Positions 1 through 64,000 are shown, counted from the stretch's first letter. The stretch is DNA of 64,000 nucleotides from Candidatus Latescibacterota bacterium (GCA_965248435.1 OZ252100.1:256001-320000); one strand, 5' to 3'. The notes: generated from the sequence alone by a model not told the origin. Made by a program: numbers and translations.

Positions 1-1491
1 CGATGCACGTTGCTTCCCGCCAGCCCGTCTTCTTTTGTGTAAGTGATGAAGTCTTTCCCATCATATCGGCTCACGCCGGCGACGGTGCCAATCCAGATGT
101 GTCCTGATCGATCCTGCAGGAGGGACCACACCCAATTGCCGGCCAGACCATCTTCTGTGGTGAACGTGGCCCAGGCCTGTCCCGGACTTGCCTCGGGGTC
201 GTAGCGGCTCACGCCACCACCAAGAGTGCCAAACCAGAGATTGCCCTCCCAATCCTGCGGTGGTGAAAGTCGTCCAGTCCCGCCCCGGACTTGCTCCGGG
301 GTCGTAGCGGGTCACTCCCCCGACGGTGCCGAACCAGAAGTTCCCCTCCCGATCCTGGAGAATCGAGCTCACTCTATTGTGAGCCAGGCCGTCTTCGGTG
401 GTGAAGGTGCTCCAGGCTTGCCCCGGACTGGCCCCAGGGTCGTATCGGGACACTCCGCCCGCCCAGGTACCGAACCACAAATTACCCCCCCGATCCTGGA
501 GAATAGACGTCACATTATTGTGCCCCAGGCCGCCTTCGGTGGTGAAGGTGCTCCAGGCTTGCCCCGGGCTAGCTCCGGGGCCTGTCCCGGCCTCTGAGCC
601 GGGATCGTAGCGGGTCACTCCCCCGACGGTGCCGAACCAGAAGTTCCCCTCCCGATCCTGGAGAATCGACCTCACTCTATTGTGAGCCAGGCCGTCTTCG
701 GTGGTGAAGGTGCTCCAGGCTTGCCCCGGACTGGCCCCAGGGTCGTATCGGGACACTCCGCCCGCCCAGGTACCGAACCACAAATTACCCCCCCGATCCA
801 GGAGAATCGACGGCACGTAATTGTGCCCCAGCCCGTCTTCTGTAGTGAAGGTCGTCCAGGTCTGGCCTTCGTAGCGGCTGACACCACGATTAGTACCAAA
901 CCAAAGATTCCCGTCCCGGTCCTGAAGCATCGACAATATCGACCGAAATGCGAGCCCATCCGTCTCATCGTAGGTTTGCCAGTGACCTTTCCCGCGTCCC
1001 GCTGGCACGGCCTTATCAGGGTCGATGACCCCAACCTTGCCGGGGCCTGCAGGTGCCGTGTAGAGTCTAAACGTTCCTCGGATTTGTCCGTCCGGGCGGG
1101 TCGTTCCGAAGGCGGTCCCTAACTCTCGGTACACCTCTAGCCGCGCAGGATCGCTCCGAAGTGCCTTTCCCCTTTTTTTTTCTAGGAACTCAATCGCTGT
1201 CTTCGCTTCAAACAGGCGGCTGAAAACACTGTCTGGCGTCGCACGCCCCTTCACGGCCGATTCTACAAGACCGTGTTTCTTCAGGATCGGAACGACCTTC
1301 TCCTGATAGGCGGCTTCGAACTCGGACATTCGGTCAGGCGGTACCCAGAAGGAGAGCCGCGCGAGAGTGGGAGAACTGTTCGCCCCTCCGGCCTCTCCCG
1401 ACGCCTCGTTGACGACGAGCAACAGGGCGAGGCCGGAAAGGATCAGGGTCCAAAGTATTTTGGACAGACAGACCTGTCTCTTAACGTACAT
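1..1491 (-). CDS. Secreted two-component-regulator beta-propeller protein; frameshifted at ~257/258 and continuing off the left edge
   Basis: Signal-peptide-like N-terminus and repeated QDRxGNLWFGT..GVSRYD..W.TFTTEDGL blades. The blades resume in another frame (QDWEGNLWFGTLGGGVSRYD) below 257 and run to the window end. Confidence 0.85.
302..799. repeat. Near-identical intragenic direct duplication (~195 bp, 302-496 vs 605-799) of propeller blades
   Basis: tcgtagcgggtcactcccccgacggtgccgaaccagaag...attacccccccgatcc occurs twice, offset 303 nt, with very few mismatches. Confidence 0.9.
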
Positions 1492-4400
1492 CAGTCGTGA
1501 TCCTCGACGCGCAGCACGACGCAGGTCAGGTCATCCATCTGAGCGGCCTCTCCGATGAATCGGGTGACATCGGCCACGATCTCGTCTCTAATGCCTTCGG
1601 CAGATGCCCCGTCTCCAACCGCCTCCTGGATGAGCGATGCAAGGCGGTCTTGCCCGTAAAACGCTTCCTGTGTGTCCTGGGCCTCCTCGATGCCGTCCGA
1701 CGTAAACACGATCACGTCTCCGGGGTGCAGATCCAGGTCCACGCTTGAATACAGCTCCTTCCCCTCGGGTCTCAGGGGGATGCCCAGGGGCAATCCCGTC
1801 AGGCCTAGTGCGCGGACTGACGCTTCCACCTTGGAGTAATGATAAACTTCGGGGTTTGCCGCGCTCGCAACGGTCAGCGACCGGCCAGATGTATCCAGCA
1901 CGCCGATCCCACAGGTCACGAACATCTCCATCGGGATCTGGCCACGCAACGACTCATCCAGTCCGGTCAATATCTCCATCGCCGAGGTCCGTCCACGTAC
2001 TTCGTAGCGCAGGATCTCGTTGAATCGCATGGCCACTGTCGCCGCCTGCATCGCCTTTCCGGACACATCGGCGATGAAGATGCCCACTTTCTGCCTGGCT
2101 TCATCCAGATAGAAGAAATTGTAGTAGTCGCCCCCGACGTGGTTCGCCGGGATACAGATGCCTGACAACTCTATGCCTTCAACCTCCGGGGGCGATTCGG
2201 GCAGGAGTCCCATCTGCATATCGTGGGCGGTCTGCAGTTCTCGCTCCATCCCCTCGATGACCTCCTGTTGGGCAGCTTCCACTGCTTTGAAGTCAAGGAA
2301 GCGGGCATAGCCAAGGGCGACGGCCACAGCGAAGTCGTTCAGCGTCCTTATTTCATCCTCGGTGAAATCCTGACGATCCGACGTCGTGATCCGAAGACGG
2401 CCATAACTTGATGCAGGCACTTCGAGAATGGTCGTCTGCTCACTGCGACCCTGCCAGGGCTGCCCCGCAATAAAGCGCTCGATCGTCTCTCGCGTCACAT
2501 CAGGAAATGGCGCTGAAACGTGATAAGATTCGTGCGTCACCGCCCCTTGGGGATCGAGTTTATAGGTTGAGTAGTGGAAACCTTGCTGCTGAAAATAGTC
2601 CATGGATGGCTCGTCAACAGGTTCGTTCAGCACATCGATGCCACAGGTCTCAAATTGGAGACCGGATTGATTCAGATCATCCGCGAGGAGCGAGAGGACC
2701 TTTTCGAAATCAGACGCCTGCTCCATCGACTGGACCTGTTCCCGGATGCGCTCAACCGCCCGCTCACGCAGGAGTTCCTTATTTAGTCCAAACAACTCTT
2801 TGTTTGCATCCGACAGGGCTTTATTAGACTCCCGCAGCCTTCGGTCGCGCCGAACGACTCGACCTGTCTGGAGGCCCATGGCTCCAACTAACACAATCAT
2901 CAGCGCGATAAACCACGGCTGCTGCCAGACCGGAGGGACCACGGTGAAATGCACCTCGTCTGGTGTGGGGTCCTCATTGAAGTCCAGGTCCCGTGCCTTC
3001 ACCTGGAAGGTGTGATCCCCACTGCTCAAGGAGAAGAAGACTTGGCTCGTCTCCCGGGCGAAGGGAGACCACTTGTCTCCATCTAGACGCCAGGCAAACT
3101 GGACCTCATCATCCGAAGTCGCCCGCCATGGATCAGCGCCCCTCCAGGCCAGTGTCATATTGCCCGGCTGGGAGACTTCCTCCAACGCCACCACAATCTC
3201 GGTATTTGGAGGGTCAGGGTCGGGGACATAGCGAGTCGTTATCATGTCAGTCAGACCCTTCCGTTCGACGGGCCTTGCATCAGTGATCCAGACCGCTCCA
3301 TCCCGAGACTGCCGAAGCGATCCCCAAATGAGGTTCACGCGCATTTCTGGAGGGAGGGCCTTTGTCGTCCAGGTCCGCCCGTCGAAGCGGCTGATGCCAT
3401 TTGATGTGGCGGCCCAGACGCTGCCGTCCACTGTCTGAAGGATACCCGTAACCCAGTTGTCCGCCAGCCCGTGTCGAACATCGTAGCGCGTCCACGCCTT
3501 CCCGTTTCCCCCTGAGCCCGGTCCCCGCGTCAGCGGGGAAGGATCATAGTGAAAAGCGCCGTATCGCCGGGTGGCGACCCAGAGGCCACCTTTCTTAGTG
3601 GCATGGCCCGCGTCGGTCCCAAATAAGGGTGTGGCCACTTCCTCGGGCTCGATGACGGGCGTCCAGGTCTGCCCATCGAAGCGGCGTATGCCCCCAGTTC
3701 CTCCGAACCACAGCACCCCATCGGCCGTCTGCGCGGTCCAGTAGGCATAGGGATGCGCATCCGGCGGGGTGTAATGTGTCCAGGTATTTCTGCCGTGCTC
3801 TGAAGCGGAAGGCCCGAATCGAAGCACGCCGCCCAGTCGATCCCGGGCACGTGTCAAGGCTCTGGTTCCGAACCAGAGCGCACCATCCGAGGATTCGTAG
3901 ACATTCGGAAGTCGCCAGGAGAGTCGAGGATGCATCTTGAGGGACCATTGCTTTCCATCGAATCGGGCCGTTGCCGCCGTGCTGTCGTGACTTCCTGCAG
4001 CCCAGAGCTCCCCCTTTCGGGTCGCTATGAGCTCTATAGGCAAATCCATCAACCCATCCTCCACCCCGTAGCGTGTCCAAGTCCTTCCGCCTTGTGCCGA
4101 GCCCGGTCCCCACTTCAGCGGGGGTGGGTCGTAGCGCACCACGCCGCTGTCCTGGGATACAAACCAGAGCGATCCGTCTGGGGTGTCGCACTTGAAGTTC
4201 AAGCCCTCGTAGGTCGTCCACCTGGATGTCCCGAGGTCTAACCTGACAGCCCCCTGACTCAAACTCACCATCCAGAGCGCCCCGTCAGATGCCTCAAGTA
4301 AGCTAAAAGGCACCACCGGAACATCGGGCGGCTTGTAGATTTGCCAAACGCCGTTCCGGTATGCAGACAGGGAGCCGAATGAGCCGGTCCAGAGCGTCCC

Positions 4401-5614
4401 GTCCTTTGTCTCCAGAACGGAAAGCCCCCCAAATACGCCCAACCGGACCTGCGTCCAGTCCTTTCCATCGAACCGATTGACGCCACCCCCAAAGAGGGTC
4501 CAGATTATACCATCCCGGGTTTGGGTGATCCGCGGCGACCCCCCGATTCCCAGGCCGTCTTCCGCGTCGTAAAGCCGCCACGCCGTGGCGTCATTCGGCT
4601 GTGTAGCACGAACATCGTAGCGGACAATCTCCCCACGGTTCAGTCCCAACCAAATCTCCCGCTCCCCGTCTTCGTAGACATCGGAAACCGTGAAAGTATG
4701 GAAGGCCCCTTCCACCTGCTCCCGCGTTAGGGTCACCTCGAATGATTCAGAAAGGCCCGCCCGCTGCACGGTCAACGCTACCGAAGTGCCCGCAGGCCCG
4801 AACACCGAGGGGACTATAGGTCCAAATTGAGGTCTAAGAGCCCGTTCCCTTCGAGGCCGCTCCCCATCAACCGTGAGGATACGGTCCCCTACTTTCAGGC
4901 CCGCGGCCTCTCCGGGTCCCCCCGGTGCGAGCGCCCAGATGACCGCCGGACCGTTTCTAGTTGGTGCTGCCAATACCCCGATCCCTTCACCAGTAAGAAG
5001 GCGATGAGGGCGGGACCACGAACGGGGTTGAGCCACCTTGTCCGGTACGATGAAAAGCCGCACATCGGGCGCCAGCACTCTCAACGCGGCCCCATCTCTT
5101 CCACCGTATAAAGCGTCGCCTGCCCCCGGCTCAGACTTAGCGCACCCCACTCGGTCCCTGCCCACGCGCTCCCATCAGACGCCTCCATCAGATCCCATAT
5201 AGCCCAGGGTAGGTCTCCTTCCGAAGGGAAGACACGGCTCCAGCTACCCTCGCTGAACCGACTGATCCCCATCTCCGTGCCGGCATATAGGCTCCCGTCC
5301 CGCGCCGCTAAGAGCGCTTTTACGCGAGCACCCACCAAGCCCTCCGCCGGGGTATAGACAGTCCAGTTTACCGCGTCGTAGCGCCACACCCCCTCATCCG
5401 TGCCGAACCACATGTTGCCGTCCCTATCTTCGGCCATGCACCGCAACCCCAGCCCCTTCAGTTCCGGGAAGGCGCGCCAGCGCCAGGATTCCAGCACCGG
5501 GTCGGGTCGCACAGGTTGGTAAGGCTGGGCCGACCAGCACTCTGGAACGATTAGCACCAGGGCGAGGCAAGAAAGGACGAACGTTCGAAGCATTTTGGGT
5601 CCAACGATCCTCAT
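1491..5614 (-). CDS. Membrane sensor phosphatase: signal peptide, beta-propeller with PDZ insert, Y_Y_Y, TM, GAF-like, SpoIIE/PP2C; split by a 1-nt frameshift at 5090-5093
   Basis: ORFs 5081-5626 and 1491-5165 join as ...EEMG-AALRVLAP if one G is added to the G4 run. PDZ: GPGEAAGLKVGDRILTVDG. Y_Y_Y: LSSGDHTFQVKARD. PP2C: VGGDYY, ADVSGK, TSDGI, DDLT. Confidence 0.88.
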
Positions 5615-5627
5615 TACAACACCCAAT

Positions 5628-5663
5628 AAAAAAGGGGTATACCGATCTGGTCCAGGTATACCC
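5628..5663 (-). terminator. Intrinsic terminator after the receiver gene
   Basis: GGGTATACC-N11-GGTATACCC hairpin followed by a T-run on the minus strand. Confidence 0.65.
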
Positions 5664-5676
5664 TCAGACTTGCTGC

Positions 5677-6234
5677 TCAGGTTTGCACCTCGAGTTTAGA
5701 GCCCAAAAAAGTGTCGAACGGGCGTACAGGGGCAAGACCTCTGCCGACTAAGGGTATGGATTTGACGTGGCCGGCGCGGAGCTTTTCGGAAAGATCCGGC
5801 GATGGATCGCCTGCTCCTTTTGAGGCGCTGGCTTCTTGCCGGGAGTTGGCCGGTGGGCCCAGAACTCGCTCGATCTGCTTCTTCAGGTCTTCTATCGTGA
5901 ACGGCTTGGAAATGAAGGCCTGAACGTCGAACGGAGTAAGGTCTTCTTTGATTTGGTCGCTAATGAATGCCGAAACGATCATGACAGGGACATCGAAGCC
6001 TTCTTTTCGCATGAACTTGAGCAGGGAAGGTCCGTCAACTGTCGGCATGTTGAGATCGAGGAGGACCAGATCAGGGCGTCCGTGTTCCAGGGCGTCCACG
6101 GCCTCTGTCCATTGGGACGCGGCGATCGGCTGGTAATTGTGGAGAGTGAGCAGACGCTCGATCGGCTGGAGCACAGTCCGATCATCGTCGATCAGGAGGA
6201 TTTTCTTTGGCCTGGGGGGGACTTCAGCTTGCAC
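5677..6234 (-). CDS. Response regulator receiver protein with disordered tail
   Basis: ILLIDDD, LVLLDLNMP, VSA, SKPF motifs. Confidence 0.85.
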   Translation of the reverse strand: MQAEVPPRPKKILLIDDDRTVLQPIERLLTLHNYQPIAASQWTEAVDALEHGRPDLVLLDLNMPTVDGPSLLKFMRKEGFDVPVMIVSAFISDQIKEDLTPFDVQAFISKPFTIEDLKKQIERVLGPPANSRQEASASKGAGDPSPDLSEKLRAGHVKSIPLVGRGLAPVRPFDTFLGSKLEVQT

Positions 6235-6298
6235 AGGTTTGACTCCGCAATTTCATCGTGACCTCACCTTCAGGATATCGGCCATAACGTGTTGAAAA

Positions 6299-6314
6299 AG
6301 CAGTTATTGTGCCA
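6299..6314 (-). promoter_or_regulatory. Sigma54 -24/-12 promoter
   Basis: TGGCAC-AATAA-CTGCT, ~65 nt upstream of the receiver gene. Confidence 0.65.
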
Positions 6315-6584
6315 AATTAGTTTGTGGAAAACACTTTCACTTCCGTTTTCGTACAACTATCATTTTTTTAACAGTTTATAAGAATAGAAAAACCCATAAA
6401 TCAGTTCCCATTTCCTGAAACAGTGAGGGCTCGTTGACTCATCCCTACCCGTTCTGGCTGAAACCGGCCACAAAGATCCGCTCACCGAAGGTGCTTTGGG
6501 AGACTTACGACCGCAAAAAAATGAGGCATACCTTGCGAAGTATGCCTCCAACCCATCTTAAAGAGAGATCTCTGCTATCTCGTC

Positions 6585-6827
6585 TCAGGCCATGGAGCCA
6601 AGGCCTGGGGGATTGCCGGCCCCATCCAGGTCAGGCAAGAGCACGAATCGATCTATAGAAATTTCTGTGGGTGAATCCCCTCTGAACTTCTCAATGCCCT
6701 TGAACCGCTTCCCAGGTGCCCCACCAAAGACCCAGAGGGCAATCCAAATGAGTGCGACGAGGACGATGAGGACGATGACGTACCCAACAATCTCGCCTGG
6801 CCTCTTCTTCTTGAGCGCTTCCAGCAC
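6585..6827 (-). CDS. Small single-TM membrane protein
   Basis: GGAGG RBS before GTG; hydrophobic IVGYVIVLIVLVALIWIALWVF. Confidence 0.6.
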   Translation of the reverse strand: MLEALKKKRPGEIVGYVIVLIVLVALIWIALWVFGGAPGKRFKGIEKFRGDSPTEISIDRFVLLPDLDGAGNPPGLGSMA

Positions 6828-7015
6828 GGCCACAACCTCCTTTAAAAACACGGCGTTGCCGTCTGTACACAGACAGCATCCCGGCCGCCCCCGACGTCCA
6901 GCTAGGAGTTCAAAAAGGCCACACGATGCGATTGCTACACACAGGAATTTCGGAACTTCCAACCCGAATTGTCAAGCGTTTTCTCAAAAAGTTTCTTTAA
7001 ATCAAGAATGTTAGC

Positions 7016-7861
7016 CTAGTCAGCTGGGGTCTGGAGCAACGGCCGAAGGCTTTGTGGACCCAGGTCCAGTTTCATGTGTGCCGAGACATCGACGGAGACG
7101 AGCCAGACCTCCGGAAGCTGGCGGGAGGCATAAACTTGATAGTGAGCAGCCGGTACTCGCTGGAATCGGTAATATCCATTTGAGTCGACTTGGGCCTTCC
7201 GAATGATGCGACTCTGGAGTTTCTCCCCGATAATCTGAGCGTGCGCCTCTTTCAGACGGGAATTCCGCGAAGACTGGGAATCGCCAAGTCCCTTTACATG
7301 CTCGCGGTTATCAGATATCTGCCGTTCTACTCTGGTCAATCGAGCGCGTGAACGATTCACCCGCTTTTCGAGTGGTATCAATCGGCTACGGATGAAATCC
7401 CGGATCTGTCCCTTGGTCTCCAGTGAAAAGACCTTTCCGCCGTATTGTCTGTCCGTAATCTCCTCGAGTAACCTCTTTGAATCGATGTTCACATCCTCTT
7501 CGGAGAAAACCGGGTTACCCCCGAAGGATTTGAACCGTTTCATATCATCAAACGCGGATCGATAGCGACGCCAATCAGGCTCGTAGTTGGCTCGGACTTT
7601 GGCCAGCGAGGATTGAAGAGATTTCAGGTCTGCGTCTAAAGAATCTTGTCTGCTCTGGGTGTTGAACCCCAGATCTTCCAACTCCCGTCCGTAGTCGTCC
7701 TGGAGTGAGCGGACAAGCTCGAGGGCTCCATCGTCCAGCAGGTTCACTTCTGGAATTTCTCCGGAGACCTGTCCTTCAAGCCTATATGCCGGCTGGCCGC
7801 ACCCAATCGCAAAGAGAGGCGGAAAGCACACGCAGACGACCTGGGTAAGTGATTGCTTCAA
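7016..7861 (-). CDS. Putative lipoprotein, coiled-coil with carboxypeptidase-regulatory-like beta domain
   Basis: Lipobox-like FAIGC; C-terminal VDSNGYYRFQRVPAAHYQVYAS. Confidence 0.6.
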   Translation of the reverse strand: MKQSLTQVVCVCFPPLFAIGCGQPAYRLEGQVSGEIPEVNLLDDGALELVRSLQDDYGRELEDLGFNTQSRQDSLDADLKSLQSSLAKVRANYEPDWRRYRSAFDDMKRFKSFGGNPVFSEEDVNIDSKRLLEEITDRQYGGKVFSLETKGQIRDFIRSRLIPLEKRVNRSRARLTRVERQISDNREHVKGLGDSQSSRNSRLKEAHAQIIGEKLQSRIIRKAQVDSNGYYRFQRVPAAHYQVYASRQLPEVWLVSVDVSAHMKLDLGPQSLRPLLQTPAD

Positions 7862-7901
7862 GACATCTATGGGGGTAGCTAATGAATTGACCAGGAGGGA
7901 G

Positions 7902-8219
7902 TTACGAGGACTCGCTTGGGCGGTTCATGATGATTCTACCTTTACGGGCCATCTCCTTCTTCACCTTTTCTATCTCCGTCTTGAGCTCATTTTTCATCGC
8001 CTCCAGCGTCTTGATTTCTTCACCAATCGTTTCGGCTTGACCAGCTGCATCTTTCTTGGCCTGGGTATGACCATCCAATTGGGAATCGTGCTGGTCCCTC
8101 TCGGCCTCGGCCTGTTCGGTCTTGGATCTCCAAACGGGGACCTCTCTAAAGTAGTCTGCCAGAATCTTGAACAGAAATGCCAGGCACCCGACGGCCAAAC
8201 CTAAGAATAAGAATTCCAT
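7902..8219 (-). CDS. Membrane-anchored coiled-coil hypothetical protein
   Basis: N-terminal TM followed by a charged heptad region. Confidence 0.65.
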   Translation of the reverse strand: MEFLFLGLAVGCLAFLFKILADYFREVPVWRSKTEQAEAERDQHDSQLDGHTQAKKDAAGQAETIGEEIKTLEAMKNELKTEIEKVKKEMARKGRIIMNRPSESS

Positions 8220-8306
8220 TATCTTACACCCTTACTTTTGCGTCTTTGAATTACTGTCTCTAATAATATAGAGAATCAATCACACATACGCAAAACATTT
8301 TCTGGT

Positions 8307-9755
8307 CTAAATCGCCTTCCGATAGCGCGCAGGATTGATCCTGAGCTGATCCCGATACTTTGCCACAGTCCTGCGAGCGATGTCGATGCCTTCTTTCCGC
8401 AGTATATCGGCTATTCGCTGATCGCTCAACGGATTCTGGGTGTCTTCATCCTGGATCATCTTCGCGATTTTGTCCTTGACGGTCTTCGCTGATATGTCCA
8501 GTCCGTTCTCCCGACTCAGGCCTCCGTCGAAAAAGTACTTCAGCTCGAAAACGCCGTGAGGGGTCTGGACATACTTTCCATTGCTGACCCTGCTGATCGT
8601 GGACACGTGCATACTTACTTTATCGGCAACCTCTTGTAGAACCATAGGCTTGAGATGGCCCGGGCCGCGGTCGAAGAACGGCATCTGGTTATCTACGATA
8701 CACCGCATCACTCTGAGCATGGTTGTGCGCCGCTGGTGAATTGCGCTAATGAACCATCGAGCTGAATTGAGCCGATCAACCACAAAACGCTTCGCCTCCT
8801 TGCCCGCTTTTGCGGATTGGCTGAGCAGCGTCCGATAAATTGGACTCACCCGCAGTGAAGGGACATTGCGGTCTGTCAACGTGACGACGTACTCGATACC
8901 GACCTTTTGCACCTCCAGGTCGGGCACAACAAGATTGTGATTCACTCTTGGTTCCGGCGTGAAGCCAGGTTTAGGATTCAGACTTGAAATCATCTCAAGG
9001 GCTTCACTGATCTCTGCCTTTTGAAATCCCTCTGCCCGACAAATCTTGCTGTATCGCCGATTGATCAGGTCGTCGAGGTATTCGCGCACAATAACCATCG
9101 CGGGAGAATCCTCGTGACCCTGATCCCTGAGTTGAATCATCAGACATTCCCGGAGATCCCGAGCGCCCACCCCCGGTGGATCGAAAGTCTGGATGATTTG
9201 CAGGACCCGCTCGACTTCCTCAGGCTCAGTTCCGAGAACATTCGAAATCTCCTCAACCAGCGCCCGTAGAAAGCCGTCCTCGTCAATGTTTCCGATTATG
9301 TATTCGCCAATGGCTCGGTCGGCCTCGGAAAGATTTGTTAACAACAACTGCTCTTTCAATGTCTCTTCCAATGAAGTCTGATTCGCTCCGTTATTCTCCC
9401 ACTCTTCAATGTTTGGGTCGTGTTCTTCGCGCGGGCTGCTATACCCAGAATCATTCAGATAATCGTTCCAGTCGTCTTCATCGAATTCATCCTTATCGAG
9501 ATCTGTATCCTCGAACTCGAGCTCCTCGAGGTCTTCCTCTGATTCCTCATTCTCCTCCGCTTCCTCGGCGGGATCTTCTTCGGTCTCGGTTTCATCCTCA
9601 AGTCGCTCCTCTAACTCAAGGAGCGGATTGATTTGGAGCTCCTGCTGGATCAGCTGTTCAAGCTCCAGCGTGGGCATTTGAAGCAGCCGCAGGGACTGAA
9701 TAAGCTGCGGCGCCATCTTCTGCTGTAGGGATGTCGTTTGTGTTAGACGAATCAT
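8307..9755 (-). CDS. rpoN: RNA polymerase sigma-54 factor
   Basis: PQLIQSLRLLQMP region I, HVSTISR, RpoN box ARRTVAKYR. Confidence 0.97.
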   Translation of the reverse strand: MIRLTQTTSLQQKMAPQLIQSLRLLQMPTLELEQLIQQELQINPLLELEERLEDETETEEDPAEEAEENEESEEDLEELEFEDTDLDKDEFDEDDWNDYLNDSGYSSPREEHDPNIEEWENNGANQTSLEETLKEQLLLTNLSEADRAIGEYIIGNIDEDGFLRALVEEISNVLGTEPEEVERVLQIIQTFDPPGVGARDLRECLMIQLRDQGHEDSPAMVIVREYLDDLINRRYSKICRAEGFQKAEISEALEMISSLNPKPGFTPEPRVNHNLVVPDLEVQKVGIEYVVTLTDRNVPSLRVSPIYRTLLSQSAKAGKEAKRFVVDRLNSARWFISAIHQRRTTMLRVMRCIVDNQMPFFDRGPGHLKPMVLQEVADKVSMHVSTISRVSNGKYVQTPHGVFELKYFFDGGLSRENGLDISAKTVKDKIAKMIQDEDTQNPLSDQRIADILRKEGIDIARRTVAKYRDQLRINPARYRKAI

Positions 9756-9881
9756 GGGTGCCTAAAACTTGGCGAGTGGTAGATTCAAAAACCGTACCAA
9801 TGGCATGGCTTAGTCAAAAAATAACGAAATTGATCGACCTTAGACAACCCCTTTCTCGCATCATAGGGGAAGGCGCCCGGC

Positions 9882-10604
9882 TCAATCCAGACGGAATCGG
9901 TCCCCCAGGTAATTACTTCTCACCTCCTCATTATCCGCAAGGTCGCGAGGCGTCCCTGAGGTGAGGATTCTTCCTTCTAGCAGGATGTAAGATCGATCCG
10001 TAATCGCAAGCGTCTCCCGGACGTTGTGGTCGGTGACCAAGAGGCCGATATTTCGTGTCTTGAGGTTTGAGACGATCGCCTGAATGTCTTGAACTGCCTT
10101 GGGGTCGATTCCTGCGAACGGTTCGTCCAAGAGCATAAATTTTGGTTCGCGGGCCAACGCACGAGTGATCTCAAGCCTTCGAGCCTCCCCACCCGATAGA
10201 CTGTCCGCGCGCCGTTTCGCGAGACCCGTGAGTCCCAATTCACCCAGGAGTTCTCCCGCTCGTTCTTCTCTTTCTGCACGACTTAGATCCAGGGTTTCAA
10301 GCACGGCCATCACGTTGTCCTGAACGCTCAATCTTCGGAAGACGGAGCGTTCCTGTGCTAGATATCCAATGCCTAGACGCGCGCGGAGATACATCGGCAA
10401 AGTAGTAATCTCCGAATCGCCCAGGAGAATGCGGCCTTGCTGCGGGGAAATGAGTCCGACAATCGTGTGGAACGTGGTGGTCTTGCCCGCACCATTGGGT
10501 CCAAGCAGCCCCACGACTTCCCCTTCACCCACCTCCAGACTGACGTGATCCACCACTCGCTTCTTCCCATACTCTTTGACGATCTTTTCAGTTCTCAGCG
10601 TCAC
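9882..10604 (-). CDS. lptB: LPS export ABC ATPase
   Basis: GPNGAGKTT, LSGGEARRLEI, LLDEPFAG, TDHNVRETL; lies upstream of rpoN. Confidence 0.95.
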   Translation of the reverse strand: MTLRTEKIVKEYGKKRVVDHVSLEVGEGEVVGLLGPNGAGKTTTFHTIVGLISPQQGRILLGDSEITTLPMYLRARLGIGYLAQERSVFRRLSVQDNVMAVLETLDLSRAEREERAGELLGELGLTGLAKRRADSLSGGEARRLEITRALAREPKFMLLDEPFAGIDPKAVQDIQAIVSNLKTRNIGLLVTDHNVRETLAITDRSYILLEGRILTSGTPRDLADNEEVRSNYLGDRFRLD

Positions 10605-11898
10605 CGCTTCCCTCTTGCCGTTTAGGTGCATAGCTTCCGTGGACGCCCCCTGTTCCTACGGCCTTTTGAAAGTGGCCTTCAACGAAGTCCAGCTCGATTC
10701 GATCACCGCTCAGAACGACGGTCTCCTGTTCGTTTCCGCTCGGAACGTGCTGGCAGGAGGCCTGTTCTTGGACGACCACACGCTGAACGTGGCCCCCTGC
10801 AAACCGGATCGAGAGAGTTCCCCCCGAGAGATGACTTTCAGCAGTTTGGCCAGGAGGGACATAAGAGACCGATCCCCCCCCTTTCAAAGTCAGGCTGTCG
10901 ACCGTTTCTTCTTTGAATACCAGGCTGATCTCCTGGCCGCTTAGATCTGCCTTTCCCCCACCTTTTAAATCGAAAATCCCGTCCACTCCCTCCCGGGCAT
11001 GAATTTCCATTATTCGAACTCCGTCCAGCCTGACTTCGGACTGTCCTGCGCGGATCGATTTCCGTTCTACGCAGCCGTCCAGGCGGTGTTCGGTAGAAAT
11101 TTCGGTCGAATTCCGTAGGTTGATTTCCCTGATTGCTCCAGAATCAAAACGAACAGACATCACATCGGCTCGCATCTCCACCGACTGCTGTTTCTGGAGC
11201 CAGTCAGCCCTGGCAGATCCCTCCAGACGCAATTCGTCTTCTTCCTGTGAGAACTGTCCAGACACTGCGCTTCCGGAGATATCCGCCTGTCTGAAGGTTA
11301 CGTCACCCGAGAAACGGACCCGTGCACCGCGTTCGGAGAATGCCAGTGAATCGGCATGAACCTTCAATTTGTCACGAGATTCGTCTGCCTGCCGGACCAA
11401 GGCGGCGTGACCGAAGGCCAGGCCAGAGTCGTTTCGCGCATCGTATGTCAGATTCTCAGCCTCCACAGAGAGCCCTTGATCTGTGTAGCGCAGCACGACT
11501 CCCCCACCTGCGCTCAGATGATTCTCATCGAGGCGATAAACCACCTGTTGCGCCATCAAGGCGCCATCCGCATCGCGTGCCACCACGCTGCCTTGAAAGC
11601 GTGCAATCCGGCGCCTGCGGTGGAAGACGAGCGTTTGCGCCTTGATGCTCCTTCGAGAATCCCTTAGAGATATTCCCCCTATGAAACGAACCCGATCTTC
11701 TCCCTCTCGAACACGCGCGGAATCCGCTCCAATGTTGACTTCGCCAAACTCAACGGCGACTCCACCAACATAGATTCTGAGGACGCCTTCCTGTTCCCTG
11801 ATCGTCTGGCTCCGGTCTGCACGAACGGCCTGTTCTGCGTGCAAGATCACAGGACATGCGACGAGGATCAGTGCAAGGTGGAGCTCGAAACGGCTCAT
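10588..11898 (-). CDS. lptA: LptA/OstA-like beta-jellyroll LPS transport protein (long form)
   Basis: Signal peptide, repeated ADSL/GDV beta motifs, located between lptC and lptB. Confidence 0.75.
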   Translation of the reverse strand: MSRFELHLALILVACPVILHAEQAVRADRSQTIREQEGVLRIYVGGVAVEFGEVNIGADSARVREGEDRVRFIGGISLRDSRRSIKAQTLVFHRRRRIARFQGSVVARDADGALMAQQVVYRLDENHLSAGGGVVLRYTDQGLSVEAENLTYDARNDSGLAFGHAALVRQADESRDKLKVHADSLAFSERGARVRFSGDVTFRQADISGSAVSGQFSQEEDELRLEGSARADWLQKQQSVEMRADVMSVRFDSGAIREINLRNSTEISTEHRLDGCVERKSIRAGQSEVRLDGVRIMEIHAREGVDGIFDLKGGGKADLSGQEISLVFKEETVDSLTLKGGGSVSYVPPGQTAESHLSGGTLSIRFAGGHVQRVVVQEQASCQHVPSGNEQETVVLSGDRIELDFVEGHFQKAVGTGGVHGSYAPKRQEGSGDAEN

Positions 11899-11932
11899 TT
11901 TTCGGAAAGCACGGGGGTTAGGTGAGACTCGG

Positions 11933-12478
11933 CTAGCGGTGGAGGCTATCGATCCGGCCGAAGCGGGTAACCACGCGTCTCAGCGTCCAGCGTTTCAGGT
12001 CTGAAGCGGCCTCAAACCCTATTCCTGACTCGACCCCGTCGGGACGACGAATTACGACCTCTCCAGGTCCCACAATCTGTCTGTTTTTTCGACTCCAACT
12101 GAGGGTATCGGTCGCGAGCTGGGTACTGTCTTCTGAAACCAGTAAGACGTCACCAAAGACCACCATGTTCCCCGTCGTCTCATCGATTTCGGCCTTCTGT
12201 GCGGTGAGCTTGGATACGGGTTTGATCCCGAAGGCGTCGTAGAAGACGACTGAAATCCCTCCGTCGAGGGTCGCCTTTCGAGAACTGATGAATTTTTGGA
12301 AATGTTCCGCTGAGATGACGGCTCGCTTTCGACCTTCTTCTGTGAGGACTGTGGTCCACCCCCAGGCCTCCTGGTCCGGTTCTAGACGCTCCGACGGAAG
12401 GCGCCCCGGCGGTTCCACAGTCTCACTACATCCGAGACAGATAGTGCTTAAGATCAGTGTTAATGCCCAGGAGGTCAC
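11933..12478 (-). CDS. lptC: LPS export periplasmic protein (start approximate)
   Basis: Lipobox-like CLGC; PDQEAW, LATDTLSW, GIGFEA motifs; synteny. Confidence 0.8.
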   Translation of the reverse strand: MTSWALTLILSTICLGCSETVEPPGRLPSERLEPDQEAWGWTTVLTEEGRKRAVISAEHFQKFISSRKATLDGGISVVFYDAFGIKPVSKLTAQKAEIDETTGNMVVFGDVLLVSEDSTQLATDTLSWSRKNRQIVGPGEVVIRRPDGVESGIGFEAASDLKRWTLRRVVTRFGRIDSLHR

Positions 12479-12512
12479 GCAGTAGCGAGCCTTGGCTCCC
12501 CCGGTTGACCCA

Positions 12513-14330
12513 TCAAGACCCAACTCCAACCCCAATGACTTCGTTTGATAGGGGATTATCGATGCTCTTGCGTAAATGCGAGAGGGCTGAATCAACGAAC
12601 CCGAAGAAGAGGGGGGCAGGTTGTTCAAGGTGGGACTTGAACTCGGGGTGGGCCTGTGTGGCGAGGAAAAAGGGATGATTCGGCAATTCGATAAATTCCA
12701 TGAGTTTGGTTCCGTCTTCACGCCTGTGAAATCCGGAGAAGACCAGTCCGTGCTCCTCTAAGAGATCAGAAAACTTCGGGGAAACTTCGTATCTGTGACG
12801 GTGCCGCTCTATGATTGCGCGCTCACTGTCCAGTATCACACCCAGGCGAAAAGCGTCCTCCGGTCTCTGCTTGAGCTGCTCGATGCGCCAGGTGTCTTCC
12901 TCCAGGCGTCCGTTACGTTCGTAGAGATCCAACACGAGGCTGTTTCGTTTGAGGATTGCGGCATACCCACCGAGCCGCATCGTACCGCCATAGCGGCTCT
13001 CCTTGATGACGGCACGCTGGCTGCGTTGAATGTCTATGACCGGACTCGGAGAATCAGGATCGTTTTCAGTTGAGTTGGCCCGTGGGAGCCCGGCTACGTG
13101 TCTTGCATACTCGACCACTGCCATCTGAAGGCCGTAGCAGAGACCAAGAAAGGGAATTCCATTTTCCCGGGCGAATTGAATTGCTTTGACTACTCCTTCT
13201 GAGCCGCCTTCCCCGAACGCACCCGGCACGATGATCCCGTCAAACTCGCCGAGCACGACTTCTACATCTCCATCCTTGAGACGCCTGGAATCGATCCAGG
13301 TAATCTTAACGTTTGTAGAAAGCGACGCGCCCGCGTGCTCGAGTGCCTGATTTACCGAGATGTAAGAGTCGGTTAACTCGTAATCCCCAATCTCAATATA
13401 TTTCCCCACCATGGCTATCTGAACCGTGTGGGAGGGGTTGCGTATCGATTCCACAAGTTTTTTCCAGTTTTCCCAGTCTGGCTCCTCTTTAGGTTCCAGT
13501 TTGAGCAACTCGAGGAGTTTCGACCCCAACTTTTCCTTCTCAAAATCGAGAGGTACTTGATAGAGCGTATCGGCATCCGGGGAGGAGATGATTCGGTCTG
13601 AGGAGATGTTCGCCGAGATTTCAATTTTCCCCTTTCGAACATCATCCAGCGGTCTGACGGCCCTGCAAATCAGAAAATCGGGGAAAATTCCGTGCTCGGT
13701 GAGCAGCCGGATGGAATGCTGAGTCGGTTTCGTCTTCATCTCTTTGATGTGTCCGGGCACCGGAAGATATGTGACCAAAACGTAGACGATGTTGTCCTCT
13801 CCAAGCTCACGCTCAAGCCCCTTCATTGCAAACAGAAAGGGCATGTTTTCGTAATCTCCGATCGTACCGCCAATCTCTACAATAGCGATGTCAAATCCTT
13901 CAGCTGCCTGCCTGACGCGTCTTTGGATCTCGCTCGTAACGTGAGGGATCGGTTCTACGGTTTTCCCCAGATACTCGCCCTTTCTCTCCCGTTCGATGAC
14001 GGCGTGATAGATTTGACCTGTCGTCAGGTTGTTTCGCTTGGGTAGTTCAATGCGCAGAAAGCGTTCATAGTTGCCAAGGTCCTGGTCAATTTCACCCCCA
14101 TCGTCGGTGACCCATACTTCACCGTGTTCAGTAGGACGGAGCGTGCCGGCATCGTAATTCAGATAGGGGTCGATTTTGATCGCAGTCGATTTATAGCCAT
14201 ACTGCTGAAGGATTTTACCTATAGACGCGGTGGAAAGCCCTTTACCTACACCGCTAATTACTCCTCCAGCAACGACGATAAACTTCGTCCCCCGGTAATC
14301 CCGATTCACGAGTTTTCCTCCAGATGGCAC
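12513..14330 (-). CDS. pyrG: CTP synthase
   Basis: GGVISGVGKG, KIDPYLN, KTKPTQ, GLCYG, RHRHRYE, QAHPEF. Confidence 0.97.
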   Translation of the reverse strand: MPSGGKLVNRDYRGTKFIVVAGGVISGVGKGLSTASIGKILQQYGYKSTAIKIDPYLNYDAGTLRPTEHGEVWVTDDGGEIDQDLGNYERFLRIELPKRNNLTTGQIYHAVIERERKGEYLGKTVEPIPHVTSEIQRRVRQAAEGFDIAIVEIGGTIGDYENMPFLFAMKGLERELGEDNIVYVLVTYLPVPGHIKEMKTKPTQHSIRLLTEHGIFPDFLICRAVRPLDDVRKGKIEISANISSDRIISSPDADTLYQVPLDFEKEKLGSKLLELLKLEPKEEPDWENWKKLVESIRNPSHTVQIAMVGKYIEIGDYELTDSYISVNQALEHAGASLSTNVKITWIDSRRLKDGDVEVVLGEFDGIIVPGAFGEGGSEGVVKAIQFARENGIPFLGLCYGLQMAVVEYARHVAGLPRANSTENDPDSPSPVIDIQRSQRAVIKESRYGGTMRLGGYAAILKRNSLVLDLYERNGRLEEDTWRIEQLKQRPEDAFRLGVILDSERAIIERHRHRYEVSPKFSDLLEEHGLVFSGFHRREDGTKLMEFIELPNHPFFLATQAHPEFKSHLEQPAPLFFGFVDSALSHLRKSIDNPLSNEVIGVGVGS

Positions 14331-14391
14331 AGAAGAATGTGATTAAAACGAAACCGGCGGCGAACCTTTTCGAGATCACCGCCAGGACTGT

Positions 14392-14679
14392 CTACTCGAT
14401 CACTTTGGGGACCCGAAAATGCCCCATCGCTACACTTGGCGCATTTGAAAGCGCCTCCTCTTGTGTTAGCGAGGGGCGCGGAAGATCCTCTCTGAAGACG
14501 TTCGAGAGGGGGAGGACGTGAGCGGTGGGAACAACATTCGTCGTATCCAGTTTGTCGAGCAAGGCTACGTAGCCGAGTATGCGATTCAAATCCTCAATCA
14601 GGCGCTGCTCATCTTCAGGCGTGAAGGTCAATCGAGACAGCTGACTCACCTTCCGAACGTCTTCCAGGGTAACAGACAT
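14392..14679 (-). CDS. gatC: Asp/Glu-tRNA amidotransferase subunit C
   Basis: VSQLSRL..LDTTNV.PT.H..FRED..NAP..FRVPKV. Confidence 0.92.
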   Translation of the reverse strand: MSVTLEDVRKVSQLSRLTFTPEDEQRLIEDLNRILGYVALLDKLDTTNVVPTAHVLPLSNVFREDLPRPSLTQEEALSNAPSVAMGHFRVPKVIE

Positions 14680-14765
14680 CGGTCTCGGACTCGAAGAATA
14701 TCGTGGTTTTTGGCTGAACTCTAGGCTAATATGAGCTAATTACCTCGTGAAATCAAGGGGGAATT

Positions 14766-16916
14766 CTAGCTCTCCTCCAGCCGGGCGAATTTTGCGACAA
14801 TCTTCTTGGTAACGCCGCCCTTAAACCTGATCGTCAACTTGGCCGCATCTCCGTGTCCGGTTCGAGATTCGATCTGTCCACGCCCGAACATTGGATGGAC
14901 AACCCAGGTCCCAATGTCATTCCCATCAGGGCCGACCTCTACATCGGGAAAGATCGTGCGCTCAAGGGCTTCCGAATATCCTGAAGGCTTGGAGATGGAT
15001 TCAATGAGGTGCTCGGGGATCTCTTTGAGGAATCGGGACTCCACCCTACCCATCATCCCGCCATAGATTCTCCTTTGAAACGCGTGGGTCAAGATCAACC
15101 TCTCCTTTGCACGCGTGATGCCAACATAAAACAGCCGCCGTTCCTCTTCGGCTGAATCCAACCCGGACTCCTCGTCCTTGATGATCGGAAGCAATCCTTC
15201 TTCCAATCCGCTGACAACCACGACCGGAAATTCCAATCCCTTGGCACAGTGCAGGGTCATCAATGTAACGGCATCACTGGCATCGGACCACTCGTCAACG
15301 TCGGTCAAGAGAGAGACTTCCCTCAGGTAGGCCTCGAGAGAAGGGTCGTCCGTCCTTTCAACAAAATCCTCCAGGGCGGCCAGAAGCTCACGCAGGTTTT
15401 GTGTTTTGGACTCCGCCTCGACCGAACCCAGCTCCGATAGCGCCTCAAGGTAGCCTGTTTGGCTCAATATCTGTGCGGCGAGTTGGTCTGCTGGCAGGAC
15501 ATTCATTTCCTCTCGAAGGCCTTCTATCATTTTCCAGAATGCCACCATTTTTTTCCGAAGCCGGTCCGGGATCTCGCTGATTTCTTCAAGACGAGCAAGC
15601 GCATGGTAGGGCGAGATCCCTTCTCTTCCCGCAAAACTCTCGAGCCGGGCAAGAGAGGTCGCACCAATCCCCCTCCTCGGCGTGTTGATCACGCGCATCA
15701 GACTGATCGAATCGAACGGATTCGCAATCAGGCGCAGGTAGCCTAATACATCCTTCACTTCCTTGCGTTCGTAGAAGCGGACACCCCCTATGATTAAATA
15801 CGGTACTGTTTCCTGACGCAAGCCTTCTTCGAGTGCACGGGACTGCGCGTTCGTCCTATAAAGCACTGCAATGTCTTTGAAGCCATATCCCCCATTCGCC
15901 TTTAGATCTGCAAGCGTTGCCGAGATCCACGCAGCCTCCTCTCTCTCGTCCAAGCAGCGTCTCAGTCGAATTCTCTCCCCTCCAGGACGATCCGTCCAGA
16001 GGTTTTTGCCTTTTCTGCCCAAATTGTTACCGATAACTGCGTTTCCCGCATCCAGAATGATATGAGTCGAGCGGTAGTTTTGCTCGAGCCTGACCACGGC
16101 CGCGTCCGGATAGTCCTCTTCAAACTCAAGTATGTTTCTGATGTCGGCGCCCCGCCAGGCGTAGATGCTTTGATCGTCATCCCCCACGACGCAGACATTC
16201 TTGTGCTTCTGCGATAACAGGTTGATCAGGAGATACTGAGGCCTGTTGGTATCCTGGTATTCGTCGATCAGACAATACTGGAACCGCTGGTGATAACGCT
16301 CCAGGATATCGGAATCGTCACGGAGCAGATTGACTGAAATCGTCAGCAAATCGTCGAAGTCCAGGGCATTATTTTGGAGCAGCGCTGTCTGATACTGGCG
16401 ATAGATTCGTGCAATTTGTTGTTCGTAGTACCCCCCCGCTTGTCGCGCAAACGCATCCGGATTCACCATCTTGTTCTTTTCCTGGCTGATGCGACCTCGT
16501 ATCTGTTTTGGGGGATATTGTTTGTCAGAGAGTTCCTGATCTCGGATGACATGCCTGAGCAGGGCGAGCTGGTCGTCTGAATCGTAAATGGCGAAGTTGG
16601 ATTTATACCCGAAAAATGGCGCTTCCGTACGAAGCATCCGTGCGCAGATTGAATGAAAGGTACCGATCCACATCCCACGGCTGGACCTGTTCAACAATGA
16701 CTCTACCCGTTTTCGCATTTCATCTGCAGCTTTGTTCGTGAAGGTCATCGCGATGATTTGAGCCGGGGGAACACCGAGCTCTCCGATGAGATATGCGATC
16801 CTGTGTGTCAACACGCGGGTTTTGCCCGAGCCCGCACCTGCCAATACCAGAAGCGGTCCGTCAACCGAACGGACCGCCCTTAACTGTTGCTCGTTAAGTT
16901 CTTTCAGCATAGACAT
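14766..16916 (-). CDS. pcrA: UvrD/PcrA DNA helicase
   Basis: AGAGSGKT, DEYQD, GDDDQSIY, HCAKGLEF, C-terminal Tudor-like HPMFG. Confidence 0.95.
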   Translation of the reverse strand: MSMLKELNEQQLRAVRSVDGPLLVLAGAGSGKTRVLTHRIAYLIGELGVPPAQIIAMTFTNKAADEMRKRVESLLNRSSRGMWIGTFHSICARMLRTEAPFFGYKSNFAIYDSDDQLALLRHVIRDQELSDKQYPPKQIRGRISQEKNKMVNPDAFARQAGGYYEQQIARIYRQYQTALLQNNALDFDDLLTISVNLLRDDSDILERYHQRFQYCLIDEYQDTNRPQYLLINLLSQKHKNVCVVGDDDQSIYAWRGADIRNILEFEEDYPDAAVVRLEQNYRSTHIILDAGNAVIGNNLGRKGKNLWTDRPGGERIRLRRCLDEREEAAWISATLADLKANGGYGFKDIAVLYRTNAQSRALEEGLRQETVPYLIIGGVRFYERKEVKDVLGYLRLIANPFDSISLMRVINTPRRGIGATSLARLESFAGREGISPYHALARLEEISEIPDRLRKKMVAFWKMIEGLREEMNVLPADQLAAQILSQTGYLEALSELGSVEAESKTQNLRELLAALEDFVERTDDPSLEAYLREVSLLTDVDEWSDASDAVTLMTLHCAKGLEFPVVVVSGLEEGLLPIIKDEESGLDSAEEERRLFYVGITRAKERLILTHAFQRRIYGGMMGRVESRFLKEIPEHLIESISKPSGYSEALERTIFPDVEVGPDGNDIGTWVVHPMFGRGQIESRTGHGDAAKLTIRFKGGVTKKIVAKFARLEES

Positions 16917-16934
16917 TCGCTACCAGATCAGAGA

Positions 16935-17999
16935 TTACCTCGCTGCGGATCGCCCCCAACTCCGCCTCCTCGCCAACCGGGTCTGACGTTTCGCGCGTTC
17001 GTGTTCCTTCGCCGTTCGGGAGAAAACGTGAGAGCCGTCTCCGCGGGCCACGAAATAGAGATACGCCACGTCGGCTGGATAGAGGGCCGAATCGAGGGAG
17101 GCCTCGCCAGGGCTCAAGATTGGGCCTGGGGGCAACCCCCGATGTCGATAGGTATTGTAAGGTGAATCCACGTGATAGTCTCTGTAGAACAGGCGACGAG
17201 GTCCGTCGGAGATTGCATACTGTACCGTGGGATCTGCTTGCAAACGCATGTTGCGTTTCAGGCGGTTGTGGTAAACAGCGGCAATCATCGGGCGTTCGTC
17301 GTTCAATTGAGCCTCTCCTTCGACAATTGAGGCTAAGGACACGGCTTCGTGAACGGTCAAACCCAATTCTCGAGCTCGGTCAATCATATTCGAGTCGAAA
17401 ATCTTGAAGAAATGCTTGACCATCATATCGACGACATCCTCTTCCTCCATCGCGACCGAGAACCTGTAGGTCTCAGGAAAGAGATAGCCTTCAAGGGTCC
17501 CGGCATCCACGCCCAATTTTCTACAGAACTTGGGGTCTGAAGTAATTTGGAACAGTTTCTGGAGATCGAGGTCGAGTGCATCTGCCAGGACCTTTACCGT
17601 TGACTCCCGCCTCAACCCCTCCTTGATGGTGACTTCAATCATCACATCTTCAGGACGCTCCAATTCCTCCAATACCCGCCAGGTGCTCATTCCCCCGTGG
17701 AAGGAATGGAGTCCGGCCTTAATACGTCGACTGGTTCCCTTGATAGAGGCGAAGCCCATCAGCAGATTCGGGCTCCGAATAACCCCTTCCTGGTAAAGCA
17801 TTTGCGAAATTTGCGAGACGAGCATCCCCTTTTTGATCTTGACATCGGCACGGGCTATTCCCGTTGGACGGTTCAGGCTATATATTGACGCTGTAACACC
17901 AATGGCCGCTCCCAATAGCGCGACCACGATGATGACGGTAGCGCGACGAAGCGTAAGTCCGTTCCACGGTTTGAAGTCCTGGAGGTTCATGAAGTTCAT
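16935..17999 (-). CDS. mltG: Endolytic transglycosylase
   Basis: EGYLFPETY, ASIVEGE, LQADPT, SPYNTY..GLPPGPI. Confidence 0.95.
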   Translation of the reverse strand: MNFMNLQDFKPWNGLTLRRATVIIVVALLGAAIGVTASIYSLNRPTGIARADVKIKKGMLVSQISQMLYQEGVIRSPNLLMGFASIKGTSRRIKAGLHSFHGGMSTWRVLEELERPEDVMIEVTIKEGLRRESTVKVLADALDLDLQKLFQITSDPKFCRKLGVDAGTLEGYLFPETYRFSVAMEEEDVVDMMVKHFFKIFDSNMIDRARELGLTVHEAVSLASIVEGEAQLNDERPMIAAVYHNRLKRNMRLQADPTVQYAISDGPRRLFYRDYHVDSPYNTYRHRGLPPGPILSPGEASLDSALYPADVAYLYFVARGDGSHVFSRTAKEHERAKRQTRLARRRSWGRSAAR

Positions 18000-18443
18000 C
18001 TATTCTGTGCTACATCCGCTACTGGAATCCCGTGACCGTCTCTGCAGGTAACTACCAAGCAAGAGTGTGGCTGCAATCCGATCCACTTCACCCTTCCTTT
18101 TGCCCCGCTTGGTTTTCATTTCATTCATAGAACGTTTTGCGGATACGGTGGTGAGCCGCTCATCCCAACCGGTTACCGCCAGGCCGGTCTCCTCTCGCAA
18201 AGCTTCGGCAAAAGCATTGGCAGCGGCAGCCATCGGTCCGCTGCTTCCATCCATGTTGAGCGGCAGCCCGACGACGATTTCCTGGACCTTCCAATGCGCA
18301 GCAGTTTCAGCTACGGCTCGCAGGGCTTCCGTGACCCCATTAACCTGGACTGTTGGAATTCCCTGGGCCGTCAAACCCAACTCGTCGCTCACGGCAAGGC
18401 CGATTCGCCGCCTGCCGAAATCAACTGCAAGGATTCTCTCCAA
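18000..18443 (-). CDS. ruvX: RuvX/YqgF pre-16S rRNA nuclease
   Basis: LAVDFGRRRIGLAVSD, VVGLP, WDERLTT. Confidence 0.93.
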   Translation of the reverse strand: MERILAVDFGRRRIGLAVSDELGLTAQGIPTVQVNGVTEALRAVAETAAHWKVQEIVVGLPLNMDGSSGPMAAAANAFAEALREETGLAVTGWDERLTTVSAKRSMNEMKTKRGKRKGEVDRIAATLLLGSYLQRRSRDSSSGCSTE

Positions 18444-18552
18444 AACAAAACCAATATAGAAAAAGCGGAGCGCACGGCACAGCCCGTCGGATCTTCTCCG
18501 GCATCTGTGGCCCTGCATTCCGCTCCAGAGGGGCATCTTTAATGATCTCTAG

Positions 18553-19044
18553 CTATAAAGATTCCTGAGACGCTGTCTCTTTTCCATAACCTCCTTGTGA
18601 AGATGCGGTACCAGGTCTCGCGCCCAAGGGCTCCCGGACTTGGCACTCGCAAGGAGGTTTTCGACAAGCTCCTCCAGTTCAACGATATGGGCCTGAAGTG
18701 CACGCATCTCAACCACGGATTGCCCCGTTTCGTCCGTCTGTGCCAGGTTTACCGAATGGCAAGTAAGGCATCGAGTTCTTGGAATCCGGTCCCGATCTTC
18801 CCCAGAGGTTTCGCAGGATTGATGAGATCTGAACGCTCATTCGTCGCTTCCTGTTTTTGAGACAGAGTTTCCGAATGATCTTTCGGGATGTCCTCTTTGG
18901 TTCTTCCCTCACTAAATCAGCCGCGCTCATACCCAGTTCGTGAGCGTGGTTCATCAGATTAGAGAACGCCTCAACGTCAAGAGGGTCGCTCAAACAGGAT
19001 AGAATCTGTTCGTCCTCTGTGTAATCAGTAGTGTTTTCCGACAT
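18553..19044 (-). CDS. Hypothetical protein, probably frameshifted near 18800
   Basis: MSENTT ORF; removing one base near the G4 run joins it to a coiled-coil frame (VEMRALQAHIVELEELVENLL) ending at TAG 18553. Confidence 0.5.
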
Positions 19045-19140
19045 AGGAAACCTTCGTCCTGCTCGCAACGAATGAATTATACTCCGGAGCAACCCCTTTG
19101 TCAAGGCGCCAGTCGACGGGGTCGCCATTTCGAATCAATA

Positions 19141-19173
19141 AAAAAAGAGGCACGGGTTCACGCCCCTGCCCCC
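19141..19173 (-). terminator. Intrinsic terminator
   Basis: GGGGCAGGG..CCCGTGCCTC hairpin plus T6, directly after the 19199 stop. Confidence 0.7.
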
Positions 19174-19198
19174 AAGGATCATCGCCGAAAACGAGAAC

Positions 19199-21214
19199 CT
19201 ATTTTGCCTTTTCCTCTTCCTTCTGTTCTTCTTCCTTCTTTCCAACGTCCTGCTTCTTTCCATCGTCGCGAAAACTCTCTTCTTTTGCCCTGTCGTGGCC
19301 GAAGAGAAGCTGGAGGGATTTATGACACTCGATGAACCATGAGTTCTCTGTGTACGGTGTGATCTGTTCCCACTTATCGTAGTCGTTCGTGTCTCTAGAA
19401 AAATTATCCGAGATAGGATTGTAGATGTATTCCAGCCCCAATGAAGTAATCTGGAGTTCTTCATCCTCTTTGTTTCGGGAGGTCCTAAACCTGGCAACCC
19501 TGCAGACCACCGGTATCCTGAAAGGCAGATAGGGTTCGAATTCTTTGGTGTCGCTACGGAAAAAGTTCAGAACGGGATAGAGATTGAGCAAAACTGCGTT
19601 TTTCTGGAGCGCTTCCACTTTGTCCGTAAAACTCATCTCGTCGTAACCGTCCCCGACGAGATATTTCAAGAAGGACTCGCCCTGTGTTTCCGCGCCTTGT
19701 ACCTGGGCACCCCCCACGCCGAAGTTCAACAACTCCACCTGGAACCCATCTTCCTGCCTGATAAATTCGCGATCGTCCAGCTCGCGGGACCGAGCATCTT
19801 CGTATGGAATCGGTTTCAGGGTCATGTTCTCAACCCCGATATCTGTTACTTCCGCAGGCATGAGAAATTGACGCATCGTAATAACATCTCCGCTCGCTAG
19901 ACCATGAGCGGAGGAGAAACCTACAAGGACACGGTCATTGTCAAAATCTCCGACCACAGACTTCTTCCGCCGCCGCTGCTGCCAGATTTTCCCTTCTCGT
20001 GTGAGGATATGGTACCGATCCTGAATCTCCTCCAACGCGCGAAGTCTGCGGGAGTCCATCGCCCCGCCTGATTTGGCGGCAAGCTGACGTTCAGCGACAC
20101 TCGTATCCTTTGGCTGTTTTTTTATGAAGATCTTCGGCAGTATCGTTGCCTGCTGAGCACCGACAACGTTGAAATGTGCCAATCCTTCGAGGCTTGAGCG
20201 ATTCAACTTGTCAAGAAACGGTTTGCTCACATAACATATACGTTTCTCAGTCGGGTTGTTGACCATGCAAGCCATGAAGAACTCAACAATTCCTTCCAGC
20301 TTTTCTGTTCCTCTGACCTCCTCTACCTCTTTGTTGGCGTACGGAGTAATCTGAATGTCCTCGGAGGTTATCGTCTGGCTGAGAACCCCCTTCTCGGGGA
20401 TTTCGAGGTTTGTCCTGCTGGCGTAGACCTGAAACTGAATTTCACTTCGGATTCTCAGGTGGCCGAACCCGATTTTGTGAGTGTAACGAACATATCTGCG
20501 TTTGTCTCGTTTTCGTACATCTGTCAAGGGTTTGACGCAGTATCCCACGCCAAAACGCGGTGTGAGCTCTATGCTTCGGAAGCGGGTTGGATTAAAACGT
20601 TCCGAAATCTGACAGTCGAGCTCGTAGGGGATGCGCTGAGAGAAGAATCTGAGCCGGATCACCTCTCCGAGTCCAAGGGCCTCTTCGGCTTCGGCTCCCT
20701 GTGGGCCTGCCCGTTTACCATCGCCTTCAGAATAGGCATCCTTGCTTCTCGAATCCCCTTGTCGACTCGTCCTAACTGTATCCGGATCAACATCTTCTTC
20801 ATCTTCAGACTGACCATCGAATCCTTCTGGTGACTCCTCTTCTTCTTCGATGTCTTCTTCGGCCTCTTCATCTGTAAAGCCTTCTCCCAGGCCGGCAGTT
20901 GGGGCCTCAGAGATGATTTCGGCCAAACTCGAGTCCCCTCCTACGCCGCTTCCTAATTTCATACCTGTTGGCGTAGTAATAAATATCATGTTTTCGTGCA
21001 TAAACACCGTCTCATCCCTGACTCGGAAGACGTCCACCTGACCGTAATCATCCAACTTTTCGTTTCCGGTGGCGTCTCTGATCAGGGTGCAGTTCGCAGT
21101 CGTCAACTCCAACCGATCGAGGTTGTTCACGACATCCTTGATCGTGAGCTTCCGCTTTCGCCCTTTTCCGACGGCGATCTGCTTTTCGCCCTTAAATAGA
21201 GAACTGAAGAGCAT
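19199..21214 (-). CDS. Large hypothetical protein with split PilZ-like motifs
   Basis: 671-aa ORF with DKRRYVR (RxxxR) and NFGVGG (D/NxSxxG-like) motifs and an acidic linker. Confidence 0.7.
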   Translation of the reverse strand: MLFSSLFKGEKQIAVGKGRKRKLTIKDVVNNLDRLELTTANCTLIRDATGNEKLDDYGQVDVFRVRDETVFMHENMIFITTPTGMKLGSGVGGDSSLAEIISEAPTAGLGEGFTDEEAEEDIEEEEESPEGFDGQSEDEEDVDPDTVRTSRQGDSRSKDAYSEGDGKRAGPQGAEAEEALGLGEVIRLRFFSQRIPYELDCQISERFNPTRFRSIELTPRFGVGYCVKPLTDVRKRDKRRYVRYTHKIGFGHLRIRSEIQFQVYASRTNLEIPEKGVLSQTITSEDIQITPYANKEVEEVRGTEKLEGIVEFFMACMVNNPTEKRICYVSKPFLDKLNRSSLEGLAHFNVVGAQQATILPKIFIKKQPKDTSVAERQLAAKSGGAMDSRRLRALEEIQDRYHILTREGKIWQQRRRKKSVVGDFDNDRVLVGFSSAHGLASGDVITMRQFLMPAEVTDIGVENMTLKPIPYEDARSRELDDREFIRQEDGFQVELLNFGVGGAQVQGAETQGESFLKYLVGDGYDEMSFTDKVEALQKNAVLLNLYPVLNFFRSDTKEFEPYLPFRIPVVCRVARFRTSRNKEDEELQITSLGLEYIYNPISDNFSRDTNDYDKWEQITPYTENSWFIECHKSLQLLFGHDRAKEESFRDDGKKQDVGKKEEEQKEEEKAK

Positions 21215-21510
21215 CGCGCAAACTCGGTCCCGAATCTCAGTTTCGAGTGAATGCCCTTGTGGATTGGTCGATCCACCATTAGGGCACTATTAACCAAGTA
21301 AATATATATTAATAGTGAGGCCTCGGTCAAGGCCTCATTGAGCCGAACTGGCAATAATCTAAGGTACATATGTATGTTGGAGCAAGCAGAATCTCTCCCC
21401 CGTGCCGTCCAATCTCCTGAAAACCCTTGACCCCTGCAACCGCGCTTGCTAGATTGGTCGCCTGCGGGTTGACTGATCGTGAAAGAACAGGTAGAAGGCA
21501 AGCGCTCAAT

Positions 21511-21873
21511 ATGCCCCACACGATCCTGATTGTTGACGACGATGCAATCGTTCGCCAGGCGTTACGCACGATATTGCGTCACGCAGGGTATGAGACGGTC
21601 GAGGCCCAAAACGGGAAGGAAGCCCTCCAGAAGATCCATCTGGTGGATTATCAACTGATCACGATGGACGTGGCGATGGATGGGCTTGACGGCGTGGACA
21701 CCGTTTCGGTGATCAAGGGCGAACAGGATGTTCCGATCATCGCCATCTCGGCTTTCCTGACGGAAGAGATCAGCGAAGACCTGCGTGCTCGAGGCGTGGA
21801 TCATCTTTTAGAAAAGCCCTTTTCCCGGGCAGATGTCCTTAACGTGGTACGTCGTGCCTTAGGCGAAGCGTAA
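21511..21873 (+). CDS. Stand-alone (CheY-like) receiver
   Basis: ILIVDDD, LITMD, ISA, EKPF. Confidence 0.88.
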   Translation: MPHTILIVDDDAIVRQALRTILRHAGYETVEAQNGKEALQKIHLVDYQLITMDVAMDGLDGVDTVSVIKGEQDVPIIAISAFLTEEISEDLRARGVDHLLEKPFSRADVLNVVRRALGEA

Positions 21874-21879
21874 CCGACC

Positions 21880-22329
21880 GTGGCGACCCGGGAGCATCTC
21901 GATCTCATCCGACAGGGAGTGGATGTCTGGAACGAATGGCGGAAGAAGAATCCTGACAAGCCCGGAGATCTTATCGGGGCCGAACTGAGTCAACTGGATC
22001 TCGGCGGGGCGGACTTATCTGGCTCCGATTTCAGGGGTGCGTTCTTTTTCGATGCGGACTTAAGTTCCGCGAATCTTTCGAGCGCATTGCTGGGAGGCGC
22101 CAACTTTCGCAACACGAACCTGGAGGGCGCAGACTTCACGGACGCCAATCTTCGCGGCGCGAACTTCATGAATGCGAATCTGAGCGGAACAAATTTTAGC
22201 GGGGCGGAGTTCAGTGCGGTATATTTGCGTGGGGTGGATCTCTCAGAATCAGGAAACCTCACTCAAGAACAGATCCAGTCGGCATTCACGGATGTAGAAA
22301 CGAAACTTCCGGATCATTTAGACAAATAG
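21880..22329 (+). CDS. Pentapeptide repeat protein
   Basis: GVDVWNEWR N-cap followed by A(D/N)LxG repeats. Confidence 0.9.
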   Translation: MATREHLDLIRQGVDVWNEWRKKNPDKPGDLIGAELSQLDLGGADLSGSDFRGAFFFDADLSSANLSSALLGGANFRNTNLEGADFTDANLRGANFMNANLSGTNFSGAEFSAVYLRGVDLSESGNLTQEQIQSAFTDVETKLPDHLDK

Positions 22330-22397
22330 GGGTCAAACTCAATTTATGTTTCATCAACCGCCGGGACTTGCTCCTAAAGTGAGCAAAAACGTGAAAG

Positions 22398-22880
22398 GTG
22401 TGTGTGCCTATGACGATTCGCAAAGGTGTTTTCGTTATCGGTGTGTCATTGCTGCTTGCACAATCCTTTGGATGCCATAGTCGCTCAGCAATAAATACAG
22501 GGAGGCTGAAGAGCCAGGCAGCGGTAAAGGGAGAGAAACCCGAGAGCCAGTTAGCGATAAAGGGAAAGAAACAGAAAAAAAGCGTTGAATTCAGTGATTT
22601 GCGCCAGGGGATGCGCGTACGTATAAAACTCGATCCGAAGAGCAAGGTACCCTATTCGAGAGAATTCAAGGTGCGGGGATTCGAGTGTTTTGTGAGGCGC
22701 ATAGAGTCGAACACGGTCTGGGTCGATATGATCAAGGGGTTGGTCGAGTTCGAGATCCCTTCGAAGGATATTCGGAGCATCGAATACCTGGGACTCGAAT
22801 TCGAGGAATCCTTAATCGAGTGGCCGGCGCTCTACATCCCGGCTACCTTGACCGCCCTGCTCCTGCTCATGGGGCAATGA
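22398..22880 (+). CDS. Putative lipoprotein
   Basis: Hydrophobic leader with SFGC; hydrophobic C-terminus. Confidence 0.55.
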   Translation: MCVPMTIRKGVFVIGVSLLLAQSFGCHSRSAINTGRLKSQAAVKGEKPESQLAIKGKKQKKSVEFSDLRQGMRVRIKLDPKSKVPYSREFKVRGFECFVRRIESNTVWVDMIKGLVEFEIPSKDIRSIEYLGLEFEESLIEWPALYIPATLTALLLLMGQ

Positions 22881-22937
22881 CAAAAAAGGCCTTCGACTCT
22901 AGGGCCTGATACGGGATTGACGATCCTCCCTGTTTAA

Positions 22938-22976
22938 ATGAGAGCCTCCATATAGATTTGGGGGCTCTTTCATTTT
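22938..22976. terminator. Terminator hairpin between convergent genes
   Basis: AGAGCCTCCA-N8-TGGGGGCTCT followed by TTCATTTT. Confidence 0.6.
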
Positions 22977-23134
22977 CGTGCCGTCCGCACGCACCTCCCA
23001 CGTGATCGTGATGACTGCAAAGCGCACCCTTCTGTTCTTATCAATGGTGCGATTATGTTCTGCTCTTCATAGAACAGGCAGCTAAAGGCTCCGGAGGACC
23101 GCCTTCAGGGCCTTGGTGCTTCTGTCACTACATC

Positions 23135-23434
23135 TCACGTCGAGTTCGCGTCTTCAAGCTTCCAGCCGGTGAGGAACCCTCCATCGGGATGCGGCTCCGC
23201 CCACGCCAGGCGGACGGTGAGACAGATGTTCAGACGCTCCTCGCGATTCGGGGTGTAGCCCTTGCGCCTGAAGATGTCGACGGCGTCAGTGCGGATCTGT
23301 AAGCCGGAGGTGCTGATGTCCACCATTTCGATGTCGTGATAGCCTTCGCCGTTCATCTGCGCGGTCAGGTTTAACTCGAAGCGTGCATTTTTGCGCCGCT
23401 CACGGTCCGAAACATTCCCGTCACTCACCTGCAT
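23135..23434 (-). CDS. Stand-alone PilZ domain protein
   Basis: ERRKNAR and DISTSG motifs. Confidence 0.85.
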   Translation of the reverse strand: MQVSDGNVSDRERRKNARFELNLTAQMNGEGYHDIEMVDISTSGLQIRTDAVDIFRRKGYTPNREERLNICLTVRLAWAEPHPDGGFLTGWKLEDANST

Positions 23435-23449
23435 ATCTACTCCTTTCAG

Positions 23450-26040
23450 TTACTTGCTCTCCCATCGGTCAACGAAAACAAGGAAGTCACCGAAATCGAC
23501 ATTTCCCTTCTCATCAAGGTCAAAATCCGGGTTCATCGTCCCAAAATTCTGCTTGAAAACTGGAAGTCTAAGAGGTCCAACGCCGCGTCTTTGTTAAAGT
23601 CGGGTCCCAAAGCTGCACTTGCGGCAAGTGTAATAGCAGTCGGACTCTCTGGGCCGTTGTGGACGATCTCCAGAAGCTCACTAACCGTCCCTGGGATTGA
23701 GGTTTCAAAAGTAACCTCTATCGTCTGCGTTTCACCGGTAAGTATAGAGAATGCTGTGGAAGATACCGTAAAAAGTTTACTGGTCGAGATGATTTCCGAA
23801 ATCGCCAGGTCCGCACTGCCGTGGTTGGATAGATCAAAGGTCAGTTGCCTGGTCTCGTTCAATTCCACATCTCCGAAGTCGAGCGTGCTGACGGATTTGC
23901 TGAGCACTGACTGAACCCCTAAGCCTGAGATGTCTAGTTTGGACAGCCCGCCGGGGCCATCGTGAACCAATGTGATCACGGCCGTAGTCTCTCCCGCGGT
24001 TTGTGGGCTAAAGATGACGGCGATGGTATCGATTTCTCCCCCGGACAATACCAGTGAGTCCACCAACACCGTGAATGCGGAATCGGAGGATTGGATTTGG
24101 GTTATCGCCAGGCTGTCGATGCCCGCGTTGTGAACCGTGAACATCCCAGTTCCGGTGTCTCGGACGGAGACGCTTCCGATGTCCAGAGAATCGGGTGATA
24201 CGGTAATCGAGCGCTGGACACCTGTTCCGGTCAGTGAGACGACCGACGGCGAGCCGGACGCGTTGTGCGCGATCGAAAGCTGCGCCGAATGGCTACCCCG
24301 TGATGATGGAGCATACTCGACCGGCACTTCTTCGCTGCTCCCCGGGTCTACCCGAAAGCTCATTCTAGAGACCGAGAAGCTTGCCCCGTCCGGTCCCGTG
24401 ACGGTGATGTCCGAGATGTCCAACGCGACATTCCCGGGATTCGATACGCTGAGCGGCATGATGACCGTGGACCCGACATTGACCTCATCAAAGGACAAAG
24501 AACCCGGCACAGAAAAGGACGCGGCCATTCCGGTTCCGCTCAAAGTCACTTCCTTTGGGCTTCCAGGTCCATTGTAGTAGATGAGGAGGGACGCGCTTTT
24601 GGGGCCGTAGGATCTTGGCGAAAACCCGACTCCCAGAGGCCTGCTGAACCCTGCGCCCACGCCAAAGTTCACTGCCATGCGCCAGAAATGAGACCTGTCG
24701 GGCCCAGAGAGAACGATGTCGGTTACGGTCAAAGGGGTATTCCCGGTATTTTCGATCGTAAGTTCCTGAGTGACTTCAGCGTCAACGTCCACTTCACCGA
24801 AGTCCAGCGTGGCCGAGATAACGAAAGAAGCGGGTTCCTCAACCACAATAGATCCAGAAGATTCCCCTGATCCAGAAGACTCCCCTGATCCAGAAGATTC
24901 CCCTGATCCAGAAGACTCCCCTGATCCAGAAGACTCCCCTGACCCAGAAGACTCCCCTGACCCAGAAGACTCCTCCGTGCCGCTGCCACTCAGGGCCACG
25001 CTGGTGGGACTGCCCGAAGCATTGTGCGTGATGTCGATAGAAGCTGCTTTGGAACCGAGGGAAGTTGGAGCGAGGGTTACGGTCACGCCGTGACTCTGTC
25101 CTGCAGTTACGGTGAAAGAGGTGGGAGAAGCCGAAAATTCAGCCGCGTCTGTGCCCGATAGGGCGATGTTCGAGACGATCAAATCGGCGTTTCCAGAATT
25201 GGATACCGTGAGTGTTTGGGTGTCGGAGGCACCGACCGCAAGCTCGCCGAAGCTCAGGGAGGGCAAAACGGAAATCGACGGCGCCGCAGCGGTTCCGGTC
25301 CCACTCACAGCCACGCTTGTAAGGCCGGCATGCGCGATGTCGAGAGAAGCGGTTTTGGACGCTGACGAGGTCGGAGAAAAAGTCACGTTTACGTTCTGGC
25401 TCTGCCCTGAGCTCACCGTGAAAGCGGCAGGGGAAACTGAAAACTCCGCTGCGTCCGCACCCGATAGGGTGATGTTCGAGACGGTCAAATCGGAGTTCCC
25501 GATGTTGGACACGGTGAGCGTCAGGCTACTGGATCCGCCTACGGCCACGTTGCCAAAGCTCAAAGAAGAGGAAACTGAGATTATGGGAAGGTTGGTCCCC
25601 CTACCCTTCACAGACACCGAAGTGGGGCTGCCAACAGCATTGTGGGTAATGGAAAGCGTTTCGTTCTTTTGCGCTGGGTTGGTCGGTATGAACGTAACTG
25701 TCACGTCTTGACTGCTCGACGGGGCGACGCTGAGGGTCGTCGTTGAAACGGTATACACTCCGTCGCTGGATGTTATGTCTGAAACATCCAGCGTTGTACT
25801 ACCCGTATTAGAAACGGTGAGGGTCAAAGTGGATGGTTGTCCGATGGGTACAACGCCAAAATCCAGGGTGCCTGGAACAGAGATATCGGGAGCTGCCTCT
25901 GCGGGACTCAGGAGCGGAGCAGTCAGCATCAAGAGGAACAATGATAGAGGAACGGTTACCGGCTTCCAACCGAGCCCTGAATTACGATGATTTTTCGAGG
26001 ATTGACCGAGCGGTAGGTGCTTGAAATCGACTGCTGACAT
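23450..26040 (-). CDS. Surface protein with multiple ASH (choice-of-anchor D) Ig domains and a C-terminal dockerin/EF-hand; 1-nt frameshift at 23556-23559
   Basis: Repeated LxFGxV..LTVSNxG..L.V..I domains. Adding one T restores DFNKDAALDLLDF..FG..DFDLDEKGNVDFGDFLVF ending at TAA 23450. Confidence 0.85.
24851..24973. repeat. 18-bp tandem repeat, ~6.8 copies, encoding a (GSGESS)n linker
   Basis: gatccagaaga(t/c)tcccct units head-to-tail. Confidence 0.95.
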
Positions 26041-26048
26041 TCTCTCCC

Positions 26049-26909
26049 TTAATGTCTGACGTTCCAGAGGACGATGAGGTTTGTCACGAGTCGTGCGATT
26101 GCCTTGTCGACGGATATCCGGTCTTTGGAGCTCATTACCAGGGCCTGCAGGATCGTATCTTCCAGCTCTCGAACGTTTCCCGGCCAGGGATAGGCCTGGA
26201 TGAGTATGATCACCTCGGGTGTAATTTCCGGCGAGCGGCATTCGACATCTTGAGCATAGGTCGCCAAAAAATGGCTGGTCAGTAAGGAGATGTCTGCCTC
26301 TCGCTCCCGGAGTGGGGGCAGGTTGATGAGAAATAGACTGAGCCGGTGGAACAGGTCTGAACGAAACTTTCCCAGTTTCATCCGTTCTCGCAGATCGACA
26401 TTCGTGGCCGCGATCAGTCTGAAATCCACCTGAATCGGCTCAGTTCCGTCCACGGGGATCACGACACGGTCGTGGATCGCGAGGAGCAGTCTCTGCTGCA
26501 ATGCAGGGCTCAGTTCCTTGATCCGCTCGAGAAAGAGCGTACCCCCTTCGGCCTGCTCGATCGCACCCGCGAGGCCCATCCCTTCGTGTCCAAACAGCTC
26601 ATTCTCCAACATCGACTCCGTCAGGAGACCGCAGTTGATCGCAACGAAATCCCCTTCGCCACTGCGACTCCGCGCATGGATCGCGCGCGCCACGAGCTCT
26701 TTGCCCGTACCCTCTTCCCCCAGAATCAGCGCTGTGGCAAAACCCTCTTTCAATCTGCGGATCCACCCATGCACGCGCTGCATCTCCTGGCTGACCCCCA
26801 CCAGTCGCTCGAAGGATTCCCGATCGTCCACCTGAGGACCTGCCAGGCAGATATCCCTGGTCTTCCGCCCGACTTCATCCTCTTTCGTTAACAGCATCTC
26901 GATCGACAT
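26049..26909 (-). CDS. Degenerate sigma54-activator AAA+ domain protein
   Basis: GEEGTGKE, INC, ELFGHE, FRSDLFHRL, WPGNVREL; no GAFTGA, receiver or HTH. Confidence 0.85.
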   Translation of the reverse strand: MSIEMLLTKEDEVGRKTRDICLAGPQVDDRESFERLVGVSQEMQRVHGWIRRLKEGFATALILGEEGTGKELVARAIHARSRSGEGDFVAINCGLLTESMLENELFGHEGMGLAGAIEQAEGGTLFLERIKELSPALQQRLLLAIHDRVVIPVDGTEPIQVDFRLIAATNVDLRERMKLGKFRSDLFHRLSLFLINLPPLREREADISLLTSHFLATYAQDVECRSPEITPEVIILIQAYPWPGNVRELEDTILQALVMSSKDRISVDKAIARLVTNLIVLWNVRH

Positions 26910-26971
26910 TGGAAACCCCCTTGGGTTCTGATGTGTGCACGTTCACTCGGCGCACGTGACTGCTATCACAA

Positions 26972-26987
26972 AGCAGTTTCTGTACCA
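26972..26987 (-). promoter_or_regulatory. Putative sigma54 promoter
   Basis: TGGTAC-AGAAA-CTGCT (GG-N10-GC), ~60 nt upstream of the AAA+ gene. Confidence 0.55.
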
Positions 26988-27698
26988 ATGAAGTTGCCTG
27001 ACGGGGCCACGAAACAGAGGCGCACACATCTTCAATGGTTCAAGATAGTTGCGAAACCCTGCCTGAAACGCGTTTGACCTGACTTCCCTGGACGTTGTAG
27101 CATATGGTGAAAGTTGGTGGTTCATATGAATCGTTCTGGCGGATATCTACCGGTTCGAAACAAGTCTAGAGTCGCTGCTGAGGTCAGGAACTCGGTGTTG
27201 GATTCTGTCCATGGGTTTGTTTGCGCGAAAAGAGATCGAGTTGGCTTGGATGTGTGAGCGCAGTCACTTAATAGGAAATACTGTGCCAGCATAGTTGGCT
27301 ACAAACAAAAAGGGTGGCCTAGCTTTCGCAAGGCCACCTATCTCCCATCAATTCTAAATGAGTAATGAAATTATGGATCTTCTATTGAGTATGCGCCTCC
27401 CCTGATGTTTGTGGATCTTTAGATGAAATTTCTAACACATTTCCGAGCTCGGAACCCACTGTTTCTTGCGTAACATCCAGTATCATCCTGGGGCTTATCA
27501 ATTGTGAAACGGTTATGGTTGATCCCGAACGTTATGGTGTATATCCACCAATCCGGCATCTTCTGGGACCAGTTCCGAAGGTGCTTCGTTCGTCCTTCGG
27601 GGCACGAGGTTTTGGGGGGTATCGGCAAAGCCGCTCCTACAATTCACGAGGTTTCATACACCGACCACCTACGAATCTGGCATAACGACTAAAGCAGG

Positions 27699-27714
27699 TG
27701 GCACGCCACTTGCA
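27699..27714 (+). promoter_or_regulatory. Sigma54 promoter
   Basis: Exact consensus TGGCAC-GCCAC-TTGCA, ~100 nt upstream of the hybrid kinase. Confidence 0.75.
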
Positions 27715-27816
27715 TGATTATCCTGGGTCTTGTTGAGGGACGCACGGCCTTAACCTACTCCAAATCTGTGATGACGCAATTCAGGAACCCGGGTGGCAAC
27801 AAGGAGGAAGATTGAC

Positions 27817-29433
27817 ATGGCTAGCCAAACGCTAACCGCTTGTGAGAACGCAGTAGATTTGTCGCAGCTTGGGCGAACCTTGGGCGAAGTCTTTTCTAAA
27901 CAGAGCACTTTCTGCGATGGCAAAGAAGAGCTACAGAACTTTGTAGATCACTTTCCAGATGGCGTGGCCCTTTTGAACGAGGATATGCGCCTGATCATGG
28001 CCAACCGCGCCGCCCAAGACTATCTTCCGAGGTTATGTGACGCAAAGGAAGGGCAGGTGATCTCACAGGTCGGTCCACATCCCATTCGTGATTTGCCTAA
28101 ACGTAGCGAGGAAGGTTCACCCGTCAGGATACAACTGAATGGTCAAGAAACAAGGACCTTTGAGGTAGAACTGAGGGAAATGGCCAAACCCAGTGGCGCC
28201 TGGATCTTGCTGATCAGAGAGGTGACACTCGAGGAAGAACTTAGGGTTCGGGCACAGCTTCAAGCGAAACTTGCGGCGGTAGGTCAGCTTTCAGCGGGAA
28301 TTGCCCACGATTTCAACAATATGTTGACTGTCATCATGGGGTTTGCGGAGCTGCTTGGCATGCGAGCGGATGTTCCTGAAACCGCGAAGCAAAGATTGAA
28401 GATGATCGTTTCCCAGGGTCATCGTGGCGAGCAGCTCATTCGCCAGATTCTGGACTTCAGTCGACAGACCTCTGTGCAAAGACGGCCGGTCGATCTTGTG
28501 CCGTTTCTCGGGGAAGCGGTGAAGCTGCTTGAGCGTACGCTACCCGAGACGATAGAGGTTGTGAGTGAAGTGCGGGGCGGAGAGTCCATCGTCAACGCAA
28601 ATCTGACCCAACTCCAGCAGGTTATTACCAACGTTGCATTTAATGCCCGGGATGCGATGCCAGGCGGCGGCGGGCTCAGGTTCGAACTCGCTCATTTGAA
28701 TTTGGAGCCAGGCAATACACTGAAGATACGCACATACAGCACTCCCATCGTGCCTGAGGTGGGGCCTGGAGATTGGGTCGTGCTTACCGTAAGCGATACA
28801 GGCGAGGGAATGTCATCAGACGTGATGTCACGCATTTTTGAGCCCTTCTATACGACAAAAAAAACAGGGGAGGGCACGGGTCTTGGACTGTCGCAGGTCT
28901 ATGGCATCGTGAAGCAGCACGGGGGCTACATCGACGTAGACAGCGTTATGGGAAAAGGCACAACGCTAAGGATTTATCTGCCGCGGATCACAGAGAAAGC
29001 GGCCTCCCCAAGTGAGGATATCGATGAGGACCTTTCTGAAGGCCAGGGCGAAACGATCCTGCTGGTAGAGGATCAAGACATCGTGGCAGAAGTAATTAAG
29101 GCCATGCTTGAGGACCTGAATTATCGAGTGTTGACTGCGCCAGACGGATCCAAGGCATTGCTCACACTGGATGACCACGAAGACGAAATAGGCCTGGTAC
29201 TGAGTGACGTGGTGATGCCGAACATGGGGGGCCTGGAACTGGCAGAAGCGCTTGTAGAACGGGCCCCCAATATGCCCATCGTCATGATGACCGGGTATAA
29301 GGTTGGCGAAGAAGAAGGTGTCTCGTTCCCGGCCGAAATTGAGGCATACATGGAGAAACCTGTTGGGCTGCTGAAGCTTTCACGGGTTATCAGCAGGGCA
29401 CTGAAAAGTCGGAAGGCGCAGAGGCCCGCTTGA
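27817..29433 (+). CDS. Hybrid sensor kinase (PAS-HisKA-HATPase-REC)
   Basis: AHDFNNML, NARDAM, DTGEG, FYTTK, GTGLGL, C-terminal SDVVMP; AAGGAGG RBS. Confidence 0.93.
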   Translation: MASQTLTACENAVDLSQLGRTLGEVFSKQSTFCDGKEELQNFVDHFPDGVALLNEDMRLIMANRAAQDYLPRLCDAKEGQVISQVGPHPIRDLPKRSEEGSPVRIQLNGQETRTFEVELREMAKPSGAWILLIREVTLEEELRVRAQLQAKLAAVGQLSAGIAHDFNNMLTVIMGFAELLGMRADVPETAKQRLKMIVSQGHRGEQLIRQILDFSRQTSVQRRPVDLVPFLGEAVKLLERTLPETIEVVSEVRGGESIVNANLTQLQQVITNVAFNARDAMPGGGGLRFELAHLNLEPGNTLKIRTYSTPIVPEVGPGDWVVLTVSDTGEGMSSDVMSRIFEPFYTTKKTGEGTGLGLSQVYGIVKQHGGYIDVDSVMGKGTTLRIYLPRITEKAASPSEDIDEDLSEGQGETILLVEDQDIVAEVIKAMLEDLNYRVLTAPDGSKALLTLDDHEDEIGLVLSDVVMPNMGGLELAEALVERAPNMPIVMMTGYKVGEEEGVSFPAEIEAYMEKPVGLLKLSRVISRALKSRKAQRPA

Positions 29434-29584
29434 GGGATATCCAAAACCTCTGATTTCCACCAGTTCGAGCGACCCCCTCCGGCCCTCAAAGGTCACTCGA
29501 TCCTGTTGCAAAAGGTACGGGTTCGAGGTATCATGGACGGTGCAAAGCGGAAATGGATGGACAGTTTATTGACACTCAAGGCAA

Positions 29585-29613
29585 AACAACAAACGGCTCC
29601 CAGAAGGGAGCCG
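29585..29613 (-). terminator. Terminator downstream of the tRNA
   Basis: CGGCTCCC-TTCT-GGGAGCCG followed by TTTGTTGTTT. Confidence 0.75.
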
Positions 29614-29640
29614 CAATCAATTCTCTTACAATCCGTTAAG

Positions 29641-29716
29641 TGGTACCCCTGGCGGGAGTCGAACCCACGACCAACGGATTAGGAATCCGCTGCTCTATCC
29701 TCTGAGCTACAGGGGC
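29641..29716 (-). tRNA. tRNA-Arg(CCT)
   Basis: GCCCCTGTAGCTCAGAGGATAGAGCA-GCGGA-TTCCTAA-TCCGT..GGTTCGACTCC..AGGGGTACCA; 76 nt with encoded CCA. Confidence 0.96.
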
Positions 29717-29764
29717 ACGTTTTCCAAAAACTGCAATATAACTCGATTGGTGGACGTGTCAAGC

Positions 29765-30127
29765 GTGGCCAAGAAAATCTTAGTCGTGGACGATGAAGAG
29801 GAGATGCGGCAGTTTATGACAGACGTACTAACGGGGGCGGGATACGACGTCATTCCACCTGTAGACAGCTACGCAGCTTTGGAGCTCGCCCAAACAGAAG
29901 CCTACGACCTCATCATTCTCGACGATGAGATGCCACTTCTTGACGGACGATCGTTGGTCAAGATTCTCAGGGAATCCGGCGTCCAAACGCCGGTCATTTT
30001 TCTCTCCGGCGCATCAGAATCGGAGGGACTCGAGCCATCTCGGCAGCTGGCTGTCAATGAAGTTATACGCAAACCTTTTCGGGTCGGTCAACTGTTGGAT
30101 TCCACGAATAGTATTCTAACCTCATGA
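29765..30127 (+). CDS. Stand-alone receiver
   Basis: ILVVDDE, LIILD, LSG, RKPF. Confidence 0.85.
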   Translation: MAKKILVVDDEEEMRQFMTDVLTGAGYDVIPPVDSYAALELAQTEAYDLIILDDEMPLLDGRSLVKILRESGVQTPVIFLSGASESEGLEPSRQLAVNEVIRKPFRVGQLLDSTNSILTS

Positions 30128-30637
30128 ATACTGAATCAGAGCGAAGACGCCACGATCGCCCAGCTTTTTTCTCCCCTCCAGGAAAGCCAATTCGATCAAG
30201 AACGCGATTTCAACGATCTCTCCCTTCAGCTCCTCTACGAGTCTGCACGACGCCTCCATCGTCCCCCCAGTCGCCAGCAGGTCGTCAACCATAAGTACTT
30301 TCTGTCCAGGGTGAATGGCGTCCCTGTGAATCTCCACGCTATCTGTCCCGTACTCCAGTTCGTAGGATGCCGAGATCGTTTCGGCGGGTAATTTCCCCGG
30401 CTTTCGGATAGGAACGAACCCGGCCTCGAGTTCCAGCGCCAGTGTCGCCCCGAAAATGAATCCCCGGGCTTCCACGCCCGTAACGACTTCGATCCCCTCG
30501 TGCCGATACCGGTCTCCCAGCTGTCTAATCGACTGTTTGAAGGCTTCACCATTCGACAGAAGCGTCGTGATGTCCTTGAAGAGGATTCCCTGTTTTGGGA
30601 AGTCCGGGATATCGCGGATCAAACTGGATAGGTCCAA
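30122..30637 (-). CDS. apt: Adenine phosphoribosyltransferase
   Basis: PDFPKQGILFKDIT, EARGF, VDDLLATGGT. Confidence 0.96.
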   Translation of the reverse strand: MDLSSLIRDIPDFPKQGILFKDITTLLSNGEAFKQSIRQLGDRYRHEGIEVVTGVEARGFIFGATLALELEAGFVPIRKPGKLPAETISASYELEYGTDSVEIHRDAIHPGQKVLMVDDLLATGGTMEASCRLVEELKGEIVEIAFLIELAFLEGRKKLGDRGVFALIQYS

Positions 30638-30649
30638 GAAAGTTTCCTC

Positions 30650-30925
30650 TCAGAAGCGAATGTCGAAATCGGATTCTCCGGCTTTGGTTTGATGCGGATC
30701 TGTGTTTACGGAGAGGACGCGCGCGCCGGGCGGTCCTAGTTTGATCGCCTCTACAAACTCGGACACCGCATCTTCCACCCCCTCGACCTCCAGCTCCACA
30801 TCCCCATCGGGCCTGTTTCTCACATATCCTACCAGGCCGAGCTGCCTTGCCTTGCTCTGTGTAAAGAATCGGAACCCGACACCCTGGACACGCCCGCATA
30901 CCCTTGCGTGGATTCGGATCGACAT
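30650..30925 (-). CDS. acyP: Acylphosphatase
   Basis: GRVQGVGFR, GYVRN.PDG.VE. Confidence 0.93.
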   Translation of the reverse strand: MSIRIHARVCGRVQGVGFRFFTQSKARQLGLVGYVRNRPDGDVELEVEGVEDAVSEFVEAIKLGPPGARVLSVNTDPHQTKAGESDFDIRF

Positions 30926-33798
30926 TACGAGGCCATACTGCCGCCCGCCTTCACGTCTTCCCACAGGATCTCGACAGGATGCCGCGCGAACCGCTCCGTG
31001 GCGTGCGCGATCTGCTGTCGGCAGGAAAAGCCCGGAGCCGCGATCTCAACCTCCGGTCCGGCCTCCCGGACAGCCTTCAGGAGCCGATCTTCACCTACCT
31101 TCAGTGAGACCTCGTACTTTTCGGCCTCGTAGCCGAACGCACCGGCCATACCACAGCATCCCGAGTCGATCGCACTTGCTGTATAACCCTGAGGGATGGC
31201 GAGCGCCGCCAGCGTAGATTCAATCCCCCATAGGGCCTTCTGGTGGCAATGGCCGTGCACGAGGATCTCCTTCCTGGTCTCGGAAAATGGCAGCTGAAGT
31301 TTCCCGCCTTCGTTTAGCAGATTCAAATACTCCTCAGCGGTGTAAGTGTTTTCAGAAATCGCTCGGGCTCTGGGATCCTGTGTCAGATCCAGGTAATCGT
31401 CCTTCAGCATCGAGACACAGCTGGGTTCGATGCCAACGATCGGATAGCCCATCCGAGTCAGATCATAGAGGCTCGCGACATTGAAATCCACGTGTGTCTT
31501 CACCTCTTCAACCATTCCGCTGGAGAGCATCGGCCTTCCACAGCAAACTTTCGAAGGAAGCAGGACCTCGTGTCCCGCCGTTTCAAACAACCTCGTGGCC
31601 GCAACGCCGATCTCGGGATGGTTGTAGGTCATATACGTGTCGTGGAACAGGACGACTTTGCGCTCACTTTTCAAGCCTTTGTGCCTTGCGAACCAATCCG
31701 TGAAGGGTTCTCTGGCAAACGGAGGCAGAGACCGCTTCGGGGCAATCCCAAGCTCCTTGAGCACCAGGCGACTCACGCTGCTGGAAGACAGTCTGTTCGC
31801 AAGCGGCGCGAACGAACAGCCAATCTTGTTGACCAGTTCGATATTCCCGAAAAGCCACGACCGCAAGGGCCTCCCGTGCGCCTTGTAATAATGAGAAAGG
31901 AACTCGTACTTGATCTTGGCCATGTCCACGTTCGACGGGCATTCTGCCTTACAGGCCTTGCACTCGAGACAGAGGCCCAGAACCTCGTAGAGCCTTTTGT
32001 CTGTGAGGCCTCCCTCCCATTTCCCTGAGATAGCCGCCCTGAGGGCGTTCGCCCTTCCCCTGGTAGAGTGTTCCTCCTCGAGCGTGGCCATGTAGGAGGG
32101 GCACATCGTGCCACTCAGCTTCTTCCTGCACTCACCCACCCCATTGCACATTTCTACTGCCCGGTGAAATCCTCCGTCTGCCGAAAAATCGAAGTGAGTT
32201 TCGAACTCCTGAGCGCTATAGTGGGGTCCGTACCTGAGATTCTGGGTCATCATCTGAGCATCGACGATCTTCCCCGGGTTCATCAACCCCCGAGGGTCGA
32301 AGGCACGTTTCACTTCTCGGAATGCTTCGTAAAGCTTGCTCCCGAAGATCTGCTCATTCCAACAACTGCGAACCAGACCGTCACCGTGTTCTCCACTCAT
32401 CGCGCCCCCGTATTTCAAGGCAAGCTCCATGGTCCGCTCGGCGATGGTCCTCATCCTTCGGATATCTTGCTCCCTCTTCAGGTTGATCATGGGGCGAACG
32501 TGGAGCAACCCCACGCTTGCGTGCGCGTAATAGCCCGCCGTTGTCCCGTTCGAAGTGATGACCTCGTGCAGCTCCGCGATGTAATCGTGCAGCGCCTCCG
32601 TCGGAACTGCTGCATCCTCGATAAAGGCGATCGGCTTCTTGTCTCCCTTGACCCCCATCAGCAGGCCTAAGCCTGCCTTACGCACGTTCCACACATTGTC
32701 CTGATCCTCCTGAGCTACGGCCCGCGTGAATGCGTAACCCAGGCCTTTACGTTTGAGGCTCTCTTCCAGCTCAGCCAATTTCGGAACCAATTCATCCTGG
32801 GTTTCTCCGAAATATTCCACGGCGAGCGCAGCACCGGGATCTCCCTCGATCCAGCCTCTCTGCCTGGCAAGGGATAGGGACCCCTTCGTCTGGTCCATGA
32901 TCATTTTGTCCATCAGCTCCAAGGCCGCAGGACCGGTCTCCAGGATTGGAACGACCGCTTTCATCGCCTCGAGCAAATCATGGAACTGGGCGACGCCCAG
33001 GACTTTGGCCTTCGGGAGAGGAACCAGGTGCAGTTTAGCACCCACGATCGTGGCCAGGGTCCCCTCCGACCCAACGACCATCCTGCACATGTTGAACGGC
33101 TCACCTTTGGTAAATTCGTCCAGGTTGTATCCGCCGACACGGCGAAGCACTTTCGGATAGCGCCGCCCTATCTCTTCGCGGTGAACCGCGGCCAGGCGAA
33201 CAACCTCTCGGTAGCATTGACCTTCCAGGTCTTTTTGGTCCATCTTTCGGTGAAGTCCATCCTCGTTCAGTTCGCAAAAAGTGACCTCAGAACCATCTGC
33301 CAGAATGACCTGTAGCTCAGAGACGTGGTCGATCGTCTTCCCATAAACAATCGAATGCGCCCCTGAGGAATTGTTCGAAATCATTCCCCCGATATTGGCG
33401 CGATTGCTCGTGGCCACGTCGGGCGCGAACTGGAGACCGTGGGGTCTCAGGTAGGCGTTGAGCTCGTCCAGCACCACACCCGGTTCGACCCTCACCCAGC
33501 ACTCATCCGTATTTAGCTCAAGGACTCTGTTCACGTGCTTGGAAAAGTCTAGAATCAAGGCCTTGCCGATCGACTGCCCGGCAAGCGCAGTCCCCCCGCC
33601 TCGAGGAAGGATGGGTACGCCATAGTCGCTCGCAATGCGCACCACCTTCTTCACATCCGCCCTGTGCTTTGGAATCACGACGCCCAGAGGCTCAATCTGG
33701 TATATGCTTGCGTCTGTACTGTATAGCAGACGTGAAACCCTGTCGAACCTGACTTCGCCCTCAATCGAGCCTTTCAGGGCATTGACCAAATCTTCCAA
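30925..33798 (-). CDS. FAD-linked/4Fe-4S oxidoreductase (GlcD-GlcF fusion, YdiJ-like 2-hydroxyacid dehydrogenase)
   Basis: YSTDAS, RGGGT, GEHGDG, CNGVGEC, CLECKACKAECP, CCG domains. Confidence 0.9.
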   Translation of the reverse strand: MEDLVNALKGSIEGEVRFDRVSRLLYSTDASIYQIEPLGVVIPKHRADVKKVVRIASDYGVPILPRGGGTALAGQSIGKALILDFSKHVNRVLELNTDECWVRVEPGVVLDELNAYLRPHGLQFAPDVATSNRANIGGMISNNSSGAHSIVYGKTIDHVSELQVILADGSEVTFCELNEDGLHRKMDQKDLEGQCYREVVRLAAVHREEIGRRYPKVLRRVGGYNLDEFTKGEPFNMCRMVVGSEGTLATIVGAKLHLVPLPKAKVLGVAQFHDLLEAMKAVVPILETGPAALELMDKMIMDQTKGSLSLARQRGWIEGDPGAALAVEYFGETQDELVPKLAELEESLKRKGLGYAFTRAVAQEDQDNVWNVRKAGLGLLMGVKGDKKPIAFIEDAAVPTEALHDYIAELHEVITSNGTTAGYYAHASVGLLHVRPMINLKREQDIRRMRTIAERTMELALKYGGAMSGEHGDGLVRSCWNEQIFGSKLYEAFREVKRAFDPRGLMNPGKIVDAQMMTQNLRYGPHYSAQEFETHFDFSADGGFHRAVEMCNGVGECRKKLSGTMCPSYMATLEEEHSTRGRANALRAAISGKWEGGLTDKRLYEVLGLCLECKACKAECPSNVDMAKIKYEFLSHYYKAHGRPLRSWLFGNIELVNKIGCSFAPLANRLSSSSVSRLVLKELGIAPKRSLPPFAREPFTDWFARHKGLKSERKVVLFHDTYMTYNHPEIGVAATRLFETAGHEVLLPSKVCCGRPMLSSGMVEEVKTHVDFNVASLYDLTRMGYPIVGIEPSCVSMLKDDYLDLTQDPRARAISENTYTAEEYLNLLNEGGKLQLPFSETRKEILVHGHCHQKALWGIESTLAALAIPQGYTASAIDSGCCGMAGAFGYEAEKYEVSLKVGEDRLLKAVREAGPEVEIAAPGFSCRQQIAHATERFARHPVEILWEDVKAGGSMAS

Positions 33799-33839
33799 AT
33801 GAAACCTCTTCGAAAAGCTACCGGTTCACGGCTTCAGGG

Positions 33840-34646
33840 TTATCCTTCCCCCCGCTTCCGATGCCGATTCTTGATATCGGCGGGTTTCGCGGCGGGCCAC
33901 GTTTCGTTCCGGAACCCTTCCGGCCGGGGCTTGTCCTTTTGGCCCTTAGCGTCTCCCGGCTTCACCCGCTTAAACGAACTCTTACGGAAGGCATCTTCAC
34001 TTCCTTCGGAACTTGGACGCTTTTGTGCAGGGCTGGGTCTACTTTGTGCGCGATACTTTGTTGTCTGATTCGGGCGCTTGGAACGCTTCTCGTCTGCGCC
34101 GGGTTCGCCTTCCGTGCGGTCTGCCTTGGGCCACGCTACAGGGCGGACTTCGTTTCGGGCGGCATCCTCTTCTTTTCGCTCGACCCTGGGCCACTCGACG
34201 GCTTGTGGTTTCTTCGCTTCACCCTCACCATCCTTCCCGACATGGGGCCAGGCTACAGACTGCACGCTTCCCTCGGTCCTTTCCAGAACTCTTTTCACGA
34301 TCTCAATCAACTCGTCCGCCGTCGCAGGAAGATCGACTCTTCCGGCGATCCCCTGGATTTCAATGCGTTTTTGGGTGAGATCTCCCAGTTCACCCGATGT
34401 ATGGACCACGATAGGAACGGATACCGTCTCTGCCCTTCCTCGAAGCGTACGGGATAACGCAAAATCTTCCTCGATGAACATCAAGGCATTGATCATGATG
34501 AGGTCGGGACGCTCCGTGTACGCCGCTCGGATACCTTCGGCCCGAGTCTCGGTCAGAATCACCGAGTGGGGGGTCCGATGCCGGAGGAGTCCGCAGAGTG
34601 CGCGGTGTTGCTCTGGATTGCCGTCGATCAAGAGAATCTTTGCCAT
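33840..34646 (-). CDS. Pseudo-receiver protein with disordered repeat tail
   Basis: Receiver-like fold (ILLIDG, RPDLIMIN) lacking the phospho-Asp; charged tail. Confidence 0.7.
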   Translation of the reverse strand: MAKILLIDGNPEQHRALCGLLRHRTPHSVILTETRAEGIRAAYTERPDLIMINALMFIEEDFALSRTLRGRAETVSVPIVVHTSGELGDLTQKRIEIQGIAGRVDLPATADELIEIVKRVLERTEGSVQSVAWPHVGKDGEGEAKKPQAVEWPRVERKEEDAARNEVRPVAWPKADRTEGEPGADEKRSKRPNQTTKYRAQSRPSPAQKRPSSEGSEDAFRKSSFKRVKPGDAKGQKDKPRPEGFRNETWPAAKPADIKNRHRKRGEG

Positions 34647-34649
34647 GTT

Positions 34650-35573
34650 CTAACGTTCACGATCCTCTGCAACCTGCTCTCTCAGAATCAATGTCAGCCT
34701 TGTGCGTGCGATCTTTTTTATGTCCTCGTCTTGATCGAATGAAAGCTGCTTGAGGGCTTCCATCGTCACGCTCGGATTCTCTACGACAGCCCTTCGAACG
34801 GCCACCTCTTTATCGGACGCAAGGCGGATCAACCCTGGAGATGGCATAGAATTGTGCTCCGCTGCCGCCTTCCGCACCGCTACGACAGGGTCAAAGATGA
34901 GTCCAACAAGTACTGCGGGGGAAGTGCCCGAATTTCTTGCCGCCTCTACTCGAAAACTATCATCCTCGCTCACTGAGAACCCTTCCATAACCCGCAGCGG
35001 GGTGTGTGCGTTTTTTGCGACTGACAAGCGAACGCTTCGTTCATCGTCTCTGGACAGGATGTCCAGGATGAGCGGATCTGTGTTGGGGTTCAGGGAGACT
35101 TTTCGCCTCACTGAAATGGACTCGTCGCCGGCGAGATTTCGGAGCACCACCGGAGATACTTTCGGGTTGCTTGCCAGCCCCACCCTGACGATCTCTGCGT
35201 AGTCGGTTGCCAGGGCGAACATCGCGTCGTCCGGGATCTTATCGTTCAGGGCCACGGCCCATCGAACGGTTTGGTTCGGATCCTGCGAAAGCCTCAGGAG
35301 CGCGGAATCCGGCGTGGATGGATTAAAGCCGACATAGAAACGGACGCCGGAGTCTTCGTCCATCGATAGCCTCGCGAGAATCCTGGGGTTTCTGGTCCGC
35401 TTCGCCCGCAACTTCTGCTCCTTGTTCAGTTTCTGCGACTTCTGCATCAGCTGCAAAAACTCTGCATCGTCGACTTCAAGGGTATCAAAGTCTCTTTGAG
35501 CGAATACGATGTGATGTCCGAGAAAGATGAGGGCACACACAAACATCATCGTGCGAAACCGGGTCAATTTCAT
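34650..35573 (-). CDS. Secreted LRV/HEAT-repeat protein
   Basis: Signal peptide and repeated LxxD...VR..VA.NP.T units. Confidence 0.8.
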   Translation of the reverse strand: MKLTRFRTMMFVCALIFLGHHIVFAQRDFDTLEVDDAEFLQLMQKSQKLNKEQKLRAKRTRNPRILARLSMDEDSGVRFYVGFNPSTPDSALLRLSQDPNQTVRWAVALNDKIPDDAMFALATDYAEIVRVGLASNPKVSPVVLRNLAGDESISVRRKVSLNPNTDPLILDILSRDDERSVRLSVAKNAHTPLRVMEGFSVSEDDSFRVEAARNSGTSPAVLVGLIFDPVVAVRKAAAEHNSMPSPGLIRLASDKEVAVRRAVVENPSVTMEALKQLSFDQDEDIKKIARTRLTLILREQVAEDRER

Positions 35574-35592
35574 CCTCGCTTTAGAAAAATTA

Positions 35593-36615
35593 TTATCGAG
35601 ACAAGCTCTGTGCGCTTACGTCTTCAAACCTGATCGTTTCATACCCGACCTCACAGGGGTGTCCGGGAGCGACCTTCAAAATTCTTTTGTCGGGTCGGCA
35701 GATCGTTGACCAGATCGTACCCCAGCCTTCACGCCTCCCGATCTCATCGGGATTCCCTCCGTGAATTCCAGCGCAAATCGTGCAGTGATGGTCCGACAAA
35801 ATTTCTTCGGCGAGGGTTTCGTCAACCTCTCCAATACGTTCCCGGAGTATGCCTTCTGTGTGTTCGTATCGGATCCTGGAGTGTCTTGAGCGCTCAGAAA
35901 CATCTTCCTCGCCAAGCATGTGATTGGTCGAGATCAGAACTCCGTTCTCCGGCCTTCGCACCTTTACGTTTCCGGGCTCGGCCTCGACGACAACTGCCCG
36001 CCCGTTGCTGTCGGTGATCAGGTAGGCCATCGAACGAAGGTGATACACAGACGTCAGAATTTGTTCTGCCTCTTCCACGCTACTGCAAGTTTCAGCGATT
36101 GTGTCGACCAGTAGATTCCACTGCAGGCCCGGTTCAGCGGGCTCTCGACGGGGCAGGGACGAGATGATGACACACAGGCCATTCTCGTTGAGGCAGTCCG
36201 GATGGCCTGCCCAATGGTGCGTATATGAAATGAAAGGCGTTACGCCCTCTGAATGAACGTGTCTGAGCTCGCACCATTTCAGGTCGGAGTAGACCCAGTC
36301 GTAGTTTCTACCCACAATAACAGCACGGTTTCGAGTAGCGGGGGGAAGTGCGGAAAACCCCGTACACCCACGAAGTACGCCTTCTCGTCGAGCGAAAAAG
36401 TAGAATGTAAATCTCCCCCTGTCGAACCCGCCGCCCTTTATCATCCCTTCATAAGATTCAACGAGGGGGGCGTACAACTTTTTCGCTTCCCGCAGACATT
36501 CCAGCGCGTAGGCACTGTCCCGTTTGGTAGCCGTCGGCATTGGAAGTTCGCCGATCTCACGTCCTCGCTTCAGCCCAATCTCGTAGTGGGTTCCCTTATA
36601 GCTGTTTATCTTCAA
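35593..36615 (-). CDS. Peptidase C45 / AAT-family Ntn hydrolase (start approximate)
   Basis: GTHYEIG, GCT nucleophile, GRNYDW, LNENGL, STNH. Confidence 0.85.
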   Translation of the reverse strand: MKINSYKGTHYEIGLKRGREIGELPMPTATKRDSAYALECLREAKKLYAPLVESYEGMIKGGGFDRGRFTFYFFARREGVLRGCTGFSALPPATRNRAVIVGRNYDWVYSDLKWCELRHVHSEGVTPFISYTHHWAGHPDCLNENGLCVIISSLPRREPAEPGLQWNLLVDTIAETCSSVEEAEQILTSVYHLRSMAYLITDSNGRAVVVEAEPGNVKVRRPENGVLISTNHMLGEEDVSERSRHSRIRYEHTEGILRERIGEVDETLAEEILSDHHCTICAGIHGGNPDEIGRREGWGTIWSTICRPDKRILKVAPGHPCEVGYETIRFEDVSAQSLSR

Positions 36616-36870
36616 AATGGGCCTGGATAAAGAAACCTTGAACTGGGACCTGTGCCGGAAAATCGGAGAAACTGTTGGACAAATGTAAACCATCGCCGAG
36701 TGCAGGTCAAGGTCGCGAGACATTGTGAAAGACATACAGCATCTCCACCAGTTTCGGCATCAAAGCGCTTGACTCCATTCCAACTAATCCCTAATGTTTT
36801 TGGTACGCATGGACACGAGGAATTTCTGCGCCGATTCTTCGATTTATCCGATACATTCAACGGACATCCG

Positions 36871-37242
36871 ATGGCTGAAGATGTGTTCCAGATTCTGGTC
36901 GTTGATGACGATCCCGACATGAGGGAAATGCTGCAGTTATTGGTCACAAACATGGGCTACAATGCATTAGAGGCAGGGAAGGCCAAGGATGCGCTACAAT
37001 TCATCGAAAGAGGAAAAGCTGACCTTGTCCTGTTAGACCTGAACATGCCGGGAGCCAGCGGCATGGATCTGCTTACCGTTCTGCAGCGCCGAAGGTTGGA
37101 GGTGCCCATCATCATCGTCTCGGCCTACGTTTCCCAGGACATCGCAGGCCAGTTGGCGGAAAAAGGCGTGAAGGGCATCGTCGCAAAGCCTTTCAAGAAG
37201 GATCGAATCGAAGGAGAGATCCGACGCGTGCTCGGCCAGTAG
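36871..37242 (+). CDS. Stand-alone receiver
   Basis: ILVVDDD, LLDLNMP, VSA, AKPF. Confidence 0.88.
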   Translation: MAEDVFQILVVDDDPDMREMLQLLVTNMGYNALEAGKAKDALQFIERGKADLVLLDLNMPGASGMDLLTVLQRRRLEVPIIIVSAYVSQDIAGQLAEKGVKGIVAKPFKKDRIEGEIRRVLGQ

Positions 37243-37290
37243 AGGGCACGCAGTCGACCGAACCTACGTGAACACGCTTGGGAAGGTCTG

Positions 37291-39741
37291 ATGTCAGCAA
37301 TCCCGTTCTTCAAAAAGCGGCGGAGCATCATTTCCGCCGCCGTTTTTTTCCTGGTCGTCGGCTCTGCTGTCTACTGGATTACGAGGGCAGGCGGCCGCAA
37401 GGCTGGTGCTGAACCCATCCACCAGGCTGAAGCTCTGAAGAATCGCGACGGGTCGCGAAAGTATGCGAACCATCTGGTTCACGAGACGAGCCCCTACCTG
37501 CTCCTTCACGCGCACAATCCAGTAGACTGGTATCCGTGGGGTCCGGAGGCACTCGAGCGGGCGAAGAAGGAAGACAAACCGATCTTCCTCTCTGTGGGTT
37601 ATTCCACTTGTTACTGGTGTCACGTCATGGAACGTCTCGTGTTCTCCAACGCCGAAATCGCCGACTTGATGAATCGATGGTTTATCAATATCAAGGTCGA
37701 CCGGGAAGAACGTCCCGATCTGGATGAGGTTTATATGACGGCCACTCAGATCTTTACGGGCCACGGAGGCTGGCCCAATTCGGTCTTCCTTACGCCAGAT
37801 CTCAAACCCTTTTTCGCGGGAACGTATTTCCCGCCTGAAGAAGATGAGAAGTTTGGGCGGCCCAGCTTCCCCAGAGTGCTTCAGGCCATGCACGATATGT
37901 GGGAGACGAGGAGGCAGGAAGTCGAACAGCAGTCCGAAAAGGTAATCCAGATCATCGAACGCCTGCAGGAGACGCGGGACGCCGACGCGGACTCCGTCTC
38001 TCTAGATCGGAACATTCTCGAGAACGCATTGGCCCAGCTATACGATACCTACGATTCCGAGCACGGCGGCTTCGGTGGCGCACCAAAGTTCCCGTCAGAT
38101 CAGGCTATCATCTTTCTTTTGGACGAGTACGAGCGCGCCGGCGAGTCAAAGCCGCTCGAAACCGCTCGGCACACGCTGCAAGAAATGCAAATGGGTGGCA
38201 TACACGATCACCTGGGAGGTGGATTCCATAGATATGCGACCGACGGACTCTGGCGCGTGCCCCATTTCGAGAAGATGCTATACAATCAGGCACTCCTCGC
38301 GAAGGCCTACCTGAAAGGATACAAACTCACGAATGAGGAGGATTTCAGGCGATCAGCCGAGGGCATCTTTCACTTCGTAAACCGGGTCATGACATCGCCT
38401 GAGGGTGGATTCTATTCCGCATTGGACTCCGAGACCGAAGGCGTGGAGGGCGAGTACTATCTCTGGACGGAGGACGAAATCAGGCAGGTGCTCGGAAATG
38501 ATTCGGATCTCTTTCTCAATGCTTATGGGCTCGCGCCGATGCCTGAAGGGTCTAAAGGGGTCCTCTACATGCCGCAGCCTTTGGAGGTCAGCGCGAAGAC
38601 TGCGGGCATGGAGGTGAACGACCTCATTGAAAAACTTGCGCGATTCAAACAGAGGCTCCTCGAATCGAGACAGGCGCGCCCGTCTCCCCTCCTCGATACG
38701 AAGATCGTCACGGCGTGGAATGGCATGATGATCGACGCGTATGCCTACGGCTACGAAGTCCTCGGGAAGTCGGAGTATCTGCGGTCTGCGCACCGTGCAG
38801 CCGAGTTCATTCTGAATCACCTGAAGGGCAAGGACGGAACCTTGATGCGCACCTACCGCATAGGAAGGGCAAACTACGAGGCCTATCAGGAGGATTACGC
38901 CTTCCTGGCCCAGGGTCTACTGGCCATACATCGGGCAACGGGCGAAGAAAGATACCTTCAGCTGGCAAAGGACGTTGCCGATGAGATGCAGGATCGGTTC
39001 TGGGATCCAAACGGGGGTGGGTTTTATTTTACACAGGACCCAGACCAGCTGATTGTCCGGATCAAGAACCCGACCGATTCGGCGATCCCCTCGGGCAACT
39101 CCGAGGGGGTGAACCTCCTTCTAGACCTGGCCGATCTGACCGGCGAGCAGGCTTACCGGGAGAGGGCGGAGCGCACGCTGTCCGCCTTTGCGGGTCGGCT
39201 GAAGGAGAGTCCGAGATTCTTCAACCGGATGCTTCAGGGGCTGGCGCTCTACCTGGAACACGCAACGCCTCAGATCGCATCGGCGCAAACCAGAAATCTG
39301 AGGTCGCCCTCTCTCCCGAAGGTCTCAGAGGGTCACGTCAAAGGGGTCGCTCGGCTCAGCACAGACCGTCCCGCAGCGGGCGAGCCGTTCGAGGCCATCG
39401 TAACGATTCAGGTCGCCGCGGGATGGCACATCAACGCGAACCCTGCCTCACTGGAATTCCTCGTACCGACCGAACTTAGTTTCAAGTCAGACGTGGCGTT
39501 GGATGTCATCTCGATCGAATACCCGACCGGAGCCGAGATTGATCTGGGATTCGCAGATCAGCCACTTCTCGTATATGATGGCAGGGTCAAACTCCGGGCT
39601 ACGCTCAAACTGCGTCCGGGGGTAGCGCCAGGCACTCGCGGACAGATGACTCTTACCGTTGAATATCAAGCCTGCGATGACGCTCGCTGTCTGCCCCCCT
39701 CCTCACTGAAGCTCCCCCTAGAGTTCACTGTTTCGTCGTAG
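37291..39741 (+). CDS. YyaL/SSP411 (DUF255) thioredoxin-glycosidase-fold protein with C-terminal DsbD-N-like domain
   Basis: [30 protein letters not shown]; [20 protein letters not shown]. Confidence 0.9.
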
Positions 39742-39910
39742 CCTGCGAGCCGCAGATTCCTTTTCCCCACCGACAGAAACGCCCACCACACAGCGATTTC
39801 TCTTGTGCTGTTAAAGATTCCACTGACTGTGTACCCAAGCCATCGCCTGCTCCAGCGCTTTCGCGCGATTAGAACTGATTTCTTGCCGATAAATTAGCTG
39901 GAGAAAAGAA

Positions 39911-40321
39911 ATGAAGCGAGTGCTCTTTGTCTGCACCGGCAATTCATGCCGCAGCCAGATGGCGGAAGGCCTGCTGAGGCATCTGGGCAATGAGCGATTC
40001 CAGGCCTTCAGCGCCGGGACGAATCCGTCAACCGTCCATCCCTTGGCCATCAAGGCGATGGATGAACTGGAGGTGGACATATCCGGACAGGCCTCCAAAG
40101 GCCTCGAGGTCTTCTCTGGAAAAGCGTTTGATAACGTCATCACCGTCTGCGACCTTGCCAGAGAAAGCTGTTCTGTCTTTCCCGGTGAAGGCCGCCAGCT
40201 TCACTGGAGTTTCGAGGACCCTGCGGAGGCTGGGGGCAGCGAAGAAGAACGGATGGATGTATTTCGCAGTGTTCGGGACCAGATTCGACAGCAAATTGAG
40301 AGATTTTTGACCGAGCCCTGA
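39911..40321 (+). CDS. arsC: Thioredoxin-dependent arsenate reductase (LMWP family)
   Basis: CTGNSCRSQMAEG, TVC..ESC, HWSFEDP. Confidence 0.9.
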   Translation: MKRVLFVCTGNSCRSQMAEGLLRHLGNERFQAFSAGTNPSTVHPLAIKAMDELEVDISGQASKGLEVFSGKAFDNVITVCDLARESCSVFPGEGRQLHWSFEDPAEAGGSEEERMDVFRSVRDQIRQQIERFLTEP

Positions 40322-40403
40322 GGCGTGATCGCTACCGGAAATGAATACAGCCTGCTGCAAAGTCTGCGGCAGGCTTTCCTTTGCATTACCATCTCATCGT
40401 TGT

Positions 40404-41050
40404 TCATGAAACCCTGGCGGTCATGAGCCCCCACAGCCAGTTGATTTTATACTTCTCAACGTGGATGTTCCTAAAATTGGCCGCCCTCAGAAGGTGTTCG
40501 AGCTCTCTTCTGCGATAGGTTTTGAAATGGGCCGCGTCGACGATCTTCAGAAACAGATCGCATACGCGGCAGGACAGGTAATCGTCGCACCAGTCCGTGA
40601 TCACGACTCTGCCTGTGGGCTTCAAGACCCTGATGATTTCGTTCAGACAGGTCTCCGGTTTCCGCCAGTAATGAAATGTATTGCAGGAAACAACGACATC
40701 GAAGCTTTGGGAGCGGAGCGGAAGGACCTGAGCCTGACCGGCAAGAAATTGGGCACGATTGCCCGATTTTTTACAAGCTACGCGCAGCATTTCACTGCTG
40801 ATGTCGACTCCCACCAAGCCGATAGAAGGATACTTGGCCAGGATAGCCTGGAACAGCGTGGCAGTTCCACACCCGATATCCAGTAGCCTATCAGAGTTTG
40901 TAAGTCCAATCGTTTTAGTGTCTCGCCGAGTGTCGCCTGAATGTAATATGACCAGCGCCGGTCATAACGAGATGCGACCCGGTCGTACTCACGCCTGATC
41001 GCGTCCTCGCTGTTTGATATGCGAACCATTTGCTTCTCGCCTGGCGCCAC
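40404..41050 (-). CDS. Class I SAM methyltransferase, 1-nt frameshift at 40897-40899
   Basis: Adding one A joins YDRRW..LDLQ to NSDRLLDIGCGT..VGVDIS..FDVVVS..RVLKPTG. Confidence 0.82.
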
Positions 41051-41137
41051 GACTCAAGCGCATCTTCCCCGATCCTATTACGGGAATGCCCGGCATGTCG
41101 ACTCAGCCCCAGAAAACTCCGTGCCCTTCATACTACT

Positions 41138-41165
41138 TTTATACCGATCTAAGAGCTTATGTCAA
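41138..41165 (-). promoter_or_regulatory. Sigma70 promoter for the methyltransferase
   Basis: TTGACA-N16-TATAAA. Confidence 0.55.
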
Positions 41166-41539
41166 GGTCCCCTCAGGCTCGAGCTGCATCGCAAACCACC
41201 TGTGGAGCGCGGTATGACGGCCGTAACGACTGACCAGGAGGTGAAGCAAAGGGCTGGAGCAATCCAGACGTAACCCTTGAGACTCTCAGGCAGGAGTTTC
41301 CGGAAGGATTAGATCAAAAGGACGTGTTGAGAAGATAGAGATGCGGCGAGCGAGGGAGGGAATACTGTCTGAGATGGAATGGCCACGATGAGCAGGAAAG
41401 TGAGGGATTTTTTGACCAAAGTGATCGATCTTTCCGAGGTTTAAGGGTAAAGAACCGCGCAATATCTTAAAACTTACTCATCTCGTGCAATGGAGTCAAT
41501 CTCATGCTTCGGATACCAGTCCGGGAGAGAAAAATACAG

Positions 41540-41917
41540 CTATGTTTCGAGCCAGCGGACAACAGGCAGGAGTCCATACGCGATAAATGCACCCGTCATG
41601 TAGATCACAAGCGACGCCCAGAACAGTAACTTTGTAAAGCGGCCTGCCACCTCACAACCCTTACCTCCTGTGATCGAACAGGCCATTCTACCATGAGGTC
41701 GGAGAGTCAGTATACCGCTTAAAAAGATGAGCAATCCGGCTGTGGGAAATAGCCAACCTTTGTTGCGGGAAAGGGGGATGAGCCAGGGAAGCGTCGTGAG
41801 GAGTGTTCCCAAGGCAGCGCCCCCGGCCACGCCCGCAATGGCAGCCGGCAGGGCACAGCACAGGAGCGTGCCTGTCGAAGTAAACAGCCCGAGAAGGTTG
41901 GCCACCTGCTGTTTCAT
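41540..41917 (-). CDS. MerT/MerC-like membrane metal transporter
   Basis: LLCCALPA in the first TM, loop C-x7-C, 3-4 TMs. Confidence 0.8.
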   Translation of the reverse strand: MKQQVANLLGLFTSTGTLLCCALPAAIAGVAGGAALGTLLTTLPWLIPLSRNKGWLFPTAGLLIFLSGILTLRPHGRMACSITGGKGCEVAGRFTKLLFWASLVIYMTGAFIAYGLLPVVRWLET

Positions 41918-41929
41918 TTCACGGTGCCT

Positions 41930-42207
41930 CTACAAAAACCTTGGCAGCCACATACCGATGGTGAGGCCGGTGGCCCCCCATACGATCCGTCGCGCCCAGA
42001 GACTCCTCAGTCCCCTGCAATGCATCAGATAATGCGCACGTCCCAAGAATAGATAGTGAGCCCAAGCAGAAAGGGTATCCACTGACTTGCTGCCACCCGG
42101 GCAGCGCTTGAGCCTGCCAGTCCCATCAGGGCCAGTATGGCAGGGAGCGCTCAGCACCAGGGCGTACCGACCAACACGGCTGTTAGAGTTGATGCTTTCT
42201 CTTTCAA
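41930..42207 (-). CDS. Candidate selenocysteine-containing MerT-like protein (UGA 42151-42153; probable 1-nt indel ~42045-42056)
   Basis: GGAG RBS and TTG start; MKEKASTLTAVLVGTPWC-U-ALPAILALMG..; hairpin directly 3' of the UGA; C-terminal TM (FLGRAHY..RRIVWGATGLTIGMWLP) in an adjacent frame. Confidence 0.65.
42103..42150 (-). promoter_or_regulatory. Putative bacterial SECIS hairpin
   Basis: After the UGA: GCGCU/AGCGC and CCUGCCA/UGGCAGG stems, apical CCC-UGAU-GGG with the loop 22 nt from the UGA. Confidence 0.5.
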
Positions 42208-42225
42208 CTCTTGGTTCTCCCGAAA

Positions 42226-42747
42226 TTAAAGGACCTGAAACCGCTCCACCGAGAGGATAAAGGGATGTCCCGAGTGCCCTTCCGTTTTCTTCCGGACGAT
42301 CTTTCCAGAGAGGCGGACGCGCTTATCTTCTCCTTTTAGCTTCTGCCAAACCTTCTGGAGTTGATCGTTTGATTCAACAAGAAAGAGATCCCCGCTGTCT
42401 GGAATGGTCACCACGGTCAACCCCTTTTTCTCCGAAAGACGACCCGTCACGGTAAGTGATATCTCTCTAGGTGTATAACCGCCATCCCTTACGGCCTTTT
42501 CTATTCCCTCTACTGACAAGGTCTCTTTCTTCCTTGCCGTCACCTTCGCGGTCCCCTCGTCTACCAAGATCTCCAGCTTTTCTACGCCTTTCAGGCCCTT
42601 AAGCTTTTTCTCCAGACCATAGGCGCAGAACGCACAAGCAAGACCGTCCAGTTTGATGCCCACCTCTTCAACTTGAGCGAAGGCGACCACTGACTTCGAT
42701 ACGAAGACGACTGCCAACATTCCGAGGGTCAGATTCCGTTTACGCAT
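42226..42747 (-). CDS. Periplasmic HMA-domain protein with C-terminal extension
   Basis: Signal peptide; DGLACAFC..LEKKL; AVRDGGY. Confidence 0.85.
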   Translation of the reverse strand: MRKRNLTLGMLAVVFVSKSVVAFAQVEEVGIKLDGLACAFCAYGLEKKLKGLKGVEKLEILVDEGTAKVTARKKETLSVEGIEKAVRDGGYTPREISLTVTGRLSEKKGLTVVTIPDSGDLFLVESNDQLQKVWQKLKGEDKRVRLSGKIVRKKTEGHSGHPFILSVERFQVL

Positions 42748-42783
42748 TGAAAACTCCTCCATTTAAGGAAGCCCGTTTCATCA

Positions 42784-43641
42784 TCAAAACAGCAAGACCC
42801 GAATACCAACACTCAAGGTCCAATCCGGTTCCAGCTGAGTGCCATTAAGGTCCTTCAGCAGAGGAAGCTGTACCGAAGCCTCCGCGAGCAGGCGGCTAAG
42901 GGGTATATATTGAAGTCCGGGTGAGAGAAAAAGCACGTGGCCTCCCGAGTGAGGAGCGAACCGACCGCTGTCCTTATCCTTCTGTGTCCAGGCGCCGTTG
43001 AGATCCAGGTAGGCATTCACCTGCTGCGCCGGGTAAGTCCTGTAGACTCTCGGCGCCATCCGGAATGCCAGCGCGAGATTGTAGGCCAGGCCGTTGCCGT
43101 ATTCCAGGCTGTTCGCCTTGCCCCTAGCCATATAGAGCGCATCTGCATACACCCCAACCCGATCCCTGAGCCATGCAGTCACGAATCCAAAAGAGAAATC
43201 GGTCGAGCCGCTGCCGAGGGATGGCGCTTCCTGGTCATCTCCGGTGGGAAGTTTCAGGACGACCTTCGGCGCAAGACGGAAAGTCTCCCTGGGGCGGTCT
43301 ACCTGAAGAATCACGTATTTGGCGAAGAGCAACACATCGCCGAGACCCGAAGATGAGAGCTTCATTCCGCCCCTCTTCATCTCCTTGAAGACTGTCGGGA
43401 TGACGATTCCTACCACCCCATGCGTGGTTATGTTGTAAGGAATCGCTACCGGCCAGATGGTGGTGGTTAGCCGTTGGTCCAAACGCGTATTGGAAAGACG
43501 GACGACCCTGATGAATGTCCGAATCCCTCGTCCCTCGAGTCCCAGTGTAATCGGCGTATCGGTGTGGATCGGTGGACCCTGGGCCCCGCAGAAGGTTGGC
43601 ATCAGACCCAGGAAGATGGCCAGAGTCGATGCAATCCGCAT
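42784..43641 (-). CDS. Outer-membrane beta-barrel transporter (MetA-pathway/phenol-degradation family-like)
   Basis: Signal peptide, SGLGD, KLPTG, LGSGSTD, LSPGLQY, terminal Phe. Confidence 0.75.
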   Translation of the reverse strand: MRIASTLAIFLGLMPTFCGAQGPPIHTDTPITLGLEGRGIRTFIRVVRLSNTRLDQRLTTTIWPVAIPYNITTHGVVGIVIPTVFKEMKRGGMKLSSSGLGDVLLFAKYVILQVDRPRETFRLAPKVVLKLPTGDDQEAPSLGSGSTDFSFGFVTAWLRDRVGVYADALYMARGKANSLEYGNGLAYNLALAFRMAPRVYRTYPAQQVNAYLDLNGAWTQKDKDSGRFAPHSGGHVLFLSPGLQYIPLSRLLAEASVQLPLLKDLNGTQLEPDWTLSVGIRVLLF

Positions 43642-43652
43642 GGCCAGGGTTC

Positions 43653-44150
43653 TCAAATCTGCCTCTGCGCAATCCTCACCCGACGAAGCTGCGTCTTGGC
43701 ATGTTTTACCGTTCGTCCCACATTCCCGAGGCAGCAGGTCCCCTCCGGGTTCTTGATCTCGCACTCACAGTTTCCAGCCTTTATCTCAGATCTGATCATC
43801 TCGGGGATTCTGGTCTCACCTGTCCCTGCGATCTCGTCGTAAATCATTTTCTCTGAATGGTCGAAACAATAGCAGAGCGGGATCGGATCTTCAGTCTCCT
43901 TGAGACCCACGCGGACTTTCAAATCGGTCTTCAGGAATGATTGAGATCGTTCCTCCGAATAATAGACGACATTGCACGTCAGTGTCCTGCAAAAGTAGTA
44001 TTGACGACACTGAATATCAGCGACCCGCAGACTGAGAAGAAGATGTTCCAGAGTTACGCGGTCTACTGGCCTCCCAACCTGTTCGCAGGCGGGGCAGTTC
44101 GGACGGGCACCCCCGGAATCCAAGTTCCTGTCTTTGCAGCACCCTATCAT
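43653..44150 (-). CDS. CopZ N-terminal-like Zn/[2Fe-2S] Cys-rich protein
   Basis: CPAC, YYFC...C.VVYY, CYCF, C.C..KNP.G.CCLGNV. Confidence 0.82.
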   Translation of the reverse strand: MIGCCKDRNLDSGGARPNCPACEQVGRPVDRVTLEHLLLSLRVADIQCRQYYFCRTLTCNVVYYSEERSQSFLKTDLKVRVGLKETEDPIPLCYCFDHSEKMIYDEIAGTGETRIPEMIRSEIKAGNCECEIKNPEGTCCLGNVGRTVKHAKTQLRRVRIAQRQI

Positions 44151-44153
44151 GCG

Positions 44154-44489
44154 CTAACCCGCACTCGGCTTACGAGCAGTAAACCCTGTGCTGTTGATTG
44201 CCTGGATCATCTGCTCCAGGGTCACCTTCCCTTCAGTATAAGTGATGACGGCTTCGCCGTTTTCCACATCCACCTTGGCACGCCGGATCCCATCCAGTTT
44301 GTTGAGGGCCATCTTCACGCTGACCGCACAAGCACCACAGGTCATTCCCTCCACGGGGAGGGTAAGTTGCTCGGCCGGTATGGACTCGGCCGTCGCCATG
44401 AACTCCGGACGATTATCGGACCTGTTGGACAGCAGGAGAAAGGCCGAGATCGCCACCACTATCACCAGAACGACGCCGATGGTTTTCAT
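44154..44489 (-). CDS. merP: MerP-like periplasmic metal-binding protein
   Basis: Signal/TM plus GMTCGAC; follows merT. Confidence 0.8.
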   Translation of the reverse strand: MKTIGVVLVIVVAISAFLLLSNRSDNRPEFMATAESIPAEQLTLPVEGMTCGACAVSVKMALNKLDGIRRAKVDVENGEAVITYTEGKVTLEQMIQAINSTGFTARKPSAG

Positions 44490-44563
44490 TTCCGATGCCT
44501 CCTATGTAAGTCCTGCAACAAACTGTGAATCAATGAATTACATCCTATTATAAATGCACATGG

Positions 44564-44902
44564 TTAAGCGATCAGCGGCAGCAGGTAGGGGGCGGCCACC
44601 AACACCAGGGCCACGGCAGTGGCGATCCAGAGCAAGACCATGTACCGCTGTGCCCTCTCATTTGTTGGGCAGACATCTCCCTCTTCGCACTTCTGCTTTC
44701 GCCCGTAGGTGAGATAGAAAGCAGCTCCGAGAAAGAGGAACGTCACCCCCAGGAAGTATGGACGATAGGCTTCCATGCCTGCCGCCGCACCCAGGCCGCC
44801 GATCCCCAGCACAACGGCCAGAACCGGGCCGATGCAGCAGAGAGAGGCGACAAAGGCAGCCAGGACCGATCCGATCTGTGGGACCCACGTCTTCATTTGC
44901 AA
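44564..44902 (-). CDS. merT: Mercuric transport protein
   Basis: ASLCCIGP, YRPYF, loop CEEGDVC, LLWIA. Confidence 0.88.
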   Translation of the reverse strand: MQMKTWVPQIGSVLAAFVASLCCIGPVLAVVLGIGGLGAAAGMEAYRPYFLGVTFLFLGAAFYLTYGRKQKCEEGDVCPTNERAQRYMVLLWIATAVALVLVAAPYLLPLIA

Positions 44903-45318
44903 CCGTTACGTCGTTTCACGGGCTGCTCCATCGCCTCCAGAATCGGACAATCGCCCCTTGGGCCGCGACCCCTGCAGGAAGCTACCAATTTTGTGAGTGC
45001 CCTTTTCATGCCTTGCAGGGCACGAATCTTCTCTTCGGTTTCTTCAAGCTTCGCCTCCGCGCGTTTCTTGACATCCCCACAGGTCGTATCCGGGTCCACC
45101 CGAAGACTCAGGAGTTCAGAAATCTCGTCGAGCGAGAATCCCAGCGTCTGTGCGTGCTTGATAAATTGCATGCGTGTAACGGCGTCTCCGCCATACTGTC
45201 TGTACCCGGACGCGCGCCTGACGGGTCTCGGGAGGAGGCCCCGCCGTTCATAATACCGGACGGTTTCGACGTTTACCCCCGCCCTTCTGGCGAACTGACC
45301 TACCGATAAGGTTTCCAT
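44893..45318 (-). CDS. merR: Hg(II)-type MerR regulator
   Basis: VNVETVRYYERRGLL HTH; Cys triad TCGDV / SCRGRGPRGDCPIL. Confidence 0.88.
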   Translation of the reverse strand: METLSVGQFARRAGVNVETVRYYERRGLLPRPVRRASGYRQYGGDAVTRMQFIKHAQTLGFSLDEISELLSLRVDPDTTCGDVKKRAEAKLEETEEKIRALQGMKRALTKLVASCRGRGPRGDCPILEAMEQPVKRRNGCK

Positions 45319-45331
45319 TTTAACCTCGATC

Positions 45332-45739
45332 CTAATCCGAAAGTTCGACGCATTCCTGGGCAAGCTTCGTGTATTTGCCCCACACCTTTTCGGGCAGATA
45401 GTTCAAAATGATGGCTCCGACCAACATCGTCATGCCGATCCAACGCCAAGCCTGTAGACCAAAAGGCAGGATGTCAAATCCGTGCAGCAACGAGGCCGCG
45501 CTTCCGAGAAGAAAGAACGGACCTGTGAGGTGGCAGTGTACCCGACCACACCGAAAGGCGTTTGCCAGACAGGCCACGCCCATCTCGGCAAAGCAAGCCG
45601 TCCAGACGATGGTTCTGATCATCAGATGATCCAGGAAAGCCGTCACCACGATGGCAACAATGGGGATTCCCCAAACCAGGGCTGATGTCAGGCCGCTGTT
45701 GGCCCAATCCTTTCGGTCGGTTGGACAGATATCGTGCAT
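45332..45739 (-). CDS. Cys/His-rich membrane protein, first gene of the MerR operon
   Basis: About 4 TMs with ACLANAFRCGRVHCHLTGPFFL. Confidence 0.72.
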   Translation of the reverse strand: MHDICPTDRKDWANSGLTSALVWGIPIVAIVVTAFLDHLMIRTIVWTACFAEMGVACLANAFRCGRVHCHLTGPFFLLGSAASLLHGFDILPFGLQAWRWIGMTMLVGAIILNYLPEKVWGKYTKLAQECVELSD

Positions 45740-45793
45740 ATAGCGCCATCCCCGCTGATCCAGTTGGTACAGACGATCCATCTTTTTTGATTA

Positions 45794-45824
45794 AATATAA
45801 CCCCGTACCTGGATACGGAGTCAA
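45794..45824 (-). promoter_or_regulatory. MerR-type promoter/operator with 19-bp spacer
   Basis: TTGACT-CCGTATCCAGGTACGGGGT-TATATT with CCGTA/TACGG dyad, closely matching the Tn21/Tn501 PmerT layout. Confidence 0.88.
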
Positions 45825-45845
45825 GCCCCGTATCAAAAAACATTC

Positions 45846-45875
45846 AGGCCGGCCGCGATCTGCCACGGCCGGCCT
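45846..45875. terminator. GC-rich terminator hairpin
   Basis: AGGCCGGCCG-N10-CGGCCGGCCT flanked by T-rich tracts on both strands. Confidence 0.65.
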
Positions 45876-45927
45876 TTCTTCGATCCATACTGGATTATCG
45901 GATTTGTTTTTTCTCTATTTCAGGTAG

Positions 45928-46407
45928 CTATTTGCCCATGATCGGAAGTGTGATTCCTCCGTGGACTGTGACCCCATTCAGCAGGTCATCGGCCGCCCAG
46001 GCGTATTTTCCCTGGACGAAGAAGCCGACCCGGTCCATCAGGTCGAACCGGATCCCGGCAACGCCGTTGACGTGAAACTTCGTCTTCCCACCGGCATCGG
46101 CAACTCCGAACCCAGGACCGAAATAGAAATGTCCCGCGTTGTAATGGAGCTCGCCGCCCGCCAGTGTGCTGGTAATATCGTTTCGGCGGGAGAACTCATA
46201 AAACGGGGTCAGATTAAACGGACCGGTCAGCTCCAGGTCGACCGATACGTGAGCCCCGCCTCCGGTAGCATCCAGGGCGACCTTGTCGTTCCAGAGAATG
46301 CCGCCCCCCAGCTTGATCTGCTGGAATGCACCGAAACCGGCCTCAGTTGAAAGTGGCAGGCCCAGCACTAACGTTACAAAAGTAAACGCAATCGCGAACT
46401 GTCTCAT
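45928..46407 (-). CDS. Small outer-membrane beta-barrel protein
   Basis: AAGGAGG RBS, signal peptide, amphipathic strands (FYFGPGFG, AGIRF, FVQGKY). Confidence 0.75.
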   Translation of the reverse strand: MRQFAIAFTFVTLVLGLPLSTEAGFGAFQQIKLGGGILWNDKVALDATGGGAHVSVDLELTGPFNLTPFYEFSRRNDITSTLAGGELHYNAGHFYFGPGFGVADAGGKTKFHVNGVAGIRFDLMDRVGFFVQGKYAWAADDLLNGVTVHGGITLPIMGK

Positions 46408-46636
46408 ACGCCCAACCTCCTTAATCCCTCCCATCAGAATCGACCGACATACCAGGTTTGGATCGAAGGATCTCGGAGTTTGTTTTGAAACGAAGAAGCC
46501 GGACCCAATCGGCAGGTGCCGAATAGCCCGGCTTGGAGTTTTCGCTCCGTGAGCGACTTTCCTATTAGACGATTACCCCCGTTCCGGGGTTCCCAAACAG
46601 GTTGCGCAAGTTTCGTAAATAGCTATTTATATTGTA

Positions 46637-48811
46637 CTAATGTCGCATCATCCCTTCGCCAGAAAGTTGAGACAATCTCCAGGTTCGCTCCAACAGCGTG
46701 TAGGGTGACTGCCGGGCGACCGCCTCTGCCGAATCGATTTTCGCGGCTCCGTCGGGGCTCAATCCGTTTCGTCCGTAGGACTCGAAGAAACCCAGGTAAA
46801 AGTGGTCGGGGTGAACCTCTACGCGCACCTGGAGCCTATCTGATTCTGAACCTCGTTCGGCGCTGTATCTCCAGAGCCACTTTCCTCCCGCCGGGATCCG
46901 CGTATCGAACACCTCCCTGTTTTCATTCCAGCTCAGGATGATTTCTCGCCCGATCGCACGCCGGGCCTCGGATCCCTCGACCGGCTTGAGGTCTTTGCTC
47001 AACAGCCTCGCTTCTACGTAGATCATTGGAGTCACATAAGTCGGAAGGTGGTGACCTGCCCCCCGGTTTGAGATCGAGATCTCCGCCGCGACAGTGTCGG
47101 GTCCTGCTGTGATCGGATTGATCTCGAGGGAGACGGCGTCTCGAACGATTGGGGGATCGTGAATTCCCTTCCAGGTATGGCGCCTCTCCGGCATATGACA
47201 GGTCTGACAGGTCTCTCCGTTTGCCGCCTGGGGGCTCTGGAGCCATTCCCCGTAAGTATCCTGCAGGAGTTTTCCATTCAGACGAAATCCGTCTTCGTCA
47301 AACTGATGGCAGTGTCGGCAGAACGCAGATGACTGAAAGGCAGTCGATGCTGTGCCCCCAGCGTGACCCGGGCTCCGCCAGACCTGGGCGGGAGGCCGAG
47401 CGCCGGGAGGGGGTCCGAACCGGATGTGGGATCGCACGTGGCAGACCAGGCACGTAATCCCTTCTGCCTGTATGGTCGGGTTGAGTTGCTCACCTTTCTC
47501 CTGCTGCTCCGCGGCGGGGGCGTGGCAGGACAGACAGCCTGCAGTAAATCTCTCATCCTCGGTCCTATCTATCAACTGACCCACCACGCCAGGACCCATA
47601 CTCAGGGAGTGCCGGGTAGTCTGCCACTCCTGTGACTGCTGTGGATGACACCCCCCACAGGACTCCGCTCGAAGGTCCTTCGCGAGGGCATGGTATGCGG
47701 CAGGGGCTTCACCCTGGTGGGGAATGGGTGTTTCCCAAAACGTTTGCAGGAACAGTTCGTCTTCCACTCCCGTTCCGGCCCCCCGCTTCAAAAGAAGCGC
47801 CTGAGAGATCTCAGCGACCTCCTCTTCTCTCAACGAGATTTGCGGGCTGCCAAACCTGGGCACGAGCCCGTGATGCAGAGCGAATCGCAGACCCTCTTCG
47901 GCGGCGGGATGCTCGAGGGGCACGCTCAGGGCCCCGATTCGGTGACAACCCGCGCAGCCTCGCTGGGCAAAAGTTGAAAGACCCCCGGATATCGACTCTG
48001 AAGGACCGGACGGTGGGCCTGGATCGAGCTTCAATCTCCCCAATGCTTCGCCCAACAGAAATGCTGCCAGGTCTCCGATATCATCTTCTGACAAGTCGAA
48101 GCGGGGCATCCTCGCGTTGGGGATCATCGATTTCGGGTCGGCAAGATAGGCCAGAAGCCATTCAGGTCTGACCTTTTCCCCGATCCGGTCCAGCGCAGGC
48201 CCCAACGTACCGCCGAGGCCTCCGACTCGGTGACAGGCACTGCAGCCCGAAGAATCGTAGAGTGCCTCCCCGCGGGCGCGGCTGCCTGACGCCGGGGCAG
48301 GGCCGAGCTCGATTCCCCGAACGGATGTGAGAAACGCCACTAGGTTCCCTCGCTCTTCTTCACTCAAAGGCACGCGAGGCATCCTGGCCCCGGGGAGCGA
48401 TTTCGAGGGATCCTCCAGCCAGCGCCGCAGCCAATCCCCTGTCGTCTTTTGGCCGATGTTGTCGAGGTCGGGTCCCCAGCGTCGGGACACTTGACTGTTC
48501 TCGAGACCGTGACACGTCTCGCATCCGTAGAAGGAGAGCAGTCCCCTGCCGATTTGTCCTGAAGGACTGACCGGCCCGGGTGATTCAAGACCATGAATCA
48601 CCTCGAAGGGTCGCTCACTCGCATCCGGAACCCGAATTCGGACATCCCTGACGAGAGGATGAGGCGCTTCGGCCCAGACGACCCCATAAGCAGCCACACA
48701 AAGGAGTAGACACTGGAGCTGTAGAAACGACAAGAGGCGGCATAACCGCCGCCCCTCGAAGCGTGAACGAAACGTCACGCGATGTTGTGAAGGGGTGCTG
48801 CCTAGCAGCAT
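46637..48811 (-). CDS. Multiheme cytochrome c (8 CxxCH): three class-I cytochrome c domains plus a c554-like 5-heme domain
   Basis: CETCH, CSACH, CAGCH, CGGCH, CLSCH, CLVCH, CRHCH, CQTCH; GPDL..MP motifs; ATG 48811 overlaps the arsM stop and has a GGAGG RBS. Confidence 0.85.
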   Translation of the reverse strand: MLLGSTPSQHRVTFRSRFEGRRLCRLLSFLQLQCLLLCVAAYGVVWAEAPHPLVRDVRIRVPDASERPFEVIHGLESPGPVSPSGQIGRGLLSFYGCETCHGLENSQVSRRWGPDLDNIGQKTTGDWLRRWLEDPSKSLPGARMPRVPLSEEERGNLVAFLTSVRGIELGPAPASGSRARGEALYDSSGCSACHRVGGLGGTLGPALDRIGEKVRPEWLLAYLADPKSMIPNARMPRFDLSEDDIGDLAAFLLGEALGRLKLDPGPPSGPSESISGGLSTFAQRGCAGCHRIGALSVPLEHPAAEEGLRFALHHGLVPRFGSPQISLREEEVAEISQALLLKRGAGTGVEDELFLQTFWETPIPHQGEAPAAYHALAKDLRAESCGGCHPQQSQEWQTTRHSLSMGPGVVGQLIDRTEDERFTAGCLSCHAPAAEQQEKGEQLNPTIQAEGITCLVCHVRSHIRFGPPPGARPPAQVWRSPGHAGGTASTAFQSSAFCRHCHQFDEDGFRLNGKLLQDTYGEWLQSPQAANGETCQTCHMPERRHTWKGIHDPPIVRDAVSLEINPITAGPDTVAAEISISNRGAGHHLPTYVTPMIYVEARLLSKDLKPVEGSEARRAIGREIILSWNENREVFDTRIPAGGKWLWRYSAERGSESDRLQVRVEVHPDHFYLGFFESYGRNGLSPDGAAKIDSAEAVARQSPYTLLERTWRLSQLSGEGMMRH

Positions 48812-49773
48812 CCGCCTCCTCCATAATGATAAGTTGAAGGCGTAACGAAGATATCGTCCCGTCCCAGCGCCTCGAACCACTTTCCGGTTTTGTCGCAAAC
48901 CGCCAGGGGGACATCCGGCACCAGGACGTGGCCCTTACCGTCATCAAAGCATGCCTCTTCTCCAGTATAAAAGACCATCCTCCCCGTGAACACGCAGGGG
49001 CCGTCGGCGGGCAGGGGGTCATTGAACGCCGCCAGTTCTACCGTCTCCAGCAGAAGGTCCTCATGGGTCCCGTAGCGTTTTCGATCCAGGATGCGATAGG
49101 GCCGTCTCCCGCGGACTTCGACGGTTCCGTAACCGGCGTCCGTGATCAACTCCAGATACACATCCAGGGAAACCGCTCCGGAGAGGCATTCCGCCCGCAG
49201 GCGCTCGTCTGATCTCAGACGATCCGGGATCGGTTGTTCGGCAATGGGATCAGAAATCGAAAGCAGGCCTCCCCGGCTGAGCACGCGCCGCATCTCGCCG
49301 AGTGCCCTTATCAGGTCTTCCTTTTCGAAAATGTTGAACAGGCAGTTCTGGGCCGCCAGGTCGACACTCGCGTCCGGAACGGGCAGGTCCAGGGCGTCTC
49401 CCTCGAGCAGGGTGACAAAAGAGGGATCGAACCAGGGATTGGCTTCCGCCGCAATCTCGAAGTTGGCTCTGGCCTTCTCGAGCATCTCCGGAACACTGTC
49501 AACGGCGATGATAGAGCCCGCCCGCCTCGTGAAATAGGCGAACTGAAGGGCCTCCATGCCTCCCCCGACTCCGACGTAGAGCACATTCGTGTCGGGATTC
49601 AGATCCTGCAGGTGCACCGTCGTCCCACATCCATAGTTCATCTCGGACATCTCCTCGGGAACGACCAATCCCGGGAGCGCCATCGGTTTGGAAGTGGAGC
49701 AACAGAGCGAGGCCTGGGGCTCCAATGCGGCCTCCCGATAAACCTCGCGAGTCGTTTCCAGATAGGTGCTCAT
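48802..49773 (-). CDS. arsM: Arsenite methyltransferase, arsenosugar-cluster type
   Basis: LCC, MNYGCG, YVGVGGG, QNCLFN, CLSGA, DGPCVFTG, VCDKT, terminal YGGGGCC. Confidence 0.88.
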   Translation of the reverse strand: MSTYLETTREVYREAALEPQASLCCSTSKPMALPGLVVPEEMSEMNYGCGTTVHLQDLNPDTNVLYVGVGGGMEALQFAYFTRRAGSIIAVDSVPEMLEKARANFEIAAEANPWFDPSFVTLLEGDALDLPVPDASVDLAAQNCLFNIFEKEDLIRALGEMRRVLSRGGLLSISDPIAEQPIPDRLRSDERLRAECLSGAVSLDVYLELITDAGYGTVEVRGRRPYRILDRKRYGTHEDLLLETVELAAFNDPLPADGPCVFTGRMVFYTGEEACFDDGKGHVLVPDVPLAVCDKTGKWFEALGRDDIFVTPSTYHYGGGGCC

Positions 49774-49792
49774 TCATCCTCCTCTGCGATCG

Positions 49793-50902
49793 TCAGAAAT
49801 AAACCCTGAGAAACAGAATCGTGGCTCCGGCAAGGACCGCTGAAAGCGGAAGTGTGATGATCCAGGCGCCCACGATACCGCCTATCACGTTCCACCTCCC
49901 CTGTCGAGTCGCAATGCCCATGCCAAACAGCGAACCGCACGAAACGTGCGTTGTAGAAACCGGGACGCCCATCCGGGACGCACCCAGTACCATCAAAGAA
50001 GTGATGAGATTGGCCGTGAACCCTTGACCGTGATTCATCTCCGTGATTCGATAGCTCATTGTATCGGCCACGCGTCGCGCACTCAACAGGCCGCCCGCGG
50101 CCATCGCCAGGCCGACGGCAAAGGAAGCCGACCCCGGACTCAGGAGATACGCACCGGAGACAAGGGCTACGATCTTAGGCGTGTCGTTCAATCCCCGTGC
50201 GAGACAAACGGCGCCCGCGCTCAGAAAGTGGAGCCGATCCAGAACCGTCTGAGCGCTCACACCGAGCACGCCTCCTGAGTAGCGCTCGGCACAGCTGGAT
50301 ATGTCGTCTACCCGCAGGGCAAGCCCAGATGACTGCAGGGCGGTTGCCTCTCCAATGCCTACGGGGACCCAATCCCCCCCAGGTTCGATGCATACACAGG
50401 TCTGCTTTCCGATTCCCATTCGGAGCCGGAGGCCCCGAAGGATGGGATAGAGCCCGCGTGTTGCCGCCAGGGACAGCAGTGGGCTGACCAGCAGCGGCAG
50501 CAGGAACACTCCCCAAAGCTCGGCGAATCTGACATCGGTCCAGACAGAGATGAGTCCGGCGCCGGACAGCGCACCTGTCAAGCTGTGCGTCGTCGAGATT
50601 GGAACGCCTGAACGTGTCGCAATGATCACCGTGCATGCAGCACTGAAGCCAACCGCCGTGAGAAAGGGCAAGTCAAGCAAGGCATCGGGCACCAGCCCCT
50701 TGCCTGAAAAGATGTGAAGCAGCCTGTAGGAGAAGAATGCGGCCAGGACCGATCCGGCAAAGGTCGTGACCGTCGACCAGGCAAGCGCTTTTCGGTAGCC
50801 CGTGGTGCTGCTGCCCAAAAGCGTGGCGACGCCCTTGAAGTTGTCGTTTGCCCCATTGGCATATGCGAGAAAGAGTACGGAAGCGATCAGCAGCTCCGTC
50901 AA
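49793..50902 (-). CDS. PiT-family inorganic phosphate/anion transporter
   Basis: NGANDNFKG, PISTTH, GLNDTPK, PVSTTH; Cys-containing loop. Confidence 0.88.
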   Translation of the reverse strand: MTELLIASVLFLAYANGANDNFKGVATLLGSSTTGYRKALAWSTVTTFAGSVLAAFFSYRLLHIFSGKGLVPDALLDLPFLTAVGFSAACTVIIATRSGVPISTTHSLTGALSGAGLISVWTDVRFAELWGVFLLPLLVSPLLSLAATRGLYPILRGLRLRMGIGKQTCVCIEPGGDWVPVGIGEATALQSSGLALRVDDISSCAERYSGGVLGVSAQTVLDRLHFLSAGAVCLARGLNDTPKIVALVSGAYLLSPGSASFAVGLAMAAGGLLSARRVADTMSYRITEMNHGQGFTANLITSLMVLGASRMGVPVSTTHVSCGSLFGMGIATRQGRWNVIGGIVGAWIITLPLSAVLAGATILFLRVYF

Positions 50903-50959
50903 GACACGGCTCCTCCCTCGGCGCTGGGTGGATGTGGGTCGCTGGATCTGTTCGGGCTG

Positions 50960-51919
50960 CTAATCCTGGGACCGAGAGCAGGATCCCCCACCAAGCACGC
51001 AGAATTTGGCACAATGAGGATGGTTCAGCATCACGGCACCGGATGCCTCTCGCAAGGTCCGGCCCATCTCGAATTCCGGGTCGTAGGGTAAGAGGGTGCA
51101 CGAGAGCACCACTGGCTGGCTGGCGCCCCTGCGCTTGACGACCATGCGGGAGGAAGCGCACATCATATCTTTCGGTGAAATTTCCAGGATGTCCCAGCAC
51201 TTCGTCGTGATTTCGGGTACGTCGACCGTTTCATCCATTTCGGGGAAGAGAACTGTTTTGGTAGGATCGTGCGCGTCGATCTGGACGCCCAGGTCAGCAA
51301 ACAGGTCTCTGTAGCCCGCTCTCAAGCTGTCCTCGGGTTCGCCCCAGTAGGTGCGGCCCGCGACTGCCACGTTCAACCCGTTGTCGGAAAGCCAGCTCAG
51401 ACCCTGGATCGTCGGCTCCCACGATCGAATGCCACGTTCCTGTTCGTGCAATTCTCGGGAATAATGATCCACTGAGACGCGAATCTTCAGCATCTTTCCG
51501 AATCTACTTTTCAGGTCCAGGAGCTGATCCTTCAGTTTCATCATGGGACGCATGCCATTGGTCAGCACGAGCACTTCAAAACCACGGGAGAGACACGCCT
51601 CGAACATCTCCGCGATTTCGGGATTCATAAAGGGCTCACCCCCTGTAAAGCCGATTTCCAGGGTGCCGAGTTGATCCCTCTCGATTTCGTCCAAATATTC
51701 AGCCACCTCATCCTTCGTCAAGTATACGAGCCGGTCATTTCGAGGATTAGACTCTATGTAGCAGTTCAGACACTCCAGGTTACATAGGGTACCCGTGTTG
51801 AACCAGAGCGTCTCCAGCCCTTGAAGGGATACAGAAGCCCGCTGCTCGCCTTTCGCGGTGATGTACGGATCACTGAATTTCGTGGGTTCGAAGCGTGTTT
51901 CTGTGAGCGTCTGGGACAC
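50960..51919 (-). CDS. Radical SAM protein, ArsS-related
   Basis: LETLWFNTGTLCNLECLNC, FTGGEP, C-terminal HCAKFCVLGGGSCS. Confidence 0.82.
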   Translation of the reverse strand: MSQTLTETRFEPTKFSDPYITAKGEQRASVSLQGLETLWFNTGTLCNLECLNCYIESNPRNDRLVYLTKDEVAEYLDEIERDQLGTLEIGFTGGEPFMNPEIAEMFEACLSRGFEVLVLTNGMRPMMKLKDQLLDLKSRFGKMLKIRVSVDHYSRELHEQERGIRSWEPTIQGLSWLSDNGLNVAVAGRTYWGEPEDSLRAGYRDLFADLGVQIDAHDPTKTVLFPEMDETVDVPEITTKCWDILEISPKDMMCASSRMVVKRRGASQPVVLSCTLLPYDPEFEMGRTLREASGAVMLNHPHCAKFCVLGGGSCSRSQD

Positions 51920-51952
51920 GGCTCGAATCTCCCTTTCTCAAAATGAGTTTGA

Positions 51953-53086
51953 TCAGACCGGCGTTTCGATCGGCTCCCACACCACCCATCCATCATCCAC
52001 CGAAAAGTTTTGCCCCTCCAACGGACCTGTCTCGAGGTTTCCGACGAGGCTTTCCCCTTCGTCATTGACCCGAACGACTTCACGGCGCACACCCGATCGA
52101 AGCGTCAATTCAGTGGAGTGTCCGCCCACCGCGAGTTCGTCATCCTCTGTATCTGTGATGTAAAACTTGAGATTGATTTCCGGTTGGAGGCTGCCCCCAA
52201 CGGTCACCTTGCTGCGGTGCCGGGAGAGCGCTTCGAGCAGGCCAGATAGCCTCTGCTTGTCTGATTCAATTCCAGCGGTCTGCTTGTCCAGCTTACGCGT
52301 CAGGAAAAAGAGATCGTGGACCTTTCGAACCAGAGTGAAAAAGACCTTTCTGTTGTTCGGACCGGCGACGATGAAGCCGACGTTGGCCCGCGTGAGAAGA
52401 CCCACAACCGCCTTGGCAAAGAATTCGAGGAGGGCTCGATCCATCTCATTTGGTGATTTGTCGCCCACCGTTCGATAGAATGGGGCGAGATCTACCTCCA
52501 GTCTGTTACCGCTTCGCCTGATGATCTCACCTATGTTGAAGTCGAAAGAGATACGCGTGGCGTCGAAGAGACTGGCCACTCGCTTCTGATCCAGCTTGAC
52601 CTGTTTCTGAATATAGATGCGCTCCTCTTCGGTTCGCGCCAGCTTTTGCTTCAGTGCCTGCGTTTGGGTTCTCAAGTTGTCCATGCCGCCCGCGGCAACG
52701 ATCGTCTCCACCAAATCATCTCCGACCTGCAGATCTGTGTCTGTTGTCAGACCACAGCGGCTGGCCCCTTTTCCAACGCATATCCGCCTTGCCTTGATGT
52801 GCGCCTGTCGCACATTCCCGAAGATCACGACTTCTCCATCCACGTCGATCCGGCAGAGTCCATCCGATCTCCCGATCACGGAGCCCTCAACCACCAGGTG
52901 TCCGACCCCTCTCACGACCGCTCCGGCCATCACATCGCCTCTGATGTGCACGGTCTCCTCCCCAGCCCCCAGGGCACCGCTGTCTCGCGTCAGGGTGTCC
53001 ATTTCAATCACGGGGCCACCCGAGAGGAGCGTGTCCGTCACCTCTCGAAGGTCGACGCCCATCGAGATTCCGGAGAATCGCGCCAT
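51953..53086 (-). CDS. FapA/DUF342-like beta-helix plus coiled-coil protein
   Basis: VHIRGDV..GAVV..LVVEGSV..V.GEVVI.G pattern followed by a coiled coil. Confidence 0.6.
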   Translation of the reverse strand: MARFSGISMGVDLREVTDTLLSGGPVIEMDTLTRDSGALGAGEETVHIRGDVMAGAVVRGVGHLVVEGSVIGRSDGLCRIDVDGEVVIFGNVRQAHIKARRICVGKGASRCGLTTDTDLQVGDDLVETIVAAGGMDNLRTQTQALKQKLARTEEERIYIQKQVKLDQKRVASLFDATRISFDFNIGEIIRRSGNRLEVDLAPFYRTVGDKSPNEMDRALLEFFAKAVVGLLTRANVGFIVAGPNNRKVFFTLVRKVHDLFFLTRKLDKQTAGIESDKQRLSGLLEALSRHRSKVTVGGSLQPEINLKFYITDTEDDELAVGGHSTELTLRSGVRREVVRVNDEGESLVGNLETGPLEGQNFSVDDGWVVWEPIETPV

Positions 53087-53092
53087 GCGGCA

Positions 53093-53503
53093 TCAATCCG
53101 CCACGGTGCGGCCGTCCCCAAGCTGTCTAACCTCGCTCATGGTCTCAGAGATGCGTTCCGCGCCGTCCAGCAGGCAGTTGAACGTCTTCAGATCGACCGG
53201 TTTGGAGATGATGACATCCGCGCATCCGGCGAGGTCAGGGAGGGTCTCCTCTAAAAGATGCCCGGAAATGATCGCGATGATCGCGTGTGGGCACATGCTG
53301 CGCAGGGGGGAGATGATCTCGAGTCCAGTCACACCGGGCATCCTGATATCGAGGGTAATCAGATCATACGTATTCTGAACCACCCGGCCCAGCGCCTGCT
53401 CTCCAGAAAAGGCGGTGTCGACATCTGTATGACCCCTCTTCTGTGCGGCCGTCGAGAAGAAATCCACGACCGTTTCTTCATCGTCAACGATCAGCATCTT
53501 CAT
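53093..53503 (-). CDS. Stand-alone receiver
   Basis: LIVDDE, ITLDIRMP, ISG, SKP. Confidence 0.88.
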   Translation of the reverse strand: MKMLIVDDEETVVDFFSTAAQKRGHTDVDTAFSGEQALGRVVQNTYDLITLDIRMPGVTGLEIISPLRSMCPHAIIAIISGHLLEETLPDLAGCADVIISKPVDLKTFNCLLDGAERISETMSEVRQLGDGRTVAD

Positions 53504-53513
53504 TGACTTACCC

Positions 53514-55223
53514 TCACGAGAGCGCTTCCACGATACATTCCTGGAGTCTTTCCAAACCCGCCTTCAATTCGCCTGAGATGTAAAGCCGAACCAGCCTCCT
53601 CTTCCGACGACTCAGCGCTCCGAAATCCCCTAGTGCCTGAGCCATATTAAGGACACCGAACGTCAATCTGCGCCCCGATATCTCCAGCTCATTCGGATCT
53701 TCCGCGCCGATCATGACAAAGAGACCACTCTCGGGACCACGTTTATGCAATTGTCCCGTGGAGTGTAGATAACGGGGCCCGAATCCGAGGGTAGTCGCTA
53801 CCCCGGTGCGATCCCGAATCGCAAGACGAATGGCCTGCAATACCTCGAGGGTCGTGGGAACCGGATCCAGATAGGCGCACAGGGCGAGATAATCACCCTT
53901 GCCGAGGCGATTCAAGTGCCTGCGGATGCACTCGGGGAACGAGGTTTCGGACAGGGCCTCAGCGTTGCGATCATCGGCGAAGACCTGTATCCCTGCCTCG
54001 GAAAGGAGGGGCCGATCGGCCGGGAGCTCGCCCCCGGCATCATGGGATTCGATCAGCTCGGTCGTGAGCGCCTTACTCTCCTGAACGTTTGGCTGATCGA
54101 AAGGATTCACGCCCAGGACCGCACCTGCTACGGCCGTGGCCATCTCCCAACGGAAAAATTCTGCTCCGAGGCTGAGCTGGTCTTCGAGCTCGATCCTGAC
54201 GATTGGGTGCCCTGAGGCCCGGACTGCCTCCATAGCCTCATCCTGCTCGGATTCGGGTTCCGAGGCGCGCCGGATGTAGACAAAAAAGCGATCGTCATCG
54301 TAGACCTCCGGAGGTCCCAGCGGCTCGTTCTCGACCGGGATCAGCCCCCGTCCCTCTTTTCCCGTGCTTTCGGCGAGCAGTTGTTCGAGCCACGTTCCGA
54401 AGATCTGGATCTCAGGCGTGATCACCAGCGTTACTTTGTCACGCCCCTGAAGGGCCAGCTCTGCCAGGATGATTCCCAGAACTGCGCCGGGATTCTCCTC
54501 ACAAGGAACGCCTGGACCACATCTTGCGGCCATGTCAGCCGCGCTTCTGAGAAGGCCGGCGAAGTCCAGGCCGATCACTTCGGACGGGACGCGGCCAAAA
54601 TTTGACAGGGCCGAGTACCTGCCGCCTATCTCCGGGTCGCCGTGAAAAACGTAAGCGAATCCCGCTTGCCGGGCAAACGCCTCCAGAGGCGTGCCCGGGT
54701 CCGTGATCGCCGCAAAGTGACCACCCGCATTCTTCCCGACAACCTTTTTCGTCTCCTCGAGAAAGGTGTCGCACAAGACATTCGCTTCAGTCGTAGTCCC
54801 CGACTTGCTGGCGACAATGTAAAGCGTGTGCTCTGGGGATAATTTACTTTTGGCTCGCGCAACCTGACTCGGGACCGTGGAATCCAGGACGTGGAGTTTC
54901 GGAAAACCCTCAGATCCACCGAATGTCAGACTCAGGACCTCGGCGCACCTGCTGCTTCCTCCCATGCCGAGCAGCAGGACATCTCGAAATCCCCGTGCCT
55001 TGATCTCCTGAAAGGTCGAAGCGAGCGCCTGCTCCTCCTGATCGGCGGGCCGAAGCCACCCCAACCACCGGTCTTCATCCGCTCCGGACCAGAGTGTCGA
55101 ATCCCGGTTCCAGATCCTCCTGATGCGCCCTGTCTCATCCCAGGCGCCCAGAGTCTCTTCAACCCGGTCCGCGTAGGGACCCAGAGAACAGACCATGTCG
55201 GATACGGCATGCACGTTGCTCAC
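53514..55223 (-). CDS. pgi: Glucose-6-phosphate isomerase (Tal-Pgi C-terminal type)
   Basis: GMGGS, SKSGTT.E, ITDPG, GGRYSALS, EQLLAESTGK, PFDQPNV, HSTGQLHK. Confidence 0.9.
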   Translation of the reverse strand: MSNVHAVSDMVCSLGPYADRVEETLGAWDETGRIRRIWNRDSTLWSGADEDRWLGWLRPADQEEQALASTFQEIKARGFRDVLLLGMGGSSRCAEVLSLTFGGSEGFPKLHVLDSTVPSQVARAKSKLSPEHTLYIVASKSGTTTEANVLCDTFLEETKKVVGKNAGGHFAAITDPGTPLEAFARQAGFAYVFHGDPEIGGRYSALSNFGRVPSEVIGLDFAGLLRSAADMAARCGPGVPCEENPGAVLGIILAELALQGRDKVTLVITPEIQIFGTWLEQLLAESTGKEGRGLIPVENEPLGPPEVYDDDRFFVYIRRASEPESEQDEAMEAVRASGHPIVRIELEDQLSLGAEFFRWEMATAVAGAVLGVNPFDQPNVQESKALTTELIESHDAGGELPADRPLLSEAGIQVFADDRNAEALSETSFPECIRRHLNRLGKGDYLALCAYLDPVPTTLEVLQAIRLAIRDRTGVATTLGFGPRYLHSTGQLHKRGPESGLFVMIGAEDPNELEISGRRLTFGVLNMAQALGDFGALSRRKRRLVRLYISGELKAGLERLQECIVEALS

Positions 55224-55285
55224 CTGCTCAAGTCCATCTTTGGGAAGTGAGTCTGGCGTCCAAGGCGACGGTCAGAGCCCCATTA

Positions 55286-56248
55286 TCAACTATACAGGTG
55301 AGCAACGTACTCACCATACCCGTTGTGGATTCGGGTACGCACGCGTTCGCCTGTTCCGATCAGCCTTTCCGTCGCCTGCGACCAGCGAGGATGCGGCACA
55401 CCCGGATTGACGTTAGAATAGAATCCGTACTCAGCGGGCGCGACCTGGTTCCAGAAGGTTTCGGGCCGTTCCCGTGTAAACTCGATCGAAACGATCGACT
55501 TGATACTCTTGTATCCGTACTTCCACGGGACGATCAAGCGGATCGGCGCCCCGTGCTGTTTGGGAAGAGCATGCCCGTAGATGCCAGTTACGAGAAGGGT
55601 CAGGTCATTCATGGCTTCCTGCACGGTTAAAGCCTCAAAGTAGGGCCAGGGATACCAGTGCTGCAGCTCTTGACCGACCGCCTCTTCGGGCCTCAGAAAG
55701 GTAACCATACGGACGTATTTGGCCTCTGACCGGGGCTGGACCTGATCAATCAGGGCTTTGAGCGGAAAGCCGGTCCACGGCACCGTCATCGCCCAAGCTT
55801 CGACACAGCGGAATCGGTAGAGGCGCTCCTCAAGGGGCATCTTGTGAAGCAGATCGTCCACATCCAGGATACCAGGGTTTTCCACCAGCCCTTTTACCTC
55901 TATCTCCCAGGGACGCGTTTTGAAGCGGTCCACAAGCCGCCAGACCTTGTCCTTGATCTCGGAAAACTCGTAAAAATTGTTATACCTGGCCGCCACCCGT
56001 TCTTCCGTCAGCGGGCGAGCGACCGTGAAAGCGGCGTTCCTCCCGGCTGGGTAGATCCCATCGGGCGCATCCGGGACTTTAATCTCGGCGCGTTCTGCAT
56101 CTGAAGGTCTTGCCGTACATCCCAGCAACAGGCCTGCGCCCGACGTTGCGGCCGCCCGCAGAAACCTTCTGCGGTTCAGGTAGATGCCTTCAGGCGTCGC
56201 TTCCCGCTCTGCAATTTCCCATCCCTTGCGAATCCTGATCCCGGACAT
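55286..56248 (-). CDS. msrP: Periplasmic protein-methionine-sulfoxide reductase catalytic subunit
   Basis: Tat NRRRFL, YNNFYEF, RFRCVEAW, PWKYGYKSIK, HPRWSQATER. Confidence 0.95.
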   Translation of the reverse strand: MSGIRIRKGWEIAEREATPEGIYLNRRRFLRAAATSGAGLLLGCTARPSDAERAEIKVPDAPDGIYPAGRNAAFTVARPLTEERVAARYNNFYEFSEIKDKVWRLVDRFKTRPWEIEVKGLVENPGILDVDDLLHKMPLEERLYRFRCVEAWAMTVPWTGFPLKALIDQVQPRSEAKYVRMVTFLRPEEAVGQELQHWYPWPYFEALTVQEAMNDLTLLVTGIYGHALPKQHGAPIRLIVPWKYGYKSIKSIVSIEFTRERPETFWNQVAPAEYGFYSNVNPGVPHPRWSQATERLIGTGERVRTRIHNGYGEYVAHLYS

Positions 56249-56265
56249 GCCTGCCTCCATTGCGA

Positions 56266-57072
56266 TTACCGAAGGGCCTGATCGTTCAGGGTCCAGTCAT
56301 AATCGTTGTATTCGATCCCGATGTTCGAATGTTCCACGAGGAAATCCCGATCTGCCTCGGGGAGGTAGAGTCTCAGGTAGTCTGTAATGGCCGCTTGTTT
56401 CGCGTTGTGTTGTTTTCCGTACCATTCAGTAAAATCGTTCTCGAACCAATCGAATATCTTGGACAGGACCACAACTTTCCGCTGCCGATCGATCCGGACG
56501 TTGCGACTCTCCCGAATAAAGAGCCTCATCGCTTCCCCCAGTCGTTCCTCTACCTGCTGAGGACCATATGCCGCCTGCTCCATACGAGGACATCCCAATG
56601 AGGCGCAATTGATCGCGGCGTGAATCCTCGGCTCATCGAATTCCTCTCTCAGGATATCGTGTTCGATGCCGTTGAGCGTATAGGACTGCCCCCCGGCGGT
56701 GAAATGGGTCCGATTGAAAAAACCCGACAGCATCTTGATGTCTTTCACACTTCTGACTGGATAGGCATCAACCACACCCTTCAACACAAATGCATTGTAG
56801 GCGTTGATCCAGTATGCCAGCTTATCGGCGTGTGTTGGAAACCGCCCGGGATGGCTCTTGGGACTCGTGCCTTCCAGCAGTTTGACATAGGCGTCCAAGT
56901 CATCCGATCTCTCTTTCAACCCTGAATAGTCCACGAGTCCCTGATCGTCCACGTAGGTCGACAGGACCCTGTCCAGCCAGGAATGGTCGAAACCTACGCT
57001 GACTTCCGGAGAGCCCGAAATCGGGATACTTTGCGCCAGGATGGACGAGACGATCAGGATGACTTTCCTCAT
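56266..57072 (-). CDS. DUF547 secreted protein
   Basis: VDY..L, AYWINAYNA, EPRIHAAINCASLGCP, SKIFDWF, YDWTLN. Confidence 0.92.
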   Translation of the reverse strand: MRKVILIVSSILAQSIPISGSPEVSVGFDHSWLDRVLSTYVDDQGLVDYSGLKERSDDLDAYVKLLEGTSPKSHPGRFPTHADKLAYWINAYNAFVLKGVVDAYPVRSVKDIKMLSGFFNRTHFTAGGQSYTLNGIEHDILREEFDEPRIHAAINCASLGCPRMEQAAYGPQQVEERLGEAMRLFIRESRNVRIDRQRKVVVLSKIFDWFENDFTEWYGKQHNAKQAAITDYLRLYLPEADRDFLVEHSNIGIEYNDYDWTLNDQALR

Positions 57073-57101
57073 ATCCTTTATAACCTTTCGATTACGATAG
57101 C

Positions 57102-57857
57102 CTATTTGCCTGCTGAAGCCGGAGGAGAAACCTCGTCGGCCTCTACCTGTTTCAGGGCTTTCCGGGCAGCTCGGGTGACCAGTAATGTGACAAATACGGT
57201 CGCCAGAAGGCCTAGCGAGAGGAAACCGTATTCCGCTGGGCTTCGGCCAACCTGGTCCCCTGCGGCGGCCTGAATCCCAGCCCTTCCAGCCACACCCAAG
57301 TATACATACATCACCGTCCCGGGCAGCATTCCGATCCAGCTGGCCAGTACGTAGGGCCAGAAGCTGACCGAGGTCAACCCATAGATATAATTGCTGAGGT
57401 TGAACGGGATCGCCGGACTGAGCCTCAACAGACCGACGATCTTCCAACCCTCTTGCCCAACGGCCCTGTCGATGGCCCGAAATTTCGGGTGGCGCTGCGC
57501 TTTTTCGGCCACCCAGTCACGAGCCAGATATCGCGCAACCAGAAACGCCAGGGCGGCCCCAACCGTCGACCCGATGGAGACCACAACAGTTCCCCACACC
57601 AGACCAAAGATAAAGCCGGATCCCAGCGTAAGGATCGCGCCCGGCAGGAACAACACGGTGGCGATGACGTAGACCGCCGCAAAGACCAGCATCCCAACAC
57701 ATCCCATCTGGCCCACCCAGGTGTTGAAGCTGGCCAACCAATCCCCCAGGGGCAGGGCCTGTCTGGCGACGAGCAGTGCGACGACAACGAGCCCCAGGAC
57801 GATCCATTTCCAGGGAAACTTACCTCCTTCATTCTCCTCTACAGCAATGTCTTCCAA
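57102..57857 (-). CDS. TVP38/TMEM64 (DedA/VTT) membrane protein
   Basis: LPGAILTLGSGFIFG, LRLSPAIPFN..NY, GMLPGT. Confidence 0.92.
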   Translation of the reverse strand: MEDIAVEENEGGKFPWKWIVLGLVVVALLVARQALPLGDWLASFNTWVGQMGCVGMLVFAAVYVIATVLFLPGAILTLGSGFIFGLVWGTVVVSIGSTVGAALAFLVARYLARDWVAEKAQRHPKFRAIDRAVGQEGWKIVGLLRLSPAIPFNLSNYIYGLTSVSFWPYVLASWIGMLPGTVMYVYLGVAGRAGIQAAAGDQVGRSPAEYGFLSLGLLATVFVTLLVTRAARKALKQVEADEVSPPASAGK

Positions 57858-57881
57858 GATTTATCTCTCTGATGAGTTAAG

Positions 57882-59363
57882 CTAGAGCTGCCGTCGGTAA
57901 AGCCAGCCGAAGACCGATTTGGCCCTGGGTGTCAATCGCGTCCTGCTGTACTGGTCGCCCACCTTTCGAGCCAACTCGGCAAACGTCGGATAAGCGTGCA
58001 CCGTCGATGCAATATCACGCAACCCAGCCCCAATCTTCATGGCCAGGACAAACTCGTGAAGAAGATCCCCCGCGTGTTCGGAAACGATCGTCGCGCCAAG
58101 GATCTTGTCCCCACCCTTTTCCGTCAACACCTTCGCGAACCCGGCCTCCTCCCGCTCCACGATCGCGCGGTCCATCTCCCCGATCTCCTGGGTATACAGG
58201 TCGTACTTGATACCATTCTCCTCTGCCTCGGTCTCATTCAGTCCGACGCGTGCCACTTCTGGCGAGGTGTAGGTGCACCAGGGGACGACGGAATAGTCCA
58301 CCTTCTGGCGCAGAAGTTTAAACGGCATCAGGATGTTTCTCACGATCACCCGGGCCTGGTGATCGGCCATGTGGGTAAACTGATAGGGCCCGACGATGTC
58401 CCCGCAGGCGTAGATGTGGCTCTGGGAGGTCTGGAGATAATCGTTCACACGGATGCCGCCTTTGTCGTGCGCCACCCCAGCAGCCTCCAGCCCGAGATTC
58501 TCCACGTTGGGAATGCGTCCCGCGGCGATCAACAGGGCCTGCGTCTCAAGGGAGTGGATATCCTCGTTCCCGGCCCTCGGATTCATACGCTGCAGGTCCA
58601 GATGCAGCGTTCCGTTGAGCCGTTTCGCGCCCTTTGCCGCCGTTCCGGTGTGGATCCGGATGCCCTCAGATTCCAGACGCTCCTGGATGAAGGCGCCCAC
58701 ATCAGGATCCTCTTTCACCATGATTTGTGGCAGAAATTCGACGACCGTCACCTTTATGCCTAAACGACACATCACCTGACTCAGCTCGAGCCCGATCGGC
58801 CCACCCCCAATCACCACCATCTCCTCGGGCTTTTCGTTCAGCTCGTCAAAGACGGTCTCGTTCGTATAATATGGCACCTCGTCTATGCCATCGATCGGCG
58901 GAATCCCTGCGCGACGGCCCGTCGCGATCACAAAATGGCTGGCGCGAAGCACCGTTCCATCGTCGATGGCCACTTCGTTTGGGGAGAGAAACCGAGCCTC
59001 CCCCCGAAACACGTCGACGCCAAGCCCCTCGAAGCGTTCCTGCGAGTCGTTTGGCTCGATCTTGGCCCGCCTCTCCCGCATCCGTTCGAATACCTTCCTG
59101 AATTCGAACTTCGGTTCCTGAGCCTCCAGCCCCCATTCTTCTGCCCGACGCATCTGGTCGATGACCCGTCCCGCCGAGATCAGGGCCTTGCTCGGTACGC
59201 ATCCATAGTTGAGACAGTCGCCGCCCATCTTCTTGCGCTCGATCAGGGCGACACGGCCTCCCAGGCCGGTCGTACCTGCTGCGGTCACGAGGCCGGCGGT
59301 ACCGGCACCGATGACTACGGCGTTGTAAACACCCTCCCCTTTTCTATCGCCCAAGGCTGGCAC
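57882..59363 (-). CDS. Flavin disulfide reductase (MerA/LpdA-like, TVP38-associated type)
   Basis: GAGTAG, GGDCLNYGCVPSK, GGGPIG, HAYPT; no HMA domain and no C-terminal Cys-Cys. Confidence 0.9.
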   Translation of the reverse strand: MPALGDRKGEGVYNAVVIGAGTAGLVTAAGTTGLGGRVALIERKKMGGDCLNYGCVPSKALISAGRVIDQMRRAEEWGLEAQEPKFEFRKVFERMRERRAKIEPNDSQERFEGLGVDVFRGEARFLSPNEVAIDDGTVLRASHFVIATGRRAGIPPIDGIDEVPYYTNETVFDELNEKPEEMVVIGGGPIGLELSQVMCRLGIKVTVVEFLPQIMVKEDPDVGAFIQERLESEGIRIHTGTAAKGAKRLNGTLHLDLQRMNPRAGNEDIHSLETQALLIAAGRIPNVENLGLEAAGVAHDKGGIRVNDYLQTSQSHIYACGDIVGPYQFTHMADHQARVIVRNILMPFKLLRQKVDYSVVPWCTYTSPEVARVGLNETEAEENGIKYDLYTQEIGEMDRAIVEREEAGFAKVLTEKGGDKILGATIVSEHAGDLLHEFVLAMKIGAGLRDIASTVHAYPTFAELARKVGDQYSRTRLTPRAKSVFGWLYRRQL

Positions 59364-59422
59364 CCCAAAGATGACTTTATGAAGATGAAATTACGGTGAA
59401 AGCGACACGAGTCGCTCCAGAC

Positions 59423-59438
59423 GGCAATCCCTGTGCCA
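59423..59438 (-). promoter_or_regulatory. Sigma54 promoter
   Basis: TGGCAC-AGGGA-TTGCC, 60 nt upstream of the reductase. Confidence 0.7.
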
Positions 59439-59594
59439 ACAAACTGACATGCATAGGTTAACCTTGTATAACTTTTTGATTTCATTAGTGTTCAGAGCAT
59501 TCATGGGGGGCTGCGGTCTTCGATCGATCCGACGGAAGAGCGGCTCACCTCGTATTGGCCCGGCATGTAAACGAGAGAGCGGTAGCATTCGGGT

Positions 59595-60983
59595 CTAGGA
59601 AGAATCGCCTTCGCCGAGTTTATCGAAGAAGGTCAGGTAAGGTTGACCGGCGACCTCACGTCGAAGCAGCATCGCGAACTCCATGAGGTGATAATCCCCC
59701 CACATACAGGACTCCCCGTTGGGGACGCTTTGCCCCTCCTGCACGTGGTCCCAGCCGTTCGGCCGGTGGTAGACCTGGTGGAGGAGCAGGCCCTGATGCC
59801 CTTCATCTTCAGAGAGATATGGGGGCGCAAAGAGGGCGTCCGCAATCGTGAGCGCAGCCTTCCGATACTTGCTGCCCTCTTGACTCCCCAGATAGGAGCC
59901 GAGTCTATAGAGCCCCTGAGCGGTAACGGCCGCCGCCCCGCTGTCCACCGGCTCGAACGCGTTGAAAGGGTCAGCGCGCCGCGTCCGCCAATCTCCCATC
60001 TTTTCCAGCCCCGGTGCCCCGGTGTCCCAGTAAGTGATGCCATCCGCTGCCGTGCCTTGCTCGATGTAGAAGTCGGACGCCGCGACTGCCGGTTTCCTCA
60101 GCATCTCCTCCACCTCGTCGCGGCCCCCGAAGGGTTCCAGATCGTCGTCGCGCACGACTTCGAGGAATTCAAGGAGTTCCGCATAGCCCGTGACGACCCA
60201 GGAAAGCCCGCGGGTCCAGGTGGAGAAGGGCGAGTATCCCTGCTGCGTACTGGGGCAGCGGTAGTTCCCGTCGTTGACATTGAAAACAGACTCGTGCGCG
60301 ACCCGGCCCCTGACATCGTAGGCATCGCGCCCCTCGCCGTAGTAGACATTGAAACGGGCTGTCGTTTCGGCGTGGCGAATCATTCTTTCGAGGAGAGAGA
60401 TCGTCCGATCGTTCTCTCCTAAAAGGACCTGTCCCAACTGGTGGCTCAGTCCCAGCACGCGGCAGGTCCTTATCGTGTCGCAGAAGAGCGAATGTGGCCC
60501 GTTGAAGGAGTAGATATAACCTTTGCCCTCGTTCAGCCGGGTCCAACGCGAGGCCTGGACGGCTCCAGATACCTTTATCGCCAACTCACAGAATCGGTGC
60601 TCCCCTGATTCGTCCGTCAACGCACCTTCGATGATCATCCGTCTCAAATTTCCATAGCTGGAGATCGTGTTGAACCCGTGATCGTGGACTCCGATATGCG
60701 TCAAATGCGATACCATCCGCTCCCCGGTGCCTTCGCGCCCGATCGAGAGGAAGCGCTCGTCTCTCGATGCCTCGAACTGCAGGAGCGCGCAGCCATACCG
60801 GAACCCCTGCGTCCACTCCGTCCAGCCCCTCGAACTGTATTTTCCATCCACGGTGTAGACCGGGGCCCCCGACTCCGGATCCCACGTTGCGTGAATGGAG
60901 GCGATCTTCTTTCCCGCAATCTCGAAGAGCCGCTCGACCTTCGATCCTAAGTCGTTGACCTTCAGTGTTTCGTTGATTTTCAC
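59595..60983 (-). CDS. GH88-like unsaturated glucuronyl hydrolase
   Basis: WTEWTQGF, HDHGF, QQGY..STWTRG, DSGAAA, WGDY. Confidence 0.82.
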   Translation of the reverse strand: MKINETLKVNDLGSKVERLFEIAGKKIASIHATWDPESGAPVYTVDGKYSSRGWTEWTQGFRYGCALLQFEASRDERFLSIGREGTGERMVSHLTHIGVHDHGFNTISSYGNLRRMIIEGALTDESGEHRFCELAIKVSGAVQASRWTRLNEGKGYIYSFNGPHSLFCDTIRTCRVLGLSHQLGQVLLGENDRTISLLERMIRHAETTARFNVYYGEGRDAYDVRGRVAHESVFNVNDGNYRCPSTQQGYSPFSTWTRGLSWVVTGYAELLEFLEVVRDDDLEPFGGRDEVEEMLRKPAVAASDFYIEQGTAADGITYWDTGAPGLEKMGDWRTRRADPFNAFEPVDSGAAAVTAQGLYRLGSYLGSQEGSKYRKAALTIADALFAPPYLSEDEGHQGLLLHQVYHRPNGWDHVQEGQSVPNGESCMWGDYHLMEFAMLLRREVAGQPYLTFFDKLGEGDSS

Positions 60984-61061
60984 TGGTGCCCTTCCACCTA
61001 AATGCAGACCGACAGATGATGGTGGTCTACGGTCAGTCGTCCGTGGTCCCGTAGAGCGTTC

Positions 61062-61856
61062 TCAACAAGCGATCACCTGCCCGTCGTAGGCCAGACCGAC
61101 CGTTTCCGGCAAATCCACGTCCTGTTCGCCGCACTGTTCGCTGAAAAACCTGTCATCGAGTCGATGCATAATGTGGGTCAGGTAGGTCTCCCTGGGTTCC
61201 AACGCGTTCGAAATCTCCACGGTCTCCCCGACCGAGAGATGCGTCGGATGTCGGGGATTGAAACTCAACCCGTCCATCACCAACACCTCTATGCCGTGGA
61301 GCAACTCGAGGGATTCGGCCGAAATCTGTTTGACGTCTGGCAGATAACCGAAAGGCCCGATCCGGTAGCCGAACGTCTTCACCGCACCGTGAGTAACGGG
61401 GATGGGCAGCACGTCTACACCGCAGACGGTGAAGCGCGTTGAGATCGCGTTCGGGATCAAATGGGCTACGCCGCCCCCCTCGAAGGTCTCTTTCGAAAAC
61501 ATATAGTCGAAGTTTCGCTGCAGGACTCGCATGGTTTCTTCCGGGCCGAAGATCTCCATGTCCATCTTCTGTTTTCGGCAGGGCATCACCAGGTCGTTCG
61601 TCCCGCTGATATGGTCGGAGTGACAGTGCGTATAGATCACCGCGTCGATCTGATCCACGCCGTTCCGGTCGATCTGATCCAGAAAATTTGGACCTGTGTC
61701 GAACTGCAGCCGTGCGCCGTTGACTTCAACGTGGCAGGAAGGGCGGGTCCGGAAGTTCCTGGACCCGGGTTGGCGCGCGTCCAGACAGGTTTCACATTCA
61801 CATCTGTATTCTGGAACCCCTGTTGAAGTCCCGGATCCGAGGATTGTAACTTTCAT
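61062..61856 (-). CDS. PhnP-like metallo-beta-lactamase-fold phosphodiesterase
   Basis: LGSGTSTGVP, CECETC, THCHSDH, THL, LTH, AYDG. Confidence 0.88.
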   Translation of the reverse strand: MKVTILGSGTSTGVPEYRCECETCLDARQPGSRNFRTRPSCHVEVNGARLQFDTGPNFLDQIDRNGVDQIDAVIYTHCHSDHISGTNDLVMPCRKQKMDMEIFGPEETMRVLQRNFDYMFSKETFEGGGVAHLIPNAISTRFTVCGVDVLPIPVTHGAVKTFGYRIGPFGYLPDVKQISAESLELLHGIEVLVMDGLSFNPRHPTHLSVGETVEISNALEPRETYLTHIMHRLDDRFFSEQCGEQDVDLPETVGLAYDGQVIAC

Positions 61857-61940
61857 TTTCTCACTCTAGGCTAGATTTCACAGGCTATAGACCCAAAATA
61901 CGCTTTCCCTGATCGCAAATCAACTTGAACGTCTGACAAC

Positions 61941-61975
61941 AAAAATGGCCCCCTGAATCATTGAAGGGCCCTTTT
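61941..61975. terminator. Possible bidirectional terminator
   Basis: AAAAATGGCCC..GGGCCCTTTT imperfect hairpin. Confidence 0.45.
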
Positions 61976-62025
61976 ACCTCGAGACTTCGCTTCTAAGCCA
62001 CCATTTACAACATCGTTCTGGGCTC

Positions 62026-64000
62026 CTACTCCGCTGACCCCTCCAGTCCCGCAATGAAAAGGAGCAGGTCGGAAAAACCGATGTTTCCGTTCCCGTCCAG
62101 ATCCATCCTGTCGTCGAAGGCGAGATCTCCGGCACTCGCCCCGAAGGCGGTCTGAAAGTCTGAAATCGTGATCGGATCTTGAGTGCCCTCCACGACTAGA
62201 GTCCCCTGTTCCGCGCCGATCTTCAGCTCCTGCGTACCGGAAAGCCCTCCATAGGAGCCGGACACCAACCGCAGCTCGGTCTTTCCCTCGAATCCTTCCA
62301 GCACGCGAAACGTGGCCTGACCCAGCGAACCCCTGTCGGCGCTTGCAGTCCCACCCAGGATGGCGGCATGGATCTCCACCTGGCCCTCGCCGGGACGGGA
62401 GATGAGGTGCCTGCCCGCCTGCATAAGCCCCTCCACTTCGAAACCCACGAATTCAAGTTGCGACGGGTCGAAGCCCAGGCCTGCACGGAACCCTACGATG
62501 CCGCGTGTCCCGGATGTCGCCAGGAGATTAACCGCAACAAGATCTCCCGGGGCACCGCTAAAATGCGGAGCAGCGATCCGCCGCAGCACGATCGCAGGCG
62601 TCGCGACGATGGCCAGTCTGACAGGTTCCATGCCCGCCGCGCTTGCCTGGATCACGACCTCTCCAGATTCACCCGTCGTCACCGTCGTTGTTACCCTCCC
62701 GTCGCCGACCACCCCTTCATCAGCTGTGAGCTGCCCCTGGCCCTCCACGATCTGGAAAGCGACCCGGATCTCGTTGTCCTCATCTAGAATCGTGCCATCT
62801 AGGCTCAGCAGGCTGACCTCCAGGGTGGCGAAATCAGACCCATCACCCGCGATGATCTCCAAATCCGTAGCGATCTCCAGGCGAGCGCTACGATGGGCCT
62901 GGACAGAGAGACGATACATTCCTTGCCTGTTATCCATTGCTTTTACAGATAGATACAGCGTTTCTTTGCGAGATCGATCGAAAACGAACTCCCCGTCGTT
63001 TTCGTAGAAATCCAGGGGCTCCCCGTTCTCGTCGTGGACCTGGATTTGTAGATTCCCCTCCCCACCTGCCGTGATAGCGTAACGATAGCCAGGCATCGCC
63101 TCGAATGAAACCCAATCCGTCTCGTCCACGGTGTGGAGTGTTCGCATTTGAACCTTTCCGTCCACGCCGATCGACTTTGCGACAGTTCGAACATCGTCGG
63201 GTTCGAAAAGATCAGGGAGTTGTCCGGGCAGGGGTTCGGTCACCCTGATCACGACGTAGCGCGCTGCTGCCCCGGGTGCGCTGGCAAGGATCGTGAGCAA
63301 CCCCGGCTCCAGACCGAAAAACCGCGCTGTGGCCTCACCGTGCGTGATCCTCACCACCTCCTCCTGCAGCCTGCCCTCTCCACCCACGACGCGCAGATGG
63401 ACCTCCGTGTTACTATCGTCTATCTGTTCGGAGCCATCCAGATCAAGCAGTTTTAGAGCAAGGACCGATGTGTCAAACCCGTTTGCAGATATCGTCAGCG
63501 GATCCGCCGAAGCGGCCAGCGACCGGATCGCTTTGACATCAAGCGAGGCCGTGACCCCCCAGGCCCCGATCGCACTTGCCTGAACTGTGATCCTTCCAGG
63601 GGTCCTGCTCTTGATTGTCGTCTCGGCACTGCCGCTGGAAGCCATCACCGAGGACAAAGAGAGCGTCCCGTTCCCTTCCAGGATATGGAAAGCAACACGC
63701 GGGTCCTCAACCCCTCCTGAAGCGGACGGGAGCAACTCGGCGTGAATCGTGAGCGTTTCTTGACCGTCTGCGTCGATGGCCCCTTTATCCTTCCATATCT
63801 GAATCGATCGCTCAGGGGCCAGGACCCTCCGCACACGGTGGTTTTCCGTGTCGGCGATGTAAAGCGTCCCGGACCCGTCGAGGGAAAGCCCGAACGGTCC
63901 GGCCAGCAGACTTTGGACGGCTTCACCATCCCCCGAAAACCCCTTCGCACCTCCCCCGACCACGGTCGTGATCCTGCCGGAAGGATCTATTCTCCGGACC
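62026..64000 (-). CDS. Large surface protein (partial): NHL repeats, Big_1 Ig domains, PPC-like, cohesin-like and dockerin/EF-hand
   Basis: GFSGDG..PFGL..LYIADTENHRVR; I.A(D/N)G.D Ig repeats; FEPDD..DWVSF; FDPSQLEF; DLDGNGNIGFSD; open at the right edge. Confidence 0.82.
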   Translation of the reverse strand, partial: VRRIDPSGRITTVVGGGAKGFSGDGEAVQSLLAGPFGLSLDGSGTLYIADTENHRVRRVLAPERSIQIWKDKGAIDADGQETLTIHAELLPSASGGVEDPRVAFHILEGNGTLSLSSVMASSGSAETTIKSRTPGRITVQASAIGAWGVTASLDVKAIRSLAASADPLTISANGFDTSVLALKLLDLDGSEQIDDSNTEVHLRVVGGEGRLQEEVVRITHGEATARFFGLEPGLLTILASAPGAAARYVVIRVTEPLPGQLPDLFEPDDVRTVAKSIGVDGKVQMRTLHTVDETDWVSFEAMPGYRYAITAGGEGNLQIQVHDENGEPLDFYENDGEFVFDRSRKETLYLSVKAMDNRQGMYRLSVQAHRSARLEIATDLEIIAGDGSDFATLEVSLLSLDGTILDEDNEIRVAFQIVEGQGQLTADEGVVGDGRVTTTVTTGESGEVVIQASAAGMEPVRLAIVATPAIVLRRIAAPHFSGAPGDLVAVNLLATSGTRGIVGFRAGLGFDPSQLEFVGFEVEGLMQAGRHLISRPGEGQVEIHAAILGGTASADRGSLGQATFRVLEGFEGKTELRLVSGSYGGLSGTQELKIGAEQGTLVVEGTQDPITISDFQTAFGASAGDLAFDDRMDLDGNGNIGFSDLLLFIAGLEGSAE

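Follow-up and report, generated by a model that had tools for sequence, protein, structure and literature searches.

A frameshifted and most likely inactive allele of a gene for a predicted MerT-like Cys-Sec metal-transfer protein in a Candidatus Latescibacterota genome

Within a 64,000-nucleotide stretch of the genome of a Candidatus Latescibacterota bacterium (GCA_965248435.1 OZ252100.1:256001-320000; hereafter the window), the minus strand between positions 42207 and 41930 carries what is probably a frameshifted, most likely inactive allele of a gene for a MerT-like metal-transfer protein of about 92 residues with a Cys-Sec pair. Comparison of homologous sequences gives us high confidence that the 92-aa family to which this allele belongs is decoded with selenocysteine (Sec). 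Intact members would carry a vicinal P-W-C-C motif in their first helix, with UGA in place of the second or both Cys codons in part of the family, and SelB and tRNA-Sec would read the UGA as Sec with the aid of a hairpin located in the coding sequence just downstream. In the window genome, one T of codon 52 would have been lost and translation would stop at 60 residues, short of the conserved second half, while a near-identical strain appears still to hold an intact, TGA-containing gene.

The gene opens at a TTG (42207-42205, minus strand) preceded, with a spacing of 9 nt, by a Shine-Dalgarno-like GGGAG (42217..42221, minus strand); both elements had been placed here by a preliminary description of this DNA made from the sequence alone, and both are present. 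The TTG is in register with the GTG or ATG starts of the orthologues and begins a frame that reads MKEK...PWC up to an in-frame TGA (42151..42153, minus strand; codon 19, the proposed Sec codon) and then continues with ALPAILALMGLAG. As translated from the minus strand, this frame A is MKEKASTLTAVLVGTPWC, TGA 42153-42151, ALPAILALMGLAGSSAARVAASQWIPFLLGLTI..., with a further TGA at 42027-42025 as its terminator. Its homologous part, 51 whole codons and two bases of codon 52 (42053..42207, minus strand), comprises the first helix with the PW-C-U motif and matches positions 2-52 of a profile of the family (E 1.2e-12, one TGA inside). The remainder lies in frame B, offset by -1 (41930..42052, minus strand), which reads ...FLGRAHYLMH...WLPRFL (...FLGRAHYLMHCRGLRSLWARRIVWGATGLTIGMWLPRFL), ends at a TAG at 41932-41930 as the tail of a 75-aa ORF and matches positions 52-91 of the same profile (E 2.9e-11). 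One base is missing at the junction (42052..42053) relative to all intact homologues and to the near-identical strain; the preliminary description had supposed that one extra base near 42045-42056 would give a protein of about 92 residues, which proved right, the base being placed between 42053 and 42052. The listing of ORFs under table 11 holds only a 75-aa and a 33-aa fragment at this place and the ORF track therefore misses the gene, which bears out the proposal of a MerT-like gene hidden beside an HMA gene. The UGA was likewise correctly assigned to the codon of the second vicinal Cys, as it matches the second Cys of PWCC in the homologues.

A 60-aa query taken from frame A matched two of 61 related genomes, the window's own (G000) and G054, and the family profile matched six of the 168 genomes of the phylum. 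Strong full-family matches, each with one TGA, came from G000, G054, G069 and G070, that of G000 in two pieces and the other three full-length; the weaker matches, to which the window's own merT belongs, are merT-like genes of the ordinary sort. Neither search found a copy in G001, a genome of the same genus. The orthologue in G054 (L026) is an intact 92-aa gene, GTG-KEKTSSLTALFTALPWC-TGA-VVPAAFALLGLAG...LLLGRAHYLIH...LWLPRLL, with its TGA at codon 19 and no frameshift, and those of G069 (L052) and G070 (L053) encode 91 aa, MK(T/I)K(A/S)SSLMALLAAL(P/S)WC-TGA-IVPAIFALLGLAG..., behind an HMA gene. Scanning of metagenomes produced 43 pattern matches, from which 22 loci were confirmed: ten are PWCC (L030, L032, L033, L035-L040, L046), four PWCU (L027, L028, L029, L031), five PWUU with two adjacent TGA codons (L034, L041-L044) and two VPN-U (L045, L047), and one is a C-terminal fragment (L048). 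A scan of genome contigs with a narrower alignment (A2) added two loci, L049, a 99% copy of the L026 protein, and L050, which was dropped as a family member on account of its chance-like match of 31 residues. A hit resembling NF045683 with a TGA, elsewhere in the window's genome (L072), proved to encode a plain HMA lipoprotein, with the TGA falling outside its gene.

At the second position of PW-C(C/U), TGA is thus found in 13 distinct homologous sequences and TGC or TGT in the others. The orthologues are 91-92 aa long, free of any shift and open save for the TGA, and the protein is conserved on both flanks of this codon; in the window, the reading frame breaks 33 codons past the TGA owing to the missing base. 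The alternation of TGA with Cys codons among homologues and their conservation in frame past the UGA, which the preliminary description had proposed as a check, were both found (13 TGA sequences; 10 PWCC loci), and it is this recurrence of TGA at the same codon of 13 distinct homologues, together with flanks conserved as protein, that raises the Cys-Sec locus above chance. Over the 15 codons upstream of the pair, the 55 pairs that can be drawn from 11 Sec forms differ at codon positions 1, 2 and 3 in 307, 248 and 484 instances; the pairs being related, these counts are an indication rather than a test that the stretch evolves as coding sequence.

When protein databases were searched with the L026 protein, 20 of 307 candidates passed E<=1e-3. 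Thirteen of these carry WCC, and the other seven are entries of 69-73 aa whose first residue lies 1 to 7 residues past the pair. An exhaustive HMMER search with the intact orthologue found 84 representative proteins at E<=1e-3, 24 of them at E<=1e-10 and none at E<=1e-30. Among 102 database proteins, 59 have WCC, six another xCC, 19 begin just past the pair and 18 are shorter or odd; the 19 that start past the pair look as expected of mis-called Sec forms.

The forms with other pairs deserve a separate description. Five distinct homologues, L034, L041, L042, L043 and L044, read FALPW-U-U-LLPG at the site of PWCC in the Cys forms, with one conserved hairpin 19 nt past the second TGA; in L044, a duplication of 11 codons shifts the best copy of the hairpin further downstream. 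L045 and L047, which form a branch of the family, read TVPN-U-TAA, where Asn replaces the first Cys and only the second position is TGA; the hairpin again follows at a distance of 19 nt. Reassignment of TGA in the contigs that carry UU or NU forms (code 4 or 25) is unlikely, as judged by a rough check: these contigs have a G+C content of 0.51-0.57, and under table 11 TGA closes their long frames.

The genome of the window is equipped for Sec decoding. G000 encodes selA, selB, a Sec-type selD with one in-frame TGA and tRNA-Sec in one cluster (C1:1062487-1067069), so that all four components that the preliminary description had named for checking are present; the tRNA scores 74.3 bits (cut-off 47) and is typed by ARAGORN as SeC with anticodon tca. 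G054, G069 and G070 each have selA above cut-off and a tRNA-Sec of 70-72 bits.

By the criterion of bSECISearch, a bacterial SECIS element is a stem-loop shortly 3' of the UGA with a G early in its apical loop. Directly 3' of the UGA, the window has a stem-loop (42104..42150, minus strand) composed of a lower stem GCGCU/AGCGC, a 7-bp stem CCUGCCA (42144-42138)/UGGCAGG (42119-42113), an inner CCC/GGG and an apical loop UGAU (42128-42125) located 22 nt past the UGA. The SECIS-like hairpin of the preliminary description is present as described and is the minimum-energy fold (-24.4 kcal/mol); taken alone, it is no better than chance (z = -0.42), 59 of 200 shuffles folding equally well. A search of 41800-42400 against Rfam at E<=10 gave chance-level matches only. 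The selD of G000 has, past its own UGA, a 7-bp stem with the loop GGU.

A hairpin conserved among the Sec forms was found when the 66 nt that run from the first C/U codon were compared between 13 distinct Sec forms (alignment A3, which excludes L027, L028 and L049 because they duplicate L026 over this stretch) and six distinct Cys forms (alignment A4, without L037-L040, copies of L035). Most Sec forms have CCCUGCU-CGGGUU-AGCAGGG, starting 19 nt past the UGA, and eight of the 13 have all seven pairs. Over the corresponding alignment columns (26-32/39-45), 89.0% of 91 cells are paired in the 13 Sec forms against 52.4% of 42 cells in the six Cys forms, and moving the partner by 1-3 columns as a control leaves the Sec forms with 34-65% pairing. 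No pair of this family-wide hairpin changed on both sides in A3, and its support is therefore sequence conservation, synonymous sites included, and not covariation. Two Cys forms are instructive: L032 encodes FSLLGLAG as the UU forms do, but with codons that do not pair, and L030 forms six of the seven pairs. In the window, the position of the family-wide hairpin is 42112..42131 (minus strand), and here as well as in L026 and L031 it is weaker, with 5, 6 and 3 of the 7 pairs, respectively. These three sequences have in common a perfect 7-bp stem in columns 13-19/38-44 (CCUGCCA/UGGCAGG in the window), one pair of which is U-A in the window, C-G in L026 and G-C in L031 and joins the third base of a Pro codon to that of an Ala codon. 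The 7-bp stem is a case of real covariation, if in these three sequences only.

The state of the window allele was assessed by comparison with contigs assembled from sequencing runs. Contigs built separately from the runs X1 (depth 34.7) and X3 (depth 13.5) are identical to the window from 41500 to 42800, in pieces of 39.6 kb; the two runs represent a single sample from which the assembly was probably made, and are therefore no independent test of the missing base. X5, a 251-nt contig of depth 2 that represents a near-identical strain from another study, covers 41975-42224 and differs from the window by three substitutions and one extra base behind 42052, differences that at such a depth may be errors. 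On the coding strand, the extra base turns ATC TAT TCT TGG into ATT CTA TTC TTG GGA (I-L-F-L-G), which restores the 92-aa frame and brings G56-R57-A58-H59-Y60 into the register of the orthologues; because it restores both frame and register at the sole place where a base is needed, we regard it as very unlikely to be an error in spite of the low depth. The substitutions are all nonsynonymous (V11M, G14A and C64R, from window to X5), and the Ala of X5 at residue 14 is the usual residue of the family. At the two sites that the preliminary description had singled out for inspection, the outcome was as follows: the TGA at 42153-42151 is unchanged in X1, X3 and X5, none of which has TGC or TGT at 42151, and at 42045-42056 X1 and X3 are one base short like the window and X5 has the extra base. 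None of the three observations that the preliminary description had named as telling against a selenoprotein was made, since the Sec machinery is present, the TGA forms and the hairpin are conserved and the contigs keep the TGA.

As it lacks this base, the window copy cannot make the 92-aa protein, and the operon most likely holds an inactivated allele; we are fairly confident that the copy is inactive. The working Cys-Sec transporter that had been envisaged beside Cys-Cys paralogues in one operon is accordingly most likely not what the window offers. Tree building gave the window protein an end branch of 0.71, longer than any other in its group (median 0.33). A second frameshift lies about 1 kb away, in a class I SAM methyltransferase gene (40404-41050, minus strand) that is split in two frames, its N-terminal part ending near ...LKRLDLQ and the LLDIGCGTA... 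part standing in the other frame. The long branch and the split methyltransferase together look like recent decay of part of the island in the window strain. Alternatively, the gene might be intact and functional in the window organism and the missing base an error of sequencing or assembly. In favour of this, no shift is present in any of the 12 other Sec-form sequences or of the Cys forms, the extra base does occur in the near-identical strain, a short run of T at the site may have led to TT being read as T, and the neighbouring split gene could itself betray indel errors. Against this, the exact agreement of the separately built X1 and X3 contigs points to accurate reads and a true deletion, and their origin in one sample means that a systematic error is countered only in part; on balance we hold an error to be unlikely.

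Other explanations deny the gene its Sec codon or its existence altogether. If the locus were a plain nonsense pseudogene of a Cys-Cys gene, its TGA would be a recent mutation of TGC or TGT and never have been read as Sec, and the frameshift, the long end branch and the change of amino acid in three out of three differences from the X5 allele are all what a gene under decay would display. Such a history is very improbable given that three other genomes, with their intact orthologues, and four PWCU loci have TGA at the same codon, as five PWUU and two PNU loci have at the homologous position; in addition, the X5 allele is in frame with its TGA kept, the Sec forms share a conserved hairpin and the genome decodes Sec, with a TGA in its own selD. 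It could also be argued that the UGA is the true stop of a tiny upstream ORF and that the real gene begins past it, as the 69-73-aa database entries would have it; the 19 entries that begin just past the pair and the GTG that directly follows the TGA in L026 fit this proposal. We find it just as hard to accept, as the 18 codons 5' of the TGA show homology to the N-terminal end of the Cys forms and change in the manner of coding sequence, the first start codon past the TGA in the window is an ATG at 42126 and does not directly follow it, and the short form would lose the PWC(C/U) site and half of helix 1. That there is no gene here at all, and that frame and hairpin arose by chance in a G+C-rich spacer, is scarcely credible: the window pieces do lack a Pfam or NCBIfam match at curated levels and the window hairpin is not significant alone, but the intact orthologue finds 84 representative proteins (24 at the stricter threshold), synteny with the HMA gene is common to several genomes and both window pieces match the family profile. 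Our preferred reading of the locus remains a frameshifted allele of a Sec-decoded family.

The family is related to MerT. Nineteen of 20 members match NF033560 (merT_RC607) nearly end to end (best E 1e-9), residues 2-88 of P0002, for instance, on positions 1-90 of 97, and five of the 20 match PF02411 (best E 0.0029); the matches to MerTP_fusion, NF045683 and PF02411 are all weaker than that to NF033560. The best score on NF033560 is 38.6 bits against a cut-off of 130, and since scores fall below every curated cut-off the family is MerT-like but lies outside every curated MerT model. Searched with the two window pieces, Pfam returned no family and NCBIfam only MerTP_fusion at E 0.64. Conserved features are P-W-C-C in the first hydrophobic stretch, L-G-R-A-H-Y, R65, G68, W71, R73 and W77. 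MerT of the Tn501/Tn21 type has a second, cytoplasmic Cys pair; no second conserved Cys pair is present in alignments A1 or A5 of the family, which have the G-R-A-H-Y stretch there. MerT of the Bacillus RC607 type (NF033560, 97 positions) is likewise a small membrane protein of similar length with a vicinal Cys pair in the first helix, from which the family differs by its G-R-A-H-Y stretch, its Sec forms and its lack of a second Cys pair. The classical merT of the window (44564-44902, minus strand) stands in the same operon as the Cys-Sec gene and has a vicinal CC in helix 1 (SLCCIGP, as the preliminary description had noted) at a similar spacing from a hydrophobic second helix; unlike the Cys-Sec gene, which has no score on PF02411, it reaches 74.2 bits on this model, and it has a second Cys-rich loop (KCEEGDVC) that the 92-aa family lacks. 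An AlphaFold model of P0002 built from 56 sequences was too weak to place the pair (pLDDT 71, pTM 0.32, with an implausibly long helix 17-64). The source name of seven family proteins that were looked up is 'hypothetical protein' only.

MerT-type proteins with Sec have been described before. In the portion available to us, a survey of selenoproteins mentions MerT-family selenoproteins with a CU motif, with WP_250634603.1 as an example, and names only two transporter families with validated Sec members (Haft 2022, bioRxiv 10.1101/2022.07.06.499078). WP_250634603.1 may or may not belong to the 92-aa family. NCBIfam NF045683, the 'MerT/CopZ fusion-like heavy metal transport selenoprotein', is a model of 235 positions that includes a CopZ/HMA domain. 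So far as these partial descriptions go, the CU proteins of Haft and NF045683 have in common with our family that they are mercury-transporter-like membrane proteins with a Cys-Sec dipeptide; the 92-aa family differs from NF045683 in having no fused domain and scores far below it, P0002 reaching 13.2 bits against a cut-off of 375 and the best E among 20 members being 3.3e-4. No match to NF045683 at E<=1e-25 was found in the 168 phylum genomes, a result that is uninformative as the controls were silent too. A 'putative mercuric transport protein' selenoprotein (PF02411; ABB16073.1) is listed in the parts consulted of PMC9312934 and of PMC13188914 (Table 1); from what is given there, it is, like the 92-aa family, a predicted selenoprotein of MerT kind implicated in heavy-metal handling, and it differs in its motif, C/SxxU in Table 1 of PMC13188914 versus the adjacent CU of our family. 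Among the 119 families tabulated in PMC13188914, as far as the table was accessible, none is a small MerT-like one with CU or UU side by side. A literature search on adjacent or consecutive Sec returned irrelevant papers only. The kind of protein, a MerT-type Cys-Sec selenoprotein, is thus one already known; the 92-aa subfamily stands outside the curated models, and its UU forms may be new. It is conceivable, if slightly on the doubtful side, that these sequences represent an uncatalogued MerT-like selenoprotein family of about 92 aa in which the helix-1 pair occurs as CC, CU, UU and (N)U, the UU forms having two adjacent Sec residues in a membrane helix, with a single hairpin 19-22 nt downstream serving to decode both.

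The genetic context of the window allele is that of a metal operon. All on the minus strand, merR (44893-45363), merT, merP (44154-44489), a CopZ_Nterm_CC gene (43653-44150; NF047645, 129.9 bits) and a gene for a Phenol_MetA_deg-like outer-membrane protein (42784-43764), which together span 42784..45363, are followed by an HMA gene, the Cys-Sec gene and a gene for a 125-aa Cys-Cys protein. The upstream neighbour (42226..42762) encodes a 178-aa HMA-domain protein (Pfam HMA, 1e-7) with a hydrophobic N-terminus and a CAFC site, thus MerP-like, and an HMA gene neighbours the family gene at L026/L049, L029, L052 and L053 as well. The downstream neighbour (41540..41917) encodes a membrane protein of 125 aa that neither Pfam nor NCBIfam matches, in which the motif LLCCALPA that had been reported was confirmed. 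This protein also has a later C..GGKGC and a homologue beside the L026 orthologue (about 2080-2460), and may be another uncatalogued MerT/MerC-like carrier. The CopZ_Nterm_CC protein also matches NF045877 (CopZ_Nterm_CU), below cut-off; given its match to CopZ_Nterm_CC, the operon holds the Cys version of another family with known CU selenoprotein members.

In the textbook model of mercury uptake, MerP hands the metal over to MerT. By analogy, the Cys-Sec pair of an intact transporter would receive Hg(II), or another thiophilic ion like it, from the periplasmic HMA protein encoded upstream. From the pair the ion would move inward, perhaps to the His and Tyr of the GRAHY..H stretch, where helix 2 ends on the cytoplasmic side. 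A selenolate has a low pKa and a high affinity for metals, properties that would favour metal capture. The genome G000 has no merA above cut-off (best score 390.8 versus 454.45), and mercury as the substrate is therefore a guess. A pyridine nucleotide-disulfide oxidoreductase gene located 16 kb from the mer-like operon (57975-59327, minus strand; G000:C1:313975-315327) scores 380.2 bits on the MerA model (cut-off 454.45).

Sec is rare in transporters, and the 92-aa family supplies one small metal-binding site in matched natural Cys-Cys, Cys-Sec and Sec-Sec versions, together with recurring partner genes, so that the value of a selenolate for the capture of soft metals is directly testable on this series. 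Were the family indeed uncatalogued, it would be a natural series for what selenium adds to the hand-off of metal by a transporter. The biological message for the window genome is smaller, because its copy is, on our reading, a recently broken allele. There is also a problem of annotation, in that gene callers shorten genes of this kind to 69-73 aa or miss them.

Partner genes were surveyed around 14 loci by searching Pfam with 41 of 74 flanking ORFs, the family gene, short antisense frames and near-duplicate loci being left out. Stand-alone HMA neighbours were found at L029, L032, L049, L052 and L053, NHL-repeat proteins at L029, L032, L038, L044, L052 and L053, Phenol_MetA_deg-like proteins at L032, L052 and L053, MerR at L032 and L038 and P-type ATPases at L036 and L038. 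Upstream of L026 stand a 175-aa HMA gene and a Phenol_MetA_deg-like outer-membrane gene of the same kind as in the window; between its Cys-Sec gene and its 125-aa gene, this locus has a thioredoxin-like gene with a GCAAC site (1793 to about 2050) that is absent from the window. Natural fusions were encountered among the database proteins: P0023 joins a thioredoxin-like domain to the 92-aa family, and P0040 (365 aa) joins the family to a Phenol_MetA_deg-like domain of outer-membrane type, which is encoded by a separate neighbouring gene in the window (42784-43764), L032, L052 and L053.
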